Below, piece after piece: positions 1 through 64,000 of a stretch of DNA of 64,000 bases; positions within the stretch are counted from its first letter, which is position 1; the number at the start of each line of letters is the position of its first letter. The translations under genes and the position numbers were made by a program. The notes below the pieces were generated by a model that did no database searches, was not told the origin of the DNA, and worked only from the letters and a program-made list of their open reading frames with translations. The stretch comes from Candidatus Obscuribacterales bacterium. GTDB taxonomy: Bacteria; Cyanobacteriota; Vampirovibrionia; Obscuribacterales; Obscuribacteraceae. Location of the stretch: the NCBI GenBank assembly GCA_965228855.1, contig CBDDIJ010000003.1:768001-832000 (forward strand), written 5' to 3'.

Positions 1-1
1 G

Positions 2-202
2 ATGATCTCCATGCTTCAGGACCAAATGGACAAGGGCATTATCGATAGCTACGACCCTCGAGGTTTGGCCTCGCTTATCTTCGGTATCATGCACAGTGTC
101 GTTATGGGCGTGGTTGTGTTTAAGGACTATCCTCTAGAAATATATCGCGAGACGGCCGCAAAAATTCTACGCAAGGCTCTTCAGCCCAGCGCTACTGCGT
201 AA
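2..202 (+). CDS. 3' end of a probable TetR-family regulator (truncated by window edge)
   Basis: The ..DKGIIDSYDPRGLASLIFGIMH.. pattern is typical of TetR C-terminal helices; the N-terminus lies outside the window. Confidence 0.5.
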   Translation: MISMLQDQMDKGIIDSYDPRGLASLIFGIMHSVVMGVVVFKDYPLEIYRETAAKILRKALQPSATA

Positions 203-2519
203 GCGTAAAGTTCGCTTCCTTCACATCGCGGCTATTCGTCCCGATAAACACTTTGAAGTCGCCTGGTTCTGCGCCATATTTCAGATCCGAATTGTAGAAC
301 TTCAAGTCGTCGAGGGTAATCTTGAACGCGACTGTTTTCGTTTCACCCGGCTCGAGAGTGATTGGCTGGAAACCTTTCAGTTCCTTGACGGGACGCGTGA
401 TGCTGCCAACCATGTCTCGTATGTAGAGCTGGACAACTTCCGTGCCTGCGCGCTTACTTGTGTTCGTGACAGTTACCGATGCCGTCAGAGTGTCAGCTGG
501 AGCCATCTTGTTAGACCCGAGCGTGATATCGCTATAGTTAAACTGCGAGTAACTCAAGCCGTAGCCGAACGGGTAAAGTGGATAGTTGGAAACATCCAGG
601 TACTTTGATTTGTATTTTTCGCGGTCATCAAAAGGTCTGCCGGTGTTTTTCGCGTTGTAATAGATTGGAATTTGACCGACGTTTACGGGGAAGCTCATGG
701 TGAGTTTTCCTGATGGGTTAGCGTCTCCGAAAAGAAGGTCGACGGTCGCGGCACCAGCCATGGTACCACCGAACCAGGTCTCCAGAATAGCATCCATGTT
801 TGCGTCTTCCCAGGGCAGGGTAAGCGGACGACCATTTTCCAGAACCAGAACAATCGGCTTGCCGGTCGCCTTCAACGCCTTTAGCAACGCCACCTGATTG
901 TCGAACAAACCGATCATGCTGCGGCTTGCCGCTTCACCGCTCATGATAAACGGTTCTCCGACACACGCGACAACCACATCAGCTTTGTTGGCTATTGAAA
1001 CCGCTTCCGATATCATTTCGGATGGCGACTTTGCGTCCGGAGTGATCATGCCACCATCGCGGTTTAGCTTCTCCGCCAGCAAAGGATCGTCCATAATGTT
1101 GCAGCCTTTGGCATAGAGAAAAGTGTTGCCACTGAATTTGGTGCTCAGCGCATCCCAAATGCTCACCGACTGTTTCCAATCGCCGGCTCCGCTCCAACTG
1201 CCGATTGTGCTGCGTTGATCCTTCACCATTGGTCCGATGAAGGCTATCTTTTGTTTCGGATTGAGAGGCAAGATCTGGTTTTTGTTCTTCAACAAAACGG
1301 CGCTTTTAATGGCGGTCTCTTTGCTGAGTTCTTTCTTTTGAGGAGTCATCGTCTCAGCTTTTTTGCGGTCTTCGCTCATGAAACGATAAGGGTCATCAAA
1401 CAGCCCAAGCTCGTATTTAGCATTCAAAACTCTGCGGCATGCATCGTCGATCAGCTTTTCATTTACTCTGCCTTCTTTTACCAACTGAGCACCATATTTG
1501 GTGAAGAGCTCACCAACCATGTCCTGATCGATACCTGCCTTAAAAGCCAGTTCTGCAACTTTAGCCTCGTCACCGACTCCGTGATTAATCATCTCGGGGA
1601 TGCCTGTATAGTCGGTACAAATAAATCCTTTGAAGCCCCATTGGTCTCTCAGAATGTCCGTCATCAGCCATTTGTTGGCGGTTGCCGGAACACCATTGAC
1701 CTCGTTGAAAGATGCCATTGCTGTCGCAACTCCGGCATCGACCGCGGCTTTGTAAGGCGGCATGTAGTCGTTGAACATCTTCACGGGGCTCATGTCGACG
1801 GTGTTGTAGTCGCGTCCGGCTTCAGCCCCACCATACAATGCGTAGTGTTTAACGCAGGCAAGAACTTTGTCTGCGTTTTCATAGCCGTTACCTTGATATC
1901 CGCGCACCATTGCCTTTGCGATTTCACTTCCGAGAAACGGGTCTTCGCCGGCTCCCTCCGTGCAACGTCCCCATCTGGGATCTCTTGCGATATCGACCAT
2001 TGGCGAAAAGGTCCAGTTGAGTCCATCTGCTGAAGCTTCGCTCGCGGCAGCGCTCGCGGTTTTTTGAATCAGACCCATGTCCCATGAGCACGACAACCCC
2101 AGGGGAATAGGGAAAATCGTGCGGTGTCCATGGATAACGTCATAACCGAACAACAACGGGATTTTTAACCGAGTTTCGTTGACAGCCATTTCCTGAAGTT
2201 TCCGAACCGCAGACGGTGTGAACATATTAAAGACGCCGCCGACGAGACCCTTCTTGATTTTCGCGTCCACATCCTGGCTCACGACTGGACCGGTAACATC
2301 AAAGCCGATGGAAAGCAGGTTCATCTGTCCGATCTTCTCTTCGAGCGTCATCTTGCTCATGAGGTCGGAAACAAATGCGTTCATTTTTTGCTTCGCCGAA
2401 TTTGATTGCTGCTCGGAACTCGACTGCTGATCAGCGATTTTTGTAGCGGCCATTGCAGGAAGCGGCATCGTGCCTACCTGCAACGCAATCAAAAATGATG
2501 TCAACCAGGGTTTCATCAT
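192..2519 (-). CDS. bglX: Secreted/periplasmic GH3 beta-glucosidase (BglX-like) with C-terminal FnIII-like domain
   Basis: Signal peptide; MTLEEKIGQ, DVIHG, RDPRWGR, KHYA, GFICTDY nucleophile motif, NPSGKL, YPFGYGLSY, RPVKELKGF. Confidence 0.93.
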   Translation of the reverse strand: MMKPWLTSFLIALQVGTMPLPAMAATKIADQQSSSEQQSNSAKQKMNAFVSDLMSKMTLEEKIGQMNLLSIGFDVTGPVVSQDVDAKIKKGLVGGVFNMFTPSAVRKLQEMAVNETRLKIPLLFGYDVIHGHRTIFPIPLGLSCSWDMGLIQKTASAAASEASADGLNWTFSPMVDIARDPRWGRCTEGAGEDPFLGSEIAKAMVRGYQGNGYENADKVLACVKHYALYGGAEAGRDYNTVDMSPVKMFNDYMPPYKAAVDAGVATAMASFNEVNGVPATANKWLMTDILRDQWGFKGFICTDYTGIPEMINHGVGDEAKVAELAFKAGIDQDMVGELFTKYGAQLVKEGRVNEKLIDDACRRVLNAKYELGLFDDPYRFMSEDRKKAETMTPQKKELSKETAIKSAVLLKNKNQILPLNPKQKIAFIGPMVKDQRSTIGSWSGAGDWKQSVSIWDALSTKFSGNTFLYAKGCNIMDDPLLAEKLNRDGGMITPDAKSPSEMISEAVSIANKADVVVACVGEPFIMSGEAASRSMIGLFDNQVALLKALKATGKPIVLVLENGRPLTLPWEDANMDAILETWFGGTMAGAATVDLLFGDANPSGKLTMSFPVNVGQIPIYYNAKNTGRPFDDREKYKSKYLDVSNYPLYPFGYGLSYSQFNYSDITLGSNKMAPADTLTASVTVTNTSKRAGTEVVQLYIRDMVGSITRPVKELKGFQPITLEPGETKTVAFKITLDDLKFYNSDLKYGAEPGDFKVFIGTNSRDVKEANFTLTQ

Positions 2520-2738
2520 GACTTTCGAGTCTCCTATTCAAGGCTGATGATACAAAGACGCGCATGTTGTGAGATCTGCCCGCGAGTAAATCCAAATGCA
2601 AAAGCAGGAGATTCGCGCGACAAGATTTCCGGATTAGATTCGGGCACTCGGCAACCTTAATATCTAAACCAGCATCAAGTATCTCACCTTGAAAAGCCAA
2701 ATTGGAGCGATGCTCTTTCAGTTTGCCGACCGACCCAA

Positions 2739-3923
2739 CTATCTCGTGGCGGTCTGATTCTGGGCAAAGTTTTGAATAGATTTCACAAGCGATAATGCCA
2801 GTCCATCTGCCTGGAGCTGCTCGAAAGTGACGTTTTGCACAAAGTCAAACTTTGCGCCATAGCCCAGTAATTGATTGTCCATCGCGTCGAGAAATCTGCG
2901 ACCACGCCAATCGGCTCCGCCGATCTGAAAAAATACGACAGTCACCTCGTGCGGAGATTTCATCTGCTTGGATGCCTGGATCAGTGATTGTGCCACCATC
3001 ATTGGTTCCGTCCGTGGTACCGGGACACCATCTGTGATGACACCGATAAGGACTGGCTTGGAACCTGGCTTTCGGTTTCGGAAGTAGTTAGATAACCGAT
3101 CACGCAGCGGACGCGACAATCTGGTTCCACCGCTGAAGAACGGCTGGTCAAAGAGTTCTACAATATCGCTTGGTTTGGAATTCTCGTATACGTTATAGCC
3201 GGAAGCAAAGGTACTTAGCGTCAGACCTCGTGGCACAAAAGGCGCGAGCAAGTTCGAGAGATTTCGGGCTTGCATTCCGCACCACTCCCATCGCGACAGT
3301 CCGTTGGGACAATCGCGTTGTCTCATAGATTTTGATTCGTCGATGATGAGCTCCACATCATACTGTGCGAGAAGTTGAACCGAAACATTTCCCTGGAGTG
3401 GCGCTTTCTGCGCACCGTTAAACAGACCATTTCGGTTGGCGTTCAATTGAAACGGAACGTGGTCTCCTGAGGCGGTTTGAGATTGCAGGCGCTGCGGGGC
3501 TGTTTGGGGCATAGCGGTAGCCCGACCCTGTAATGTATTCTGGGAAGCTTGTCCGTTTAATGCAGGAGGGAACGCCGCTGCAGCACTTGGAACAAGGGGT
3601 TGCAGTTTGTCGCTGGAGCCGCTGTTTACGTCTTCCTCAGCCTGAATGTGCAGTTTCTTCGCGTTGAGCTGAAACGGTTTTCCTTCCAGATACTGGGATG
3701 GCGCCGAATCTGCGCTTTCCGTCTGAGTCGTTCCCTGAGAACCCGGTCTTCTTAAGCGATGCGGAGCCGGTGCTACTGTCGGCTCAATCTCCTCGGACCG
3801 TGCGTAAGCCGGTTGCGTGAAAATTGAATGCGTTCCATTCAAGCCGAACGGAAGCGCACAAATTAGGGAACCCGTTGCGAGGATGACGCTTAGTGCTTTG
3901 CGATGGGCTGTTCCGCCTGACAA
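2739..3923 (-). CDS. Secreted/membrane-anchored protein with low-complexity N-region and C-terminal VWA (MIDAS) domain
   Basis: Hydrophobic N-terminus; IIDESKSM (DxSxS), GGTRL, VITDG, FFQIG. Confidence 0.8.
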   Translation of the reverse strand: MSGGTAHRKALSVILATGSLICALPFGLNGTHSIFTQPAYARSEEIEPTVAPAPHRLRRPGSQGTTQTESADSAPSQYLEGKPFQLNAKKLHIQAEEDVNSGSSDKLQPLVPSAAAAFPPALNGQASQNTLQGRATAMPQTAPQRLQSQTASGDHVPFQLNANRNGLFNGAQKAPLQGNVSVQLLAQYDVELIIDESKSMRQRDCPNGLSRWEWCGMQARNLSNLLAPFVPRGLTLSTFASGYNVYENSKPSDIVELFDQPFFSGGTRLSRPLRDRLSNYFRNRKPGSKPVLIGVITDGVPVPRTEPMMVAQSLIQASKQMKSPHEVTVVFFQIGGADWRGRRFLDAMDNQLLGYGAKFDFVQNVTFEQLQADGLALSLVKSIQNFAQNQTATR

Positions 3924-4068
3924 GACGCTCGATTCCTTTTGGGTGGAAGGCTGCTAATCGTGCTTCATGCAAATCAGCCTCTAATATATAGAACGTAAAA
4001 ACTGACCAAATGGTTCAATTTCAAAGATTAAATCTTGAAATCGTCTGCGCCTTATTTAGCGCCTCCAA

Positions 4069-5685
4069 TTAATGGGCACCAGCATTGCCGGCTCCGCTGG
4101 TTTTCTTCAGGAATATGACTGCGATTACGCTGGCGATAACCACAAACGAAAGGAGAAGGAAGGCGTCGTTGTAAGCCTGTATGTATGACTCTCTGCGAAC
4201 AATTCGATCCAGCATCTTGGTGGCTTCCTGTGCTGCGAGCACTGAATCCGCGCCGCGTGTTATGAACATTTGCGTGTATTGATTCAGACGCTCCTGGACG
4301 ACAGGAGCAGTCATGTGAATTGCTTCGCCAATTCGAGAGGAGTGCAGTTGTTCGCGTTGCGTCACAAAGGTTGAGACCATAGCAACACCGATTGACCCTC
4401 CCAGGTTTCTCATCATGTTAAACAACGACGAGGCCGGAGCAGCTTCCTCTGGTTTGATATCACCGGTGGTGAGCGTCGAAAGTGGTACCATAATTAGTGG
4501 CTGACCCATTGCTCGCACAAGGTTTGAGATTAGAAACTGCGGACCGGCTGTGTCATGTGTCATTGATGAGCTGAGAAATGAGCTGAGCGCGAAAATGGTG
4601 AGGCCTAAGCCCAGTAAAATTCTAGAATCGAATCGTTGCATCAACTTCGGCACAAAAGGAATGATGAGGAGCTGTGGCAGTCCAAGCCAGACCAGGACTT
4701 CGCCAATCTGCAAAGGACTGTATGCCTGGATCTGCGCCAGATAAGTGGGCATCAAATAAATTGACCCGTAAAGACCGACGCCGAGAGCGACGTTCGCCAC
4801 ACTGCCTAAACCGAAGTTGCGATTTGTCAGCAAGCGCAGATGCAGGAGCGGATGTTTTGTTCTCAGCTCATGCCAGATCAAAATCGCAAGCGAAACAGCT
4901 GCAATAATCGCCAGGTTGACGATCATTGGCGAGCCGAACCAGTCTTTGCGGTTGCCTTCCTCAAGCACGACCTCAAGACAGCCGAGACCAAGTGCCATTG
5001 TGAACATGCCGAGCCAGTCGCCCTGCTTCAGGAGTTTCAGGTCAAGCTTTTCCTTAGGCAATGCGTACAGCATCAGGCCGATGAGCACCATTCCTGGTAT
5101 CAAGTTTAAGTAAAATATATAACGCCAATTGAAGGTATCGGTCAGCCATCCGCCTATGGCCGGTCCAATCGAAGGCGCGAATGTGGCTGTAACCGCAAAT
5201 ATCGCCATGCCTATTGTTCTCTTGGCTGGAGGCAAGCTGGTCAAGATAATAGTCAATGACATCGGAATGAGTGTACCGCCTGTAAAACCTTGCAGCGCGC
5301 GGAATACGATCATCGAGTTTAAATCCCATGCGAAGGCGCAACACATGGAAAAGATAACGAAGAGGAAGGCGTTTACCACCACATACCAGCGGGTCGTGAA
5401 GACCCGAGAGAGGTAAGCTGTCAATGGTATCGTTATAATTTCCGCTACCAGATAGGATGTCGCAACCCACGTCCCTTCATCTAAAGTCGCACCAATTGCG
5501 CCCTGGATATCTTGAAGAGACGAATTTACGATTTGAATGTCGAGAACCGCCATGAATGCGCCTAGTGCAGCTCCGAGGACGGCGACCCAGCTTTTAAACG
5601 GTATTTTTACATCTTCTACTTCGTTCGCTTTTGCTTCAGCGATTTTCGTATTTTTGTTTTTGCTTGACTGACTCATGACGTACAC
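4069..5685 (-). CDS. emrB: DHA2-family MFS multidrug efflux permease (EmrB/QacA-like)
   Basis: FMAVLDIQIVNS, WVATSYLVAE, FRALQG, GPAIGGWLTD, FNMMRNLGGSIG; many hydrophobic segments. Confidence 0.9.
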   Translation of the reverse strand: MYVMSQSSKNKNTKIAEAKANEVEDVKIPFKSWVAVLGAALGAFMAVLDIQIVNSSLQDIQGAIGATLDEGTWVATSYLVAEIITIPLTAYLSRVFTTRWYVVVNAFLFVIFSMCCAFAWDLNSMIVFRALQGFTGGTLIPMSLTIILTSLPPAKRTIGMAIFAVTATFAPSIGPAIGGWLTDTFNWRYIFYLNLIPGMVLIGLMLYALPKEKLDLKLLKQGDWLGMFTMALGLGCLEVVLEEGNRKDWFGSPMIVNLAIIAAVSLAILIWHELRTKHPLLHLRLLTNRNFGLGSVANVALGVGLYGSIYLMPTYLAQIQAYSPLQIGEVLVWLGLPQLLIIPFVPKLMQRFDSRILLGLGLTIFALSSFLSSSMTHDTAGPQFLISNLVRAMGQPLIMVPLSTLTTGDIKPEEAAPASSLFNMMRNLGGSIGVAMVSTFVTQREQLHSSRIGEAIHMTAPVVQERLNQYTQMFITRGADSVLAAQEATKMLDRIVRRESYIQAYNDAFLLLSFVVIASVIAVIFLKKTSGAGNAGAH

Positions 5686-5700
5686 CCGATTGCGGGTTAC

Positions 5701-7290
5701 CTAGCTCTTTACGTGAGTCGATAACTCGATTTGTTTTGCTGCCGATTTGCCATTGGCTAAAGCAGAATTGTCTTCCGAATGATTTTGATTTACCGTGGTG
5801 CCATCCTTAACATCAACGCTGACAACCACTGACATGCCAGGTACCAGGAGGTTTTCGAAGCCTTTTGTGCTGTTTCTGTCGAACCTTATCTTTACAGGAA
5901 CACGCTGAACAATTTTAGTGAAATTGCCGGTTGCGTTATCTGGCGGCAACAATGCAAAGCTCGCGCCACTACCAGGAGAGACACTATCAACGGTGCCGGC
6001 AAATTCATGATTCGGAAAGGAGTCGACTTTGATTTCGACCTTTTGATTCGGTCGCATGCGCTCCAGTTGTGTTTCTTTGAAGTTAGCGACCACCCAGATA
6101 TCGTCCGCGACGATAGTCATCAATTGTTGTCCAGGTTGGACGCGTTGTCCGGCTTCAACGGTTTTCTTGCCGATACGACCATCGACGGGCGAAACTATTT
6201 TTGTATAGGACAATTGCAGTTGCGCGTCTTTTAAAGCAGCTTCGGCCTGATGGATAGAGGCTTGAGCGACGCTGAATTGTTTTTCGTTGACGGTCGTTTG
6301 AACGTGCGTTGCTTGAGCTTGTTCCACCAGTCCGTGTGATTGCGTAACTTGAGCACGGGCCGCTTTCACTGCTTGCTGCGCTTGTTGAAGTTTAAAACTG
6401 GTTTGTTTCAAGGCTTCGGCAGCCGCTTCTCGCGAGCTTTTCGCAACTTCGAAATCGCGAATCGCCGTATCTCGTTGTTGATAGGAAACTGCGCCCTGGC
6501 TTGCAAGAGTTACAAAACGTTTTCCGTCAGCCTTTGCGCGCGTCTCTTCCGCTTCTTTTGCTCGCAATTCAGCTTCTGCTTTTGGCACGGCAGCCTGAGC
6601 TTCGAGGAGCATCGCTTCGCTTCGTTTCAGTTCCGCTTGCGCGTCGACTACGCCGGCTTCGGCTTCGGTGCTTTTGCCTGTGGCAGTTGTTGCTGCCAGG
6701 GTAATGTTTGTCTTTGCCGCTTCCGCTTGATGTTGAGCTAGTTCTAGTGCTGCTTTCGCTTGCGCGACCTTAACTTCGTAATCGTTAGGATCGAGTATGG
6801 CAAGCACCTGTCCTTTCTTAACGTGTTGGTTATCATCAACGAGAACGTTTTCCACTGTGTCGTTGATCCGGCTGCTCACCTGGTGCTGGTGACCGGTGGT
6901 GTACGCGTCGTCGGTTTCCTGATGTGAAATGAAATTTTGGAAAGCGTGATAACCGGCTACGCCACCTAGTGATAGTAGACCTAACACAAGCGAGGTCAGT
7001 AGAACTTTTTTGAAGAGGTGCCGCCGTACGTGCTTGACGGGCAAATCCGTCGATTGGTCGGCGTCAAGGTTGCCGGGGTGGAAATCGACAGGGATTTGAG
7101 ACTCAAGTGGTTCAGTGTCGGTTCGGTCAATGGTAGCGGGAAAAGCCATATTTATGTTTTCCAGCTTGGGATCGGAGAAAGTCTCTTGGGGTGTGGCTTT
7201 CGGCGTGAAGGTATTTAGCGAAGCGGCAGCTGACCCGCTGGCATTGGCGGTCCCTGCGTCGCTGATGGTTAATGTTGTAGAGCCGTACAT
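5701..7290 (-). CDS. emrA: HlyD/EmrA-family membrane fusion protein
   Basis: One TM helix, ETDDAY, coiled-coil hairpin, ANFKETQL, FALLPPDNATGNFTKIVQRVPVKI. Confidence 0.92.
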   Translation of the reverse strand: MYGSTTLTISDAGTANASGSAAASLNTFTPKATPQETFSDPKLENINMAFPATIDRTDTEPLESQIPVDFHPGNLDADQSTDLPVKHVRRHLFKKVLLTSLVLGLLSLGGVAGYHAFQNFISHQETDDAYTTGHQHQVSSRINDTVENVLVDDNQHVKKGQVLAILDPNDYEVKVAQAKAALELAQHQAEAAKTNITLAATTATGKSTEAEAGVVDAQAELKRSEAMLLEAQAAVPKAEAELRAKEAEETRAKADGKRFVTLASQGAVSYQQRDTAIRDFEVAKSSREAAAEALKQTSFKLQQAQQAVKAARAQVTQSHGLVEQAQATHVQTTVNEKQFSVAQASIHQAEAALKDAQLQLSYTKIVSPVDGRIGKKTVEAGQRVQPGQQLMTIVADDIWVVANFKETQLERMRPNQKVEIKVDSFPNHEFAGTVDSVSPGSGASFALLPPDNATGNFTKIVQRVPVKIRFDRNSTKGFENLLVPGMSVVVSVDVKDGTTVNQNHSEDNSALANGKSAAKQIELSTHVKS

Positions 7291-7307
7291 TGTGTTTTCC
7301 TTTTGGA

Positions 7308-7440
7308 TAACTAACTATCCAGTTAGTTAATAGCATAGATCCGAAACCACATAACTGTCAAGTTATCCTTAATCCTTTATATAGATGGCGTTCAGCACTT
7401 GGGCAAACCGACGATTTCGGTGTTAAACTAAATAGTTAGT
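7308..7440. promoter_or_regulatory. Three AACT-N4-AGTT operator-like boxes between divergent emrA and tetR
   Basis: TAACTAACT-atcc-AGTTAGTTA (7308-7329, perfect), ATAACT-gtca-AGTTAT (7351-7366), AACT-aaat-AGTT (7426-7437). Confidence 0.7.
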
Positions 7441-7452
7441 AAGGAGAAAGCC

Positions 7453-8103
7453 GTGGCGAATTCACCAACTAGCCGGAAGAAAAAGGAAGCGGCGGGCTCG
7501 CGAGACGCCGAGCTCACCAAAAGCAGAATTTTGGACGCCGCCGAGGATGAATTTGCCAGGGGCGGGTTGCTCGGTGCCCGCACTGAAGCCATCGCCGCCA
7601 ATACGAAAGTCACAAAGGCGATGATTTACTATTATTTCGAGGACAAAGAAAAGCTGTACCTGGCAGTTCTAGAGCGCGCATTCGCTCGGAGAGTGGCCGC
7701 TGTTCAGCAGCTCGACCTGGTCAGCACGCCTCCGGAAGAGGCTTTGCGGGCGATCGGGCAAAGTTTCATCTCTGAAGTTACCCGCCATCCCAACCTTTCG
7801 ACGATTCTGATATTCGAGGCAATTCAGAATAAGGGACGCTTCTATAAGGATATAGCGATCGCCACCCTTTACGCGCCTATGTCGCAGATTATCGAAAGGG
7901 GCGTCAAAGAGGGAGTGTTCAGAAAGGTTGACCCGCGCCACGCCGCGGTGAATATCATGGGTGCGTGCGTTTTCTACTTCTGTGCTCGAGAGAACGTAAA
8001 ACACCTCTGGGAGCCGGGGACTGATCTTCTGAGCCCCGAGATGGCATCGCAACATCTCGATGAAGCGATGGAATTTGTGATCGCTGGTTTGCGAGCGCGT
8101 TAA
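7453..8103 (+). CDS. TetR/AcrR-family transcriptional regulator
   Basis: RILDAAEDEFARGG...TEAIA...TKAMIYYYFEDKEKLY HTH; AGGAG RBS before GTG; divergent from the efflux pump. Confidence 0.93.
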   Translation: MANSPTSRKKKEAAGSRDAELTKSRILDAAEDEFARGGLLGARTEAIAANTKVTKAMIYYYFEDKEKLYLAVLERAFARRVAAVQQLDLVSTPPEEALRAIGQSFISEVTRHPNLSTILIFEAIQNKGRFYKDIAIATLYAPMSQIIERGVKEGVFRKVDPRHAAVNIMGACVFYFCARENVKHLWEPGTDLLSPEMASQHLDEAMEFVIAGLRAR

Positions 8104-8209
8104 AGGGTGCCTCATCAATTGCCGACATGATTTGGAGCGACTTGCTCCGAACTGATTGGTTTCGAGTTAGACTAGGCATATTGAATCCGCCGCCGAGGCT
8201 CGTGTAATC

Positions 8210-9919
8210 ATGTCCACCGATATCGACTCAATCGCGTTTCCAACTCTGACTCAGCAGGAGATAAACATCCTCTCGAAGATCGCCCAGTGTACGGAATTTG
8301 CAGACGGCGAATATGTTTTTCGCGCAGGGGAATCGCAGGCAGACTTGTTTGTGGTGCGTGAAGGTGCGATCGAAATCATCAATCCTCACGAAAATGACAA
8401 AACGGTGGTTGTTCACGGTGTTGGCAATTTCACTGGCGATATCGATATCTTGACCGGTCGTCCTGTTCTTGTAGACGGCATTGCCCGTGGTGTCACTCGA
8501 TGCTGCCGAATTCCTTCGTCCAAACTGCAGGAGGTTTTGACAAAGGTTCCCCGGCTATCTGAAAAACTTCTTGTTGCCTTTCAGCAGCGTCGGCAACTAC
8601 TGACTGAATTCGGCAAACTCGGACTGTCAGTCGTTGGTTATGCGCGATGCCACCATACAACCGTTATTCGTGAGTTTCTACACCGCAACTTTGTCCCGCA
8701 TCATTTTCTTGATGTCGAAACCATGGATGAGGATGAACTGCGTTCCCTCAACTGTGGAGAAACCTTTCCAGTTGTTCGCTGTCTCAACAAATCCGATTTG
8801 GTTCAACCCACTCCTCGTGATGTTGCTGAAGCTGCCGGTATCTGGCGGCATTGTCCATCTCAGAAAGTCGATGTCGCGATTGTCGGAGCTGGTCCAGCAG
8901 GTATAGCCGCTGCTGTTTACTCTGCCTCTGAAGGACTTTCTACGGTTGTCCTCGATAGTATAGGACCTGGTGGACAGGCAGGCGCTTCTTCAAAGATCGA
9001 AAATTTCATCGGCTTTCCATCTGGTCTGAGTGGAACGGATCTGGCTACCCGTGGCATTCTGCAAATGCTGAAGTTCGGCGCGAAAATGGTTGCACCGGTG
9101 GTAGTGACAAAGTTGGAACCGCCCAGCAAGGGGAATTGTTATCACTCATTGCACCTCGATTGTGGTGCGATCATCAAAGCTCGTGTAGTTCTCGTTGCCA
9201 CGGGAGTGAAGTGGCGAAAGTTGGAAGCGAAGAACGCTGATGTTTTCGAGCGGGCCGGCGTCTACTACGCCTGTACAGCCGTCGAGGCGCTGCTTCACGA
9301 CGGGGAAGACGTCGTTGTTGTCGGCGCCGGTAACTCGGCGGGACAAGCGGCCATGTATCTCTCTGAGTGTTGCCCGACGCGAACTGTACATATGGTTGTG
9401 CGCAATCAGTTTGGTCCATCGATGTCCGAGTATCTCTGTGCTCGCATTCGGTCGAGCCACAATATTCGGGTTCACGAGGGAGCTAACGTCACCGAAATTC
9501 ATGGTAAGGATGGACTCATAGAGCGCGTCACCATAGTTGAGAAGGATGGATCAAGCAAGGACCGACCGGCTGCGGCTGTTTTCGTGTTCATTGGTTCTGA
9601 GCCTTGCACGAGTTGGCTTCCCGCAGAGATGGCAAAGGACGAAAAAGGTTTTGTCCTCACCGGATTGCAGGTTATAAACGCCAACAAATGGCCGCTGACG
9701 TCACGCGAACCGTGCCCGTTAGAAACATCAGTGCCGGGCATCATTGCCGCGGGCGACGTGCGAAGCGGCTCTACAAAGCGTGTCGGTTTTGCCGTAGGTG
9801 ATGGCTCACAGGCGGTTTCATGCATCCACACTTTATTGACCTTGGCCGAGGATTGTGCGATGCCCATTCCGGATGAAGTCGTCGAAGCCATGAAGACGGT
9901 CAAGGAAGCAGCTGTTTAG
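8210..9919 (+). CDS. Cyclic-nucleotide-binding domain fused to thioredoxin-reductase-like FAD oxidoreductase
   Basis: N-terminal cNMP fold (FRAGE..DLFVVREG..GNFTGDI); GAGPAG, GGQAGASSKIENFIGFP, GAGNSA, AAGDVRSGS. Confidence 0.88.
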   Translation: MSTDIDSIAFPTLTQQEINILSKIAQCTEFADGEYVFRAGESQADLFVVREGAIEIINPHENDKTVVVHGVGNFTGDIDILTGRPVLVDGIARGVTRCCRIPSSKLQEVLTKVPRLSEKLLVAFQQRRQLLTEFGKLGLSVVGYARCHHTTVIREFLHRNFVPHHFLDVETMDEDELRSLNCGETFPVVRCLNKSDLVQPTPRDVAEAAGIWRHCPSQKVDVAIVGAGPAGIAAAVYSASEGLSTVVLDSIGPGGQAGASSKIENFIGFPSGLSGTDLATRGILQMLKFGAKMVAPVVVTKLEPPSKGNCYHSLHLDCGAIIKARVVLVATGVKWRKLEAKNADVFERAGVYYACTAVEALLHDGEDVVVVGAGNSAGQAAMYLSECCPTRTVHMVVRNQFGPSMSEYLCARIRSSHNIRVHEGANVTEIHGKDGLIERVTIVEKDGSSKDRPAAAVFVFIGSEPCTSWLPAEMAKDEKGFVLTGLQVINANKWPLTSREPCPLETSVPGIIAAGDVRSGSTKRVGFAVGDGSQAVSCIHTLLTLAEDCAMPIPDEVVEAMKTVKEAAV

Positions 9920-9925
9920 TCGCAG

Positions 9926-9964
9926 AAAGAAAAAAACGCGCCCCCGGAAAGAGGCGCGTTGTTT
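9926..9964. terminator. Intrinsic terminator between convergent genes (strongest on minus strand)
   Basis: Stem AACGCGCC/GGCGCGTT (9935-9960) with an A-tract on the left (U-tract on minus strand) and TTGTTT on the right. Confidence 0.8.
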
Positions 9965-9971
9965 AATCAAT

Positions 9972-10035
9972 CAGAGCGTTCCATTCGTTTAGAACTCTCC
10001 ATTCGTTCAGAGCGTTCCATTCATTCAGAACGTTC
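9972..10035. repeat. Imperfect 18-bp tandem repeat, about 3.5 units
   Basis: CAGAGCGTTCCATTCGTT / TAGAACTCTCCATTCGTT / CAGAGCGTTCCATTCATT / CAGAACGTTC. Confidence 0.85.
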
Positions 10036-13000
10036 TACTTCACCATAGCGGTTCGTTGTGCTTTGAAGAATTGAACGAAATCACCTCTGTCTGGTGCAAT
10101 CGTGCTTAGCACTGCGGTGGTTTTGATTATGCGTTTCGCGATTGCATTTGCTTCACGGTGATTCGATGCCATCAAAGTCTTCAGCGGTTTCACTGCGTAG
10201 CACACTGACGGAATCGCAAATTCGGTTGTGAAAACCGAGGTATCATTTTGCTTCGCTTCCTTGATATTTCTGTACTGGACTAATTCGATCAAGTTTGCGT
10301 GTGCGAAACCATGTTGTGCGTTGTCGCTAACAAGAACGTGACGTCCTGGTGACAAACTTATGCGGTTGCCTCCAGTGTTGATCACCACTGCGTTCTTGCT
10401 CTGGTCGTGTAGGTCATAAACGGACAAAGCGTTCTTTGTTTGCATTATGAGAGCAATGGCGCCAGCTGCGAGTTCGACACTTCCATGTGTGGTTTCAACG
10501 ATGGTATCCGCTTGTGGTGCGAACAGGACGTTGCCGTTAGAGAGAACGTGACGTTCTGCAGCCTTTTGTTTTGAACCACCCGCAGTGGCGATGGTATTCA
10601 TCTTCACGCCGTTGTGGTCTTCGCGTTGCAGCAGTTGACCACCATTGGTATGAATCAGTGCGTCTATTATAAGATTGCCCGAGTCGCTCGTTGCGGTCTC
10701 TTGGACTGCTTCTTCGGCGTCTGTAATTCCTCCAGCACTAAATGAGCTTCCGGTGTAGGTACTTGCGTTGCTGTTTTGCAGATTATTTTCAGCATCGCCG
10801 ATGGTACCAAGTGCGCGGCCGGTTTTTGAGTCGGTGATTCCGTTTGTTGTTTCATTCAACGCCTGAGCATCGACAGTCGCAATGTTGATGAGCGTATTGC
10901 GATTGTTAAATGCTGCTGAAGTTGTAGATGACGCCGTCAGAGTATTTGAAGTTGCGAGCAGATCCACCGAGCTCAACTCAGATAGTTGCGTGCTCATCGA
11001 ACCGGTCAGAATCTCTGATACAGCCGTTTCTACTGATGCTCCGGAGCCTGCGCCGAATACCGCGCCACGAGACATAGCCGCGCTCTTCACCGGTGGGTCT
11101 GCTTTGACGAGGGAGCCACTTCCGAGTGTGATCAACTTACCGTTTGTTGAGAGGTTATTGAATATCACGTTCTTATTCATCGCTACCACTGTGGCGGTAG
11201 GGGTCGGAGCTACGACTCCACCGGGACCGAAGTAGACTTTTCCTTTGCCGATTTCGGAGATCGTGATGTTCGGCGGCGTTGTTGAGAGAGTGCCTTTCTT
11301 TGGAGGCTGACCAATGGCAACCACTACTTGACCGCCCTTGCCAGCCGTTTGAACGGAAGCGCCCGTTTGAATGTCGATGTCCCCATTCACCGTATCCAGG
11401 GCCGCCAGAGTCAAGGCTCCATTGTTCGCCTGAACGTTGAGACCGGCATTGATGCGAAGGGTACCCGTGTCTGCAATTAGCGAGATATCTCCCGAAGAGG
11501 TAATCAAATCTGTGAGAACGGTCATGCCGCCGCTTGTGCTCTCAACGCTCAAGTCTCCGCCTACACCGTTCGATGATACTGTGATGGCACCAGTCACGAG
11601 ATCTTGGACATTTACATTTCCAGTGCTGCTGTTCAGGAAGAGGTTTTGTGCCGAAACCAACAACGGCTTCTTGCCGACGTTGCCAGCGTCGGTCGTCATT
11701 GTGAGTGCGTTGCCGACGCTGATCACTACACCCTTGCCCTGCGTAATTGAACCTTTAGCGCCTGCCGTCAGCGATACGTTTCCGGATGCAATCGCATTCG
11801 ACGCGCTCACGGTAATGCCACCTGCGTTGTTCACCACTATCACGTTTCCATTCGTAGTGCCAGCGCTGAGATTACCCATGACGCCATTCTTCGGTGTCTT
11901 CGTTCCGCCGATGGTGAATGCCTTCTTGCTGTCTGAGCGCAAAGTGATGGCGCCCGCGGTGCCAATTCCGTTTCCATTGGCACTCAGGTTGCCCAGCACG
12001 ATAAGGTTGCCTGTCTTGCCGTCCGGATTGTCAGCTTCGAAGGCCATGAATCCGCCATTGCCGTTCGCGCCTCGAGGTCCAACCTGGACAGCTGTTGGAT
12101 CTACAGTCAGGTTGCCGCCGGTCAGAACGTTTAGATTACCGCCGTTGCCTCCAGTGACTCCGCCGCGAGCATCGAATGTCACGTAGTTAACTGGCGCTTT
12201 AGGTTCCTTCGCCGGATTGCTTCCCACATAAGTAGTTGTCGTGTCGTTCGTTATGTAAGTAATGCTGCCACCGTTGCCGGTGCCACTGCCCATAGCGCTC
12301 AACGCGAGCGGAGAAGATGGTGTACTTCCCGCGAATATCGAGCTTGCGATCAGTGATATTCCACCACCATCGCCGGCTGCGCCGGTACCGTTAATCTGAC
12401 TGAGGAATGCCTGGTTGTTCAGATCAATATATGCACCGTTAGCATTGAGGGAAATTACTGCTCCGCGTCCGTTAGAACCAGCAGCGTTTATACCTCCGCT
12501 GGCGTTGAGTATGTAATCCGTCTCCACACTGATTGTGCCACCGGAATTAGTGCCGGTAGCATTCAGTATCAGGAATGCGCCGAGATTGACTGTATCAGTT
12601 GTGGTGAATGAGATTTGTCCACCGTCTCCACCAACATTGCTGTTCGCATTTAGCGTAAGAGCCTGGTTGCCCGATACGACGTAATTGAGGATATCTATGG
12701 TGATAGAACCGCCGTCGTTGCCGGAATCCGGTGTTGCTGTGATGTTGTTTACACCGGTGAGGGTCAAGAATCCGGTTTTGTCCGTGTCGATTGTGATTGA
12801 GTTTGCGCTGAGTGCACCATTCACATTGACCGGACCTAAACCTTCAATCGCGATATTGGCTCCCGCCGTGATCGCTCCCACCGTGATGGTTCCAGCGGCT
12901 TTGACCCCGGTCGGCGTGAGCCCTGCGCTCACGGAGCCGGAGTCAATCACAGGAGTTCCAATAATTTGAACTTCGGATATACTTGCAGTCACGTTGCCGG

Positions 13001-16000
13001 AACCCGCGGCACCGCCTGCGTTTATATTGCCGACGCTGACTCCGTTGCCGCCATATAGAGACACATCACCGCCAACTCCCGTGCTGGCCGCCGCGAAAAT
13101 CGGACCCAGCGATACTGCTCCCAGATGGGCTATAGCCGTGACAGACCCGGCATTGCCACCGGCAAAACTGCTGGTCGAGTCTATTGTGCCGGTGCCGGTG
13201 ATACTGCCGCCGGCTGGATTGAAGCCGGTAATATCGTAAGGCGTTTGAGATGTCGTCTGACCGCCAGTATTCGGGCTGAAAGTGAATCCTGCTAGCATCG
13301 TTATATCGCCACCGCTGGTAGTGCTACTGGCTGTGGTGATGTTGAAGTTTCCGAGGTTGACGTTGCCGAATGCAGCAATTACGACATCTCGTCCGCTGTA
13401 TGTCACAGGTGAGAGAAGGGTTACGTCTCCAGTCGGGTTTATGATCGAAACACCGGAGAAGATGAGATTGCTAGCCACGATGTTGCCGCCACCGGTTTGG
13501 ACCCAGTTTAGAGTTTTCATCGTTATATTGTTGTTGCCTGTATACAACGAGCCTGGATTCGAAGTAGTTGTCCCTGAGGGGTTATTCAAGAATACGTCGC
13601 CCGTAAAGGTTAGGTTTCCAAACAAATTAAGGTTGGCACCAGGAGCGGTGCTAAATGTTATTGCCGCTGGCGAACTTGGATTTCCAGGTGTGCCGGCCGC
13701 CGGCGTGGTGCCTATCAGTTGCGCGCCTGCTCCGCCGTTGACGGTCAGATTGCCACTCAAATTCTCAATGGTTATACTCGCGGCGGTGATTGTGGAACCG
13801 GGATTGGTGACCGTCGGCGTATCTAAGAGAACAGTCCCGGTCGTGTTGAAGCCTGATTGGAACGTGATACCGGTCGCACTAGTGGTGCTGAGTGCAACAC
13901 TTTGATTCGCACCAATAGGCCCTAAGCTTAATGGGTTGGAACCGTTATTTAGGGATATCGTTCCCGAGCCAAATCCGGTAAGTGACATGATGTTATTGTT
14001 GGCTGCATCAAAGATGGCATCGCCACCATTGATGGTCAAGGTCAGTGAAGCGGCGGTATCAAGCTTGCTCGTTAAGTGCACGCCATTTCCTGCAGTCATC
14101 GAAACGTTAGAGCGCAGGCTATCGATGGAGTTTAGTTGTATCGCCCCACTGGCTGATGTCAGCGTAATTGCGCCACCATTGCCGGTGCCGTTCGGCTTCG
14201 CCATCACATCGTGCAGAGTGATACCGCTGCTACCCGAGACCGTGATCATTCCACCGTCATTGTTTGTTCCTGTAGAATTTGCTATGAGGTTGGCCTGCGC
14301 TCCGAGGACCGCGCCTCCCGCTGTTATCTGAATGGGACCTGCGTTGGTCGCTGATGTGTTCAGGTTCCCTGAGCTCAAATCAAGTTCGACGTTATTGCCT
14401 GCTACCAGGAAGACACTGCCAGAAGTGGCCAATACATTGCCACCGGATGTGGTGAGCGTGATGTTGCCGGTCCCAGCTGCTCCATTGTTGGCAAAGAGGC
14501 TTATGAATGTGCCCGTCATGCTGCTGGCGATGAACTCGATATCTCCTGCCGCAAACCCACTGCCGCCCGCATTTGCACTGGCGCTTAGACCCCCTGTCGC
14601 GGTTAGCTGACCACTGCCCGCATCCAGCAAGACATCACCTCCGGCGGCAGTTCCGCTGGCGTTTAACGCAGCACTAGTTGTAATACCACCTGTGCTTAAG
14701 TTTCGGATAGCTATGCTGCCTCCACCAGAAGCAGTCCCTTGACCGAGGACACTAATTGCAGGTGCTAGAAAACTAGTAGCAGAACGGACAGTTATATCGA
14801 CCGTGCCTCCGTCACCAGCGGTGTTTCCGCTGTCAGCGAAGATAGGGCCTATAGATACAGTTCCGCTGCCGGCGTCAATCAGGAGATGACCGCCGCTACC
14901 ATTTCCGGAGCCTGACAGACCGACAGAGCCCACCGAGAAGTTGCTGGTCACGCCGGACTTCAAGGTCACTGTCGGAGCGTTAAAGTTTGAGGGGGCCAAA
15001 CCGAGAACGCTGCTTATTTGCAAATCGCCATTTGTGCTGACATCGATGAAACCAGGTCCAGCCGCGACGGAGTTGAGGCTGACATTTCCACCCGCTAGCG
15101 ATCCTCCAGTGAATGTACCAGAGTAGGAGGCGTCTGATTTTAGGATTGCTCCTGCAGTTCCGACGACCGGTGTGGCTGCATTCACTGTTATCGCTGCACC
15201 GCTAGTCCCGGACCCGGCACTGCCAATCGCTCCCAGGAACGAAATCGCAGTTCCCGTGTTGTGATTTGCCAGGATTGAAATAGCTCCATGTGTCAGAGTT
15301 CCGGAAGCATTTATTGAACCGGAGTTGGATTGGATGCGTCCAGTGTTAGCTGCCGCGCCCTGAAATGCAAGAAGCGTGATATCGCCAGCGGTGCCGTTGA
15401 CTGCTGTGCTCGCTGATGTTATTTGTGAGAGCGCGCCGCCTCCTGTTGTGAAGTCAATTGAGCCGCCGGTCGAAGAAGCCCCATTGATGGTGACATCGGT
15501 GTCTGTTTCCGTGAAGGCTGCGCCAGCTGCCATCACTACATTTCCTCCCGGACCGCTTGCACTGCTGGCGTCTATCTGGAGATTGGGTAACGTGGTCGAA
15601 ATATTACCGCCCGATACAATAAGAATTCCACCGTCTGCTGTGACGTTGTTATTCAGCTGAATATCACTAGTTGATGTAAGCGTTACCGGATCGGCTGTGA
15701 TGGCTGCGTTGATAATTAGCGTTCCATTGGCGCTCATGCGCACATCTTTACCAAACTGCGAACTGTTTACTGTCAAGGTTGAGCCGCTTCGCAGAGTAGA
15801 TGTTTCAGTAAAGTTCCATCCGGTGTTTATGAGCATCGCACCTGTTGATGCCAGGTCTACCGTAGCAGTGCCAGCAGCTCCGTTAACCTGAATACTGAAT
15901 TCTCCGGGGTTGCTGCCAACAGTCAATGGACCGGCGTTATTGTGGACAATTACCGTGCCACCGCTTCCTGAACCAGTCCCATTTGCTTGAAGTGATATAT

Positions 16001-19000
16001 TGCCTGCTGGGATCGTCAATCCACTGTAGTAGAGCGCGATTGTTCCACCGGCATTGTCGGTTCCTGCTGCGCTCCTATTTATTGTTGGAGCGCCAAGCGT
16101 GGAGAGGTTGAGAATTCCGGTGCCAGCATCCAGCGTCAAGCCCGCTCCGTCGCCGTCTGCGACCAGAGTCGTCGGCAGAGCGGATACGAAGATACCGCCG
16201 CTGCCTGTATTCCTTACCGTAATTTCGCCTCCGTCACCAGATGTGGTGCCGGCGTTGGCCGTAATTGCTCCGCTTCCATTGCTGCCGCCACCACCCAAAT
16301 TGAATGCGCTGGCGCTGCCGGAGATTAGAGTTACCGTTCCGGCGTTGCCGATCGTCGTGTTGCTGCTTACGTCGATTGTGCCCACTGAAATATTGCCACC
16401 GGATTGGAGGTAAAGATTTCCTCCGGCAGAGCCGCTCGTGGTGCCGCGCAAGTCGACGTTACCTATGCTGATATCTGCTAGTGTCGCAATACTGAGTGAG
16501 CCGTTAAATGTGGTTTGAGAAGCCACACTGTAGGTGCCACCGGTCAGCGCGCCGGTTTGGAAATTTCCGATAGTCGGTAATCCAAACGATTGAAGCGTGT
16601 TTGGTGTCACATCGATAGATGTATTACTCGGAACAGCAGTTCGTATCGAGATGCTTCCACCCTGATTCGCGGCCATATCAATTTTGGGAAGAACTATTTG
16701 ACCCGGCGAGACAACCACAACATTGCCGTTAGAACCGAATACCGGTGGTGGTACGAAGAAGCTAGATCCGGCAGCTGAAAAGAAATTGTTGACGTTTGAC
16801 GGATTGCTTAGGATATCTCCATATGCGACGAGTGTGATGCTTCCGCCATCAAGGTAAAGCGGATCCGTGCCCCCAAGTGTGTGCGCATCGATGTGGGTGA
16901 TCGCGCGAGCGGTGTACCCATCGACGCGAGTACTTCCGGCATCAAATAGAATAGAACCACCGGAAGTCGATTGCCCAAGAATGTTGATGGTGTCGCCGAC
17001 ACGCTGGAAGTTTGCTCCGGCAATAACTGTAATGTTACCGCCATCCTCGCCGCTGGTGGTTTCAATGGAGGCATCTGAAAAATGTATTCCAGGACCAGTG
17101 ATCGGGTTGTCGATAGTTTGGATAGTGCCACCAGCAATGATGGCAACACCTCCGCCGGCACCACTATACGTCGTACCCCCGCCTGTCGCGTGTGTGATGA
17201 TTCTGGTGGAGAAACTGATGTTTCCCTTTGCAGTCCAGAGCATTGTGTTCTGGTTGCCCGCATCCCCACTAACGACCGCTTGCTGACCTGCAACCAGGAT
17301 GTCTCCGAGCGAGCTGACCTGGAAGTTTCCGAAGAGGCTTACGTCTCCAAACTGGACTCCTCCAGTCCCGCCTTCAAGAGTGACGGTCGAAGCCGACGAC
17401 ACCAGGCTTCGGTAAATGACCATGCCGGCTCCGGAGGTAATCAAACCTCCTTTGACGGTCCCCGCGGTGATGCCGCCGAAACCTCCTGCTGTCGAAACTG
17501 TCAGCGCACCCGCTGGCGTCGACGTACTTATGTATATATCTCCGGTTCCATTAGTGTTGCCTCCACGAGCTATCGCTCCACCCATGGTGATTGCATCGGC
17601 GGTGTCGGCACCGGCGACGATTGCTATGTCTCCGTTGATTCCGGTGCCATTTCCCTTGGTGTCTACATCGAATGCGATTGATGCGGTTCCCGGAAGGATT
17701 ACCTTCCCTTTGCCTCCAGCTCCGCCGTAAGCGAGCACTGTAAGATCACCTCCATTGCCATTGCCGCCGGTGCTGATCGCCCTGAGGTTCTGAATCTTGG
17801 CTCCAGCCAAGAAATTCACATCTCCACCGGTTGCGGACGCACCATTAATGGTGACATCATTTGCATTGACGTTGAAACTGGCTCCTGCAACAACCAGGAC
17901 ATTACCTGCGTTGCCGTCAAAACTAGCATCCAGCGACTGAGAACCATTAGGTCCAGATAAAACATCTCCTCCGGCTACGACTACGATGCCGCCGCTGGTT
18001 ATGACGCTGCCGCCGATGGTGATGTCACCCAGCGCGGTCAGTTGAGATCTCAAAGTGCCATTCGGATTCTGGATCGAAATTAGCGAGCCGGTCAGCAAGT
18101 CACCGTTGGACTGGAGCTTGATCAATCCTCCGATCCCCGCTTGTACCTGGGTGACCGATGTGTCCCCGCCTCCTACGACAGTGGCGCTGCCTCTGGTTGT
18201 CAGATTCCTCGCCGTGACGGTTCCACCGCCAATAGTGCTTGACGGTGTGAGAGAGTTTCCGGAGGTGATACTGCCATTAGTGCCGAAAGTAATTGGTGAG
18301 CCGTTGGAACTGACCGGTTGTGTGTTTGAAACCACGATGTTGCCGGGTGTGCCTGTTCCGTTGAAATTGGATACGTCCTGTATGTTTATCGCAACTCCGC
18401 TGGTCGCGCCAGCGAGCACTGTGATGTTTCCATTGGCGCCGACGCCCTGTCCGTTTGCCTGGAAGAGTCGATTGGTACCATCTAAAGTGAGAATTTGCCC
18501 TTTGGCGCCTCCGGCGCTGGCAAACGCTGCCAGTGTGATATCTCCACCGCTGCCGCCTGCTGTAGAGGTGGAAGCGTCAATTCCCAGTGCTGCGGTAGCG
18601 CCAGACAAGTCGATGTTACCTCCAGAGCTTGAGGCTCCGTTAATTGTTACTGGTGTTGACGCGTTCTGAGTGATACTGCCGATCGACTGGTTCGGGAGAT
18701 TGCCGCCGGACACTGGACCGGAACCAGAAGTTATGTTTGCCCCGGCGATGATGTTTATATCGAATGCAACGCCGCTTAAATCGCGAGCTCTAATGGTCAA
18801 GTTCGGAACCGTCGTTGTGATATCGCCACCGGCGATGATGGCAAGGTCCTCACCTACGATCACGTTGCCACCCAAAACAATATTTCCGGTATTGAAATAG
18901 GTTGGGTCTCCGGTGAGGCATTGCTCACCGAGCACTAGAGTGTCTGTATCAGTGCTCACGTGAGCAGCCAGACCAGTCGTGTTGACCTTGCCGGTCAGGT

Positions 19001-20294
19001 CTTCGACAGTGACTGTCGCTGTGCCTTGTCCTGCGTTTATATTCAAATCTTTTGAATAGAGGTTGCCACCATAAAGAATACTATCAGTGGTGCCCGCGTA
19101 ATCTGCCTCTCGGAGGTTGATAGCACCGTTCAAAGCGCTCATGTTGCCGGCCAAGTTATTGACCAGCAGCTTCGCATCCGGGGTAGCAGTGAGTGTTATG
19201 TCGCCATTAGTTGAGGCAATCGAGCCATAGTTCGTAATTGCAGCGGAATTGAGAAGAACACTGCCGTTTGCCTGGGCTACCGCTCCACCTGCATTGTTGA
19301 TAGCTCGTCCGGCCGTCAGCTCCAGACTGCCGGAGCTGGAAATGTTTCCAAAGTTATTCAAATCGCGATCAGCGCGAAGTGCCAGATTCAGTTCCGGATT
19401 TGAAGCGGTTGAGCCCGATGAGATTGAGGCGCCCGACTCATTATTGATGTCACGCGCTGCAATCACCGCGGTGTTTTTATTTGCGTTGGTGGATATCGCG
19501 GTGAGCGATCCATAGTTTTGAATATCGCTTGTTACTCGCACACCATCTGCGGTGCGAGCAAAATCTCCGGTAACGGCTACGTTTTGAGGAATCACTAACT
19601 CGGATGCGCGGATTGTCGCTCCATCATCGCTGACGTTGTTGAGATTGAGAGAGCCGCCGGTAGCAGCTCCTCGATTGCTGAGTTCCAGCGATTGATCGCC
19701 GGTGGCCAGCTTCTGGTTCAACGCCGCAAATTCAGCTGCGGTCACTTTGCTGCCTGCTGAAATTTCCTTTGTCTGGTTGCCGACCTTAATTGAAACGGTT
19801 CCGGTCAGCAGATTATCGCCGACCGTAATATTTGCGGTTGTGGATGACAGGTCAAGTGACAAACCGTGGGTGACGATTTTCGATTTTCCGTTATCGTTAA
19901 TATACGTGCTGCGACCCTGGGTCGGGCGTTCCGTGCGAAATGTCGAGACCTGACCTGGAAAGAGTATGGCAGTGTTTTCTCTGCTGTTGATGTGATTAAA
20001 GTTGGGTTCTGTACGGGTGACGCCTACTGATGCCGCAGTCGGGATATTCGTGGAGCTTCTCAGTGCCCGGCTTTCCATCATCGAGACCCGATTCTCAAGA
20101 CGAACATCATGCCGTTGTTGGCGCAGTTCATGGCGTTCTGCGCGCAAACTTGACCTCGCGCCTGTACCGTGCAAATCAGGGACTGCATTTGGATTGGCTT
20201 GAGCCGCGGTTGATGTTCCGATCGCCAAAATGCTAGCCACGACCGAAGCGTCGAGAGCCTTAATCCAGTTCTGTTTCAAGTCTTGTGTGTTCAT
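10035..20294 (-). CDS. Giant secreted beta-strand-repeat (filamentous-haemagglutinin-like) protein, about 3,419 aa
   Basis: Likely start MNTQDLK (ATG 20294) with signal peptide ending AAQA; G/N/S/T/I-rich GG.I.L repeats throughout; Ser/Thr linker and distinct C-terminal domain. Confidence 0.85.
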   Translation of the reverse strand: MNTQDLKQNWIKALDASVVASILAIGTSTAAQANPNAVPDLHGTGARSSLRAERHELRQQRHDVRLENRVSMMESRALRSSTNIPTAASVGVTRTEPNFNHINSRENTAILFPGQVSTFRTERPTQGRSTYINDNGKSKIVTHGLSLDLSSTTANITVGDNLLTGTVSIKVGNQTKEISAGSKVTAAEFAALNQKLATGDQSLELSNRGAATGGSLNLNNVSDDGATIRASELVIPQNVAVTGDFARTADGVRVTSDIQNYGSLTAISTNANKNTAVIAARDINNESGASISSGSTASNPELNLALRADRDLNNFGNISSSGSLELTAGRAINNAGGAVAQANGSVLLNSAAITNYGSIASTNGDITLTATPDAKLLVNNLAGNMSALNGAINLREADYAGTTDSILYGGNLYSKDLNINAGQGTATVTVEDLTGKVNTTGLAAHVSTDTDTLVLGEQCLTGDPTYFNTGNIVLGGNVIVGEDLAIIAGGDITTTVPNLTIRARDLSGVAFDINIIAGANITSGSGPVSGGNLPNQSIGSITQNASTPVTINGASSSGGNIDLSGATAALGIDASTSTAGGSGGDITLAAFASAGGAKGQILTLDGTNRLFQANGQGVGANGNITVLAGATSGVAINIQDVSNFNGTGTPGNIVVSNTQPVSSNGSPITFGTNGSITSGNSLTPSSTIGGGTVTARNLTTRGSATVVGGGDTSVTQVQAGIGGLIKLQSNGDLLTGSLISIQNPNGTLRSQLTALGDITIGGSVITSGGIVVVAGGDVLSGPNGSQSLDASFDGNAGNVLVVAGASFNVNANDVTINGASATGGDVNFLAGAKIQNLRAISTGGNGNGGDLTVLAYGGAGGKGKVILPGTASIAFDVDTKGNGTGINGDIAIVAGADTADAITMGGAIARGGNTNGTGDIYISTSTPAGALTVSTAGGFGGITAGTVKGGLITSGAGMVIYRSLVSSASTVTLEGGTGGVQFGDVSLFGNFQVSSLGDILVAGQQAVVSGDAGNQNTMLWTAKGNISFSTRIITHATGGGTTYSGAGGGVAIIAGGTIQTIDNPITGPGIHFSDASIETTSGEDGGNITVIAGANFQRVGDTINILGQSTSGGSILFDAGSTRVDGYTARAITHIDAHTLGGTDPLYLDGGSITLVAYGDILSNPSNVNNFFSAAGSSFFVPPPVFGSNGNVVVVSPGQIVLPKIDMAANQGGSISIRTAVPSNTSIDVTPNTLQSFGLPTIGNFQTGALTGGTYSVASQTTFNGSLSIATLADISIGNVDLRGTTSGSAGGNLYLQSGGNISVGTIDVSSNTTIGNAGTVTLISGSASAFNLGGGGSNGSGAITANAGTTSGDGGEITVRNTGSGGIFVSALPTTLVADGDGAGLTLDAGTGILNLSTLGAPTINRSAAGTDNAGGTIALYYSGLTIPAGNISLQANGTGSGSGGTVIVHNNAGPLTVGSNPGEFSIQVNGAAGTATVDLASTGAMLINTGWNFTETSTLRSGSTLTVNSSQFGKDVRMSANGTLIINAAITADPVTLTSTSDIQLNNNVTADGGILIVSGGNISTTLPNLQIDASSASGPGGNVVMAAGAAFTETDTDVTINGASSTGGSIDFTTGGGALSQITSASTAVNGTAGDITLLAFQGAAANTGRIQSNSGSINASGTLTHGAISILANHNTGTAISFLGAIGSAGSGTSGAAITVNAATPVVGTAGAILKSDASYSGTFTGGSLAGGNVSLNSVAAGPGFIDVSTNGDLQISSVLGLAPSNFNAPTVTLKSGVTSNFSVGSVGLSGSGNGSGGHLLIDAGSGTVSIGPIFADSGNTAGDGGTVDITVRSATSFLAPAISVLGQGTASGGGSIAIRNLSTGGITTSAALNASGTAAGGDVLLDAGSGQLTATGGLSASANAGGSGFAAGDIEFIASSMTGTFISLFANNGAAGTGNITLTTSGGNVLATSGSVFLVAGNNVELDLSSGNLNTSATNAGPIQITAGGAVLGAQANLIANSTGTNNDGGMITVSGSSGITLHDVMAKPNGTGNGGAITLTSASGAIQLNSIDSLRSNVSMTAGNGVHLTSKLDTAASLTLTINGGDAIFDAANNNIMSLTGFGSGTISLNNGSNPLSLGPIGANQSVALSTTSATGITFQSGFNTTGTVLLDTPTVTNPGSTITAASITIENLSGNLTVNGGAGAQLIGTTPAAGTPGNPSSPAAITFSTAPGANLNLFGNLTFTGDVFLNNPSGTTTSNPGSLYTGNNNITMKTLNWVQTGGGNIVASNLIFSGVSIINPTGDVTLLSPVTYSGRDVVIAAFGNVNLGNFNITTASSTTSGGDITMLAGFTFSPNTGGQTTSQTPYDITGFNPAGGSITGTGTIDSTSSFAGGNAGSVTAIAHLGAVSLGPIFAAASTGVGGDVSLYGGNGVSVGNINAGGAAGSGNVTASISEVQIIGTPVIDSGSVSAGLTPTGVKAAGTITVGAITAGANIAIEGLGPVNVNGALSANSITIDTDKTGFLTLTGVNNITATPDSGNDGGSITIDILNYVVSGNQALTLNANSNVGGDGGQISFTTTDTVNLGAFLILNATGTNSGGTISVETDYILNASGGINAAGSNGRGAVISLNANGAYIDLNNQAFLSQINGTGAAGDGGGISLIASSIFAGSTPSSPLALSAMGSGTGNGGSITYITNDTTTTYVGSNPAKEPKAPVNYVTFDARGGVTGGNGGNLNVLTGGNLTVDPTAVQVGPRGANGNGGFMAFEADNPDGKTGNLIVLGNLSANGNGIGTAGAITLRSDSKKAFTIGGTKTPKNGVMGNLSAGTTNGNVIVVNNAGGITVSASNAIASGNVSLTAGAKGSITQGKGVVISVGNALTMTTDAGNVGKKPLLVSAQNLFLNSSTGNVNVQDLVTGAITVSSNGVGGDLSVESTSGGMTVLTDLITSSGDISLIADTGTLRINAGLNVQANNGALTLAALDTVNGDIDIQTGASVQTAGKGGQVVVAIGQPPKKGTLSTTPPNITISEIGKGKVYFGPGGVVAPTPTATVVAMNKNVIFNNLSTNGKLITLGSGSLVKADPPVKSAAMSRGAVFGAGSGASVETAVSEILTGSMSTQLSELSSVDLLATSNTLTASSTTSAAFNNRNTLINIATVDAQALNETTNGITDSKTGRALGTIGDAENNLQNSNASTYTGSSFSAGGITDAEEAVQETATSDSGNLIIDALIHTNGGQLLQREDHNGVKMNTIATAGGSKQKAAERHVLSNGNVLFAPQADTIVETTHGSVELAAGAIALIMQTKNALSVYDLHDQSKNAVVINTGGNRISLSPGRHVLVSDNAQHGFAHANLIELVQYRNIKEAKQNDTSVFTTEFAIPSVCYAVKPLKTLMASNHREANAIAKRIIKTTAVLSTIAPDRGDFVQFFKAQRTAMVK

Positions 20295-20742
20295 GCAATC
20301 CACCAGAGTGTAGGGCGGCAGTATCGAATTATTCCATGCGAAAACAGTGCGGACGAAAACTCGTCCGCTTTCGATACCGATCGCGAGTCGCGCCACGGGA
20401 TGCCCGGTCCGATGTCGTGCCAGGTGACATGCGTTCCAGCCAAAATAGTATCAGAGAATTAGCTCGTCAATTGCTCATTCAAGCGATGCGGGAGGGTGAT
20501 TTTCTTGCAAGGCTGTCAAGTGGTTTGATTTCACAGTGTTTTTGAAATTGACCGCCATCTTCGATTTTGGCTTTAGTATCGAAACCGCAACATCGGAGAC
20601 GCCCCTTCATGTGCCGTATGGGGGGCGTACGCGAAAGCCGACGATCACAATTCAGGGAAATCGATTTGACGGCCAGCTCGGGGTGGTCTGACTGGCGGTT
20701 TACCCGTTCTGTCTTGTAAGGTTTTGCGGAAACCTCTCTCTG

Positions 20743-21543
20743 CTATTTCAAGTTATGCAAAATAGTTGTCATTTTGCTCCACGCATCGTCGCGGGCCGCG
20801 CGATCGGGTTCTTTCGCATCCGGGGATTCGCCACTGCGCATGAAACCATGACCGGCGTCCTTATAAATCTTGGGGGAAAATGTTTTCGATGCATCTTTCA
20901 TCTTTGTGATGGTATCGTCAACGGTGCTGGTGACGCGATTGTCATTCTCCCCGTAAAATCCATAAACCGGTGCTTCGATTTTGTCGACTTCTTCGAGGCT
21001 CGCATTCGGATTTCCGTAAAAAACTAATCCTGCTTTTAAACCCTTGAGACTGGTCATCGCAAGCCATGTTTGCGTGCCACCCCAGCAGAATCCGGCGGCA
21101 GCGATCGTTCCACTAGCCGATGGCAAATGCTTACCGTACTCTAAAACTGCTGCCATATCCGCAGATAGCTGTTCACGTGGAAGAGCGGAAACCGCCTTTC
21201 GAACTTCATCCACGCTTTTGTAGTTTGCTGTTTCTTCACCTGGTTTTCCGGAAAGAAAATCCGGAGCGATTGCAATAAAGCCGTTTTTAGCTAGCTCGTC
21301 GCAGACTTCGCGAACCCAGTCACTCAATCCGAAGATCTCATGGATAACTAGTACAACGGTCGCTTTTCCCTTGATTTCCGGATATGCGACAAAGCATTTT
21401 ATCTTGCGATCATTGCGGTTCACCTCCACCCATTCGAGATGGCGGGGGGATTTTTCAAGTTTTTCCCGCGCCCAATCTTGGGCGTTGGCAGCAGGGCAAA
21501 AAAGCAGGTTCAGCAGAATCGCGAAAGTAATAATCCTTGTCAC
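20743..21543 (-). CDS. Secreted dienelactone hydrolase-family protein
   Basis: HEIFGL, IAPD, GFCWGG nucleophile, GENDNRV, AGHGF; likely GTG start 21543 after AGAGGA; signal peptide ending ANA. Confidence 0.88.
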   Translation of the reverse strand: MTRIITFAILLNLLFCPAANAQDWAREKLEKSPRHLEWVEVNRNDRKIKCFVAYPEIKGKATVVLVIHEIFGLSDWVREVCDELAKNGFIAIAPDFLSGKPGEETANYKSVDEVRKAVSALPREQLSADMAAVLEYGKHLPSASGTIAAAGFCWGGTQTWLAMTSLKGLKAGLVFYGNPNASLEEVDKIEAPVYGFYGENDNRVTSTVDDTITKMKDASKTFSPKIYKDAGHGFMRSGESPDAKEPDRAARDDAWSKMTTILHNLK

Positions 21544-21631
21544 AGGCAATCCTCTAGTCATGGATGAAAAAGCAGTTTGACAGTATACTTTTGATGCTCT
21601 AAGTTGTGCAATAATTGAATCTCTTTCGACA

Positions 21632-22093
21632 ATGAAAATTTGGGTTGATGCAGATGCCTGTCCCGGAGCCGTCAAAGACATAATTGTCACTGCGGCTCAT
21701 CGTCGCAAGGTCGAAACAGTTTTTGTCGCGAATAAGCTGATAGTTGTACCAACCTCCCCGATGATATCGGCGATCCAGGTTGATATGTCGCCTGATGCGG
21801 CTGACCGGCTAATCGAATCTCGTGCGGTGAAGGGAGATCTTGTCATAACACAAGACATTCCACTTGCTCATGCGCTTGTTCAGAATTCGGTGACCGTAAT
21901 CAATCCTCGAGGTGAAGCGTTCACTCCGGAAAACATCGGAGAGCGCCTCTCTATGCGTAATTTGATGCAGGACGTGCGCGACGCTGGCGAGCTTACAGGT
22001 GGACCGAAAGCATTTGGCGATAAGGAAAAACGCGCGTTCGCGTCGATGTTTGATAAGGAATTGACGAGGCTGTTGCGAGCGTCCAGTGTATGA
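21632..22093 (+). CDS. YaiI/YqxD (DUF188) family protein
   Basis: MKIWVDADACP, DAAD, GDLVITQDIPLA, NPRG, NIGERLSMR. Confidence 0.92.
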   Translation: MKIWVDADACPGAVKDIIVTAAHRRKVETVFVANKLIVVPTSPMISAIQVDMSPDAADRLIESRAVKGDLVITQDIPLAHALVQNSVTVINPRGEAFTPENIGERLSMRNLMQDVRDAGELTGGPKAFGDKEKRAFASMFDKELTRLLRASSV

Positions 22094-24042
22094 CCGGCCT
22101 CAATTTTCCACAAATGTGTTCAGAAGTTTGGAGTATCAGGAAGTCCAGCGCTAAAGTAATCTTAGTCGGCGGTTCAATAGTTTGGTACCACTTATGTGCG
22201 CCGCCGGTGGTGGCACATGAAGCGATGCCGAACACCTGCGACATCGGAGGAGATAGCTTAATTCAACGTCAGCTGACTCGTGTCAGGGACAGACCATCTG
22301 CCGGCATCGGCATCATTGATAGGCGTTTACAGCAACTCGACAGCGGTCAGGCACGCGTGTCGCCGGGTGACTGGCGCACGGATTTCAGTGATTACTCCGC
22401 TATTTTTGCGCCAGTCAGTCAAAAGACTCTCACAAGACTTGAACATTGCCGCTTGTATAACTATCGAGGTGTGGTTGACACGAATGGGAAACAGTTTAAC
22501 CAGGCCGAGAAGGACTTTCGGAAGGCACTTACCTTTTGCAATCGTTATTCGAATACGTGGTCGAATCTTGGTGTGATCATGCACAAATTGCACAAAACAA
22601 AGGAAGCGTTCGAGTGCATCAATACCGCAATATCCATCAATCCCAGGTGCACAAGTGCATGGAAAGCAAAGTCGGACCTTGAAAAGGCATGCAATCAAAT
22701 AGCTGAGGCAAAGGCTTCTGCTGCGGAATTTTCCAGAGTGAACCTGCAAAACAAGAAGGACGGTCTCGATCCTGAACTTATGGATCTGGCAGCCTTTGTT
22801 CAGACGGAGCTGGAGAAACTTCCTCCTACAGCTTCATCCTGCGCCGCTGTTGGATTGTTGCACTGGAACCATTTGCGTTTCGACCAGGCAGAGATGTATT
22901 ACAAAAAGGGCATGGCGTGCAAGCCTGCAAATTTTTTGCCTGTTTACAATTTAGGTCGGTTACAGAGTTGGCGTGGAAAAAATCGAGAGGCCCTGCAATT
23001 GTACGATCAGGCTATCGCAATTGATGGTTCGGTGGCTCTACCATATTTTCAAAAAGCAAATTCATTCAAAATCTTGAAGAGCTACGATGGCGCAATTGCA
23101 AATTTCACTGAGTTTCTCAAGCTGTACAAATTCTCCAACAACATGCGAGCGAAAGGCTACGTACTGAGATCCGAATGTTATGGTGAGCGCAAACAGTTTG
23201 AACGCGGGCTCCAGGACTTGAAGATGGTCGATGGTTTGAACTGCAGTGATGAGTTGCGGGCAAACAGTTCGTTGCGGCGCGCGCAGTTTTTAAACAAACT
23301 GGGTCGCAAGAAGGAAGCGCTTGCGGAGTACGATAAGGCGATTTCTATCGCACCGAATGCTCCGGTTCTGCTGAAGGAGCGTGGAGAATTGGCAGCGTCC
23401 CTCGGCGAATATGAAGAGGGAATGATGGACTTGAGTAAGTCCATGCAGCAGGTAGAGTCTTCAAAGCGAGCTGAGATTGCTCCGCCGTCACAGAAGCAGC
23501 TAGCTGACACGATTGCGGAGCAGAGCAAGTTGATCAGGCTTGCGCCGAAATCGGAATCTTTGTACTACGATCGCGGGCTTTTGCGACTTATGTCGGGCGA
23601 TTATTCTGCTGCTGTTTCCGATTTAAAAACGGTGCTGAAGTTGAACAAAGAGCCGTCGCAAACAGCGGACGCAGCGGTTTGTTTTACGGTGATTGGATTG
23701 AACCTGAGCAACAGGGGAATTGAGGTGAAGCCGCTCGTCATGAGCTATGTGCGCGGGCGAAAGGGACCGTTCTCGCCTGCTCTCGAGTACATTGGGGGCC
23801 GCACTGAGTTGCAGAAGGCGATCGACCGATTGCGCACAAACGACGAGAAGACACGAGGCTACGCAATTCTTGGGTTGCATGAGTATTCGCTCGGGCACTA
23901 TGCTAACTCTCAAAAGCTCTTGAACTGGGTAAGTCTGAACGGGAATGTCAGTGCCGACGAGTATCCTCTGGCCATCTCTTATCAAAAGAAGTGTCAGGCA
24001 AAACTCGATGGCAAAACGAGCAAGAAACCGAAGAGTCTCTGA
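22090..24042 (+). CDS. Tetratricopeptide-repeat protein
   Basis: Multiple TPR-like units (YNYRG..., WSNLG..., YYDRG...); ATGA overlap with the upstream gene; true start uncertain. Confidence 0.8.
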   Translation: MTGLNFPQMCSEVWSIRKSSAKVILVGGSIVWYHLCAPPVVAHEAMPNTCDIGGDSLIQRQLTRVRDRPSAGIGIIDRRLQQLDSGQARVSPGDWRTDFSDYSAIFAPVSQKTLTRLEHCRLYNYRGVVDTNGKQFNQAEKDFRKALTFCNRYSNTWSNLGVIMHKLHKTKEAFECINTAISINPRCTSAWKAKSDLEKACNQIAEAKASAAEFSRVNLQNKKDGLDPELMDLAAFVQTELEKLPPTASSCAAVGLLHWNHLRFDQAEMYYKKGMACKPANFLPVYNLGRLQSWRGKNREALQLYDQAIAIDGSVALPYFQKANSFKILKSYDGAIANFTEFLKLYKFSNNMRAKGYVLRSECYGERKQFERGLQDLKMVDGLNCSDELRANSSLRRAQFLNKLGRKKEALAEYDKAISIAPNAPVLLKERGELAASLGEYEEGMMDLSKSMQQVESSKRAEIAPPSQKQLADTIAEQSKLIRLAPKSESLYYDRGLLRLMSGDYSAAVSDLKTVLKLNKEPSQTADAAVCFTVIGLNLSNRGIEVKPLVMSYVRGRKGPFSPALEYIGGRTELQKAIDRLRTNDEKTRGYAILGLHEYSLGHYANSQKLLNWVSLNGNVSADEYPLAISYQKKCQAKLDGKTSKKPKSL

Positions 24043-24159
24043 GTCCGATCGTTGCCGATGGATACGTACTTGGCGCAAATTCCAACGCTGAAGCTGTCGA
24101 AAACTCAGCGTTCATTTGTGGATATTTTTCAACGCCTCATTATAGATTCGTTTGAGGAG

Positions 24160-24462
24160 TCAACTGCTCGATGCAAAACTACTAAAGATTCTAGACAGCA
24201 ATGATTGAGATGCGGATTTTTTTGCGCAGGCATTTATTGTAATCAACCGTCCTTTAATCTTGGAGTCTCTGGCTATTTCCATTGCACTTAACGCCACGGC
24301 CCGAGAACAGAATCCGACGAATGCAAATCCCTTCGGTCTTCCCGATTTTGAATCAACGATTATTTCAACATCACAATCGAATCCCAGCGATTTGAACAAG
24401 GCTATAAGCTCGGAATCAACACTATCGAGAGGTAGATTGCCAATTAATAACCGATTACTCAT
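24160..24462 (-). CDS. RRM RNA-binding protein (Rbp-like)
   Basis: RNP2 LLIGNL and RNP1 KGFAFVGF; SGRPKG linker. Confidence 0.85.
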   Translation of the reverse strand: MSNRLLIGNLPLDSVDSELIALFKSLGFDCDVEIIVDSKSGRPKGFAFVGFCSRAVALSAMEIARDSKIKGRLITINACAKKSASQSLLSRIFSSFASSS

Positions 24463-24777
24463 TACAAAAAAACCTGCATGCGAAATACAAACTCACCTGC
24501 AATCCAATGCTAAATGCGGATTGCAAACTTGCGCAAGTATGCAAATAGTATACATTTGCAATGCGTATCCTGTCAAATGTTGACGAGTATCGACATCTTG
24601 GAGCCATTGCCACGTCCGAAGTTAGGTTCCAATGGTTGTTTTCAAGGATCTACTTGCGAAACTCTGCAAGTGCTAATATAATGGACTCAATTCTTTTATT
24701 CCCGAATTCAAGAGACGATGGAAATTTGCCCCGTCGTCTCTTGGATTTTATCCCCCGCTAGAAACTGTGGGTGCAGC

Positions 24778-25113
24778 ATGAAGTCCATTCACCAAAAGAC
24801 AGATAAGTTACGCCAATTCCAGTCTGCTTTTTTTAAGGCACTTTCGAGCCCGGTGCGTATTGCGATTCTCGAGGAGCTGAGGGGGGGCGAAAAATCAGTA
24901 ACCGAGCTCAAAGCAAAATTGCAACTTGATTCCACCAATGTTTCACAGCAACTCGCAGTTCTCAAAGCTGAGCACATTGTGACAGGAGAACGACGTGGAG
25001 CGAATATTTTTTACAGCTGTACCGACCAAGCTATCTTCTTCTTGTTAGACGCTTCGAAGGTCGTGTTTCACAATCAGCTTGAGAGCATCGAAAAGCTTCT
25101 TAAAAGCACATAA
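24778..25113 (+). CDS. ArsR/SmtB-family transcriptional regulator
   Basis: FFKALSSPVRIAILEEL..GEKSVTEL..SQQLAVLK..RRGANIFYS; likely ATG at 24778. Confidence 0.9.
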   Translation: MKSIHQKTDKLRQFQSAFFKALSSPVRIAILEELRGGEKSVTELKAKLQLDSTNVSQQLAVLKAEHIVTGERRGANIFYSCTDQAIFFLLDASKVVFHNQLESIEKLLKST

Positions 25114-25351
25114 GTGTGTGGTTTCGAATTTTAGGCTTAGAAGAATTCCGGTTTCTATTCCACTTGACGCCCGCTGCAAATTTCGTTAGCTAGCGGCTTG
25201 CAACGCATAGAATTTCGTTTTTAGCGAAGGGATTGCGTCGAAGGGCGCGGATAGTGCCAGACACTGACAAACCGAACTAGTCATGCTATAAGCAGTGAAC
25301 AGGTGCAGGAATTGCTTACAGTGGAACGCTGGATTTACGAACAATAAGCGC

Positions 25352-26671
25352 ATGAGTGGCGTCGCCTCCGATAAGAAAATCGCGATAGTGGGTGCAGGTC
25401 CCGTTGGGATCAGCGTAGCGCGTGCATTGAAGATGCATGGTATCGACTACGATCAGTTTGAGGCTGGTAGCGCAGTTGGTGGCAATTGGCGACATGGCGT
25501 TTATCATACTGCGCATATAATTTCGTCCAAGAAAACGACGGAATATCCTGATTATCCCATGCCAGCGGACTATCCTGACTTCCCCAGTGCAGCTCAAATG
25601 CTTTCGTATTTAGAAGGCTATGTCGCGCACTACGGCTTGGATGAAAGCATCACCTTTGGCACTGAAGTCACGTCTGTTGCTCCTGCCGAAAACGATTTAT
25701 GGGAGCTAGAGCTTAGTATCGCGGGTAGTTGCATGGGAAATATTGCTGACTCTCCGGAAAGCGAGTCTCGAATTTCTGAGAAGCGGTGTTATGAGGGCGT
25801 GGTAATTTGCAATGGACATCATTGGGATCAGCGTTGGCCAATGTACCCTGGTGAATTTTCCGGAGAGATGATTCATTCCAAGGACTACAAGCATCCAGAT
25901 CAGTTGCGGGGAAAACGGGTTCTTGTTATTGGCGGGGGGAACTCCGCATGTGACATCGCCTCGGAGGCTGCCAGGGTTGCAAAAAGCTCTCATCTCAGTT
26001 TGCGGCGTGGATATTGGTTTATGCCAAAAACGTTTTACGGTGTTCCTACTGCGGAGTTGCTGACGACCTGGATGCCGGTGTGGATGCAGCGCATTCACCT
26101 GGAGCTTTTGGTAAAAATCGCAGTAGGCGACTATCGAGAATATGGGCTAATGAAGCCCGACCATAAGATCTTCGACCATCATCCGACAATCAATACCGAA
26201 CTTCTTCATTATCTGAAGCATGGACGTATTCAGCCTCATCCGGATGTTAAGTCGTTCAACGGTAACACGGTTGAATTTGTTGACGGTGCCCAGGACGATT
26301 TCGATTTGATCATTTGCGCCACAGGATTTCATGTCTCTATTCCTTTTCTTGCACCGGATGTGGTGACTATTAAGGGACCGGTGGTTGAGGCGCATTGGGA
26401 GATGGTCGCTCCTCGTCACAGGCAGCTGTATGTTTTTGGATGGGGTCAGGCTCGTTATGGCTTCGGACCGCTTTTGACTCCTGCGAGTGAGCTTCTTGCT
26501 GATCTGATTTTGATGCAACGTCGGCTATCGCATCCGCTCGGCGAAGTTCTAACCAAGCTTCGGCAGCCCTTGCCTAAAAGTCATCTTCTCGACCCGATGG
26601 AAGCCCTGCGCCGGATCAAAAGGGTGCGCAGGGTGATGTGGATGCTGCCGATTATTGATCGTCTAATTTAG
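25352..26671 (+). CDS. Flavin-containing monooxygenase (FMO-like)
   Basis: GAGPVG, GGNW, FSGEMIHSKDYK (FxGxxxHxxxY), GGGNSACD, CATGF. Confidence 0.9.
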   Translation: MSGVASDKKIAIVGAGPVGISVARALKMHGIDYDQFEAGSAVGGNWRHGVYHTAHIISSKKTTEYPDYPMPADYPDFPSAAQMLSYLEGYVAHYGLDESITFGTEVTSVAPAENDLWELELSIAGSCMGNIADSPESESRISEKRCYEGVVICNGHHWDQRWPMYPGEFSGEMIHSKDYKHPDQLRGKRVLVIGGGNSACDIASEAARVAKSSHLSLRRGYWFMPKTFYGVPTAELLTTWMPVWMQRIHLELLVKIAVGDYREYGLMKPDHKIFDHHPTINTELLHYLKHGRIQPHPDVKSFNGNTVEFVDGAQDDFDLIICATGFHVSIPFLAPDVVTIKGPVVEAHWEMVAPRHRQLYVFGWGQARYGFGPLLTPASELLADLILMQRRLSHPLGEVLTKLRQPLPKSHLLDPMEALRRIKRVRRVMWMLPIIDRLI

Positions 26672-26730
26672 CGCCATTTCGTTCTACCTGGTTCGGTCTA
26701 CGGATCGAAGGGCGTGAACGCGGAGTATCG

Positions 26731-27600
26731 CTAGTCTCGTAATGCTCGCTTCATAAGGCGCTCGCTGCGGTCTTTCGCAGCTTTGCTAATAAATCTCCAG
26801 AATACATTCGGCAGGTGCCGTTTAAACCGCCAGAGTATGATGGCGTCACGTGGCATGACCACGTAAAGATGATTCTCGCTCACTTTTCGCAGTGTCGCTG
26901 AAGCGACTGCTTCCGCGGAGAGTTTTGAGTCGTTGACGAACAACTGCGCGAGTTTATTATCTTCTACAGAGCCAAGTGCATCGTTCCCGATATTCGTCCG
27001 AACATAGGTTGGCATCAACACCGAGACACCAATCGCGTCATCACAGAGTTCTGCGCGCAATGTTTCGCTCAATGCAACGACGCCGGCCTTGGCAGTGTTA
27101 TAGGCGGACATTCTGGGCGCTGTGACAAATGCGGCCGCACTCGCCACATTGAGAATGTGGCCATTCCCCTGGCTCTTCATAATCGGAACGAATAGATGGC
27201 AGCCGTTTACGACCCCCATTAGATTCACGTCGATTACTTTTCGGAAATCTCTTATAGTCATTTCGTGGAGATAGCCACCGCATCCGATACCAGCGTTGTT
27301 AATACCAACATCGATACCACCGTGCCGCCTCTGGAAATCATTCACGGCCTCAGCAAATTGCTCGTAATTCGAGACGTCGAAAGTGTATGAGATTGCCTCG
27401 CCGCCGGCAGTAAGAACCGCCTTTACCGCGTCGCTCAATCGCTGCTCATCGATATCAGTGAGTGCCAGTTTCCAGTTGCCCCTTGCCAAATCGGTAGCAA
27501 ATGCGAGTCCAAGCCCACTGCCCGCTCCGGTTATGAAGGCGCGCTTGCCGGGAAACCTCCTGGCTAGCTTGTCGAGATATCGGCTTGAGCTATTTTGCAA
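26731..27600 (-). CDS. Short-chain dehydrogenase/reductase
   Basis: TGAGSGLG, NNAG, YNTAK. Confidence 0.92.
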   Translation of the reverse strand: MQNSSSRYLDKLARRFPGKRAFITGAGSGLGLAFATDLARGNWKLALTDIDEQRLSDAVKAVLTAGGEAISYTFDVSNYEQFAEAVNDFQRRHGGIDVGINNAGIGCGGYLHEMTIRDFRKVIDVNLMGVVNGCHLFVPIMKSQGNGHILNVASAAAFVTAPRMSAYNTAKAGVVALSETLRAELCDDAIGVSVLMPTYVRTNIGNDALGSVEDNKLAQLFVNDSKLSAEAVASATLRKVSENHLYVVMPRDAIILWRFKRHLPNVFWRFISKAAKDRSERLMKRALRD

Positions 27601-27826
27601 TTCGATGTCCTGTTGGGCAGGCGGCAGAAAACTGTTACTAGTATGCCGCGCTATCAGGTGTCTGGAGACCGAATCGCGAGCGGCGTAACTTAAAATGCTC
27701 TTATTTACCCTGGCAAATCGACATCAATCAATTCGCATTCCTATAACCTAGTGCCGTGAGCTCGTAGCTGATAGGCTACGCAATTGCTCAATCGTTTAGC
27801 GCTGTACCTATTTTGGAGACGAAAAG

Positions 27827-29437
27827 ATGTTCAGGCGAATGCTGGTTTCAACGATGGCACTGCTGATGGTGCTACTGATTCTTTCACCGCAGGCGGCGCT
27901 TTGCGCTTCAGGGGACAAGCCGAACATCGTGTTTATCATGGGCGATGATATTGGCTGGTTCAATGTTGGCGCGTACAACCAGGGCATTATGGCTGGTAAG
28001 ACTCCCCATATCGATAAGTTGGCATCGGAGGGACTGAGATTTACCGATTACTATGCCGAAGCCAGTTGCACCGCCGGCAGAGCCAACTTCATAACCGGCC
28101 AACTACCGATCAGGACCGGTATGACCACAGTCGGTCAGGCCGGCGCCGCTGTCGGCATACCGGCCCAAGCCGTCACGATAGCCGCGGCCTTGAAAGGTAT
28201 GGGTTATACGACAGGTCAGTTCGGCAAGAATCACCTTGGCGATTTGAATAGGTTCTTACCCACGGTTCATGGATTTGATGAATTCTTTGGTTACTTGTAT
28301 CACCTTGATGCAATGGAAGATCCAGCCCACAGAAATTATCCGCAAGAACTTGTCGCAACCGTTGGTCCGCGCAACATGATTCACTCCTGGGCAACCGACA
28401 CGAATGATCCTACGGAGCAACCTCGCTGGGGCGTGGTTGGCAAGCAAAAAATTGAGGACGCCGGTCAACTTTATCCAAAGCGAATGGAAACAGTTGATGA
28501 TGAGATTCTCGAGAAGTCGCTGGCATTTATGGACAAGTCACGTAAAGATGGTAAGCCCTTCTTCGTCTGGTTGAATCCAACGAGAATGCACGTTGTTACG
28601 CATTTGTCGGAAAAGTACGATTCGATGCGTAACTCGAAGAACGGTTGGTCAGTACAGGAAGCCGGAATGGCGCAACTTGACGATATTGTCGGATCTGTCA
28701 TGAAATATCTGAAGGACAATGGTATCGATGACAATACCATCGTTGCGTTCACCACTGACAATGGTGCGGAGAACTTCACCTGGCCGGACGGCGGACAAAC
28801 ACCATTTGCAGGTGGTAAAGGAACGGCTCTGGAAGGAGGTTTCCGTGTTCCTGCAATAGTGCGCTGGCCCGGAAAGATTCCAGCCGGCCGTGTAGAGAAT
28901 GGTATCTTTAGCGGTCTCGATTGGTTTCCAACGCTTGTGTCAATGGCAGGAAATCCAAACATAAAAGATGAACTAAAGAAGGGCAAACTAATCGGTGATA
29001 CCACTTTTAAAGTGCACCTTGATGGCTACGATCAAACACCTTTGCTTACCGGAACCGGTCCTTCAAATCGTCACGAAGTCTTCTACTTCACCGAAGGTAC
29101 GTTGAGTGCGGTGCGTTTAAACGATTACAAATATCGCTTTACCGACCAGCCGAATGGTTGGCTGGGTGCCACTGAAAAAGTGGATTGGCCCATTCTGACC
29201 AATCTGCGACTCGATCCTTTTGAGCGCACTGGAAATCCAAGCAGTCGTGGTGGTTCTCTTGGATACGGTGATTGGTTTACCTACGAATTCTGGCGCTTTG
29301 TTTTCGTGCAGCAAGAGGTTGCGAAAACAGCCCAGACATTTATTGAGTTTCCACCTATGCAGAAAGGCGCGTCCTTTAACATGGAATCAATTAAGGAGAA
29401 ACTCTTGAACCGTATCAATGCTGCCCATGGAAATTAG
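27827..29437 (+). CDS. Secreted arylsulfatase (Cys-type)
   Basis: KPNIVFIMGDDIG, SCTAGRA, GKNHLG, TTDNG, EGGFRVP; signal peptide. Confidence 0.92.
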   Translation: MFRRMLVSTMALLMVLLILSPQAALCASGDKPNIVFIMGDDIGWFNVGAYNQGIMAGKTPHIDKLASEGLRFTDYYAEASCTAGRANFITGQLPIRTGMTTVGQAGAAVGIPAQAVTIAAALKGMGYTTGQFGKNHLGDLNRFLPTVHGFDEFFGYLYHLDAMEDPAHRNYPQELVATVGPRNMIHSWATDTNDPTEQPRWGVVGKQKIEDAGQLYPKRMETVDDEILEKSLAFMDKSRKDGKPFFVWLNPTRMHVVTHLSEKYDSMRNSKNGWSVQEAGMAQLDDIVGSVMKYLKDNGIDDNTIVAFTTDNGAENFTWPDGGQTPFAGGKGTALEGGFRVPAIVRWPGKIPAGRVENGIFSGLDWFPTLVSMAGNPNIKDELKKGKLIGDTTFKVHLDGYDQTPLLTGTGPSNRHEVFYFTEGTLSAVRLNDYKYRFTDQPNGWLGATEKVDWPILTNLRLDPFERTGNPSSRGGSLGYGDWFTYEFWRFVFVQQEVAKTAQTFIEFPPMQKGASFNMESIKEKLLNRINAAHGN

Positions 29438-29533
29438 GTGTCGACCCGCTCATACAGTCACGCTTGTCTCAAGCCCGTGAAAATTGAATTCGGGTAAGAG
29501 CTGGTTCGGTTAATATTAATTCGAGCGGCTGGA

Positions 29534-29986
29534 CTAGTCGTTGGCGTCAGCGTTTATGTTCACAAAGGGAACTTTAACTTTCACCTTGCCGCTGTACGGG
29601 TCTTTATTGATATGCACGAACGGCGCATTGACATGGACCTCGCCAGTGTTCTCGTCGCTATCGATAGCTACCCCGGGAGCGCGCACATGAGTGCGAGGGG
29701 GCACTGTGTTGTCGATGCGGCGGTTGTCCAGAGTTACCTCTGCGCCGGGCTCTCCAGCATACTCTGCCGGTGTCTTTGGCTCGACGGTGCGGATTGTTTC
29801 AGTCGTGACGCGCGAATCGCCGGTTTCAGAAACTTCGATTTTGCGGGATTCTCCGTAGCCATCGATGCTGCTGCCGCTGCTTTCAGATGTGGTTTTCGCT
29901 CCTCCACAGGATGCGATGAAAACGCACGCCGCGATAACGGGAACGACCTTCAAAACGAACTTCTCATTGCAATACGTACGCATCAT
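29534..29986 (-). CDS. Small hypothetical lipoprotein with three short beta-repeats
   Basis: Lipobox FIASC; THVRAPGV / VHVNAPFV / VKVKVPFV; GAGG RBS. Confidence 0.7.
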   Translation of the reverse strand: MMRTYCNEKFVLKVVPVIAACVFIASCGGAKTTSESSGSSIDGYGESRKIEVSETGDSRVTTETIRTVEPKTPAEYAGEPGAEVTLDNRRIDNTVPPRTHVRAPGVAIDSDENTGEVHVNAPFVHINKDPYSGKVKVKVPFVNINADAND

Positions 29987-30067
29987 TTACCTCAGCAGTC
30001 GACCTTTCGCCTGTCTTTTAACAATCTAGCGCGATTTGCACAATCGATGCGGCCTGGCTGCGTCAGT

Positions 30068-30664
30068 TCAATCCGGTGCGAATCGCCGGAGCTTCGCCAC
30101 GAACCTCGGGTCTACCATGCAGACGCCATCCGTGCAGGAACTGGAGGCTACCTCCACCAGCAACGATTTTTCATCGGGGAGCAAAGGAATTTTCATTACG
30201 CCGGTTGGCAGAACTCGTGATGGAGTTGCCGCCTTGACTTCCATGACCTGAAGAACTTGCTTGGCGATGCCTGGATCAAGCCATACTGATGCCAGTCGCA
30301 TGCTGCGAACGGCTGTTTCCAAAACAGTCGCAATATTACTTTTGAGCACGTAACCATCGGCTCCGGCATCAAGTGCAGCGAAAATATCCTCCGGCGCGTC
30401 GCTTGCCGTGACTATCAAGATTTTTACGCTCCTGTGTGCAGAGCGAATCTGTTTCGTTAGCTCGATTGCGTCTGTGTCGGAATAACCTAAATCCAGTAAC
30501 GTCACATCGACCGTTTCACCCGTGAGAAAGTTCAAGGCCTCTGCATCATTGACGAGCGCCACGAGCGATAAGTCAGAGAATTGTGCAAAAAACTTCTGCA
30601 ACGCAATTTTGCTGTCAGAGTCACTACCGATGGACAAAACTCGAATCGACATTTCGTTAGACAT
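30068..30664 (-). CDS. NarL-type response regulator receiver domain with atypical C-terminus
   Basis: DVTLLDL, VKILIVT, AGADGYVLK, VWLDPGIAKQVL; no complete LuxR HTH. Confidence 0.8.
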   Translation of the reverse strand: MSNEMSIRVLSIGSDSDSKIALQKFFAQFSDLSLVALVNDAEALNFLTGETVDVTLLDLGYSDTDAIELTKQIRSAHRSVKILIVTASDAPEDIFAALDAGADGYVLKSNIATVLETAVRSMRLASVWLDPGIAKQVLQVMEVKAATPSRVLPTGVMKIPLLPDEKSLLVEVASSSCTDGVCMVDPRFVAKLRRFAPD

Positions 30665-30789
30665 GATTGTTTAGCGTCCAAACAGGAATTCTATTATTTA
30701 GTACCGCATTCTCGCCCCAGTTATATAAACTATATGCGCCGTCGAAGCGTTGAACAGGCTAAACTGTGACTGAGCAAGGGGCATTATGA

Positions 30790-31221
30790 ATGGGATACGT
30801 TGAAGTAGAAGAAAGCTTGTTGGTTGGGGCACCGCCTGCGAAAGTTTATAAAGTGCTTGCCGATCCTCAGCATCATAAGCACATATTGCCGGAGGAATTC
30901 GTCAGCTACGGCGAGGAGGCTGACGGAACGGTCTCCTTCACTCTCAAAGTCGGTGGAGTTGAGCGCCACATGCGGGTGCGTACAGAAGAGGCAGAGCCGA
31001 ACCGATTGTTTCGCGAGATCGAAGTTAATAGCAATATCGCGACTGAGTTCCTGCTAGAGCCGCATCCGGACGGCACTGTAGTAACCATCTCAATGAAATA
31101 CGAGACAAAGAAGAACATCGCCGGATGGATCGAGCAACTGACAGTCCCATTCTTGCTGCGACCGCTGTACAAGAAAGAGCTTGTGAAACTGGGCCGCTAT
31201 GTGCTTCTGGTGACTGATTAG
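30790..31221 (+). CDS. SRPBCC (polyketide cyclase/START-like) family protein
   Basis: VGAPPAKVYKVLADP..HHKHILP, EPNR, GTVVTI, C-terminal helix. Confidence 0.8.
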   Translation: MGYVEVEESLLVGAPPAKVYKVLADPQHHKHILPEEFVSYGEEADGTVSFTLKVGGVERHMRVRTEEAEPNRLFREIEVNSNIATEFLLEPHPDGTVVTISMKYETKKNIAGWIEQLTVPFLLRPLYKKELVKLGRYVLLVTD

Positions 31222-31242
31222 TCTGTTTCTCAGTCGCCCAGT

Positions 31243-31974
31243 TTAAGTGAATATTTTTCGATGTTCAAACATCCAGTCAAATAGCCCGTGTTCGCGCAGA
31301 GCGAGTGTAAGCGTTTCATGTCCTAAGCCCTCCCACTCTGTCACGCGGGGGTGGCGACCGAGTTGATGCAACTCGTGAATCACTGCTCTCGTCTCGTCGA
31401 TTGGACACGGCTCGTCGTAAGTGCCCTGGAGAAACCAGATAGGTGTTGCACCGATTTCGCGAGCAATCGCTTTTGGACGATCGTAGGCTACAAACATTGA
31501 CTCAAAGAGCGGCTTCGCCTCATCAGTCATTTTTGGCGGTGGCTCAGCACCGATCCAAGTGATACCAGGGGCGATGCACACTACTGCTGCGAATAGTTCG
31601 CTATGACGCGCCATCAGCCATAACGCGCTCGATCCTCCCATAGAGAACCCGGCAAGGTAGACGCGTGAGGCGTCAGCGTTGAACTCCTCGATACCTTTGC
31701 GAACCGCATGAACGACGCGCTCCTCCATCTCTCCGTAGAATGCGCGGTATTCGCGCTCACATTGGGGAAAAACAACTACCGCCGGCAGTTGATATTCGTC
31801 GAGAACTTCCTCCACGCCTTTTACCGGCAGACCGCGGTTATCTCCGCGTTCTGCTGACCCATGCAGAAAAGCGATTATGGGCGGATTGGATATCTCTCCA
31901 ATGTTGTGTGGGTGCCAGGCAACGAAATTGAAGGGTGCTCTGCAATCGTCAACGTGCAACAGAACAAAAGGCAT
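31243..31974 (-). CDS. Alpha/beta hydrolase (phospholipase/carboxylesterase or peptidase-like)
   Basis: FLHGSAERG, VVFPQC, RVYLAGFSMGG, QGTYD, GLGH. Confidence 0.85.
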   Translation of the reverse strand: MPFVLLHVDDCRAPFNFVAWHPHNIGEISNPPIIAFLHGSAERGDNRGLPVKGVEEVLDEYQLPAVVVFPQCEREYRAFYGEMEERVVHAVRKGIEEFNADASRVYLAGFSMGGSSALWLMARHSELFAAVVCIAPGITWIGAEPPPKMTDEAKPLFESMFVAYDRPKAIAREIGATPIWFLQGTYDEPCPIDETRAVIHELHQLGRHPRVTEWEGLGHETLTLALREHGLFDWMFEHRKIFT

Positions 31975-32005
31975 GATGTCTCCGGGTTTCCAAATTCTGA
32001 CGCAC

Positions 32006-32236
32006 TCAGTCGATCATGTCTTCCCAATATTCGGTGCGGTCCTTCCAATTGCAATCGCCGTTACCGCAAAGCAAAGTTACTCGCGAAGCATGCGAGTCAA
32101 TCTCCTGTATGTTGAAGCCATCGCGCACAGCGTCGATGGTTTCCGCATATTTCTCGTACTTGCGAATCGGTTTTTTACATTTGGGGCATGCCATCTTCTC
32201 GTTCTCGATGGCTTCCTTGATTACTTGTTCGGACAT
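32006..32236 (-). CDS. Small zinc-ribbon-like protein
   Basis: CPKC...CGNGDC; GAGG RBS before ATG 32236; appears co-transcribed with the hydrolase. Confidence 0.7.
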   Translation of the reverse strand: MSEQVIKEAIENEKMACPKCKKPIRKYEKYAETIDAVRDGFNIQEIDSHASRVTLLCGNGDCNWKDRTEYWEDMID

Positions 32237-32381
32237 TTTGAACCTCACTTGTACAGCTCATTTTAGATCAGATGACCACCAAGATTAAATAATGGAGCGC
32301 TGATTATTGCCGGATTTTGACTATTTCGGGACCAGTAGGTGGCCGATAGGAGTGCGGTAAACACGAATTTACCTATCGCTC

Positions 32382-33194
32382 ATGTCAACCTACAATTCAA
32401 ACATGCAATTCTCAACCCGACTACTGGCGATTACAACCCTCACCTCCCTGGTGTTGGGTCTTTTCGGCAGTTATTACGCATCTGATGTGATGTTCGGAAA
32501 CGGTTTGAGGGCAACTGCTGCGGCACGGCCAGTCCAGGCCTTGAAGAACTATGATGTGGCAATTTCGCTAAATCCGTTCAATGCACCAGCCTGGTTGAAT
32601 CGCGGGGCTTCCAGAGCGGCCACGGGAGACTTGAGCGGGGCTGCTTCTGATTACGAGCGGGCTTTGAAGCTTGGCGGTTCGCCGGAATTTCTGGCGATTG
32701 GGCATCTCAACCGCAGTTCACTGCGCAAATCACAGAACGATTTCGATGGCGCACTCGCCGACTTGAATGATGCAATCGAGTTAAACAGTAGCGACTGGTC
32801 GGCTCATCATGAACGCGGGCTCTTGCTGGCGGAAGTTGGCGACAAAACCGGTGCAATAGCCGACTTCACTGAAGCTATTCGGCTCAACCCAAATTCCGAA
32901 TCGTTCGCTGCTCGTGGCTATGAATTGGATTATTTGGATGATTCGGGCGCCCTGGCTGACTACAACCAGGCGCTGGCGCTTGATCCCAAAAACGTCTCCG
33001 CGCTTTATGGCAGCGCTTATGCGAAACTTCGACTCGGCGACAAAGCCGGTGCGATTGCAGCTCTCAAAGAGCTAGTAAAACTTGAAACCCCGTGTGCGGC
33101 TCAACTGCGCAAACTCTTGAATTCATTTAGTGCGCGAAACTTTGTCGGCGAGCCGAGCCGCAGAGGTGTTTCTTGTGGCACAGATGTCGCTTAG
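32382..33194 (+). CDS. Membrane-anchored TPR protein
   Basis: N-terminal TM; AWLNRG..DYERAL, HHERG..DFTEAIRLNP, DYNQALALDP. Confidence 0.85.
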   Translation: MSTYNSNMQFSTRLLAITTLTSLVLGLFGSYYASDVMFGNGLRATAAARPVQALKNYDVAISLNPFNAPAWLNRGASRAATGDLSGAASDYERALKLGGSPEFLAIGHLNRSSLRKSQNDFDGALADLNDAIELNSSDWSAHHERGLLLAEVGDKTGAIADFTEAIRLNPNSESFAARGYELDYLDDSGALADYNQALALDPKNVSALYGSAYAKLRLGDKAGAIAALKELVKLETPCAAQLRKLLNSFSARNFVGEPSRRGVSCGTDVA

Positions 33195-33239
33195 ACCCTG
33201 AACCTTTAGATTTGTAGACTCTAAACAAGACGTTGGCTG

Positions 33240-33461
33240 TTATGGAGTCGGATTGGGAACGGACGGTGCCGGCATTGCTGGTGCTTCAGGTAACGTCGGA
33301 GCCTTGGGTTCTGGCACGTTGATAGTCGTGTTGTTGGTCGTATGAGTTGCGGTACCACTGAAGTAATAGAAACCGAAGCCAACCGCTGCAAGAATCAAAA
33401 TTGCCAGGACAAAAGCGAGCGCGCCTGTGCCGCTTGATTCTTCTCTCACAATAGTAGTCAT
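33240..33461 (-). CDS. Small single-TM protein with Pro-rich tail
   Basis: GAGGAG RBS; one hydrophobic helix; TTINVPEPKAP tail. Confidence 0.75.
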   Translation of the reverse strand: MTTIVREESSGTGALAFVLAILILAAVGFGFYYFSGTATHTTNNTTINVPEPKAPTLPEAPAMPAPSVPNPTP

Positions 33462-33496
33462 TTGAAATTCTCCTCAATTAGTTTCAGGTGTTTCGG

Positions 33497-33523
33497 AGAC
33501 AACGAAGAGTTGAATAAAGTTCC
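33497..33523 (-). promoter_or_regulatory. ECF-sigma-type promoter candidate
   Basis: Minus strand GGAACTT-N16-GTCT, about 35 nt upstream of ATG 33461. Confidence 0.6.
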
Positions 33524-33687
33524 ATATTGTCTTAATGTTAATCGGCTCAAGACAGTCTAGCGAAGGTTGTTAGCCTTGGGACTTATGGAAGTGTGATGAG
33601 CACCAAATATGGTGGCGCTCCATGAGTGGTGGCACCTATCGTTTAACCTCTCAGTTTTTCGAACTTGAATTTGTGTGGGGAAAGTGA

Positions 33688-34299
33688 ATGTACGGATTGA
33701 AGATGCTGTGCGGCCGATGGCGGCACATGTTGCTAGTTTCTCTAAGCATGCTCGGAATGTTTTCCATTCTGGAGAGCGGACGTTCAAGCATCGCCGCGAA
33801 CAGCACGGAGACTCCAAGTGAGTTAAAGCAGATGTACGAAGAAGACCAATCTGAGCGGTTGGCTGCTCAGAATAACCCGTTGAAAGGGGACTGGTCATCA
33901 ATTTCGAAACATGATGAAGTACATCGAGTTAAGGTTTTGAAGCTTATGCGTGAGAATAAGATCCAGACTGCTGATGACTATTACTACGCCGCTATGATTA
34001 TGCAGCATGGTGCCACAATGGATGACTATGTGCTTGCGCATTTGTTTTCTTGTGCTGCGGCTCAGCGTGGAAAACGTGAGGCGAGATGGTTGAGCGCGGC
34101 TTCGTTTGATCGTTTGATGATAAGTATGGACAAGCCGCAGTATTTCTCCACGCAGTACTTCGCGAACCAGGGCGAATCATACGCGATCAAAAATCCGAAA
34201 AATACTTCTCTGCTGACGGACGAAGTTAGAAAGGCCTTCGACGTGCCAACGCTTGCAGAGACCGATGCTCGCTTGCGGAAACTAAATGACGGTCTTTAA
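33688..34299 (+). CDS. Secreted hypothetical protein
   Basis: Signal-like N-terminus; MYEEDQSER, AAMIMQHG, WLSAASFDR, PQYFSTQY look like conserved motifs; start uncertain. Confidence 0.65.
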   Translation: MYGLKMLCGRWRHMLLVSLSMLGMFSILESGRSSIAANSTETPSELKQMYEEDQSERLAAQNNPLKGDWSSISKHDEVHRVKVLKLMRENKIQTADDYYYAAMIMQHGATMDDYVLAHLFSCAAAQRGKREARWLSAASFDRLMISMDKPQYFSTQYFANQGESYAIKNPKNTSLLTDEVRKAFDVPTLAETDARLRKLNDGL

Positions 34300-34304
34300 C
34301 AAAG

Positions 34305-34333
34305 TGAGCGGCTGCTTTTATTGCAACCGCTCA
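34305..34333. terminator. Hairpin between convergent genes
   Basis: TGAGCGG...CCGCTCA stem. Confidence 0.55.
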
Positions 34334-34374
34334 GTTTGATCCGTCGGGACGTATGAACTCCGAGTATGAATTGC

Positions 34375-35193
34375 TCAAGCCGCTTTGTTGATCGGTTTGT
34401 CTGCAGCAATCTGTTTGCGGAGCGCCTTCTCTAATGCCAGGGTTGCATCATCTGTGGCGCGGATTATATCAGCGTTCTTCGAACTCGCCCAGAAGTAGAT
34501 ATCCAGTGATAAGGCTCCGTTTGCCGCAGATACATACACCTTCGGCTCCGGGTCCTTGGCGACGGTGTCCAAGCCGGCTAAAGTCATTTTTGCAACTTGA
34601 ACAGCCTTTTCGTCGGGCACTTCCTTAAATGGAACCTGCAGGTGAATCAAGCGGTGAGCATAAGCAGTGTTAACAGTAACCGGGTCTGTGAACAGGACGC
34701 CATTCGGGATATAGACGCGTTGTCCCGTGTGCGTTTTGAGCAATGTCGTTCTTATAGTGATATCTTCCACGGTGCCTTCGTAGTCGCGAGCTTTAATCTC
34801 ATCGCCAATACGAAAAGGTTTTTGCCATAAAAGCAGCATGCCGGCGAAGAAGTTTTGCAAAATATTTTGGAACGCAAAACCGATGGCGACTGAACCGATA
34901 CCGAGACCTGCAATCAGTTTGTCTGCGCTGAAGTCAGGCACGACGATGACTGCACATACTAGTAATCCCAAAACGTTGATGGCTACTGCCATTAATTTCT
35001 CTATTGCATGACCTAGCGTCTGATCTATCTGAGCTCTCGAAGAGATCGAGAATGCCGCTTTTCCGATCACACGACTCAGCATGTGAATGACGAAGAAGAC
35101 AGCGCAAGCTATAAGTAAATTAGGTAGTAGTTCGAAAAAACCATCCACCATTTTTGTTACTGTCTGCCAGGCGAGCTGTAATCCATGTTGCAT
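34375..35193 (-). CDS. mscS: MscS-family small-conductance mechanosensitive channel
   Basis: AGLGIGSVAIGFAFQNILQNFFAG, KPFRIGD, GTVEDITIRTT, IPNG; GAGGAG RBS before ATG 35193. Confidence 0.9.
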   Translation of the reverse strand: MQHGLQLAWQTVTKMVDGFFELLPNLLIACAVFFVIHMLSRVIGKAAFSISSRAQIDQTLGHAIEKLMAVAINVLGLLVCAVIVVPDFSADKLIAGLGIGSVAIGFAFQNILQNFFAGMLLLWQKPFRIGDEIKARDYEGTVEDITIRTTLLKTHTGQRVYIPNGVLFTDPVTVNTAYAHRLIHLQVPFKEVPDEKAVQVAKMTLAGLDTVAKDPEPKVYVSAANGALSLDIYFWASSKNADIIRATDDATLALEKALRKQIAADKPINKAA

Positions 35194-35395
35194 AACCACT
35201 CCTCTAGTTTCGGTTGCGCGTGAGGTCTGCGCGATTCTGAGCACAATGCACGGCGGGTGCCAGCAACCCGTGCTGAGCTTTCCATAGCATTAGAGCGGAA
35301 AATGCATGTCGTGACAAAGTTATGAAAGATTAGGCTGGTTGAGATGCACTCAGAGTTAGGCATCGATAAGTGCAGGTTTAAAACTGTTTACTAAC

Positions 35396-36292
35396 CTACC
35401 GATAGTTGACGATAAAGGTCATGTCCGGTGGTTCTTTGCCGGTCGTTGGAGGATCGATCCAGAAACTGAATCCGATTCTCGCAGGCACACGTTCTATCAT
35501 GAAATTGTCCAACCAATCGGTTGCTGGGCTTAGATTATTGCATCCGCCCGGGTAACCACATGCGGTGCCACAGTGCATAAAGTGAGGTATTAGCTTTGCG
35601 GTCTTCATCGGGCTGCCGATGTGTATGTTCGTTGCGAAAGTGGGTGGAATGTAGACGTAGTTGAATCCCAGGTCTCGGGCATTAACTATTGAAAGTGCTG
35701 TTTGTCCATAGAGAGTGTACCGGGGATACTTGAATATCTCGCACATCTCTTTCTCGTATAGAGTTTTTTCGTATGTAACCTCAGCTGTGCGCGCTTGTGG
35801 ATACCAGATAAGATGCGACGGCTTGACTGCTGTTGGATACTTCTTGTGGGCTAAGTCCTGCTCAGTTACTTTGTCCTTTGGAAGTGGTGCGATGGTTACG
35901 TCGGACACCAGTAGAAACGGATTGAGCAGATTGGTCGATTGAACCGAATCTCCTCGAATGCTATTTTGTCCTTCGCCGTAGTACGCACGACCGACGTCAC
36001 CCCACCAGGGCTTCTTGTCTTCAAGTTGTCCCAGGGTTGCTGTATCCGGCACATACATTTTGCGGAGCAATTGCGGATATTTCATTGCGGCTCTGTAGCG
36101 TAAATCTGATAACTCCAATTTTGTCTTGAAATTCAGATCTCGGGGTGGATTTATTGAGAGCTCGATTGTGCGGACCTTGGCCTTCGGACCAATGGCGAGT
36201 TCGTTTGCCGCGTGAGCTGCGTGCGAGACCGCAAGAAGCAAAGTTGCAGTAATTAAAAACAATTTTCGGCGAAACACAACCAATGAGGGCAC
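35396..36292 (-). CDS. Secreted hypothetical protein with Cys-containing C-terminal motif
   Basis: Signal peptide ending AHA; KPWWG, NPFLL, NARDLGF, HCGTACGYPGGCNNLSP. Confidence 0.7.
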   Translation of the reverse strand: MPSLVVFRRKLFLITATLLLAVSHAAHAANELAIGPKAKVRTIELSINPPRDLNFKTKLELSDLRYRAAMKYPQLLRKMYVPDTATLGQLEDKKPWWGDVGRAYYGEGQNSIRGDSVQSTNLLNPFLLVSDVTIAPLPKDKVTEQDLAHKKYPTAVKPSHLIWYPQARTAEVTYEKTLYEKEMCEIFKYPRYTLYGQTALSIVNARDLGFNYVYIPPTFATNIHIGSPMKTAKLIPHFMHCGTACGYPGGCNNLSPATDWLDNFMIERVPARIGFSFWIDPPTTGKEPPDMTFIVNYR

Positions 36293-36401
36293 CAGCTGAG
36301 AAAAGTCGATCGCGAATCAATCCTGGCGAAACGTGAGCACAGTATAGCCGCCCTGCTCGATTTTGCAAGCGTGGCGGCTACAGTGCGTTTCGCCGGACGA
36401 G

Positions 36402-36821
36402 CTAGTCTTTGACCCACTCGGATTCAGGATTTCTGATACCGTCGGTTTTTGTCCATAGATTCAAACTGTCGACTTTGGCTTGGATGCAGAGGTAGATCAG
36501 TTCGTTTTCCTTGCTTGCACGAATTGAACGCTTAACCTCAGGACGCATGCTCACCATTGATCCTTCGGAGATATCTATGAGTTCATTGTCGGCTTGAATC
36601 TGTCCGCTTCCCTGGACCACAATATAAAGTTCTTCGTTTTCTTTGTGGCTATGGAAGAAGGGGAACGAGACTCCTGCTGGAATCGTGGTGACTGAGATCT
36701 CCATTCCGGTAAGGTGCAGAAGTTCCTTCAGGAATTTCTTTGGAAGCTGCGCGTCGTTGTAGTCGATTGCGGAGTATTTGCCGAGATTCACGACATGAAA
36801 TGGTTTCGTTGCGGTATTCAT
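36402..36821 (-). CDS. Cupin-domain protein
   Basis: PFFHSHKENEELYIVVQGSG. Confidence 0.88.
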   Translation of the reverse strand: MNTATKPFHVVNLGKYSAIDYNDAQLPKKFLKELLHLTGMEISVTTIPAGVSFPFFHSHKENEELYIVVQGSGQIQADNELIDISEGSMVSMRPEVKRSIRASKENELIYLCIQAKVDSLNLWTKTDGIRNPESEWVKD

Positions 36822-36918
36822 AGAAAGCTCCTTATTTTGTTCTGGCGGCGGAATGGGTTTTACGACCTTTGGTTAGGGAACAGATTCCGTAGCTCAAGTA
36901 CGACCATTGTATCACTAG

Positions 36919-36933
36919 CTTGTAAATTGCAAG
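36919..36933. promoter_or_regulatory. Operator-like 7-1-7 inverted repeat upstream of the hydrolase-hxlR operon
   Basis: CTTGTAA-A-TTGCAAG (1 mismatch), followed by TACAAT/AATAAT -10-like hexamers. Confidence 0.5.
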
Positions 36934-37016
36934 TCACGTGTTACAATAATTACATGGGCGTTCGGAGACGTTGTTGTTAGTGTAGGATCAAGGAATATTA
37001 GATTTGGAATGAGGTT

Positions 37017-37838
37017 ATGGAAATAACCGAGCCTAAGAGAATTAGTGACGAAGTGCGCGATGCTGCTTTAAGGTACATCACGCCAGGTGGCATTCGAAAA
37101 GTTGTGCGTCGTCCGAAAACTGATGTTGAATCGGTTCATCAGTTGCTGCCCTTTAAAAGTGGTGCTCTTTCAACTCGCGTATGGGGAAAGTCCGAAGATA
37201 AGACCGTTTTGCTCGTTCACGGATGGGCGGCGAACCAAACGGACATGTTTCTATATGTTCCCCGCTTGTTGGACGCAGGATTTAAAGTGGTGGCAATGGA
37301 CTTGCCGGCGCACGGTGAGTCAAGTTTTGATGTTGCCGGATTGAATCACCTGGGCGATGCTGTGTTGACCGTCGGAAACGCTCATGGTCAGCTTGAGGGC
37401 GTAATTGCACATTCAGTAGGATGTGCTGCTACTCAACTTGCTATCGCGTCTGGATTGAGAGTCGGTCGCGTAGTTATGCTGGCTTCACCAAATGACTATG
37501 AGGCGAAGACGTACGGATTTGCAAAGCACGTGGGATTTTCGAAGGAACAGATCTCCGAGTTCATCGCTGCGTTGAGAGAGTTCGATGTTCGCGTCGAGAT
37601 TCGTAGTGTGGACTTCGTACCGAAGTTTGACACGCCCGCGTTGATCGTTCATTCTGAAGATGATGCTGTAATACCAATATCTGTCGGCGAGCAGCTTGCT
37701 GCCTACTGGAAGAACAGCATTTTTCTAAGAGTTAACGGATTGAATCACAGAGGGGTTTTGAGAGATAAATTCGTGATTGAAAGCGCAATCAAGTTTCTCG
37801 CTGACGAGGACTCTAGCGAGAGCGATCCCCATGAATAG
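37017..37838 (+). CDS. Alpha/beta fold hydrolase
   Basis: LLVHGW, DLPAHGES, AHSVG, HSEDD, GLNH. Confidence 0.88.
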   Translation: MEITEPKRISDEVRDAALRYITPGGIRKVVRRPKTDVESVHQLLPFKSGALSTRVWGKSEDKTVLLVHGWAANQTDMFLYVPRLLDAGFKVVAMDLPAHGESSFDVAGLNHLGDAVLTVGNAHGQLEGVIAHSVGCAATQLAIASGLRVGRVVMLASPNDYEAKTYGFAKHVGFSKEQISEFIAALREFDVRVEIRSVDFVPKFDTPALIVHSEDDAVIPISVGEQLAAYWKNSIFLRVNGLNHRGVLRDKFVIESAIKFLADEDSSESDPHE

Positions 37839-38172
37839 ACGATCTCCATGTCCGATTGCATGCACGCTTGATCTCATAGGTGACAAGTGGACTTTGTTGG
37901 TGCTCAGGGATATTTTGTTTTTTCAGAAATCTAAGTTTGACGAATTCCTTGACTCTCCTGAAAAAATATCCACGAACATACTCACGGATAGGCTTCACAA
38001 GCTTGAAGCCGCAGGACTGATCTCTAAAGCCCCTTACAGCAATCATCGCTTGCGTATGGCATATTCAGCAACCGCGAAGGGAGAAAGTCTGGCCCCAATT
38101 TTGAAGCAGCTCGTCGAATGGGGAATGCAAAATCTTGCGGAAACTCGGACACAACCTTTGCCTCCGAAGTGA
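37831..38172 (+). CDS. HxlR-family winged-helix regulator
   Basis: RRSPCPIACTLDLIGDKWTLLVLRD, ISTNILTDRL, YSATAKG; overlaps the upstream stop. Confidence 0.9.
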   Translation: MNRRSPCPIACTLDLIGDKWTLLVLRDILFFQKSKFDEFLDSPEKISTNILTDRLHKLEAAGLISKAPYSNHRLRMAYSATAKGESLAPILKQLVEWGMQNLAETRTQPLPPK

Positions 38173-38193
38173 GGCGATAGCCCAAAAGCAGAC

Positions 38194-38226
38194 AACCATC
38201 GCTGCCAGGCGAGGGGCGCGATGGTT
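38194..38226. terminator. Hairpin between convergent operons
   Basis: AACCATCGC...GCGATGGTT. Confidence 0.55.
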
Positions 38227-38292
38227 ATCCGTGATTTCGTGCTTGTGACGGGAAAAGGTTTGCGTTATACGCAGTTTTCGATTCGCACCATT

Positions 38293-38508
38293 TTAGTGGC
38301 GAATTATTTTGGTGGCATTCGCTTCTTCATTGTCGTAGCCCACAAAAACGTATTTTACACTTTCTTGGTGGCATGCGCATTTCGTACAGCTAATGCGTTT
38401 ATATACAGGTTTATCTTCCAGATTGGTCGCCACCATATAAAGTGGCAGATGAGATAGCGCGTTGCTGATTTGTCCGTCGAGCGGTCCACCATGCAAAGTT
38501 ACTGACAT
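38293..38508 (-). CDS. Small hypothetical protein with GGPLDG and CxxCxCH motifs
   Basis: AGGAG RBS; LHGGPLDGQ; CTKCACH; 33 nt downstream of rpsD. Confidence 0.7.
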   Translation of the reverse strand: MSVTLHGGPLDGQISNALSHLPLYMVATNLEDKPVYKRISCTKCACHQESVKYVFVGYDNEEANATKIIRH

Positions 38509-38541
38509 ACTGCTTCTCCTGCGGGTTTGAGGTTAGAACGA

Positions 38542-39150
38542 TTATCGCGAATAGAATTCAACAAGGAATTGTTCCCTGAAGCTCTGATCGATTTGGTCGC
38601 GCTCTGGGATTGCGTCCACTGTGATTGTATTTTCTTTGACGTCGACGGTCAGCCATTGGCCGCTGATGGCACCACTGATTGCGGCACGGTCTTTGGTGAG
38701 CTCAAATACGAATTTTTTGCTGCGCTCACGGAAAGAGATTTTGTCGCCAACTCGTAACCGGGCTGAGGCAATGGCGAGGCGTTTACCGTTGACTAAGATA
38801 TGTCCGTGAGAAACCAATTGTCGCGCTTGATCCCGGCTTGCGAAAAGTCCGGAGCGATAAACAATGTTGTCCAGACGCATCTCTAATAACTGCAATAGAA
38901 CTGTACCAGTTGCCGCTTTAGCGCGAGTAGCTTCATCATAGATTTTTCGAAGCTGACGTTCGGTGCATCCGTAGCTCCATTTAATCTTTTGTTTTTCCAA
39001 CAAGTGCTCAGCATAATTGGAACGTTTTTTGCGTGTGTTTCCGTGCTGGCCCGGCGGGTATGGATTGTGGAGCTGGTCGAACTTCTGATTACCATATAAG
39101 TTCATTCCGACTGCGCGGCAACGTTTTGCTTTTGAACCTGTGTATCTCAT
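38542..39150 (-). CDS. rpsD: 30S ribosomal protein S4 (uS4), Cys-poor type, probable paralogue
   Basis: [55 protein letters not shown]. Confidence 0.95.
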
Positions 39151-39172
39151 AGGATCTCCAAATATCTAAGCG

Positions 39173-39712
39173 CTAAACCAAAGCGCCGCGTACTGCCAGG
39201 CGAACCTTTTCGGCCCACGATGCAATTCTTGCCTCGGTCAGATCCGGTTGGTTTACTTCGTCGACAACCAGACCGCAGAAGTAACCATCAATAACTGCTT
39301 CCGAGTGATCGTATTCAAAACCTTCGGTGGAAACGTCGGCCGCAACTATCTCACCGCCGCGCTCTATCACTTTGTCATAGACGATCTTCATTGCGCTCAC
39401 AAAGTTGTAAGAGTATCCGTACTGATCGCCGAGTGCGAACAGTGCGACCTTTTTGCCTGTTAAATCGATGGAGTCGAATTTGGGAAGATAATCGGCAAAG
39501 TCGTCAGTCAACTCGCCGTCGCCCCAGGTCGACCCTCCAAAGATTAGGAAATCGCAGGCTTGAATGTCTTCGGGCTTCACACCATAAATATTTTTGACAT
39601 CCGAAATCAGGTCGGGTAGCGCTGCTTGGATGCTTGCTGCTACGCCCTCGGTAGTACCGGTTTGCGTTCCATAAAAAAGCTTGCCCACGAATGGATACCT
39701 CGTTCGTTTCAA
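39173..39712 (-). CDS. Long-chain flavodoxin (FldA/IsiB-like)
   Basis: FYGTQTGTTE, GGSTWGDGE, GKKVALFALGDQYGY, GLVVDEVNQPDLTEARIASW; TTG start 39712 after GGAGG (GTG 39688 is an alternative). Confidence 0.92.
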   Translation of the reverse strand: MKRTRYPFVGKLFYGTQTGTTEGVAASIQAALPDLISDVKNIYGVKPEDIQACDFLIFGGSTWGDGELTDDFADYLPKFDSIDLTGKKVALFALGDQYGYSYNFVSAMKIVYDKVIERGGEIVAADVSTEGFEYDHSEAVIDGYFCGLVVDEVNQPDLTEARIASWAEKVRLAVRGALV

Positions 39713-39726
39713 ATTGACCTCCAATA

Positions 39727-39748
39727 TTATGCAAATCATTCGCAATAA
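39727..39748. promoter_or_regulatory. Fur-family-like operator upstream of the flavodoxin
   Basis: TTA-TGCAAAT-C-ATTCGCA-ATAA; 7-1-7 core 39730-39744 with 1 mismatch. Confidence 0.6.
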
Positions 39749-40021
39749 GATCAACTAGTAGTTGAATAACATTCGCTACAATCCTTTACGAAGTAGCGAC
39801 TGCTGAACTCTGTGGGTGATTGCAATCGCCAAGAGGTGAATCTCGGTTGCAGTAACTATCAGTCTATTTAACGAGAACCATTTTCAAATAGTTCGGAAAG
39901 GGTCATTGGCGCCAATTTTGTCTTCGCATCTCACTCAGGCGCGAAATCGAAAAAATCTGAAATTAAATCGAGTTGTCGTTGGATACATATATAGGTAGCG
40001 TTGATGCGATTCCGGTTCTTG

Positions 40022-41707
40022 CTAGCAGGAGGAGCAGCCGCCAGCGCAGTCTCCGGCAGCGCCGCAACAGTCGGCGCTCGCGCAACAATCCGCTCCCCCG
40101 CTACCGCAGCATTCTCCCGCGCCTGCGCAAGCGTCTGCACCTGCACAACAGCCGCCGCCGCCAGCGCAGCACTCTGCTCCCGCATTGCAATGCGCGCACG
40201 TTTCGCAGCACGCGTCCGTCGGCAAGCAGCAGTCCCAAAAGACTTCGCAACCAGAGTCACAGCAACAAGGCGCCCAGCAAGGTGCAGGACGGGCTGTATG
40301 GTCGCGAGAGCGTCGATATCTGTCGTGATTATTTACACCCTTTTGTGTCGGCGATTCGTCTGGGGAGGAGCCATTTTTCGAGGAATTGGTTGAGATTACG
40401 GTTTTGGATGCTGAAATTTCTTTGGCACCACCATCGGTGCTGCTCTCCATCGCGTATGCGTAGGCGAACCCTTTCTTGCTTGCTCCGATCATCGAAGTGG
40501 TCGCTGCATTGATTAACGAACCAAATGCAGACCCCCAGAAGATGAGATTGAAAGGAAGATCGAAGCATTCCCGGTAGGACCTTATCGACCTGGTTTGTAC
40601 AGGACTAAGAAGTGCAGCCGACAGAACAAATATGTAAACGAAAGCGCGAAAAGAAACGTAGAAGAATCGCACCGCAGGTGGTGCGCAACTGGTCTCTATC
40701 TGATCCGAGAGCTGCTCAGCGCGTGAGCGTGCCATGACCCATCGAGACTGAGATTCGTTTCTTGTGTGACCGCAGGACGCGGCAATTGAGTTCGTATTTG
40801 AAACCTTTGGTTTGACCACCTTCAAATCGAAACCGGTTTTTCTCTGTACATTGGAGATTAGTCGGTTTTCGTACTCTTGCTGTAGTTTCCTATCAAGTTT
40901 CAGAAGGCTGAGGTCTTCAAGCAAAGCGCAGACAGTTTTGATTGTGAGAGTTTCTACCTCATCGATGACTCTGCCTGGTGCTGATGCAGAATTGAAATCA
41001 AAACTGCTGGCGATTGCGTTAAATGACTTTGTACGGAAGTCTCGTTGAATGTCTTCGAGGGCATCAATCAAGTAGATCAATGAGCCAAAATTGAATCCGA
41101 GCCTTCGCATTGCGTCTGTTTCTTCATCGGTACCGCCCATGATGGCGGCACTGTGTTCGAACACTAGCGATGTAATCGTCGCTGTCGGCTCTGCAAAATG
41201 ACGAAGTCGTTCAACCGGCGTCAAATTTGTGACCGCCGCGCGTTCTCTTGCCGCTTGCTGATTGAACCAAAGTGAGATCGATTCCAGTGGAAACCCAAGT
41301 GCGGTGAGTTCATCCGTTGATTGCAGGAAAACCGAAGAGAAATAGTATTGAGCACCATGAAACAGCGGAGAGCCAGAGTCTTCGACGTGGTCATCGAGCT
41401 TCAATTCCAAAAGAAGCATCGACACAGACGATGCAATTTTCAGCTCGCGCGGAACACTCGAGACGTCCGGAAGCGTCAAGCAGTTTAGTGATTGAAATTC
41501 TGGTGACCACCTGGAAAGTTCAGTTTCGCTGCTGGAGATTGCCAAAAGTAATTCCGCTAGAAACACGACATCATTGTTCAAAACCATGCGCGCCGGATGA
41601 CCGTATAGGGAACCGATTGCTTTGCAGGTTCCGCAGTAGAGCAGACGTCGCCGATACAACTGCTCCTCATCTTTATGGCAGGTGGTAACATTCATCAAGC
41701 CAAACAT
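40022..41707 (-). CDS. DUF5685-like protein with Cys-rich C-terminal tail
   Basis: MFG..YCGTCK..G...R..LNND N-terminus; KLDDHVED, YLIDALEDIQRD, FNAI; last 85 aa contain 25 Cys. Confidence 0.8.
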   Translation of the reverse strand: MFGLMNVTTCHKDEEQLYRRRLLYCGTCKAIGSLYGHPARMVLNNDVVFLAELLLAISSSETELSRWSPEFQSLNCLTLPDVSSVPRELKIASSVSMLLLELKLDDHVEDSGSPLFHGAQYYFSSVFLQSTDELTALGFPLESISLWFNQQAARERAAVTNLTPVERLRHFAEPTATITSLVFEHSAAIMGGTDEETDAMRRLGFNFGSLIYLIDALEDIQRDFRTKSFNAIASSFDFNSASAPGRVIDEVETLTIKTVCALLEDLSLLKLDRKLQQEYENRLISNVQRKTGFDLKVVKPKVSNTNSIAASCGHTRNESQSRWVMARSRAEQLSDQIETSCAPPAVRFFYVSFRAFVYIFVLSAALLSPVQTRSIRSYRECFDLPFNLIFWGSAFGSLINAATTSMIGASKKGFAYAYAMESSTDGGAKEISASKTVISTNSSKNGSSPDESPTQKGVNNHDRYRRSRDHTARPAPCWAPCCCDSGCEVFWDCCLPTDACCETCAHCNAGAECCAGGGGCCAGADACAGAGECCGSGGADCCASADCCGAAGDCAGGCSSC

Positions 41708-41715
41708 TTATCCGC

Positions 41716-42765
41716 CTATTGAATTTCGACAGTACCAGCAATTTGCTTTAGCCCGCGCAAGCACATGCTCAGCTCCATGAGTGGTCGAGTCATCTGCAGA
41801 ACAGTAGCTTTGAGATCTCGAAGCATACTGGCTCTATCGTTGAGCAGATCTATGTTTATATCACTTTGATCAAGACCGGTTATTTTGCGTATCTTCTCCG
41901 TCGTCACGCCGTCTCGGAGGGTATGGATATTCTGGTTACCTTCCCAATAAGAAAGAAGCATCTCTCTTCGAGTTACTGAGGAATTTGTTGGGCACAGATT
42001 TAGATGTTTCCATACGCTGTCGGGAAAGTCTGTTCTTGGGATAACAGGCTGATCATAAAATTTGCAGAGCATATTAGGATAAGCCTTGCGCTCATGGTGT
42101 TTTCCTCCTGACGAACGCATCGCAAATTCCGAAAACATGGATGGAACCAATCCGGCAACAATCCCAACAGTACCTGACGGAATCGAAAGGCGCGGATGCT
42201 TGTAAGTCGGTACCGTGAATGCTTCGGCCGCGGCCCAGAGGATGCCATTCGTGCGGAATGCCCACAAGTTTGCTCTATCGACCCGTTCATTTCTCTCATT
42301 CTCGTACCAGGTCAAAACCTCCTCGACAGACGCCTGTTCTTCCTGAATTTCAGCTGCAGCAAAATCAATTTCTAATCTCGTTTGTTCGATGACTTCGATG
42401 ATTTCGAGTTTTAACTCCGAAATGTTCTGCCTCAGGTCCATCGAGAGTTTTCCGGAGTTAGCTTCCTGTGCGGCGTTCGCTTGAAGAAGTTTCAACCTGG
42501 AAAGTTTCGACATAAGATCAAGTGTCGTGGCAAGTTGCACCGCATCTGGTGATAAGTTCAGAGATCGAGGATCACTTGGCTTTTCAAATATTGGCAGTTC
42601 AATCTTATCGGCCTGGTTTTTCTTTCTTTGTATCAAGGGCAATTTGATTGCTGCACACGCATTCTGACAGCCAAGGATCTGAGTAGATAAAAATGAGGAG
42701 ACGCCGAACAGCACAGCGAGTACAGCTCTAAGGGGGCAAGAAATATAATCGATTCGGGGCATCAT
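41716..42765 (-). CDS. Secreted/membrane coiled-coil hypothetical protein
   Basis: Long ORF with hydrophobic N-region, helical heptads and a GTVGIVAGLV hydrophobic segment; 8 nt upstream of the DUF5685 gene; start uncertain. Confidence 0.7.
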   Translation of the reverse strand: MMPRIDYISCPLRAVLAVLFGVSSFLSTQILGCQNACAAIKLPLIQRKKNQADKIELPIFEKPSDPRSLNLSPDAVQLATTLDLMSKLSRLKLLQANAAQEANSGKLSMDLRQNISELKLEIIEVIEQTRLEIDFAAAEIQEEQASVEEVLTWYENERNERVDRANLWAFRTNGILWAAAEAFTVPTYKHPRLSIPSGTVGIVAGLVPSMFSEFAMRSSGGKHHERKAYPNMLCKFYDQPVIPRTDFPDSVWKHLNLCPTNSSVTRREMLLSYWEGNQNIHTLRDGVTTEKIRKITGLDQSDINIDLLNDRASMLRDLKATVLQMTRPLMELSMCLRGLKQIAGTVEIQ

Positions 42766-42802
42766 TCCAACTGGTTGGATTCGAGAAGCACAGTGCTCAA
42801 CA

Positions 42803-42837
42803 ATTATAGAGGTTTGGACAATGTTGTCCAAACCTCT
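42803..42837 (-). promoter_or_regulatory. Sigma70-type promoter overlapped by a perfect 14-2-14 palindrome
   Basis: Minus strand TTGGAC-N17-TATAAT; AGAGGTTTGGACAA-tg-TTGTCCAAACCTCT (42808-42837). Confidence 0.7.
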
Positions 42838-42944
42838 GTCGTCATTGAACCACTGTGTATGCGATCTACCGAGGATCTATATGCACAGTTGATTCAATCG
42901 ATTTTCGATGACGGCTTCCAGGGATAAAAGCCGGCTTTTACTGT

Positions 42945-43445
42945 TTAGATACGAGTAGCGGCACCGCTGACCTTTACGTGCTCAGCAGCCTCATCATTAT
43001 ATTGCTCGCCATTTAGCAACGCTTTGGTCAAGCCTATTGCGTGCATGACGGCGCTGGATGGCGTAGACCAGTATTCTGCGATCTCGGGAGTAATTTGAAT
43101 CACACGCACACCTTGCTCGGGACCATCCGGGAACCAAGCCTTAAGCGGAAGACTCCATAGCTCGCGAATCTTGTCCAGATTTCTCGATTCTTCAGCGGTG
43201 CCGGAGAGCGAAACGTATACTTGCGCTTTCATATCCATGAAACTGATGTTGACCGCGTCGTAATTTTGAATCTCGTCGATCTTTGCTGTTTTATCTTCAC
43301 TTAACAGCCAGAGTGTGTTGTCTTCGTCAACCCGCTGAATTGCCATCGGACGACTGCGGATTACCCCGTTATCAATTGTCGAAAACATTACGACCCGAGC
43401 ATCCTTGAGTAACTCGTGCAATCTCGATTGTTGCTTACCTTTCAT
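42945..43445 (-). CDS. Pyridoxamine-5'-phosphate-oxidase-like general stress protein (Gsp26/YdaG-like)
   Basis: RSRPM, LWLL, YVSLSG, LW...KAWFPDGP, AEYW; GGAGG RBS. Confidence 0.88.
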   Translation of the reverse strand: MKGKQQSRLHELLKDARVVMFSTIDNGVIRSRPMAIQRVDEDNTLWLLSEDKTAKIDEIQNYDAVNISFMDMKAQVYVSLSGTAEESRNLDKIRELWSLPLKAWFPDGPEQGVRVIQITPEIAEYWSTPSSAVMHAIGLTKALLNGEQYNDEAAEHVKVSGAATRI

Positions 43446-43475
43446 ATGTCCTCCCTGAAATTTCGTTTTCTTTCG

Positions 43476-43502
43476 GGACTGGCACTAGAACGGTTTGGTT
43501 CC
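43476..43502 (-). promoter_or_regulatory. ECF-sigma-type promoter candidate
   Basis: Minus strand GGAACCA-N16-GTCC, about 30 nt upstream of ATG 43445. Confidence 0.6.
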
Positions 43503-43524
43503 CAGTTGTGAATTTAGAGCCACT

Positions 43525-44574
43525 TTAACTAAGGGAGGCGGCTGGAACTTGTTCATTTGTTTTTTTATTGGCGCGCGGACCCATACAGGCAAGAAACAGA
43601 CCGACCGGCCAGAGAAAAGGAACTATTGATCCGAGCAAGGTTACAACGCTAACCCAGACCAACTGACTGCCGCGCTTACCTCTGGTAGCCGCCACTACGA
43701 TCGGCAGAATCACTCCTGCCAGCAATGCGATGACACCAAATATGGTGACGCCCTGGACCAGCAGCCAACCATTGCTCTCGTTGACGCCCATTTTGTCAAG
43801 GATCATGTAGATTACGCCGGGAACTGCCAGTGATGAAATCGCAAGAACGATAGAGGCGAACGCCATCTGAATCGCGCGTGAAAACTTCTTGATGCACACC
43901 AGTGCAAAGGCCACGAGGAGTAAGTAGAAGGCATATGTGAATCCGGTAAACTCCAACACGCAGCCGAGCGTACTGAGAAACTCCTCCGGAATTTCCGGAT
44001 AGGGCAGGGCTGAGTCAGGAATCCACGGTTCAAAAGCAAAATGAAGAAGGACCGGTGCCCCGACCGGAGCGGGTGGGATTTCGAATTTACCGGCAGTTTC
44101 GATTGCTTTAACGGCGCTTTCATCAAATTCTTTAGACTCTGATGGCGCCACCACTGTGACATTACTGACGGTACCATTCTCGGATACGTTGAATGCCAGA
44201 ACCGGATAGTTGAAAAACGCCTTTTTCGGCTGCCAATGCTTGTAAACGTCACGGCGAACCCTTGCCTGATAAGCCTGATACTCAGGACTGTCTTCGCGTG
44301 CTTGAGCGGACTCCACCATTTCAGAGGGAGATGGTCTGCGGGCCTCTGGCGGCGTTTGTGTTTTTGCCGCATCTGGTAATTCTACTGCTGTAAAGCTTCC
44401 TTTCGGCGCCGCAGTTGCCGCTGGTGTAGAGGTCAGAGGGGATCCCGCTGAAACCTGTTTAACTGGATTTTTTTCAGCGGCAGTGTCGCGAGCGTGGGCT
44501 ATTCCAGGCAATGTTAATGCTAGCGCGGCGATTGCAAAAGTGCTCACCGTCCGATTTCTGACTGAGGAGTTCAT
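43525..44574 (-). CDS. Secreted TonB-C/TolA-like domain fused to a C-terminal multi-TM region
   Basis: Signal peptide; YQARVRRDVYKHW..FNVSENGTVSNV..SESKEFDESAVKAIETAGKF..PP; about 4 hydrophobic helices. Confidence 0.75.
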   Translation of the reverse strand: MNSSVRNRTVSTFAIAALALTLPGIAHARDTAAEKNPVKQVSAGSPLTSTPAATAAPKGSFTAVELPDAAKTQTPPEARRPSPSEMVESAQAREDSPEYQAYQARVRRDVYKHWQPKKAFFNYPVLAFNVSENGTVSNVTVVAPSESKEFDESAVKAIETAGKFEIPPAPVGAPVLLHFAFEPWIPDSALPYPEIPEEFLSTLGCVLEFTGFTYAFYLLLVAFALVCIKKFSRAIQMAFASIVLAISSLAVPGVIYMILDKMGVNESNGWLLVQGVTIFGVIALLAGVILPIVVAATRGKRGSQLVWVSVVTLLGSIVPFLWPVGLFLACMGPRANKKTNEQVPAASLS

Positions 44575-44630
44575 AGGTGCCTTCGTGTTTCGGGGCGCTT
44601 CCGGTTTAACTGCCCCCGAGCCATTATAGT

Positions 44631-45611
44631 TTATGTGTTCGCCAACTGCCGCTGATGTTCAGTTCTATCTTCATCTGCCAGCGGGGGAGCTGACACGAAC
44701 TGACGCTCCATTGCCGCTACAAAAGAGAGCATTGCGGCGTGATTGTCGATGTCGCTGGAATCGGCTAGTGGCGGGGGCGGTATCAAGGCTTCAACCCGTG
44801 GTGCCATTACCAAAGAATCTGGAAGCCACTCTTGAAGATCGCCCTCCAATAGTTCCTTTACTGTTTGTAAAATTCGAGCCGCCTGGTAGAGGTGAATTGA
44901 GCGCTGATCATAGTTGAGTCCTATCGCTACGATTGGACGAGATACGACCTCGCCGTCTCGGACCACCGCTTGCTCCGAAGCGGTTCCTATGGAGAACGAA
45001 CAGCCGCATAGACTCGGGCAGGTCAGTCCATCTGCACCGTATTTGCCGAGTGAAGTAAGACCGAATGTGGCTTTCTGAAATGCCAGCCTGAGAAACGGAA
45101 TACGTTTTGCAACTTCTAAAATAATCGTCCGCATAAATAGCGGAAAATATGAAAATAGGTTTTGTTGGAATAAGGGTTGAACCTTTTCAATAGGAAGTTG
45201 AGCGTATTCCTGTAATTCTGCACCCATCTGTTCAAGCGGCTTTTCTATTGGCGACTCGATTTCGCCCAGGAGCACTGTAGGCTGTCCGTTGATAATTCGT
45301 TCGACTGTGAACCCTGCAACAATGTTGTTGTAGGTAACGCGGCGACCGAAGGGCAGCCATTCTGTCCTGCTCTCGGGATGTAGTCTCTGGGCGACGGCGA
45401 TTGCTTTGAGAAGAATCGCAGTGATAGTCACATTCTTGCCGCTTCGCTTCAGTTCCTTGCGGAGCTTATTAGCCCAAGTCAGGTCAACGTCGGCAAACAT
45501 CAAACCAGCTTCTTTGCTCGCGACGCGATTGAGAAGCGAAACTATCGTGCGTCGGCTGCGTGGCACCGGCGCAATGACAAAGCTTTTTCCGCGTTTGGAT
45601 TCGGCTTGCAC
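44631..45611 (-). CDS. Stand-alone 2-oxo-acid dehydrogenase E2/CAT-like catalytic-domain protein
   Basis: DVDLT, TITAILLKAIA, TFGLTSLG, AVVRDGEVV, LNYDQR; no lipoyl domain. Confidence 0.75.
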   Translation of the reverse strand: MQAESKRGKSFVIAPVPRSRRTIVSLLNRVASKEAGLMFADVDLTWANKLRKELKRSGKNVTITAILLKAIAVAQRLHPESRTEWLPFGRRVTYNNIVAGFTVERIINGQPTVLLGEIESPIEKPLEQMGAELQEYAQLPIEKVQPLFQQNLFSYFPLFMRTIILEVAKRIPFLRLAFQKATFGLTSLGKYGADGLTCPSLCGCSFSIGTASEQAVVRDGEVVSRPIVAIGLNYDQRSIHLYQAARILQTVKELLEGDLQEWLPDSLVMAPRVEALIPPPPLADSSDIDNHAAMLSFVAAMERQFVSAPPLADEDRTEHQRQLANT

Positions 45612-45717
45612 GGTTTTCTTACCTTGAAAGTGATTGACATTATAAACCGTTTAGCAAAAACGGTGAGTTATCTTGGATTAAGATTCTGCTTTGCAAGTCG
45701 TTCTCAAGAGGGAGGCT

Positions 45718-46695
45718 TCACTGCTCTTGTCGCATTTTTGCTTTGCCCTGTTCCAAAACCTTCACCAGTAAAGATTCTTTGAAGTTCTCAAGTGTCGGAG
45801 CGCTGTCAATAGGTTCGAATATCTCGCGATACCAGTTTTCGTTACCACATTTTTCGGACCAGTCGTCGAGATTGTCCCATTCACCATCATTCAGTCCGAG
45901 GACGAAGCGAGCGCGATATGGGTCAATTCCCTCTATCTCATATATCGGAACCCGAAGATCCCTTCCATGACCGGAGTCGAAGAAAATGTGCTCGGATGAA
46001 TCTATATCGACGTCAGAAAAAATGTCGTAACGAACGATCAGATTTTGCGCTTCTTCAATAAAGCTATCGTGGCGGCGTTTGCCCTTCTCCGTAAGTTTGT
46101 AAGCGACCTTCTCAACGTCGATTTCTATAAGACCTTCGGTTTCAGCCCATTTGATTATGTCGTGAAGCTCGGCAAGTTCCTTAGTAACGTCTATCAATTT
46201 TCCGACGCCAACTTGATGAAGAAACATCAGCCGTGAAAGCTCTTCGATAGAGCCTGTCTGGGAGCTCACGCTTGAAGTGCCACCGCTTTCAGTACCGTAA
46301 CCAGTACCGTTAGAGCCACTGGAAGCAATACCGAATATGGTACCAGAAACTGAGAGGTCGCACCGGCGATACTCGACACCGTCGTGAGAGGCGGGACGGA
46401 ACGCACCAGAAATGGTGGCGTCGGGATCTAGGTCCAACCCATTAGCTTTCAGGTTAACGCCGTCCCTGATATACAGTCCCTGTTCGTCTTTATCGAACAG
46501 GATTTGTTGGATGGCTTCGAAATCTTTTAGTTGTCCCTGCGGTAAGATGCCATTCTCAATTAGCCGAGCTGGCTGTTCGCAGCCTAAATAGTCGAAAACC
46601 AGGTCGATCGCGCTCTTTTGCACATCACGCTGTGCGAGACTAAGCACAGCCATGTGCTGCCCACTCGCGTCGGCAACATGAAGGATAAACTGCAT
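45718..46695 (-). CDS. Hypothetical protein with internal winged-helix-like segment
   Basis: EGLIEID..YKLTEKG wing motif; YDIFSDV, GRDLRV, GIDPYRARF; ATG 46695 is 2 nt after the upstream stop. Confidence 0.7.
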   Translation of the reverse strand: MQFILHVADASGQHMAVLSLAQRDVQKSAIDLVFDYLGCEQPARLIENGILPQGQLKDFEAIQQILFDKDEQGLYIRDGVNLKANGLDLDPDATISGAFRPASHDGVEYRRCDLSVSGTIFGIASSGSNGTGYGTESGGTSSVSSQTGSIEELSRLMFLHQVGVGKLIDVTKELAELHDIIKWAETEGLIEIDVEKVAYKLTEKGKRRHDSFIEEAQNLIVRYDIFSDVDIDSSEHIFFDSGHGRDLRVPIYEIEGIDPYRARFVLGLNDGEWDNLDDWSEKCGNENWYREIFEPIDSAPTLENFKESLLVKVLEQGKAKMRQEQ

Positions 46696-46697
46696 GC

Positions 46698-47534
46698 TTA
46701 CCTTCTCCGACCGCCCCATCCGCGAGATCTGCCGCCACCGAAAATACTTCCGGAAGAGCGGCGTCCACCCCAGATTGAACGCGAACTCGAATTGTTTGAA
46801 CTGCTGCCAAAGCCGCCCCAGGACCTTTTCGTGGTTGTACCCGTGGTGCTGGTGCTTGAGCTGGTGCCGAAGCCACGTTTACTTGTAAATCCGCTGCCCG
46901 CCGCCTTCTTCTGATAGCGAGAGTTAAAAGATTCGTTTGACGTCTTCTGACCACTATATGCGGTGCTGTTTCTAAAACTATTGCGATCGTCCCGGATGAT
47001 TACCGTTCGATTGTACGGCGTGTAGTAGCGGCCGCCCCAGCCGCCCATCAGATGCGAAAGCACCATCATTTGTACAAATGGACTGTCCAGAATACTGTGA
47101 GAGCCAGCATAGTACGGCTGCCCGGAGTGGTCGCTCACCTTATATGGAAGTTCGTTATTTGTGACGTCGCCGGTTTGTTCGATTGTGAACAGTTTTTCTT
47201 CGCCGTCTTGAAACCCTTGTTCCTTCTGGTTTTCTATGTAACCAGTTACGGTCAGGCTACCAGTTTTTCGGCTTGCGTCGATGGAAACGACCTCATTGCC
47301 CTCGTAAATCTCATTGACGCGTTTTTCGAACGCCCCCATCCACTCATTGAAGTCCTTACCTTTTGTGTTCCAAAACGCTTCCTTCACCTCATCCAGGTTG
47401 ATCTTGGCCGATTCGCCTTTTACCTGCGATGAAACATAGTGTTCGACCGACTCCGGTCCGCGAGGCGCTCCGCAGCTAGATAGGCTGCCTGCGACGAGTA
47501 TTGTTGCGAGCAAAAGCGTAATGTGTTTTTTCAT
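46698..47534 (-). CDS. Lipoprotein with Gly/Ser/Arg-rich C-terminal tail
   Basis: Lipobox LSSC; FEKRVNEIY; tail SKRGFG..RSWGGFG..GGGRSRGWGGRRR. Confidence 0.8.
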   Translation of the reverse strand: MKKHITLLLATILVAGSLSSCGAPRGPESVEHYVSSQVKGESAKINLDEVKEAFWNTKGKDFNEWMGAFEKRVNEIYEGNEVVSIDASRKTGSLTVTGYIENQKEQGFQDGEEKLFTIEQTGDVTNNELPYKVSDHSGQPYYAGSHSILDSPFVQMMVLSHLMGGWGGRYYTPYNRTVIIRDDRNSFRNSTAYSGQKTSNESFNSRYQKKAAGSGFTSKRGFGTSSSTSTTGTTTKRSWGGFGSSSNNSSSRSIWGGRRSSGSIFGGGRSRGWGGRRR

Positions 47535-47919
47535 GGCGTCTCTTAGGTCTGTGTTCGGCGGTTGAATATAGCACTATTAAGGAGATCAGGTCTGAGCTTT
47601 CATAAATCTGATTGTATGTAAACCCCTGGCTCGACACCCTTTTCATAGTCTTTAATTTAGCTTGATGCGAAAACCTGGGACGGTTGCCGGTTTGACATCC
47701 GAATACGGTTAGACACGTGTATTCGAGGATGGCATCGTCGGTCAGGGATAAGTTTTTTAGTTGGACGAAACCCCTCTAGACAAAGTCGCATGGTTAGAGC
47801 AATTACGCATGCGATGTAGAAACAGGCAAACCTTGACAAAAAGGGCTCAAAAACCAGTCGCGCAAGTTTTTCATTCGTGGCACGCTGTTCTCGTTGCCAC
47901 CGAATGGAGCTGACTAATT

Positions 47920-48972
47920 ATGGTTATGGATGTGTTATCTCAGATTCTTGCAGGCCAAAGTGCACAGGGGAGCAATCAGACGCCTTCGAGCACCGCTCTG
48001 GAAGCGCTTGCTGTTTTCGCGCAAAAAATTCAGAAAAATGAGTCTGAATTCAAGTCTATGAGCGATTATGCTCTGCTCGAAAAACTCAAAGCTTTTGGTG
48101 TGAACATTGACCGACCCTCGCTTGAAAAACTGTGCGAGAAGCATGTTTCTATTGATGAGTTTGTAACTCCCTGGGTAGAGAAAGCGATGGACACGCTCGA
48201 TGATACGAGTGATGTCGACAGCATCATGCTAATCACAATGGAACTTTGGGACCGCTGGTTCCCTGAGAAACCTTCTTTTGCTCGGTATGTCGGTCTTGTA
48301 GAAGATGGATATTTCAAGATGAAACAGGATGAGCAAGCACTGCGAGCTGCACTGTGGAAGCAGGCCCATGATGAAATGATCCGCCTGATGAAGAAGACCA
48401 AAATTCGTACGCTCGCTGAGTTGGATGAAGCTTCTGAAGCGTTGCGCTGCACTATTCACTGGGCGGAGAGTTTCGTCATTCTTCTCGGTAAACTGGGCGA
48501 CAAAGATGACTCATATCATCAATTGCGCGTGGATGTCTGTGAAGAGATGCTAGAACTGCTTGATTGCGAAGACGAGCGATTCATGCGTTTCTTGCGAAAG
48601 TCTCTGGCTCAGTCCTGCTTCAAATTTGGCGCGGAGGATACGACGACTCGTTTGTACAAGGGGTGGCTTGCAGAGGACAAGCGCTGGGGCAAGGGATATG
48701 TCGCGTGGGCGAAGTGTTATGAAGGTCGTAATGATGCTATCGGCGTTCAGATTGCGGAGCAGATTTTACGAGAAGGTTTAGGAGTGAGCAAGGTAAACGA
48801 TCGCGAATCGATCTTGCGCAGTTTGGCAAACAATCTGAAACGTCAAAATCGCACGAAGGAGGCGGCGCTGATTTTCAACAAGCTGAAGAAGTCTCCCAAC
48901 GCAATGCCAGAGTGCGAGGATGATTCTTATGAGGGATGTTCTTGCGGTGAACCGAACGAGGACGAGGATTAA
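47920..48972 (+). CDS. Helical hypothetical protein (resembles SEC-C-associated TPR-like proteins)
   Basis: LWDRWFPEKPS, WLAEDKRWGKGYVAWAKCY, AEQILREGL; acidic C-terminus with CSCG. Confidence 0.65.
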   Translation: MVMDVLSQILAGQSAQGSNQTPSSTALEALAVFAQKIQKNESEFKSMSDYALLEKLKAFGVNIDRPSLEKLCEKHVSIDEFVTPWVEKAMDTLDDTSDVDSIMLITMELWDRWFPEKPSFARYVGLVEDGYFKMKQDEQALRAALWKQAHDEMIRLMKKTKIRTLAELDEASEALRCTIHWAESFVILLGKLGDKDDSYHQLRVDVCEEMLELLDCEDERFMRFLRKSLAQSCFKFGAEDTTTRLYKGWLAEDKRWGKGYVAWAKCYEGRNDAIGVQIAEQILREGLGVSKVNDRESILRSLANNLKRQNRTKEAALIFNKLKKSPNAMPECEDDSYEGCSCGEPNEDED

Positions 48973-49199
48973 TCGACGGCTGAACAAGTTTTTCCATCTG
49001 ATTCTCGCAGGAGCGGACGTCCGGTCAAAAGCCGGACGTTGCTCTGTTTACCCAACCTTTCTGTAGAAACGCTTGCAAGGAGATTCTTGGTAATGAAACG
49101 TCGTCAAGCAATACCGCTGCGTTAATGTTGAAGCTAGTAAAAACTGTAGAATCTTCGTACTTCAGTTTTCGATAGCCACTTTTCGTCAGGATTTCATTC

Positions 49200-50171
49200 A
49201 TGAACAAACGCAAGATAGGAAAATCCGAACTCGCCGTAGCCCCGCTCAGTTTTGGATGTAACGTATTTGGGTGGACCGTGGACGAGAAAATGGCGTTCAA
49301 ATTGTTAGATGAGTTTGTTGACGCCGGGCTGAATCTTATCGACACGGCGGACGTTTACCCTGTGTGGCACCCGGGCAACAAAGGTGGCGAATCAGAAGCC
49401 ATCATCGGTAAATGGCTCAAACAGAGCGGCAAGCGCGACCGGATAGTGTTGGCAACTAAAGTTGGAATGAAGATGGCGCCGCAGCTCGGCACGGAGAGTT
49501 TATCCAGAAAGTACATTATGCAATCGGTTGAAGACTCTTTGAGACGCCTGCAAACAGACGTAATTGATCTGTATCAAGCGCATACCGATGATCCAAATAC
49601 ACCTTTGGAAGAGACGCTCGAAGCGTTTACCGAATTAATCAAGCTCGGGAAGGTCCGAGCAATCGGGTGCTCGAATTATAAAGCGGAGCGTTTGCAAGAA
49701 GCGTTGGGCACCAGTCGGGCGAAAGGATTCGCGAGGTATGAGTCGATTCAGCCTGAATACAATTTGTACGACCGCGAAAACTTCGAGGCAAATCTGGAAC
49801 CTCTCTGCGTCTCGGAGAGTATTGGGGTGATTACCTATTTCTCGTTAGCGCGCGGCTTCTTATCGGGAAAATATCGTTCCGCTGATGATCTGAGCCAAAG
49901 TCCTAGAGGTGAAGGGATTAAGAAATACTTGAACGAGCGCGGCTTCAAGATAGTGGATGCACTGCATGTGGTGGCGTCAGAGTTGAGAAGTAAGCCCGCT
50001 CAAATAGCACTTGCCTGGATAATGGCGAGACCCAGTATAACGGCGCCAATCGCAAGTGCTACTAATCTGGAGCAACTTGCTGATTTGATCTCTGCTTCAA
50101 AGCTCGAGTTAAGCGCCAGCCACTTGAGGCTTCTCGACGAAGCGAGTGCCTACCAATCGATATCTGTTTAG
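49200..50171 (+). CDS. Aldo/keto reductase
   Basis: GCNVFG, IDTADVY, GESE, LATK, SLRRLQTDVIDLYQAH, GKVRAIGCSN, QPEYNL. Confidence 0.95.
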   Translation: MNKRKIGKSELAVAPLSFGCNVFGWTVDEKMAFKLLDEFVDAGLNLIDTADVYPVWHPGNKGGESEAIIGKWLKQSGKRDRIVLATKVGMKMAPQLGTESLSRKYIMQSVEDSLRRLQTDVIDLYQAHTDDPNTPLEETLEAFTELIKLGKVRAIGCSNYKAERLQEALGTSRAKGFARYESIQPEYNLYDRENFEANLEPLCVSESIGVITYFSLARGFLSGKYRSADDLSQSPRGEGIKKYLNERGFKIVDALHVVASELRSKPAQIALAWIMARPSITAPIASATNLEQLADLISASKLELSASHLRLLDEASAYQSISV

Positions 50172-50179
50172 GAAGTTAT

Positions 50180-50211
50180 AGAGGCAGCAGTTCTCTTGGA
50201 ACGCTGCCTCT
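50180..50211. terminator. Hairpin between convergent AKR and SDR genes
   Basis: AGAGGCAGC...GCTGCCTCT. Confidence 0.65.
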
Positions 50212-50242
50212 GGTGGTTTGAGTATTTGCTTAGAATACCTGA

Positions 50243-51013
50243 TTAGTGTGACAATGCACCTTCCTTCGCTGGTGCGGCAAGCCTGTCGTTGAATTGAATG
50301 ACGAATGCTGCTTCGTTCGGCCCAGCGTTGTTTCTGAGCATCTTCGCGCGCTCGGTAAGAACTTCTTCGCTATCGGTTTCGAGAACTTGCATAGTCTCTG
50401 ATATGAACTCATCGAGAGGCATCTGGCGAGGGTCGTCGTTATCGCCCATCAGTTCGGTCTTGACCCAGGGCGGTGCGAGTTCTAAACACCTAACTGAGGA
50501 GCCAATCAGCTTATATCTTAGAGACTGGCTGTAAGAGTGCATCGCTGCTTTCGTCGAAGAATAAACAGCCGACATTGCCAGCGGGATAAATGCCAGACCT
50601 GATGTGACATTGATGACGTAAGAGCGCTCTTGCTTCTTCAGATGCTCAATCAGCGCACTAGTCATGCGCATCGGTCCCATAAGGTTTGTAGTGATCGTCG
50701 ACACAATCAGTTCATCATCCACTACGCCTGAAACGTCATCGGCCTGCATGATGCCGGCGTTATTGATTAAAACGTTCAGGTTCGGATGTTCATTGATTAA
50801 CTTTTGAGCAGCGGAGGCGATACTTTTGGTGTCTTCGACATCCAACACTACAAAGTGCATTCCTGGATTTGCCTTGCACACTTCTTCGAGGTGTCCTTTG
50901 CGTCTTCCAGAAATTATCACTTGGTTGCCGCGTTTATGAAAAGCCTCCGCGAGTCCGCGTCCGATACCGGAGCCGCCGCCGGTAATGAAAATAGTATTGC
51001 CGGTCAGTTTCAT
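50243..51013 (-). CDS. Short-chain dehydrogenase (DltE-like)
   Basis: MKLTGNTIFITGGGSGIG, NNAG, YSSTK, ELAPPWVKT; GGAG RBS before ATG 51013. Confidence 0.92.
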   Translation of the reverse strand: MKLTGNTIFITGGGSGIGRGLAEAFHKRGNQVIISGRRKGHLEEVCKANPGMHFVVLDVEDTKSIASAAQKLINEHPNLNVLINNAGIMQADDVSGVVDDELIVSTITTNLMGPMRMTSALIEHLKKQERSYVINVTSGLAFIPLAMSAVYSSTKAAMHSYSQSLRYKLIGSSVRCLELAPPWVKTELMGDNDDPRQMPLDEFISETMQVLETDSEEVLTERAKMLRNNAGPNEAAFVIQFNDRLAAPAKEGALSH

Positions 51014-51273
51014 AGAATCTCCCGTTTCCTTTTGACTAAAACGCCAATTATTCCACTGTTGGAACGAAAAAGCTGTGATCAAGTTGTATCGCTCGCGACG
51101 GCGATTATGTTACTTCCTCGGAAAGGGCTGCCGGGTCAGGTTTACGAGTTTGGCGCCGGTACCCAAGGAATCTGCTATACCGCTGGTGTTGGGTTTCAAC
51201 CCACTGTCAAACGCCAAGGGCGTGAAGTCAATAGAGATTGAACCTAACCGAAGTGTTTAACGAGGAGATTAAC

Positions 51274-51714
51274 ATGAGCACCGGATATTCCCACGAGTTT
51301 AATTCACTCCTGGCAGGTGAAATTTCAGCGGTCGAAACTTATGACCTCGCATTGAAGCGCGATTTCAGCGCCGATCTCGTCGACATGCTGATGCGTTGCA
51401 GAGATTCTCATTCCGCGCGCGTCGACAAGCTCGTAAATTGTGTGCTGGGGTCAGGCGGTACGCCAGACGAGAGTGGTGGCGCATTCGGTGCTTTCGCTCA
51501 AGTGGTGCAGAATTCTCAAAGCTCTGCGCATGATGCCTTGTCGCAGCTGGAACTATTCGAAGCCGAGAGACTGGTTCAATACGAGAATGCCAGAGGTATT
51601 GTGCCAGAAGAAGTAAAACAGGTGATAGATAGCGATCTGTTGCCCATGCAGCATGAGACGCACCTGATGGTGAGCACAGCATTGCGACAAATCAATCCGC
51701 TTCCGGCTCAGTAA
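51274..51714 (+). CDS. Ferritin-like DUF2383-type protein
   Basis: NSLLAGEISAVETY, H..RV..L, GGTP..SGG.FG, E...L..Y, Q.ETH; GAGGAG RBS. Confidence 0.8.
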   Translation: MSTGYSHEFNSLLAGEISAVETYDLALKRDFSADLVDMLMRCRDSHSARVDKLVNCVLGSGGTPDESGGAFGAFAQVVQNSQSSAHDALSQLELFEAERLVQYENARGIVPEEVKQVIDSDLLPMQHETHLMVSTALRQINPLPAQ

Positions 51715-51737
51715 TAGTTCATAGCTTTAAAAACTTG

Positions 51738-51770
51738 GAACTCTCCGCTCACTTCTGTGTCGGAGAGTTC
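51738..51770 (+). terminator. Hairpin downstream of the DUF2383 gene
   Basis: GAACTCTCCG...CGGAGAGTTC followed by TTG. Confidence 0.6.
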
Positions 51771-51869
51771 TTGCTGTTAGCAGCTCGGTTAACGCAGATG
51801 TATCATTCGCGCGTCACATCGATGTGACGGAGCCCACGACCTGCTATTCTGTCCTGTCGAATCTATCAA

Positions 51870-54452
51870 ATGAATCTTGAATCTCTTCCGATTGATAACG
51901 TTCTTCCGCAGTTGATAAAGCAACTGACGGCAGGTGGCGCTGTTGTTCTAAAGGCGGAGCCTGGCGCCGGCAAGACAACGCGCGTTCCTCCTGCAATCCT
52001 TGATGCCGGCTTAGCCGAACTTGGAAATAAACAGCCTGGACAGATCGTTGTTTTGCAGCCTCGACGAGTCGCTGCTCGTGCGGCTGCAGCGCGCATGTCT
52101 GAGGAACGAGGCACCGCACTCGGTGCTGACATCGGCTATCGCGTCAGACATGAGAGCAAGACTTCCAGGCTAACTCGAATTTTGGTTTGTACCGAGGGCG
52201 TATTTTTGCGACGGTTGCAAGATGATCCTCTCATAGAAGATGTGGCGGTTGTTATTTTTGACGAGTTTCACGAGCGCAGTATAGATGGCGATCTGGCTTT
52301 GGCTCTGACCGCTCAGGTTCGACGAGATGTGCGACCGGACCTGCGTGTAGTGGTAATGTCTGCAACTCTGGATAGTGCACCGATTGCGGCATTCCTCAAC
52401 AACTGCCCCGCTATTGAGAGCCCCGGAAAGACTTTTCCTGTCTCCATCGACTATTTGCAGTTTTCATCCAGTGCGCCTATCCAAAAATTTGCTAGTGAAG
52501 GGGTTGCAAAAATCCTTCCAGCGACCTCCGGCGACATTCTCGTTTTCTTGCCCGGAGTAGGAGAAATTCGAGAGACTCAATCGGCGCTTGAGTCAATCTC
52601 GGAGCTCCGAAACGTGGACATCATGCCGCTTTATGGCGAGATGCAATTGCAAGATCAATTGGCTGTCTTACGAAAAGGACCGAATCGCAAAGTTGTTCTC
52701 TCTACCAATGTCGCAGAAACTTCACTCACCATTGATGGTATCACTGCTGTGGTTGATAGCGGATACGCTCGGGTGAATAGATTTGAGCCGACTGTCGGAA
52801 TTAATCGTCTGGCATTATCGCGGATATCCAAAGCTTCTGCGGCGCAGCGTGCCGGACGAGCCGGTCGAACGGCGCCCGGAACATGTCTTCGACTGTGGAC
52901 TGAGCGTGAGCATATGGCTTTTCCGGAGTTTGAATTGCCGGAAATTGAGCGAGTCGATTTGTCTGAATGTATTTTGCAACTGTTAGCCTGGGGCGAGAGC
53001 AATGTTGAAACATTTCCCTGGTTTGAAAAACCGAGTGCGACTTCCATCGAGAATGCGTTGCAGCTTTTGGACCGGCTGGATGCGATCAGTAATGGAAAAC
53101 TGACGGATCTCGGCCGGACTATGGCTCGATTCCCGCTTCAGCCCAGAATGGCTCGCTTGCTGATTGAAGGGGCGAAATCAGGGCAGTCGAATCGCTCTGC
53201 CTTATGTGCTGCACTGCTCTCGGAAAGGCCACCGTTTCGAACAACTGATTCAGCGGTACCGGGTGCGCACCACACTGATTCTGACGTGTTGGAACAGGTG
53301 CGGGCAGTTGAAAACTTCGAAACTCATGGAATCAGAGATTCGATGATGGGAACTATCATTCCCGGCGCTGCCAAGCAAATTCTTCGAACAACGAAGCAGT
53401 TGATGAGACTTCTTCGGGATGCTGCGCCGGAAATTTCCTGCGAACCACAGTCCCATGAAGTAAAAGGTATGGGCAGCTCGGCGCCCGGACTTCAACTTCG
53501 GGCTGATGAAGCCGTTCTTCGAGCTATCATGACCGCCTTTCCCGATCGAATTTGTAAACGTCGGCAGCGGAAAGAGCGCCGTGCGGTGATGGTCGGTGGG
53601 CGGGGCGTTTTACTATCGGAACAGTCGAATCTTTTCGACTGTGAATTGTTCGTGGCTGTTGACCTGATCGATTTAAACAAATCAGACCTGATTGTCAGGC
53701 GCGCATCAGCGGTCGAGCGGAGTTGGTTGCCACAATCACACATCGCCACTTCTACCGATGTTGTATTTGATACCACGAGACAGAAGGTGGTTGCCTTGAA
53801 GCGTACGCGGTTTTGTGATCTTATGTTGGACGAAAACGTCACCAGCATGCCCGCAGATGTCGATCCAGGGGCGGTCCTTGCAGAGGCCGTGGCTGCGAAT
53901 TATGAATTTGAAACGCTTGTCGATGAACAGTCGCTCGCGTATCTGACTCGCCTGATGTGTTTGAAAGGCTGGATTCCGGAACTCGCCTTGCCTGAGTTTG
54001 GCTCGAATCCCTGGGAAACTTTTCTCCCCGCGCTGTGCTGTGGTGCCACTAGTATCAGTGAGCTTAAATCCAAGTCTATGATTTCAGCAATTCAATCTCA
54101 ACTTACACATGAGCAGTTAGTGAGCGTTGAACGCGAAGCTCCTGAATTCATAAGCATTCCAAATGGTCGAAAAGTAAAACTTCAGTACGAATTGGAGAAA
54201 ACACCAGTCCTCGCGGCTCGCATTCAGGAATTGTTCGGAATGAGTGAAACTCCTCGAATAGCGAGGTCCCGCATACCTGTGACGATGCACCTGCTGGCAC
54301 CGAACTATCGGATTCAACAGGTAACTGACGACCTAAATTCTTTCTGGAAAAACACCTACCCGCAGGTCAAGAAAGATCTAAAAGGAAGGTATCCGAAACA
54401 TAAGTGGCCTGATGACCCTTACCAACCGGTGGAACCGAGGGCCGCAAAATAG
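51870..54452 (+). CDS. hrpB: ATP-dependent RNA helicase HrpB
   Basis: PGAGKTT, QPRRVAAR, DEFHER, MSAT, TNVAETSLTI, QRAGRAGR, FWKNTY..KGRYPKHKWPDDP. Confidence 0.96.
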   Translation: MNLESLPIDNVLPQLIKQLTAGGAVVLKAEPGAGKTTRVPPAILDAGLAELGNKQPGQIVVLQPRRVAARAAAARMSEERGTALGADIGYRVRHESKTSRLTRILVCTEGVFLRRLQDDPLIEDVAVVIFDEFHERSIDGDLALALTAQVRRDVRPDLRVVVMSATLDSAPIAAFLNNCPAIESPGKTFPVSIDYLQFSSSAPIQKFASEGVAKILPATSGDILVFLPGVGEIRETQSALESISELRNVDIMPLYGEMQLQDQLAVLRKGPNRKVVLSTNVAETSLTIDGITAVVDSGYARVNRFEPTVGINRLALSRISKASAAQRAGRAGRTAPGTCLRLWTEREHMAFPEFELPEIERVDLSECILQLLAWGESNVETFPWFEKPSATSIENALQLLDRLDAISNGKLTDLGRTMARFPLQPRMARLLIEGAKSGQSNRSALCAALLSERPPFRTTDSAVPGAHHTDSDVLEQVRAVENFETHGIRDSMMGTIIPGAAKQILRTTKQLMRLLRDAAPEISCEPQSHEVKGMGSSAPGLQLRADEAVLRAIMTAFPDRICKRRQRKERRAVMVGGRGVLLSEQSNLFDCELFVAVDLIDLNKSDLIVRRASAVERSWLPQSHIATSTDVVFDTTRQKVVALKRTRFCDLMLDENVTSMPADVDPGAVLAEAVAANYEFETLVDEQSLAYLTRLMCLKGWIPELALPEFGSNPWETFLPALCCGATSISELKSKSMISAIQSQLTHEQLVSVEREAPEFISIPNGRKVKLQYELEKTPVLAARIQELFGMSETPRIARSRIPVTMHLLAPNYRIQQVTDDLNSFWKNTYPQVKKDLKGRYPKHKWPDDPYQPVEPRAAK

Positions 54453-54466
54453 TTTTGGATTTACTA

Positions 54467-55531
54467 TCACGCGGTGTGTTCCAGTAGTTCTGGCAGACCT
54501 GGCAGGACTTGCTCGTGCCAAAAGTATTCGGAAACGTGGAGCAAGAACGAGACGTTGGTTATGACGCCATACTGCGGGTCGCTTCTTGTATCCAGTGGCA
54601 TCAACTTTTGCAGATTGACTTTATCCTGGTAGGGCTTTGAAACAGCCAGGCTATATTGAACGCCGTGATGTGCGGCTATTGGCCCAAGCGATTTGCGTAG
54701 AACACTGATTCGGCAATCGTGATTCCGTTCCAGAAGAGATATAAGAGTGCCCGGATCGTAAACGGGCTGGTCCGTGCAATCTACTAGCACCACTCCTGGT
54801 AGCACTTCTCTGGCCGTCTTAGATAGATCCTGCGCCACCACAACGGCATCATCGTATGCGGCGACTCCTTTCATAAGTCGCTCTTCCGCCGCCTTATCAC
54901 CCTGGACCGCGGCTACCCAATCGGAGAAAAGTTTTTGCGTTGACCGTTCTCGAAGGTCGTGATTTTTAGCGTCGTATGACGGAAGCGTTGCCGCGCCCTT
55001 TGCCAACAGTTGTGAAATTGGACTACCCGTCACTTGCAGATAGGGCTCGCCGTCGAGCAACGCGGCGTCGCTATCTAGTTCTGAGTACGAAACACCCACC
55101 GCTTTCATGGCGGCTGTGAGACCGTCCGGATCCGGATCGGCGATAATTGCAACCGCGTCCTTAAATTCGCCCACCTCTACGAGCGTGCTGCAGGCCGGAT
55201 GAAGTCGGCGGACTGTAATAGCGCAATCTTCACCGAGTAGTTTCTCCAGTTTTGCCGTGCCTTGCTGGACCAACACGTCCCGCTGATTTACAGCCTCGCC
55301 GTCGATGCCATGATGGTCGCGGAAGAAAACTCTATATCCTTCCTCTTTCAATTTTACGACTGCTTCGACTGTTCGAAGTGTGATAGGAGTATCGATGAAG
55401 AGAACGGTTTCGCTTGCGCTGGAGCGCATCGCGTTCGCCTCACGCACGAACTCCAGAATATTTTCTACATCCCTGGATGTGAAGGCTTTGATGAATAGCG
55501 TCGGAACGCCGTTAATACTGAAAGAAATCAC
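54467..55531 (-). CDS. DHH-phosphoesterase-like protein with permuted motif order
   Basis: VLFID..., VFFRDHH, PACSTLV, then AIIADPDPDGLTAA. Confidence 0.6.
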   Translation of the reverse strand: MISFSINGVPTLFIKAFTSRDVENILEFVREANAMRSSASETVLFIDTPITLRTVEAVVKLKEEGYRVFFRDHHGIDGEAVNQRDVLVQQGTAKLEKLLGEDCAITVRRLHPACSTLVEVGEFKDAVAIIADPDPDGLTAAMKAVGVSYSELDSDAALLDGEPYLQVTGSPISQLLAKGAATLPSYDAKNHDLRERSTQKLFSDWVAAVQGDKAAEERLMKGVAAYDDAVVVAQDLSKTAREVLPGVVLVDCTDQPVYDPGTLISLLERNHDCRISVLRKSLGPIAAHHGVQYSLAVSKPYQDKVNLQKLMPLDTRSDPQYGVITNVSFLLHVSEYFWHEQVLPGLPELLEHTA

Positions 55532-55654
55532 TAAACTGTCCTAACCTTTCAGAACAATGGTAAATTCTTGAAAACGGCTATGGACGTTTAGATACGGCAT
55601 GTACGTTAAGCCTGTAAAATGTGAGGCGTATGCAAAGCCCGCAGGTACAACGTT

Positions 55655-56719
55655 ATGACAACTTCTCAAGCAGTCTCCTTTGACCCAAATAGCCTGGGTG
55701 AGAAGGATTCCAACATCTTCGGTTTGCCTTTTACCCCTGAAGAGGCGCAGATGGTGCTCATTCCCGTGCCATGGGAAGTTACCGTTTCTTACCGGGCCGG
55801 CACAGCAAGCGGTCCTGCTGCCATCATGGAGGCATCGAAGCAAGTTGACCTGTTCGAGCCTCTGTTGAAAGACGCCTGGAAAATCGGCTTTGCGATGATG
55901 GAAGTTCCCGAGAAGCTGGTCTTGCTAAATCAGGAGATGCGCGCCAAGGCAGAAGAGTACATCAATTTGTTATGTGATGGGGAAACGCCCGAAACAAATT
56001 CGGAAATGCAAAGCCTTCTAGCAGAGGTAAACAAGGCGTGTGCAGTCATGAACGCCTGGGTCAAGGAGACTGCGCAGGCTGTTTTGGATCAGGGAAAGTT
56101 TGCGGCGTTGGTCGGCGGCGATCATTCGACCCCGCTAGGACTCATGCAGGCGGTGGGTGAAAAACACGGCGAGTTTGGAATTCTGCATTTCGATGCGCAT
56201 GCTGACCTTCGTGACGCATACGAAGGTTTTACATACTCACATGCGTCCATCATGTTTAACGCGCTACGGGAAGTACCTCAGTTGAAGAAGCTGGTTCAAG
56301 TAGGGATTCGCGACTACTGTGAAGACGAGCGCAATCTGATTGATCAATCAAATGGGCGTGTCGTTACCTATTACGACCGCGATTTAAAGGCCAAAATTTA
56401 TAGCGGCGACTCCTGGAAATCTATCTGTCAGGAGGCAGTTGCAACGTTACCCGAGAAGGTGTATGTGAGCTTCGATATCGACGGTCTGGATCCGAAGCTG
56501 TGTCCCAATACAGGCACTCCTGTCCCGGGCGGTTTGGAACTAGAGCAGGCACTGTATATGGTGCAGGTTTTAGTTGAAAGCGGAAAGAAGATTGTTTCGT
56601 TCGACGTTAATGAGGTTGCTCCGGGAGAAGACGAATGGGATGCAAACGTCGGTGCGCGTTTGTTATATCGCTTATCTAATCTCGCGGCTTTGAGTCAAGG
56701 TCTGAAGCCGATTATATAG
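55655..56719 (+). CDS. Agmatinase/arginase (ureohydrolase) family protein
   Basis: GTASGP, GGDHS, HFDAHADLR, SHAS, SFDIDGLDP..PNTGTPVPGG, EVAP. Confidence 0.93.
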   Translation: MTTSQAVSFDPNSLGEKDSNIFGLPFTPEEAQMVLIPVPWEVTVSYRAGTASGPAAIMEASKQVDLFEPLLKDAWKIGFAMMEVPEKLVLLNQEMRAKAEEYINLLCDGETPETNSEMQSLLAEVNKACAVMNAWVKETAQAVLDQGKFAALVGGDHSTPLGLMQAVGEKHGEFGILHFDAHADLRDAYEGFTYSHASIMFNALREVPQLKKLVQVGIRDYCEDERNLIDQSNGRVVTYYDRDLKAKIYSGDSWKSICQEAVATLPEKVYVSFDIDGLDPKLCPNTGTPVPGGLELEQALYMVQVLVESGKKIVSFDVNEVAPGEDEWDANVGARLLYRLSNLAALSQGLKPII

Positions 56720-56966
56720 CTTCTGCGGTTTCTCGAAATGAATTTCAAATCTCCTATATAAGGAATAGTCAGGAGAAGGGAGCATCGTAGCAAAATGGTC
56801 ACAGGGGCGGAGTTTTGAGCCCCGCTGTTCGCGCGGATAGAAAATCTTGCGGATAAATTTCTGGTGGAAACACAGGCGGACTTCTTGCGTCTAGTGTTTT
56901 GTTCGGTACTGAAATCACTGGTTGTTTTTTGCGTTGAACTTATCGCGTTTAATCAAAGGAGTTATT

Positions 56967-57329
56967 ATGAAACGTCTTCTATCTATCGCAGCTATAGCGC
57001 TTGTCACCAGCGGATTCTTCGCGCCGGCAGCCAATGCTCAAAATATCTGGAATAACAATATCAATATGTCGCAGTCGCAATTACAAGCCCGTGTTAACAT
57101 GGGCATTCGAACTGGTGCGTTGACCAGACGTGAGGCAAATGATTTGCAATTTAAACTAAATCGCTTCGCGGACATCGAGCGCAGTATGCGTCGGCACGGT
57201 CTTTCGTTCAGAGAGCGAAACTCGCTAAATGTTCAGCTATCTAAGCTAAGCGCCGAAATTAATCGTCAGCTTTCAGACACCGATCGCAAGTGGAATAGAA
57301 ACCACAAGCGCCCTTACTGGTATCGCTAG
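56967..57329 (+). CDS. Small secreted helical protein
   Basis: AGGAG RBS; signal peptide ending ANA; GALTRREA..GLSFRERNSL. Confidence 0.75.
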   Translation: MKRLLSIAAIALVTSGFFAPAANAQNIWNNNINMSQSQLQARVNMGIRTGALTRREANDLQFKLNRFADIERSMRRHGLSFRERNSLNVQLSKLSAEINRQLSDTDRKWNRNHKRPYWYR

Positions 57330-57394
57330 GCAACGACGTTTTGCGGTGAGCAGAACGGGTTCAAAGTTACGACAATTTACCGAAACTTACGCCG

Positions 57395-57418
57395 AGGGAA
57401 GCAATTACTTGCTTCCCT
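57395..57418 (+). terminator. Hairpin downstream of the secreted protein gene
   Basis: AGGGAAGCAA-ttac-TTGCTTCCCT, perfect 10-bp stem. Confidence 0.6.
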
Positions 57419-57518
57419 TCGTGCTTAATAAGCATTCGAGAATCTTCAAAGGTTTCAACCATGGAAGTTGTGCTATACAACTTTATGGATAAAAGTTAGG
57501 ACGAAACTGGAGAGAAAA

Positions 57519-58493
57519 ATGAAACTGCTGGTCGCCGTGGACGGTTCCGAATGCTGTAGAGAAGCGGTCAGGCATCTGCGCTTGAGTGGAATTTCCATGG
57601 GCGCTCGGGTGCGGTTTGTGAACGTTATGAAAGTTGGCGAACTGGCAAAGAATGTCTCTCCGCTTCTTAATGAGACGATTTCGTTGCTAACCAACGCCAG
57701 TTCAGTGGAGACCATTTACCTGGAAGGTGATCCGGCCAGTCGCATTGTCGAGTATGCTGCCGAATGGGAAGCGGATTTGATTGCTGTTGCGACGAGCGAC
57801 AAGCGCGGTTTAGAGCGGCTTTTATTGGGAAGCGTGGCGCGGTCAATTCTCACGAACTCTGATTGCCCGGTGCTGGTGCTTCGTGGAGAACCGGCGTCAA
57901 TGAATAATGTGCTGGTCGCGGCTGATGATAGCGATAGCTCAGCTGCCGCCGTGGAGTGGCTCTCCAATCAAAGTTGGGCGAAACATAAAAATCTTGCTCT
58001 CCTGTCCGTTATGCATGAACTGCCGCTATCATTCGAATCGGAGTTTAGTAGTGTGGAATCTGCCTCGGAATCACTTTTGCGTAAGCAGCGGGAAGAAATT
58101 CGTTTGGCACACCTGACTCAATGTTGGAGTGAGTTGTGCGCCTCACATCTTCAAAAAACTCAGATACCATTTGTCGTTACCGATGGTCTTCCGAGTGCTT
58201 CAATTCTCGAGCTGTCAAACAGTTGGCCGGTTGATCTAATTGTGCTTGGTTCAAATTGCCGAACAGGTATGGATAAATTGATTCATGGCAGCGTCTCGGA
58301 GGCGGTTGCTGACAAAGCAAATTGCTCCGTGCTGGTGGTACGAGATGTGGTGGCAACCAAATTCGAAGAGATACGCATTCAGATAGGGGTATCGACCCAA
58401 ATTGGAACTGATGCTCCGCCAAGCCAGAAGGGACGAGTCAGTACTTCCTTGGCCGTAAATGATTTTGCTCCGCATTTCCCTGCAATGATGTGA
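57519..58493 (+). CDS. Tandem-domain universal stress protein
   Basis: LLVAVDGS..GDPA..DLI..GSVA..CPVLV, and a second NVLVAADDS..DLIVLGS..GSVSE..CSVLV. Confidence 0.92.
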   Translation: MKLLVAVDGSECCREAVRHLRLSGISMGARVRFVNVMKVGELAKNVSPLLNETISLLTNASSVETIYLEGDPASRIVEYAAEWEADLIAVATSDKRGLERLLLGSVARSILTNSDCPVLVLRGEPASMNNVLVAADDSDSSAAAVEWLSNQSWAKHKNLALLSVMHELPLSFESEFSSVESASESLLRKQREEIRLAHLTQCWSELCASHLQKTQIPFVVTDGLPSASILELSNSWPVDLIVLGSNCRTGMDKLIHGSVSEAVADKANCSVLVVRDVVATKFEEIRIQIGVSTQIGTDAPPSQKGRVSTSLAVNDFAPHFPAMM

Positions 58494-58605
58494 GAAAATC
58501 TTCGCGTTCGTGACCTGGACCGAGAACAATAAGTTGCTCACACCAGGACGTCGGATTTTTTTGCTGGTGTATTATTGGTTTACTCTATGAAGGAGCGAAC
58601 CGCCC

Positions 58606-59184
58606 GTGATATCACATGATCTATTCCAGCATATTCGTTTGATTGTCGGTATGATTATGAGCCTTGCCCTGGCGCGCTTGCTAAACGGCTCCGCTCGGTT
58701 TATTCAACATCCGACGAAAGTCAAAGTTTATCCCGTGCATATCGGCTGGGTCTTTACCCTGCTACTGTTTCTCGTCCATTTTTGGTGGTGGGAGTTTCGC
58801 CTGGAAGACATTCACAATTGGACATTTGAAACTTATCTGCTGATAGTTTCCTACGTCATATCGTTTTTTCTTCTATCAACGCTGTTATTTCCCGACGACA
58901 TGAGTGAGTACGCCGGCTTCGAGGATTACTTCAAATCTCGGCGCAAATGGTTCTTTGCTATTCTCGCGGTCACTTTCGTGCTTGATACTTTTGATGGGTT
59001 AGTCAAAGGAGCCTCTTACATCGCTCATCTCGGTCTTGAGTTTCCCTGGCGAAATGTTGTCAGTGTTGTGCTCTGCGTCGCTGCGATGTTCATTCGCAGC
59101 GAGGCTTTTCAAATTGGCTTTGTTGCGGTGACTTTATTGTATGAGTTATCTTGGATTTTCAGGCTGTACCATACGGTTCAATAA
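58606..59184 (+). CDS. Integral membrane hypothetical protein
   Basis: AGGAG RBS; about 6 TM; HFWWWEF, LLFPDD..Y, YF..RRKWFF. Confidence 0.75.
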   Translation: MISHDLFQHIRLIVGMIMSLALARLLNGSARFIQHPTKVKVYPVHIGWVFTLLLFLVHFWWWEFRLEDIHNWTFETYLLIVSYVISFFLLSTLLFPDDMSEYAGFEDYFKSRRKWFFAILAVTFVLDTFDGLVKGASYIAHLGLEFPWRNVVSVVLCVAAMFIRSEAFQIGFVAVTLLYELSWIFRLYHTVQ

Positions 59185-59189
59185 GGACT

Positions 59190-59969
59190 TTATTTCGACC
59201 CTGAGAAGTTCAACATCATTTCTTCGATTCCTTTGCCTGCAACGACCGCGGCCAGTGACGGAGCAGGTTTTAAACCTTCCCTTGGCGCGGAGAAGAATGA
59301 GACCGGTTTTCTCACATTTGTGATTGAGTTGGTCTTAAGACTAGTCTTCGCCGGCTGTCCTACTGCCTTCGATTGAGCTTCGAGAACAACGCTAGAATTT
59401 GGAGTGGTTAGATATAATCCTTCGCAGAACGCGGCGGCACCTCGGCTAAGCTTGAGATGAGCGGTTGCGATGAATGTCATTCTGGTAGGTTGTCTCTTTT
59501 CGCTCGACGAGCGATAGAAACTGCCCACATAACCGCTGCCGGTATGGCTGATGCGGCTATTTTTCAATGCCGGCATACCCATGAATGTCAACTTCTGCGG
59601 CGGATTCTTTGGGTCATCAAATAGCTTTCGATTCGAAGCCGAGAGTGACTCGATGCCTGATTCATGCCATTCTCTTTGTGAGATTGAGAACGATTGCTTG
59701 TCGTGGTTCCAACAGTGAACGTCCCAGTCCGGTGCTGATGAAACCACATGCAAAAGACCGTTCATAGCATCGAGTCTAGCGTGATCGCGTCCCAGGTACA
59801 GCTTCATTTTGCCGATTTTTTGGTCGTCCTGATCGATCAGTATGCAGTCGACAAGTTTATCAGTAGCCGCTTTCGGCTTATCAGCTGCAACGCCTGGTGA
59901 GTGCAACATCGAACAGGTCGCTGTTAAAACTGCCATTGCTAGTTTCAGGTGAAGAGACTGCTTTTGCAT
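59190..59969 (-). CDS. Secreted hypothetical protein
   Basis: Signal-like N-terminus; VVSSAPDWDVHCWN. Confidence 0.65.
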   Translation of the reverse strand: MQKQSLHLKLAMAVLTATCSMLHSPGVAADKPKAATDKLVDCILIDQDDQKIGKMKLYLGRDHARLDAMNGLLHVVSSAPDWDVHCWNHDKQSFSISQREWHESGIESLSASNRKLFDDPKNPPQKLTFMGMPALKNSRISHTGSGYVGSFYRSSSEKRQPTRMTFIATAHLKLSRGAAAFCEGLYLTTPNSSVVLEAQSKAVGQPAKTSLKTNSITNVRKPVSFFSAPREGLKPAPSLAAVVAGKGIEEMMLNFSGSK

Positions 59970-60063
59970 TCGACGTCGTTATTGCATGCGGTGAATGACA
60001 TGCTTCTATTAAATCACGTCTGAGAAACGCCGACTCCGCATACATCAACTTGCTCGGGCGGTA

Positions 60064-60882
60064 TCAGTATTGTTGTCTTTCGACGTCTCCGAAGTTGAAG
60101 TTCTGAATAGTCGTTTGCGCTGCCGTACTGACATTAGCTTCCTGCGCGACAATCTGGCGTCTTGAACCACGCGGATACTCTAAGATTTTGTTGCCGCTGA
60201 GCGCGTAAATAGCCTGTATAACAGCCTGATCGTAAGAAGGGAATTGTGAGTTTTGCGTCAGCCGAACGTTGATAATCTTTCGATTTGGAAGAACGTTAAG
60301 AAAATACCAGACCGAAGTTCCGTTTGGATAACGGCTCTGCATCATTTGAGTTCGTGGATCCCAGACGAAATGAATATTGTTGTGGACATTGATGTTCTTA
60401 ATCGTATTGGCTTGAATAGCCTGTATCAGGTTGTTGCGCCATCGGTCCCACTCAATTGCCAGTTCTTGATTGTTGTCGTCCGGATCGTCGGATGCGCTGC
60501 CGGACAAAGTGGTATCAGTCGCATTTCCCTGGAGAGGTTGTCCGCGGTCTTGCATTCCCTGCTGGGCGTCCATCTGCCAGTTGGAGTCACCGGCACCGCC
60601 TTCTAAAATCGTGTCTTCAGCTCCGCCGGTGATTTCACTTTGTTCAATTCCACCTTGCAATGGTTTCACTTGGTGATTTTGCTTGTGGCGGCGAGAGTCT
60701 TTTGACTCTGCATTCGGTTGGTCTGACTCTTGAGACTGAGATTCGCTTACGGGATCCGGCAGGAACTGATTGGGATCGGGAGATTGGCTCTGAGCGAACA
60801 CCGGTGCGAAGAGGTTTGTCGAAAGGGCGATCGACAAAATCATGTTCTTGCTCAGCTTCCGGTATCTCATTATTCTCATCAC
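60064..60882 (-). CDS. Secreted protein with LxG-repeat linker and TonB-C-like C-terminal domain
   Basis: Signal peptide ending VFA; WDRWRN..; SQFPSYDQAVIQAI..L..P.GS. Confidence 0.65.
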   Translation of the reverse strand: MMRIMRYRKLSKNMILSIALSTNLFAPVFAQSQSPDPNQFLPDPVSESQSQESDQPNAESKDSRRHKQNHQVKPLQGGIEQSEITGGAEDTILEGGAGDSNWQMDAQQGMQDRGQPLQGNATDTTLSGSASDDPDDNNQELAIEWDRWRNNLIQAIQANTIKNINVHNNIHFVWDPRTQMMQSRYPNGTSVWYFLNVLPNRKIINVRLTQNSQFPSYDQAVIQAIYALSGNKILEYPRGSRRQIVAQEANVSTAAQTTIQNFNFGDVERQQY

Positions 60883-61086
60883 GGTTGAGTCCTATTACTT
60901 TGTACCCGAGATTATCATCAAGCTTGCGAGCGATTTTCGTTTGTTTGTCAGTCATGCCTTATGGGGGGCAAGAAATATTTCTCAGGCTGCACTCCTGTTT
61001 AAACCGGCTCATAATACGGTTGTGAAGCTGGACAATTCTCGACGTAAATGTACAATGGCTTTCCGGTTTTAGTATCGAGGAGTTTT

Positions 61087-61689
61087 ATGTTCAGAACCAG
61101 ATACGTGTGCTTAATCCTCTTACTAGCAGCAGCCCTTATGCCAATTAACTTGATGGGGCACTCAACGAATTCAGGCACACGTAATCAGACTGTACGGAAT
61201 TTTGACACCCAGAAGCTTTTAAACGGATTTACGCATGCTGCGTTTGCTGCTGAGAATGCCGATGTTCACGCAACTAAGCAAGTTAGTTTTGCAGAATTGG
61301 AAAAGTACCAATCTATTCTAGTCACCGCGGATGATGGCGTTTCTAAAATCAATTATGAGGGCGTTCCGCTGCGCGTTCTGATTTCGGAGTTAGTGCCGGA
61401 TGCAGATCTTGATACGACCATTGGTTGGAAGACTCTTGCTCAGAGGAAACTGGTTGCCGAGGTCACTGGTGATGATGGTTATCCTGGGCTTGTAACTGCG
61501 CTTGAAATTGCTAAAAACCGAGACGGCGATCGGTACATTCTTGCCACCAAAAGTGATGGCAAGCAGATTGAAAGTGGACCGCAGTTGATTTGTAAAATGG
61601 ATTCGGCAAAGACCAGATGGGTCAGAGATGTTGTTCAGCTTCGAATCGTCGAAGTTCCGCTTGCCGAGAAGAACGACACTGAGAAATAG
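61087..61689 (+). CDS. Exported molybdopterin-oxidoreductase-like domain protein
   Basis: GAGGAG RBS; YEGVPLRVLI, TGDDGY, GPQLI..D....RWVRDV. Confidence 0.65.
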   Translation: MFRTRYVCLILLLAAALMPINLMGHSTNSGTRNQTVRNFDTQKLLNGFTHAAFAAENADVHATKQVSFAELEKYQSILVTADDGVSKINYEGVPLRVLISELVPDADLDTTIGWKTLAQRKLVAEVTGDDGYPGLVTALEIAKNRDGDRYILATKSDGKQIESGPQLICKMDSAKTRWVRDVVQLRIVEVPLAEKNDTEK

Positions 61690-61768
61690 AGTTTAGCGGT
61701 TATATGGCGGTTTCGGGGATTGTGCTAGAATCTCTCCCTGTCAAATTGCGACGTACAGGAGAGTTTCA

Positions 61769-62065
61769 ATGAAAAAACTACTGCTAGCTGCTGCTGCGCT
61801 GCTGATCTCGGTAAACGCTGCCTATGCCGATGGCGACAATAAGGTCGGCAAAAACGTCAAAATCAAACGCGCCGAGGCGGAAGCCATCGCTTTGAAGGAA
61901 GTCCCTGGAACCGTACTGGACGCTGATATTGAGAAGAAAAAGACAGGTATCTTCTGGTATATCGATGTTAAACCTGCTGACGGCAAGGTCGCGAAGAAGC
62001 AAGTTCGCCTTGATGCAAACACCGGCGCCGTTACCGAAGTTAAGGTCGACGACGACAAAGACTAA
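61769..62065 (+). CDS. Secreted PepSY-domain protein
   Basis: Signal peptide ending AYA; IKRAEAEAIALKEVPG..WYIDV..LDANTGAV. Confidence 0.88.
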   Translation: MKKLLLAAAALLISVNAAYADGDNKVGKNVKIKRAEAEAIALKEVPGTVLDADIEKKKTGIFWYIDVKPADGKVAKKQVRLDANTGAVTEVKVDDDKD

Positions 62066-62135
62066 GCTCAGGATTTCCAAGAGGCGGAATGATACGGGGC
62101 GGTGCTAGAATGTCGAGAACTCAATAGGCGTTAGT

Positions 62136-62486
62136 ATGGACAACGAAATCAACACCTCTGGCGCGGCCTTTCTGCTCGACCTCGAATCTCAGCGGAAAAT
62201 TCCTGTTGTTATACCCGTGTGTCGTGTTGGTCGCGACATCGAAAACGATATTGTTCTCGCTGATGATACTTCGATTTCGAGATTTCATTCCGTCATCAAA
62301 CGAAATAATGATGAATACTCCGTTGAGGACGCCGAGAGCCGCAATGGTACGTTCGTGAATGGAACCAAGGTCACCGGTCCCGTCAAAGTCGTTGATGGCG
62401 ACACGCTCAAGCTTGGAAATATCACGTTCTGGTTTGTCATCGAAGCTGAAACCGAGAGCATTGTTGCCTCTACCAGTAGTGGCTAG
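62136..62486 (+). CDS. Single FHA-domain protein
   Basis: VGR..NDIVL.D.SISRFH..D.ESRNGTFVNG..GD.L.LG. Confidence 0.93.
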   Translation: MDNEINTSGAAFLLDLESQRKIPVVIPVCRVGRDIENDIVLADDTSISRFHSVIKRNNDEYSVEDAESRNGTFVNGTKVTGPVKVVDGDTLKLGNITFWFVIEAETESIVASTSSG

Positions 62487-63297
62487 GCTCAGTTTCAGGA
62501 GAGTGATTCTCTGCCTGGTGATTACGTCTGTGCTCCTGCAAGGCGAGGGTGCCTGGGCGAACTGGCGTGATGACAATCCGAATCAACCCAACGGATACGC
62601 AGCCAGCATGTATCGCTATCATCACGGTACGCCTGATGATGACGGTCCGCACGATGGTTACCGTGCGTCGGAATTCAGGGCTAGAAATGGACTGGACCGA
62701 TTTGCACCGCCGTCGGAAGATGATTCCGGAGGTGGTGGACGCTGGGGCGATAGCGGCGGACGGTTCGGTGGCGGAAGCGGTCTGGGGCGTCACTTCCGGC
62801 AGGGGCAAGCGGAGAGTCAGGCGTTCTGGCAAAACCGTATGCAGGGCCAAATGCAAAATCAACTTAGCCCCGCAGGTGGTGCGGCACCCCTGCGGTCGAA
62901 TTACATGAGACAGGGTGTTTCCACTCAGCCTCGGCACTTTCAGCTCAATCCGCAGCAGTTTCCTGAGAGTTCGATGCAGCAAATGCCGATGTCGTCAGCA
63001 CCTATGCAGCATGTGCCTGGGCAACAAATGCGTCAGTATCCACCCAGGTATGAGACACGGGTCACCAACCCTGCAGGCGGCTACGCGCAGGGATTCGGAG
63101 CAGAGCTACCGACGGCGCCGGCCTTCCCGGGCAACTATGCCGTGCCGATGTCAAACAGTTATCACTACGCGCCAAATAGCACTGCGTATGGAAATCCGTC
63201 GGCTTTGCGTTCTGCTGTAATGCAACATCCGGTCGGCTCACTGTTACGGAACAGCCAGGGTGGTTTCAATCGAATTTATGCTCCTCAACAATACTGA
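62479..63297 (+). CDS. Secreted low-complexity G/Q/P-rich protein
   Basis: Probable GTG start overlapping the FHA stop; hydrophobic signal ending AWA; disordered composition. Confidence 0.6.
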   Translation: MARLSFRRVILCLVITSVLLQGEGAWANWRDDNPNQPNGYAASMYRYHHGTPDDDGPHDGYRASEFRARNGLDRFAPPSEDDSGGGGRWGDSGGRFGGGSGLGRHFRQGQAESQAFWQNRMQGQMQNQLSPAGGAAPLRSNYMRQGVSTQPRHFQLNPQQFPESSMQQMPMSSAPMQHVPGQQMRQYPPRYETRVTNPAGGYAQGFGAELPTAPAFPGNYAVPMSNSYHYAPNSTAYGNPSALRSAVMQHPVGSLLRNSQGGFNRIYAPQQY

Positions 63298-63552
63298 TAA
63301 TGCGCTGCTGGTTGGGCGGTCACCACATGTAGTGCAGACTTGAACGCGCTAAAGGGCAAAAATTAATTTGCCGGAATTTCGAGCTCGGGTAGATTTGAAA
63401 CTGTATTTCTCTACGGCAAAAGTATATCCAGACTGGATTTACAGTCGGCTGAATGGTTATCTGACGCATGTGCGTATAACCACATTAACAACATCAATCG
63501 GATTGATATAGGCTAGGATGTAAATAGGAACCCCCAGCTTCGGACGTCAATC

Positions 63553-63756
63553 ATGAAAAGGCAAGGAAAATCACCAAACCGCAAACCCGCCGAGAATGAA
63601 GGTGGTACGTCCAGGCGAGCAAGTTCCAAAAAATTCCGCTATGGCTGTCCCTGCCGGGATGGCTGTGAGCCACTGCCCGGGTTCAATCCTTCGAAGAACA
63701 AGCCGGCAACGGAAACGAAGGTCGAAACTCAGGTGGCCGATTCCGACGACATCTAG
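63553..63756 (+). CDS. Small hypothetical protein with CPCxxxC motif
   Basis: 67-aa ORF, basic N-terminus, GCPCRDGCE, acidic end; weak RBS. Confidence 0.45.
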   Translation: MKRQGKSPNRKPAENEGGTSRRASSKKFRYGCPCRDGCEPLPGFNPSKNKPATETKVETQVADSDDI

Positions 63757-63778
63757 TTAGCACGCCAGTTTTTCTCGA

Positions 63779-64000
63779 TTACTCGGATTTGCTTTTGCTG
63801 TCTTTGGGCGTGGCATCAGCGGCTTCTTGTTTTTTCGCTGTATCGTCGGCGGTTTTGTTGGTTGCCGACCCGTCTGCAGAGGCTCCTTTGTCTTCACTCA
63901 GGGCGCGAATGGCGAGCTTCAGTTTCGTTAGATATGTGTCGGGCTCCGCGAACCCGGAGATGTTCGTATTTGCCTTTTTATTGACGTCCAGTATGCAAGT
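63779..64000 (-). CDS. 3' end of a possible thioredoxin-fold protein (truncated by window edge)
   Basis: Open frame TCILDVNKKANTNISGFAEPDTYLTKL..., Lys/Asp-rich tail, stop at 63779-63781. Confidence 0.45.
   Translation of the reverse strand, partial: TCILDVNKKANTNISGFAEPDTYLTKLKLAIRALSEDKGASADGSATNKTADDTAKKQEAADATPKDSKSKSE

Follow-up and report, generated by a model that had tools for sequence, protein, structure and literature searches.

A flavodoxin operon with a second, Cys-minus ribosomal protein S4 behind an iron-class box in an Obscuribacterales genome, and covariation of spare-S4 control with the type of main S4 in its relatives

Metal-free copies of Cys-liganded ribosomal proteins (C− paralogues) are a textbook zinc-sparing device, and the replacement of Fe-S ferredoxin by flavodoxin is established for cyanobacterial isiB. 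Zur-regulated C− paralogues have been described for L31, L33, L36, S14, S18 and L28 (PMC11672702). For S4, Chen, Roberts and Luthey-Schulten reported in 2009 gene pairs in which the alpha operon holds the C+ copy, while a C− copy without the indel lies elsewhere; the sections of their article that deal with S4 treat its site as zinc, report no Zur boxes and leave the regulation open, and neither “iron” nor “flavodoxin” appears in the text (PMC3087516). The S4 site of Thermus was first modelled with zinc (PMC3087516), while Thermus uS4 is described as [4Fe-4S]-binding in two other articles (PMC10450194, PMC11791143), one of which names Thermus, where it treats the subject, as the sole bacterium shown to have ribosomal Fe/S (PMC11791143). 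Which metal four-Cys S4 binds (zinc or [4Fe-4S]) and how C− S4 copies are controlled have stood as questions since the work of Chen et al. A Fur-regulated flavodoxin operon, isiAEBCD, that includes a small Cys protein is described for Synechocystis (PMC8634477).

The locus studied here lies in a 64,000-nt stretch of DNA, which was analysed as a whole and is called the window below, of an Obscuribacterales genome (G000). Obscuribacterales are a non-photosynthetic sister group of cyanobacteria. Three genes follow each other on the minus strand of the window with intergenic gaps of 22 and 33 nt, each preceded by an RBS-like GAGG or GGAG, and behind a 7-1-7 box, an arrangement that the initial annotation had described correctly: a long-chain flavodoxin of the IsiB/FldA type (39173-39688; 171 aa, GTG start after GAGG), a ribosomal protein S4 of a Cys-minus clade, rpsD2 (38542-39150; 202 aa), and a 71-aa small ORF of an unnamed family (38293-38508; GGPxDG ... 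YxFxGY). The flavodoxin passed the cut-off of TIGR01752 (flav_long; 170.2 bits, cut-off 146.75) and was the sole match to the flavodoxin query within G000. Both the S4 N-terminal and the S4 RNA-binding domain (PF00163 and PF01479) are present at full length in rpsD2, which passed NF003717 (226 bits, cut-off 116) and TIGR01017 (215, cut-off 177); the small ORF matched no Pfam or NCBIfam family. Between G000 and its congener G007, 37/37 differences in S4, 23/23 in flavodoxin and 6/7 in the small ORF were synonymous, a pattern that indicates purifying selection on all three ORFs.

As had also been noted, rpsM, rpsK and rpoA are absent beside rpsD2. A zinc-uptake or COG0523 neighbourhood was not seen there either; the neighbour is flavodoxin, and the COG0523 cluster lies on another contig. 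Directly upstream of the operon is a minus-strand gene (40022-41707) for a DUF5685 protein with a long Cys/Gly/Ala-rich C-terminal tail, and an alpha/beta hydrolase and an HxlR-type regulator (37017-38172, plus strand) are convergent with the operon 3′ end; in G007, an additional membrane-protein ORF separates the hydrolase/HxlR pair from the small ORF. A terminator scan of the locus gave results at chance level. Public RNA runs, present as assembled contigs (one set probably of DNA, another with three short pieces), gave no expression signal in either direction.

A second, four-Cys rpsD, looked for in the alpha operon of the same genome, is present there (G000:C3:2607836-2608462, within rpsM-rpsK-rpsD-rpoA at G000:C3:2606758-2609671). 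Its site, CxxC-x13-C-x4-C, has the spacing of T. thermophilus S4, which is also its best PDB match, with the four cysteines aligned. The two S4 proteins of G000 are 38% identical, and at the metal-site positions rpsD2 has A8, C11, Y19 and F24. Just 1/4 site cysteines is thus kept, which bears out the earlier statement that the four-Cys N-terminal metal site is lost. The window's rpsD2 is a C− ribosomal paralogue with a C+ copy in the usual operon, as in the S4 pairs of Chen et al., and it resembles their C−(IV) type, as far as that type is characterized in the article, in that the indel is absent and PGxHG is kept (PMC3087516); it differs in retaining one site cysteine, and its clade groups with a compact CxxC-x7-C-x4-C form that is absent from the types described in the sections cited. 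Canonical S4 of G000 shares four cysteines and their spacing with Thermus uS4, the one S4 reported with Fe-S in the cited parts of these articles (PMC10450194, PMC11791143), and by this analogy likely holds a [4Fe-4S] cluster.

In order to assign the box to a class, upstream DNA was collected in the family for feoB (the 30 loci with the highest scores), for flavodoxin (30 of 50 loci) and for cobW-domain genes (25 of 30 loci, without the five that scored lowest). By a symmetric half-site score, spacings of 1 vs 2 nucleotides were found at 12 vs 1 of 30 feoB loci, 29 vs 0 of 30 flavodoxin loci and 6 vs 13 of 25 cobW loci, with counts of 0.05-0.25 in shuffles. Since 7-1-7 sites occur at 6/25 cobW loci, spacing only (7-1-7 vs 7-2-7) was dropped as a Fur/Zur test, and half-site and flank models were used in its place. 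The models were built without the window's genus, though trained on loci later counted; tight feoB and flavodoxin models had at first not picked up the window box, and all sites were then used, at larger pseudocounts, to build them anew. Three classes resulted, named iron or zinc by the genes downstream (feoB and flavodoxin vs COG0523), a sequence-based naming: an iron class, TTRTTGAgAAT-n-ATTCTCAAYAA; Zn1, aaATGAwAAy-n-rTTwTCATtt, whose model comprises 9 sites and overlaps the iron model; and Zn2, TGATAAT-nn-ATTATCA. Over 5278 upstream regions of G000, the 99th percentiles were 10.3 for the iron model, 10.1 for Zn2 and 11.5 for a feoB-only model.

A putative σ70 promoter, TTGATC and CATAAT separated by 17 nt (39726-39754, minus strand; 9/12 in a consensus scan), precedes the flavodoxin gene. 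The scan by itself is at chance level (3 promoter-like sites vs 2.5 in shuffles), and both hexamers are conserved in the congeners G002, G006 and G007. The 7-1-7 Fur-family box TGCAAAT-C-ATTCGCA (39730-39744) lies over the spacer and the −10 element. It scored 14.6 with the pooled feoB and flavodoxin iron model, above the 99th percentile of 10.3 and a value reached at 14 of 8,217,925 G000 positions, 9.4 with Zn1 (790 positions as high) and, for the window promoter, 6.1 with Zn2. On the feoB-only model it scored just 7.3, with 1022 genome positions as high, so its class rests on the flavodoxin promoters and on the flanks. The 23-mer is identical in G007 and has 1-2 changes in G002 and G006. The box called Fur-like in the initial annotation thus fits the feoB/flavodoxin class, weakly so on the feoB-only model, and not the COG0523 classes. 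Two more sites, absent from that annotation, lie upstream of it: a weak iron-class site in the middle, which lies close to the −35 element on its upstream side (39759-39781, core 39763-39777; iron 11.7, Zn1 −0.7), and a distal 7-1-7 site about 140 nt upstream, nearer to Zn1 than to the iron class (39868-39890, core 39872-39886). We consider it probable that the window operon is under iron control, to which zinc control may be added.

When G000 was scanned with these models, the feoB promoter ranked first with the pooled iron model (26.6), a PepSY-TM operon third, and a biosynthetic cluster was retrieved too; Zn1 matches lay at a tonB-receptor pair, merC and a His-rich protein, and zinc-model matches included COG0523 and Zur-like genes, Zn2 picking out the COG0523 cluster. 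ZnuA and PF00593 receptors were not found in this genome. Seven Fur-family genes are present, none over an NCBIfam cut-off: the best matches of G000:C5:6194-6679 are iron-type Fur proteins, those of G000:C3:1638754 are Zur structures, and that of G000:C5:823181 is PerR.

The region G000:C2:681726-700015 (L047) encodes a PLP decarboxylase, a cysteine synthase-rhodanese, a class-V aminotransferase, a flavin oxidoreductase, a GNAT protein, a beta-hydroxylase, an MFS protein and a Rieske oxygenase along with two Fur-family genes, has three iron-class and several Zn1 boxes, and is possibly a metallophore pathway; within it, behind Zn1 boxes, is a 107-aa His/Cys-rich metallothionein-like ORF (L047:6135-6458, minus strand). 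TonB and an 898-aa receptor-like protein with no PF00593 match, each with a strong Zn1 box, are encoded at G000:C3:293498-297137, and a GCS2-family ligase, an MFS-like transporter and a PepSY-TM-like gene lie at G000:C5:1274845-1278629 with an iron-class box of 21.1. The Zn2 (7-2-7) cluster at G000:C5:511270-516853 comprises a Fur-family gene and two COG0523 genes together with genes for a Cys-free S18 and for another L33, which still has four cysteines with altered spacing, as in relatives; S4 is absent from it.

A profile of the non-alpha S4 family matched in 92/104 genomes of the family, 44 of which hold the non-alpha type, and 14 of the 104 had two S4 matches. In a class-wide sample of 261 genomes, all 12 with two S4 matches were in the window's family. 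A metagenome scan retrieved rpsD2 at 2 of the 80 loci retained out of 557 confirmed, with flavodoxin beside neither. A first tree of 41 non-alpha S4 rows contained 27 compact CxxC-x7-C-x4-C and 14 Cys-minus forms (one row without its N-terminus). Cys-minus forms make up one clade, with support of 100/99. Among rpsD2-type genomes, rpoA directly follows rpsK in 13/14 rpsK loci read, rpsD being kept in G063, from which it follows that rpsD2-type genes have evidently often become the only S4. Members of the Cys-minus clade are the sole S4 match in G061, G022 and G017, whose alpha operons are without rpsD, and 5/6 genomes of genus g16 have no S4 match besides the Cys-minus gene (the alpha operon being without rpsD in G061 and G022). 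The idea that compact four-Cys S4 is always a spare was rejected, as most genomes of g21 and g54 have this form and no other S4 match. Several genera of Obscuribacterales have lost the alpha-operon rpsD and carry a compact or Cys-minus gene as its replacement; S4 is evidently not orthologous across the family. In G101 (L232:4252-4842), the sole S4 has a partly eroded compact site (CxxV and one later cysteine), and the alpha operon is without rpsD.

Sole-copy genes also carry iron boxes: in g16 the box lies at about −190 and scored 21.1 in the four genomes scored, and in g21 iron boxes are found 1.2-1.3 kb ahead of a compact S4 that has no partner in the alpha operon. An iron box is therefore no proof of starvation-only expression, and a gene whose expression is needed at all times can retain one. 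Within the window's own genus, only 2/7 genomes (G000 and G007) carry the spare S4; in the congeners G002 and G006, a flavodoxin-small ORF unit without S4 stands behind the same box, so this unit predates the insertion of S4. The linkage of flavodoxin and rpsD is found again in two other genera (G019 and G097), there with compact four-Cys S4.

The box ahead of a spare S4 covaried with the type of the main S4. Where the spare accompanies a canonical S4, 6/6 scorable genomes have an iron-class box (14.6-28.0) and none a Zn2 box. In G000 and G007, a Cys-minus spare lies in the flavodoxin operon (14.6); in G019 and G097, a compact spare lies in a flavodoxin operon (28.0 and 16.4); G124 has a Cys-minus spare and the small ORF (23.1); and G063 has a Cys-minus spare (19.4, and 17.4 on the feoB-only model). 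Four of the six also pass the feoB-only model (12.9-24.1, against the 99th percentile of 11.5). Conversely, six genomes (G027, G076, G077, G079, G080 and G104) combine a compact and a Cys-minus S4 and have no alpha-operon rpsD; with the compact form as main S4, the Cys-minus copy lies in a COG0523 cluster in 6/6, with Zn2 scores of 19.1-24.4 and iron scores of at most 3.9. Left out of this two-copy comparison were G085, whose second S4 lies in a second, divergent alpha operon on an apparently foreign contig, and G029, where the upstream region is cut off and the canonical copy partial. Counted by genus, the split is 5/0 vs 0/2 (Fisher p 0.048, kin not being independent). The zinc-linked Cys-minus copies are not one clade (AU p 1e-6), which points to recruitment more than once.

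The simplest single account of this flip would be that the canonical S4 site binds Fe-S and the compact site zinc. It would also explain why flavodoxin operons can hold a compact S4, in which zinc would take the place of iron. As a tentative generalization, S4 with CxxC-x13-C-x4-C may hold [4Fe-4S] beyond Thermus, compact zinc S4 and metal-free S4 may have evolved as Fur-controlled substitutes, the metal-free spare coming under zinc control where compact S4 is the main one, and the regulator of the spare might then report the metal of the main S4.

For the window itself, we propose an iron-starvation transcript, repressed by Fur, whose Cys-minus S4 would replace the alpha-operon S4, the probable carrier of a [4Fe-4S] cluster, in new 30S subunits, a reading for and against which the chances seem to us about even. 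Flavodoxin, rpsD2 and the small ORF would form one transcript. When iron is ample, Fe-loaded Fur (best candidate, G000:C5:6194-6679) would sit over the −10 element; on loss of iron, flavodoxin would substitute for Fe-S ferredoxin, and the metal-free S4 would enter newly built 30S subunits in place of four-Cys S4, so that assembly would not call for a cluster in every 30S. S4 being among the primary assembly proteins, the swap would affect ribosomes as they are built, not those already in existence. The initial annotation had suggested such an iron-starvation swap of S4. The second, four-Cys rpsD, the linkage to flavodoxin and the feoB-class box agree with it; against it stand the zinc-linked members of the same clade in six relatives, the zinc-like upstream site and the iron boxes of sole copies, and the swap itself is read from sequence.

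Zinc sparing or dual control is a rival reading that we consider unlikely: four-Cys S4 would bind zinc, both Fur and, by way of the distal site, Zur would regulate the operon, and rpsD2 would be an ordinary C− paralogue behind a promoter responsive to either metal. The distal site does score higher with Zn1 than with the iron model (16.3 vs 10.7) and is found at the same place in G002, G006 and G007 (Zn1 22.9, 12.9 and 11.5), and Zn1-like distal sites occur at 10/30 flavodoxin promoters and 0/30 feoB promoters; G124 also has a Zn1 site of 13.7, the Cys-minus clade is represented in the Zn2-controlled COG0523 clusters of the six genomes above, and control by Zur is the classical case for C− paralogues in the passages cited (PMC11672702). 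However, an iron-class site covers the window −10 element, no Zn1 site of at least 13 accompanies the iron boxes of G019, G097 and G063, and the Zn1 model that singles out the distal site is the nine-site one that overlaps the iron model. Moreover, the zinc cluster of G000 has copies of S18 and L33 and none of S4, and Chen et al., where they treat the regulation of C− S4 paralogues, found no Zur sites at them (PMC3087516).

We are slightly more doubtful that the S4 is a passenger or back-up, that is, a mobile gene in a modular flavodoxin operon whose control is incidental, in a family where a spare has repeatedly replaced the alpha-operon gene. The spare in just 2/7 genomes of the genus, the alpha operons without rpsD, the boxes kept at sole-copy genes and the exchange of several small modules among flavodoxin operons would all suit it. 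Against it, a metal-starvation box lies ahead of 12/12 scorable spare S4 copies in contexts as different as the flavodoxin operon, S4 with the small ORF, S4 alone and COG0523 clusters, the zinc-linked copies were recruited more than once by the tree test above, and purifying selection on the operon genes is strong. Quite improbable is a role in oxidant tolerance or outside the ribosome, in which oxidative stress would deprive Fur of its iron and open the operon, and the Cys-minus S4 would shield 30S from cluster damage or act as an RNA-binding regulator. Oxidative stress has established links to both flavodoxin and Fur derepression, S4 is stated in the S4 article to bind mRNA besides rRNA (PMC3087516), and flavodoxin operons hold compact four-Cys S4 as well; yet no iron- or zinc-class box of note was found upstream of the PerR-like gene or rubrerythrin, rpsD2 is full length and over the ribosomal S4 cut-offs, and its close relatives act as sole S4.

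The profile of the small ORF, the last gene of the proposed transcript, matched in 47/104 family genomes, its genes sit after flavodoxin, S4 or COG0523 clusters, and it is present at 17/30 flavodoxin loci; it had 24 database matches, and those with a name come from bins labelled Melainabacteria or cyanobacteria. Iron boxes precede 26 of the 37 members scored and Zn2 boxes 6, the remaining 5 having no box. The protein is likely an accessory one of metal-starvation operons. It had been listed as a small CxxC protein, but CxxC occurs in only 22/38 members, and with 16/38 lacking it a CxxC metal protein is an unsupported candidate. Comparison with Pfam, PHROGs and the ESM Atlas gave weak leads, namely unnamed phage-rich clusters and a DUF5988-like fold with a TM of about 0.6. 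Two other unnamed ORF families with no Pfam match (L064:1111-1491, about 120 aa, and L116:680-1024, about 115 aa) and double-HTH Fur-like genes recur in flavodoxin/S4 operons behind iron boxes.

Compared with the described systems, the window operon shares with isiAEBCD, as outlined in the cited account, the long-chain flavodoxin, several one-base-centre Fur boxes and a small Cys-bearing ORF; unlike isiAEBCD, it is without isiA and includes a ribosomal protein (PMC8634477). With the Zur-regulated C− paralogues, as surveyed there, it shares a metal-free copy of a Cys-liganded ribosomal protein and a Fur-family box, and the S18 copy in the zinc cluster of G000 is of their kind; unlike them, rpsD2 has flavodoxin as its partner and a main box of the feoB class (PMC11672702). 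C+/C− S4 pairs, Zur-controlled C− paralogues and Fur-controlled flavodoxin operons are therefore known, and what is new is the switch in the regulation of the spare according to the type of the main S4. A search of the main text of largely open-access literature yielded no precedent for an iron- or Fur-controlled S4 paralogue, for the compact site or for the flip. In the C. acetobutylicum fur/iron transcriptome of Vasileva et al. from 2012, one rpsD copy is reportedly iron-induced, which, if right, supports iron control and lowers the novelty.

Given the repeated loss of rpsD from the alpha operon, S4 is not a safe marker for trees of Obscuribacterales. Canonical, compact and Cys-minus S4 are three naturally occurring forms that allow a direct test of the metal. 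If the proposed swap is true, an iron-controlled exchange of S4 would tie ribosome assembly to iron supply and Fe-S ribosomes would extend well beyond Thermus, and, should the wider account of the flip hold, ribosomes would be remodelled for iron as well as for zinc.
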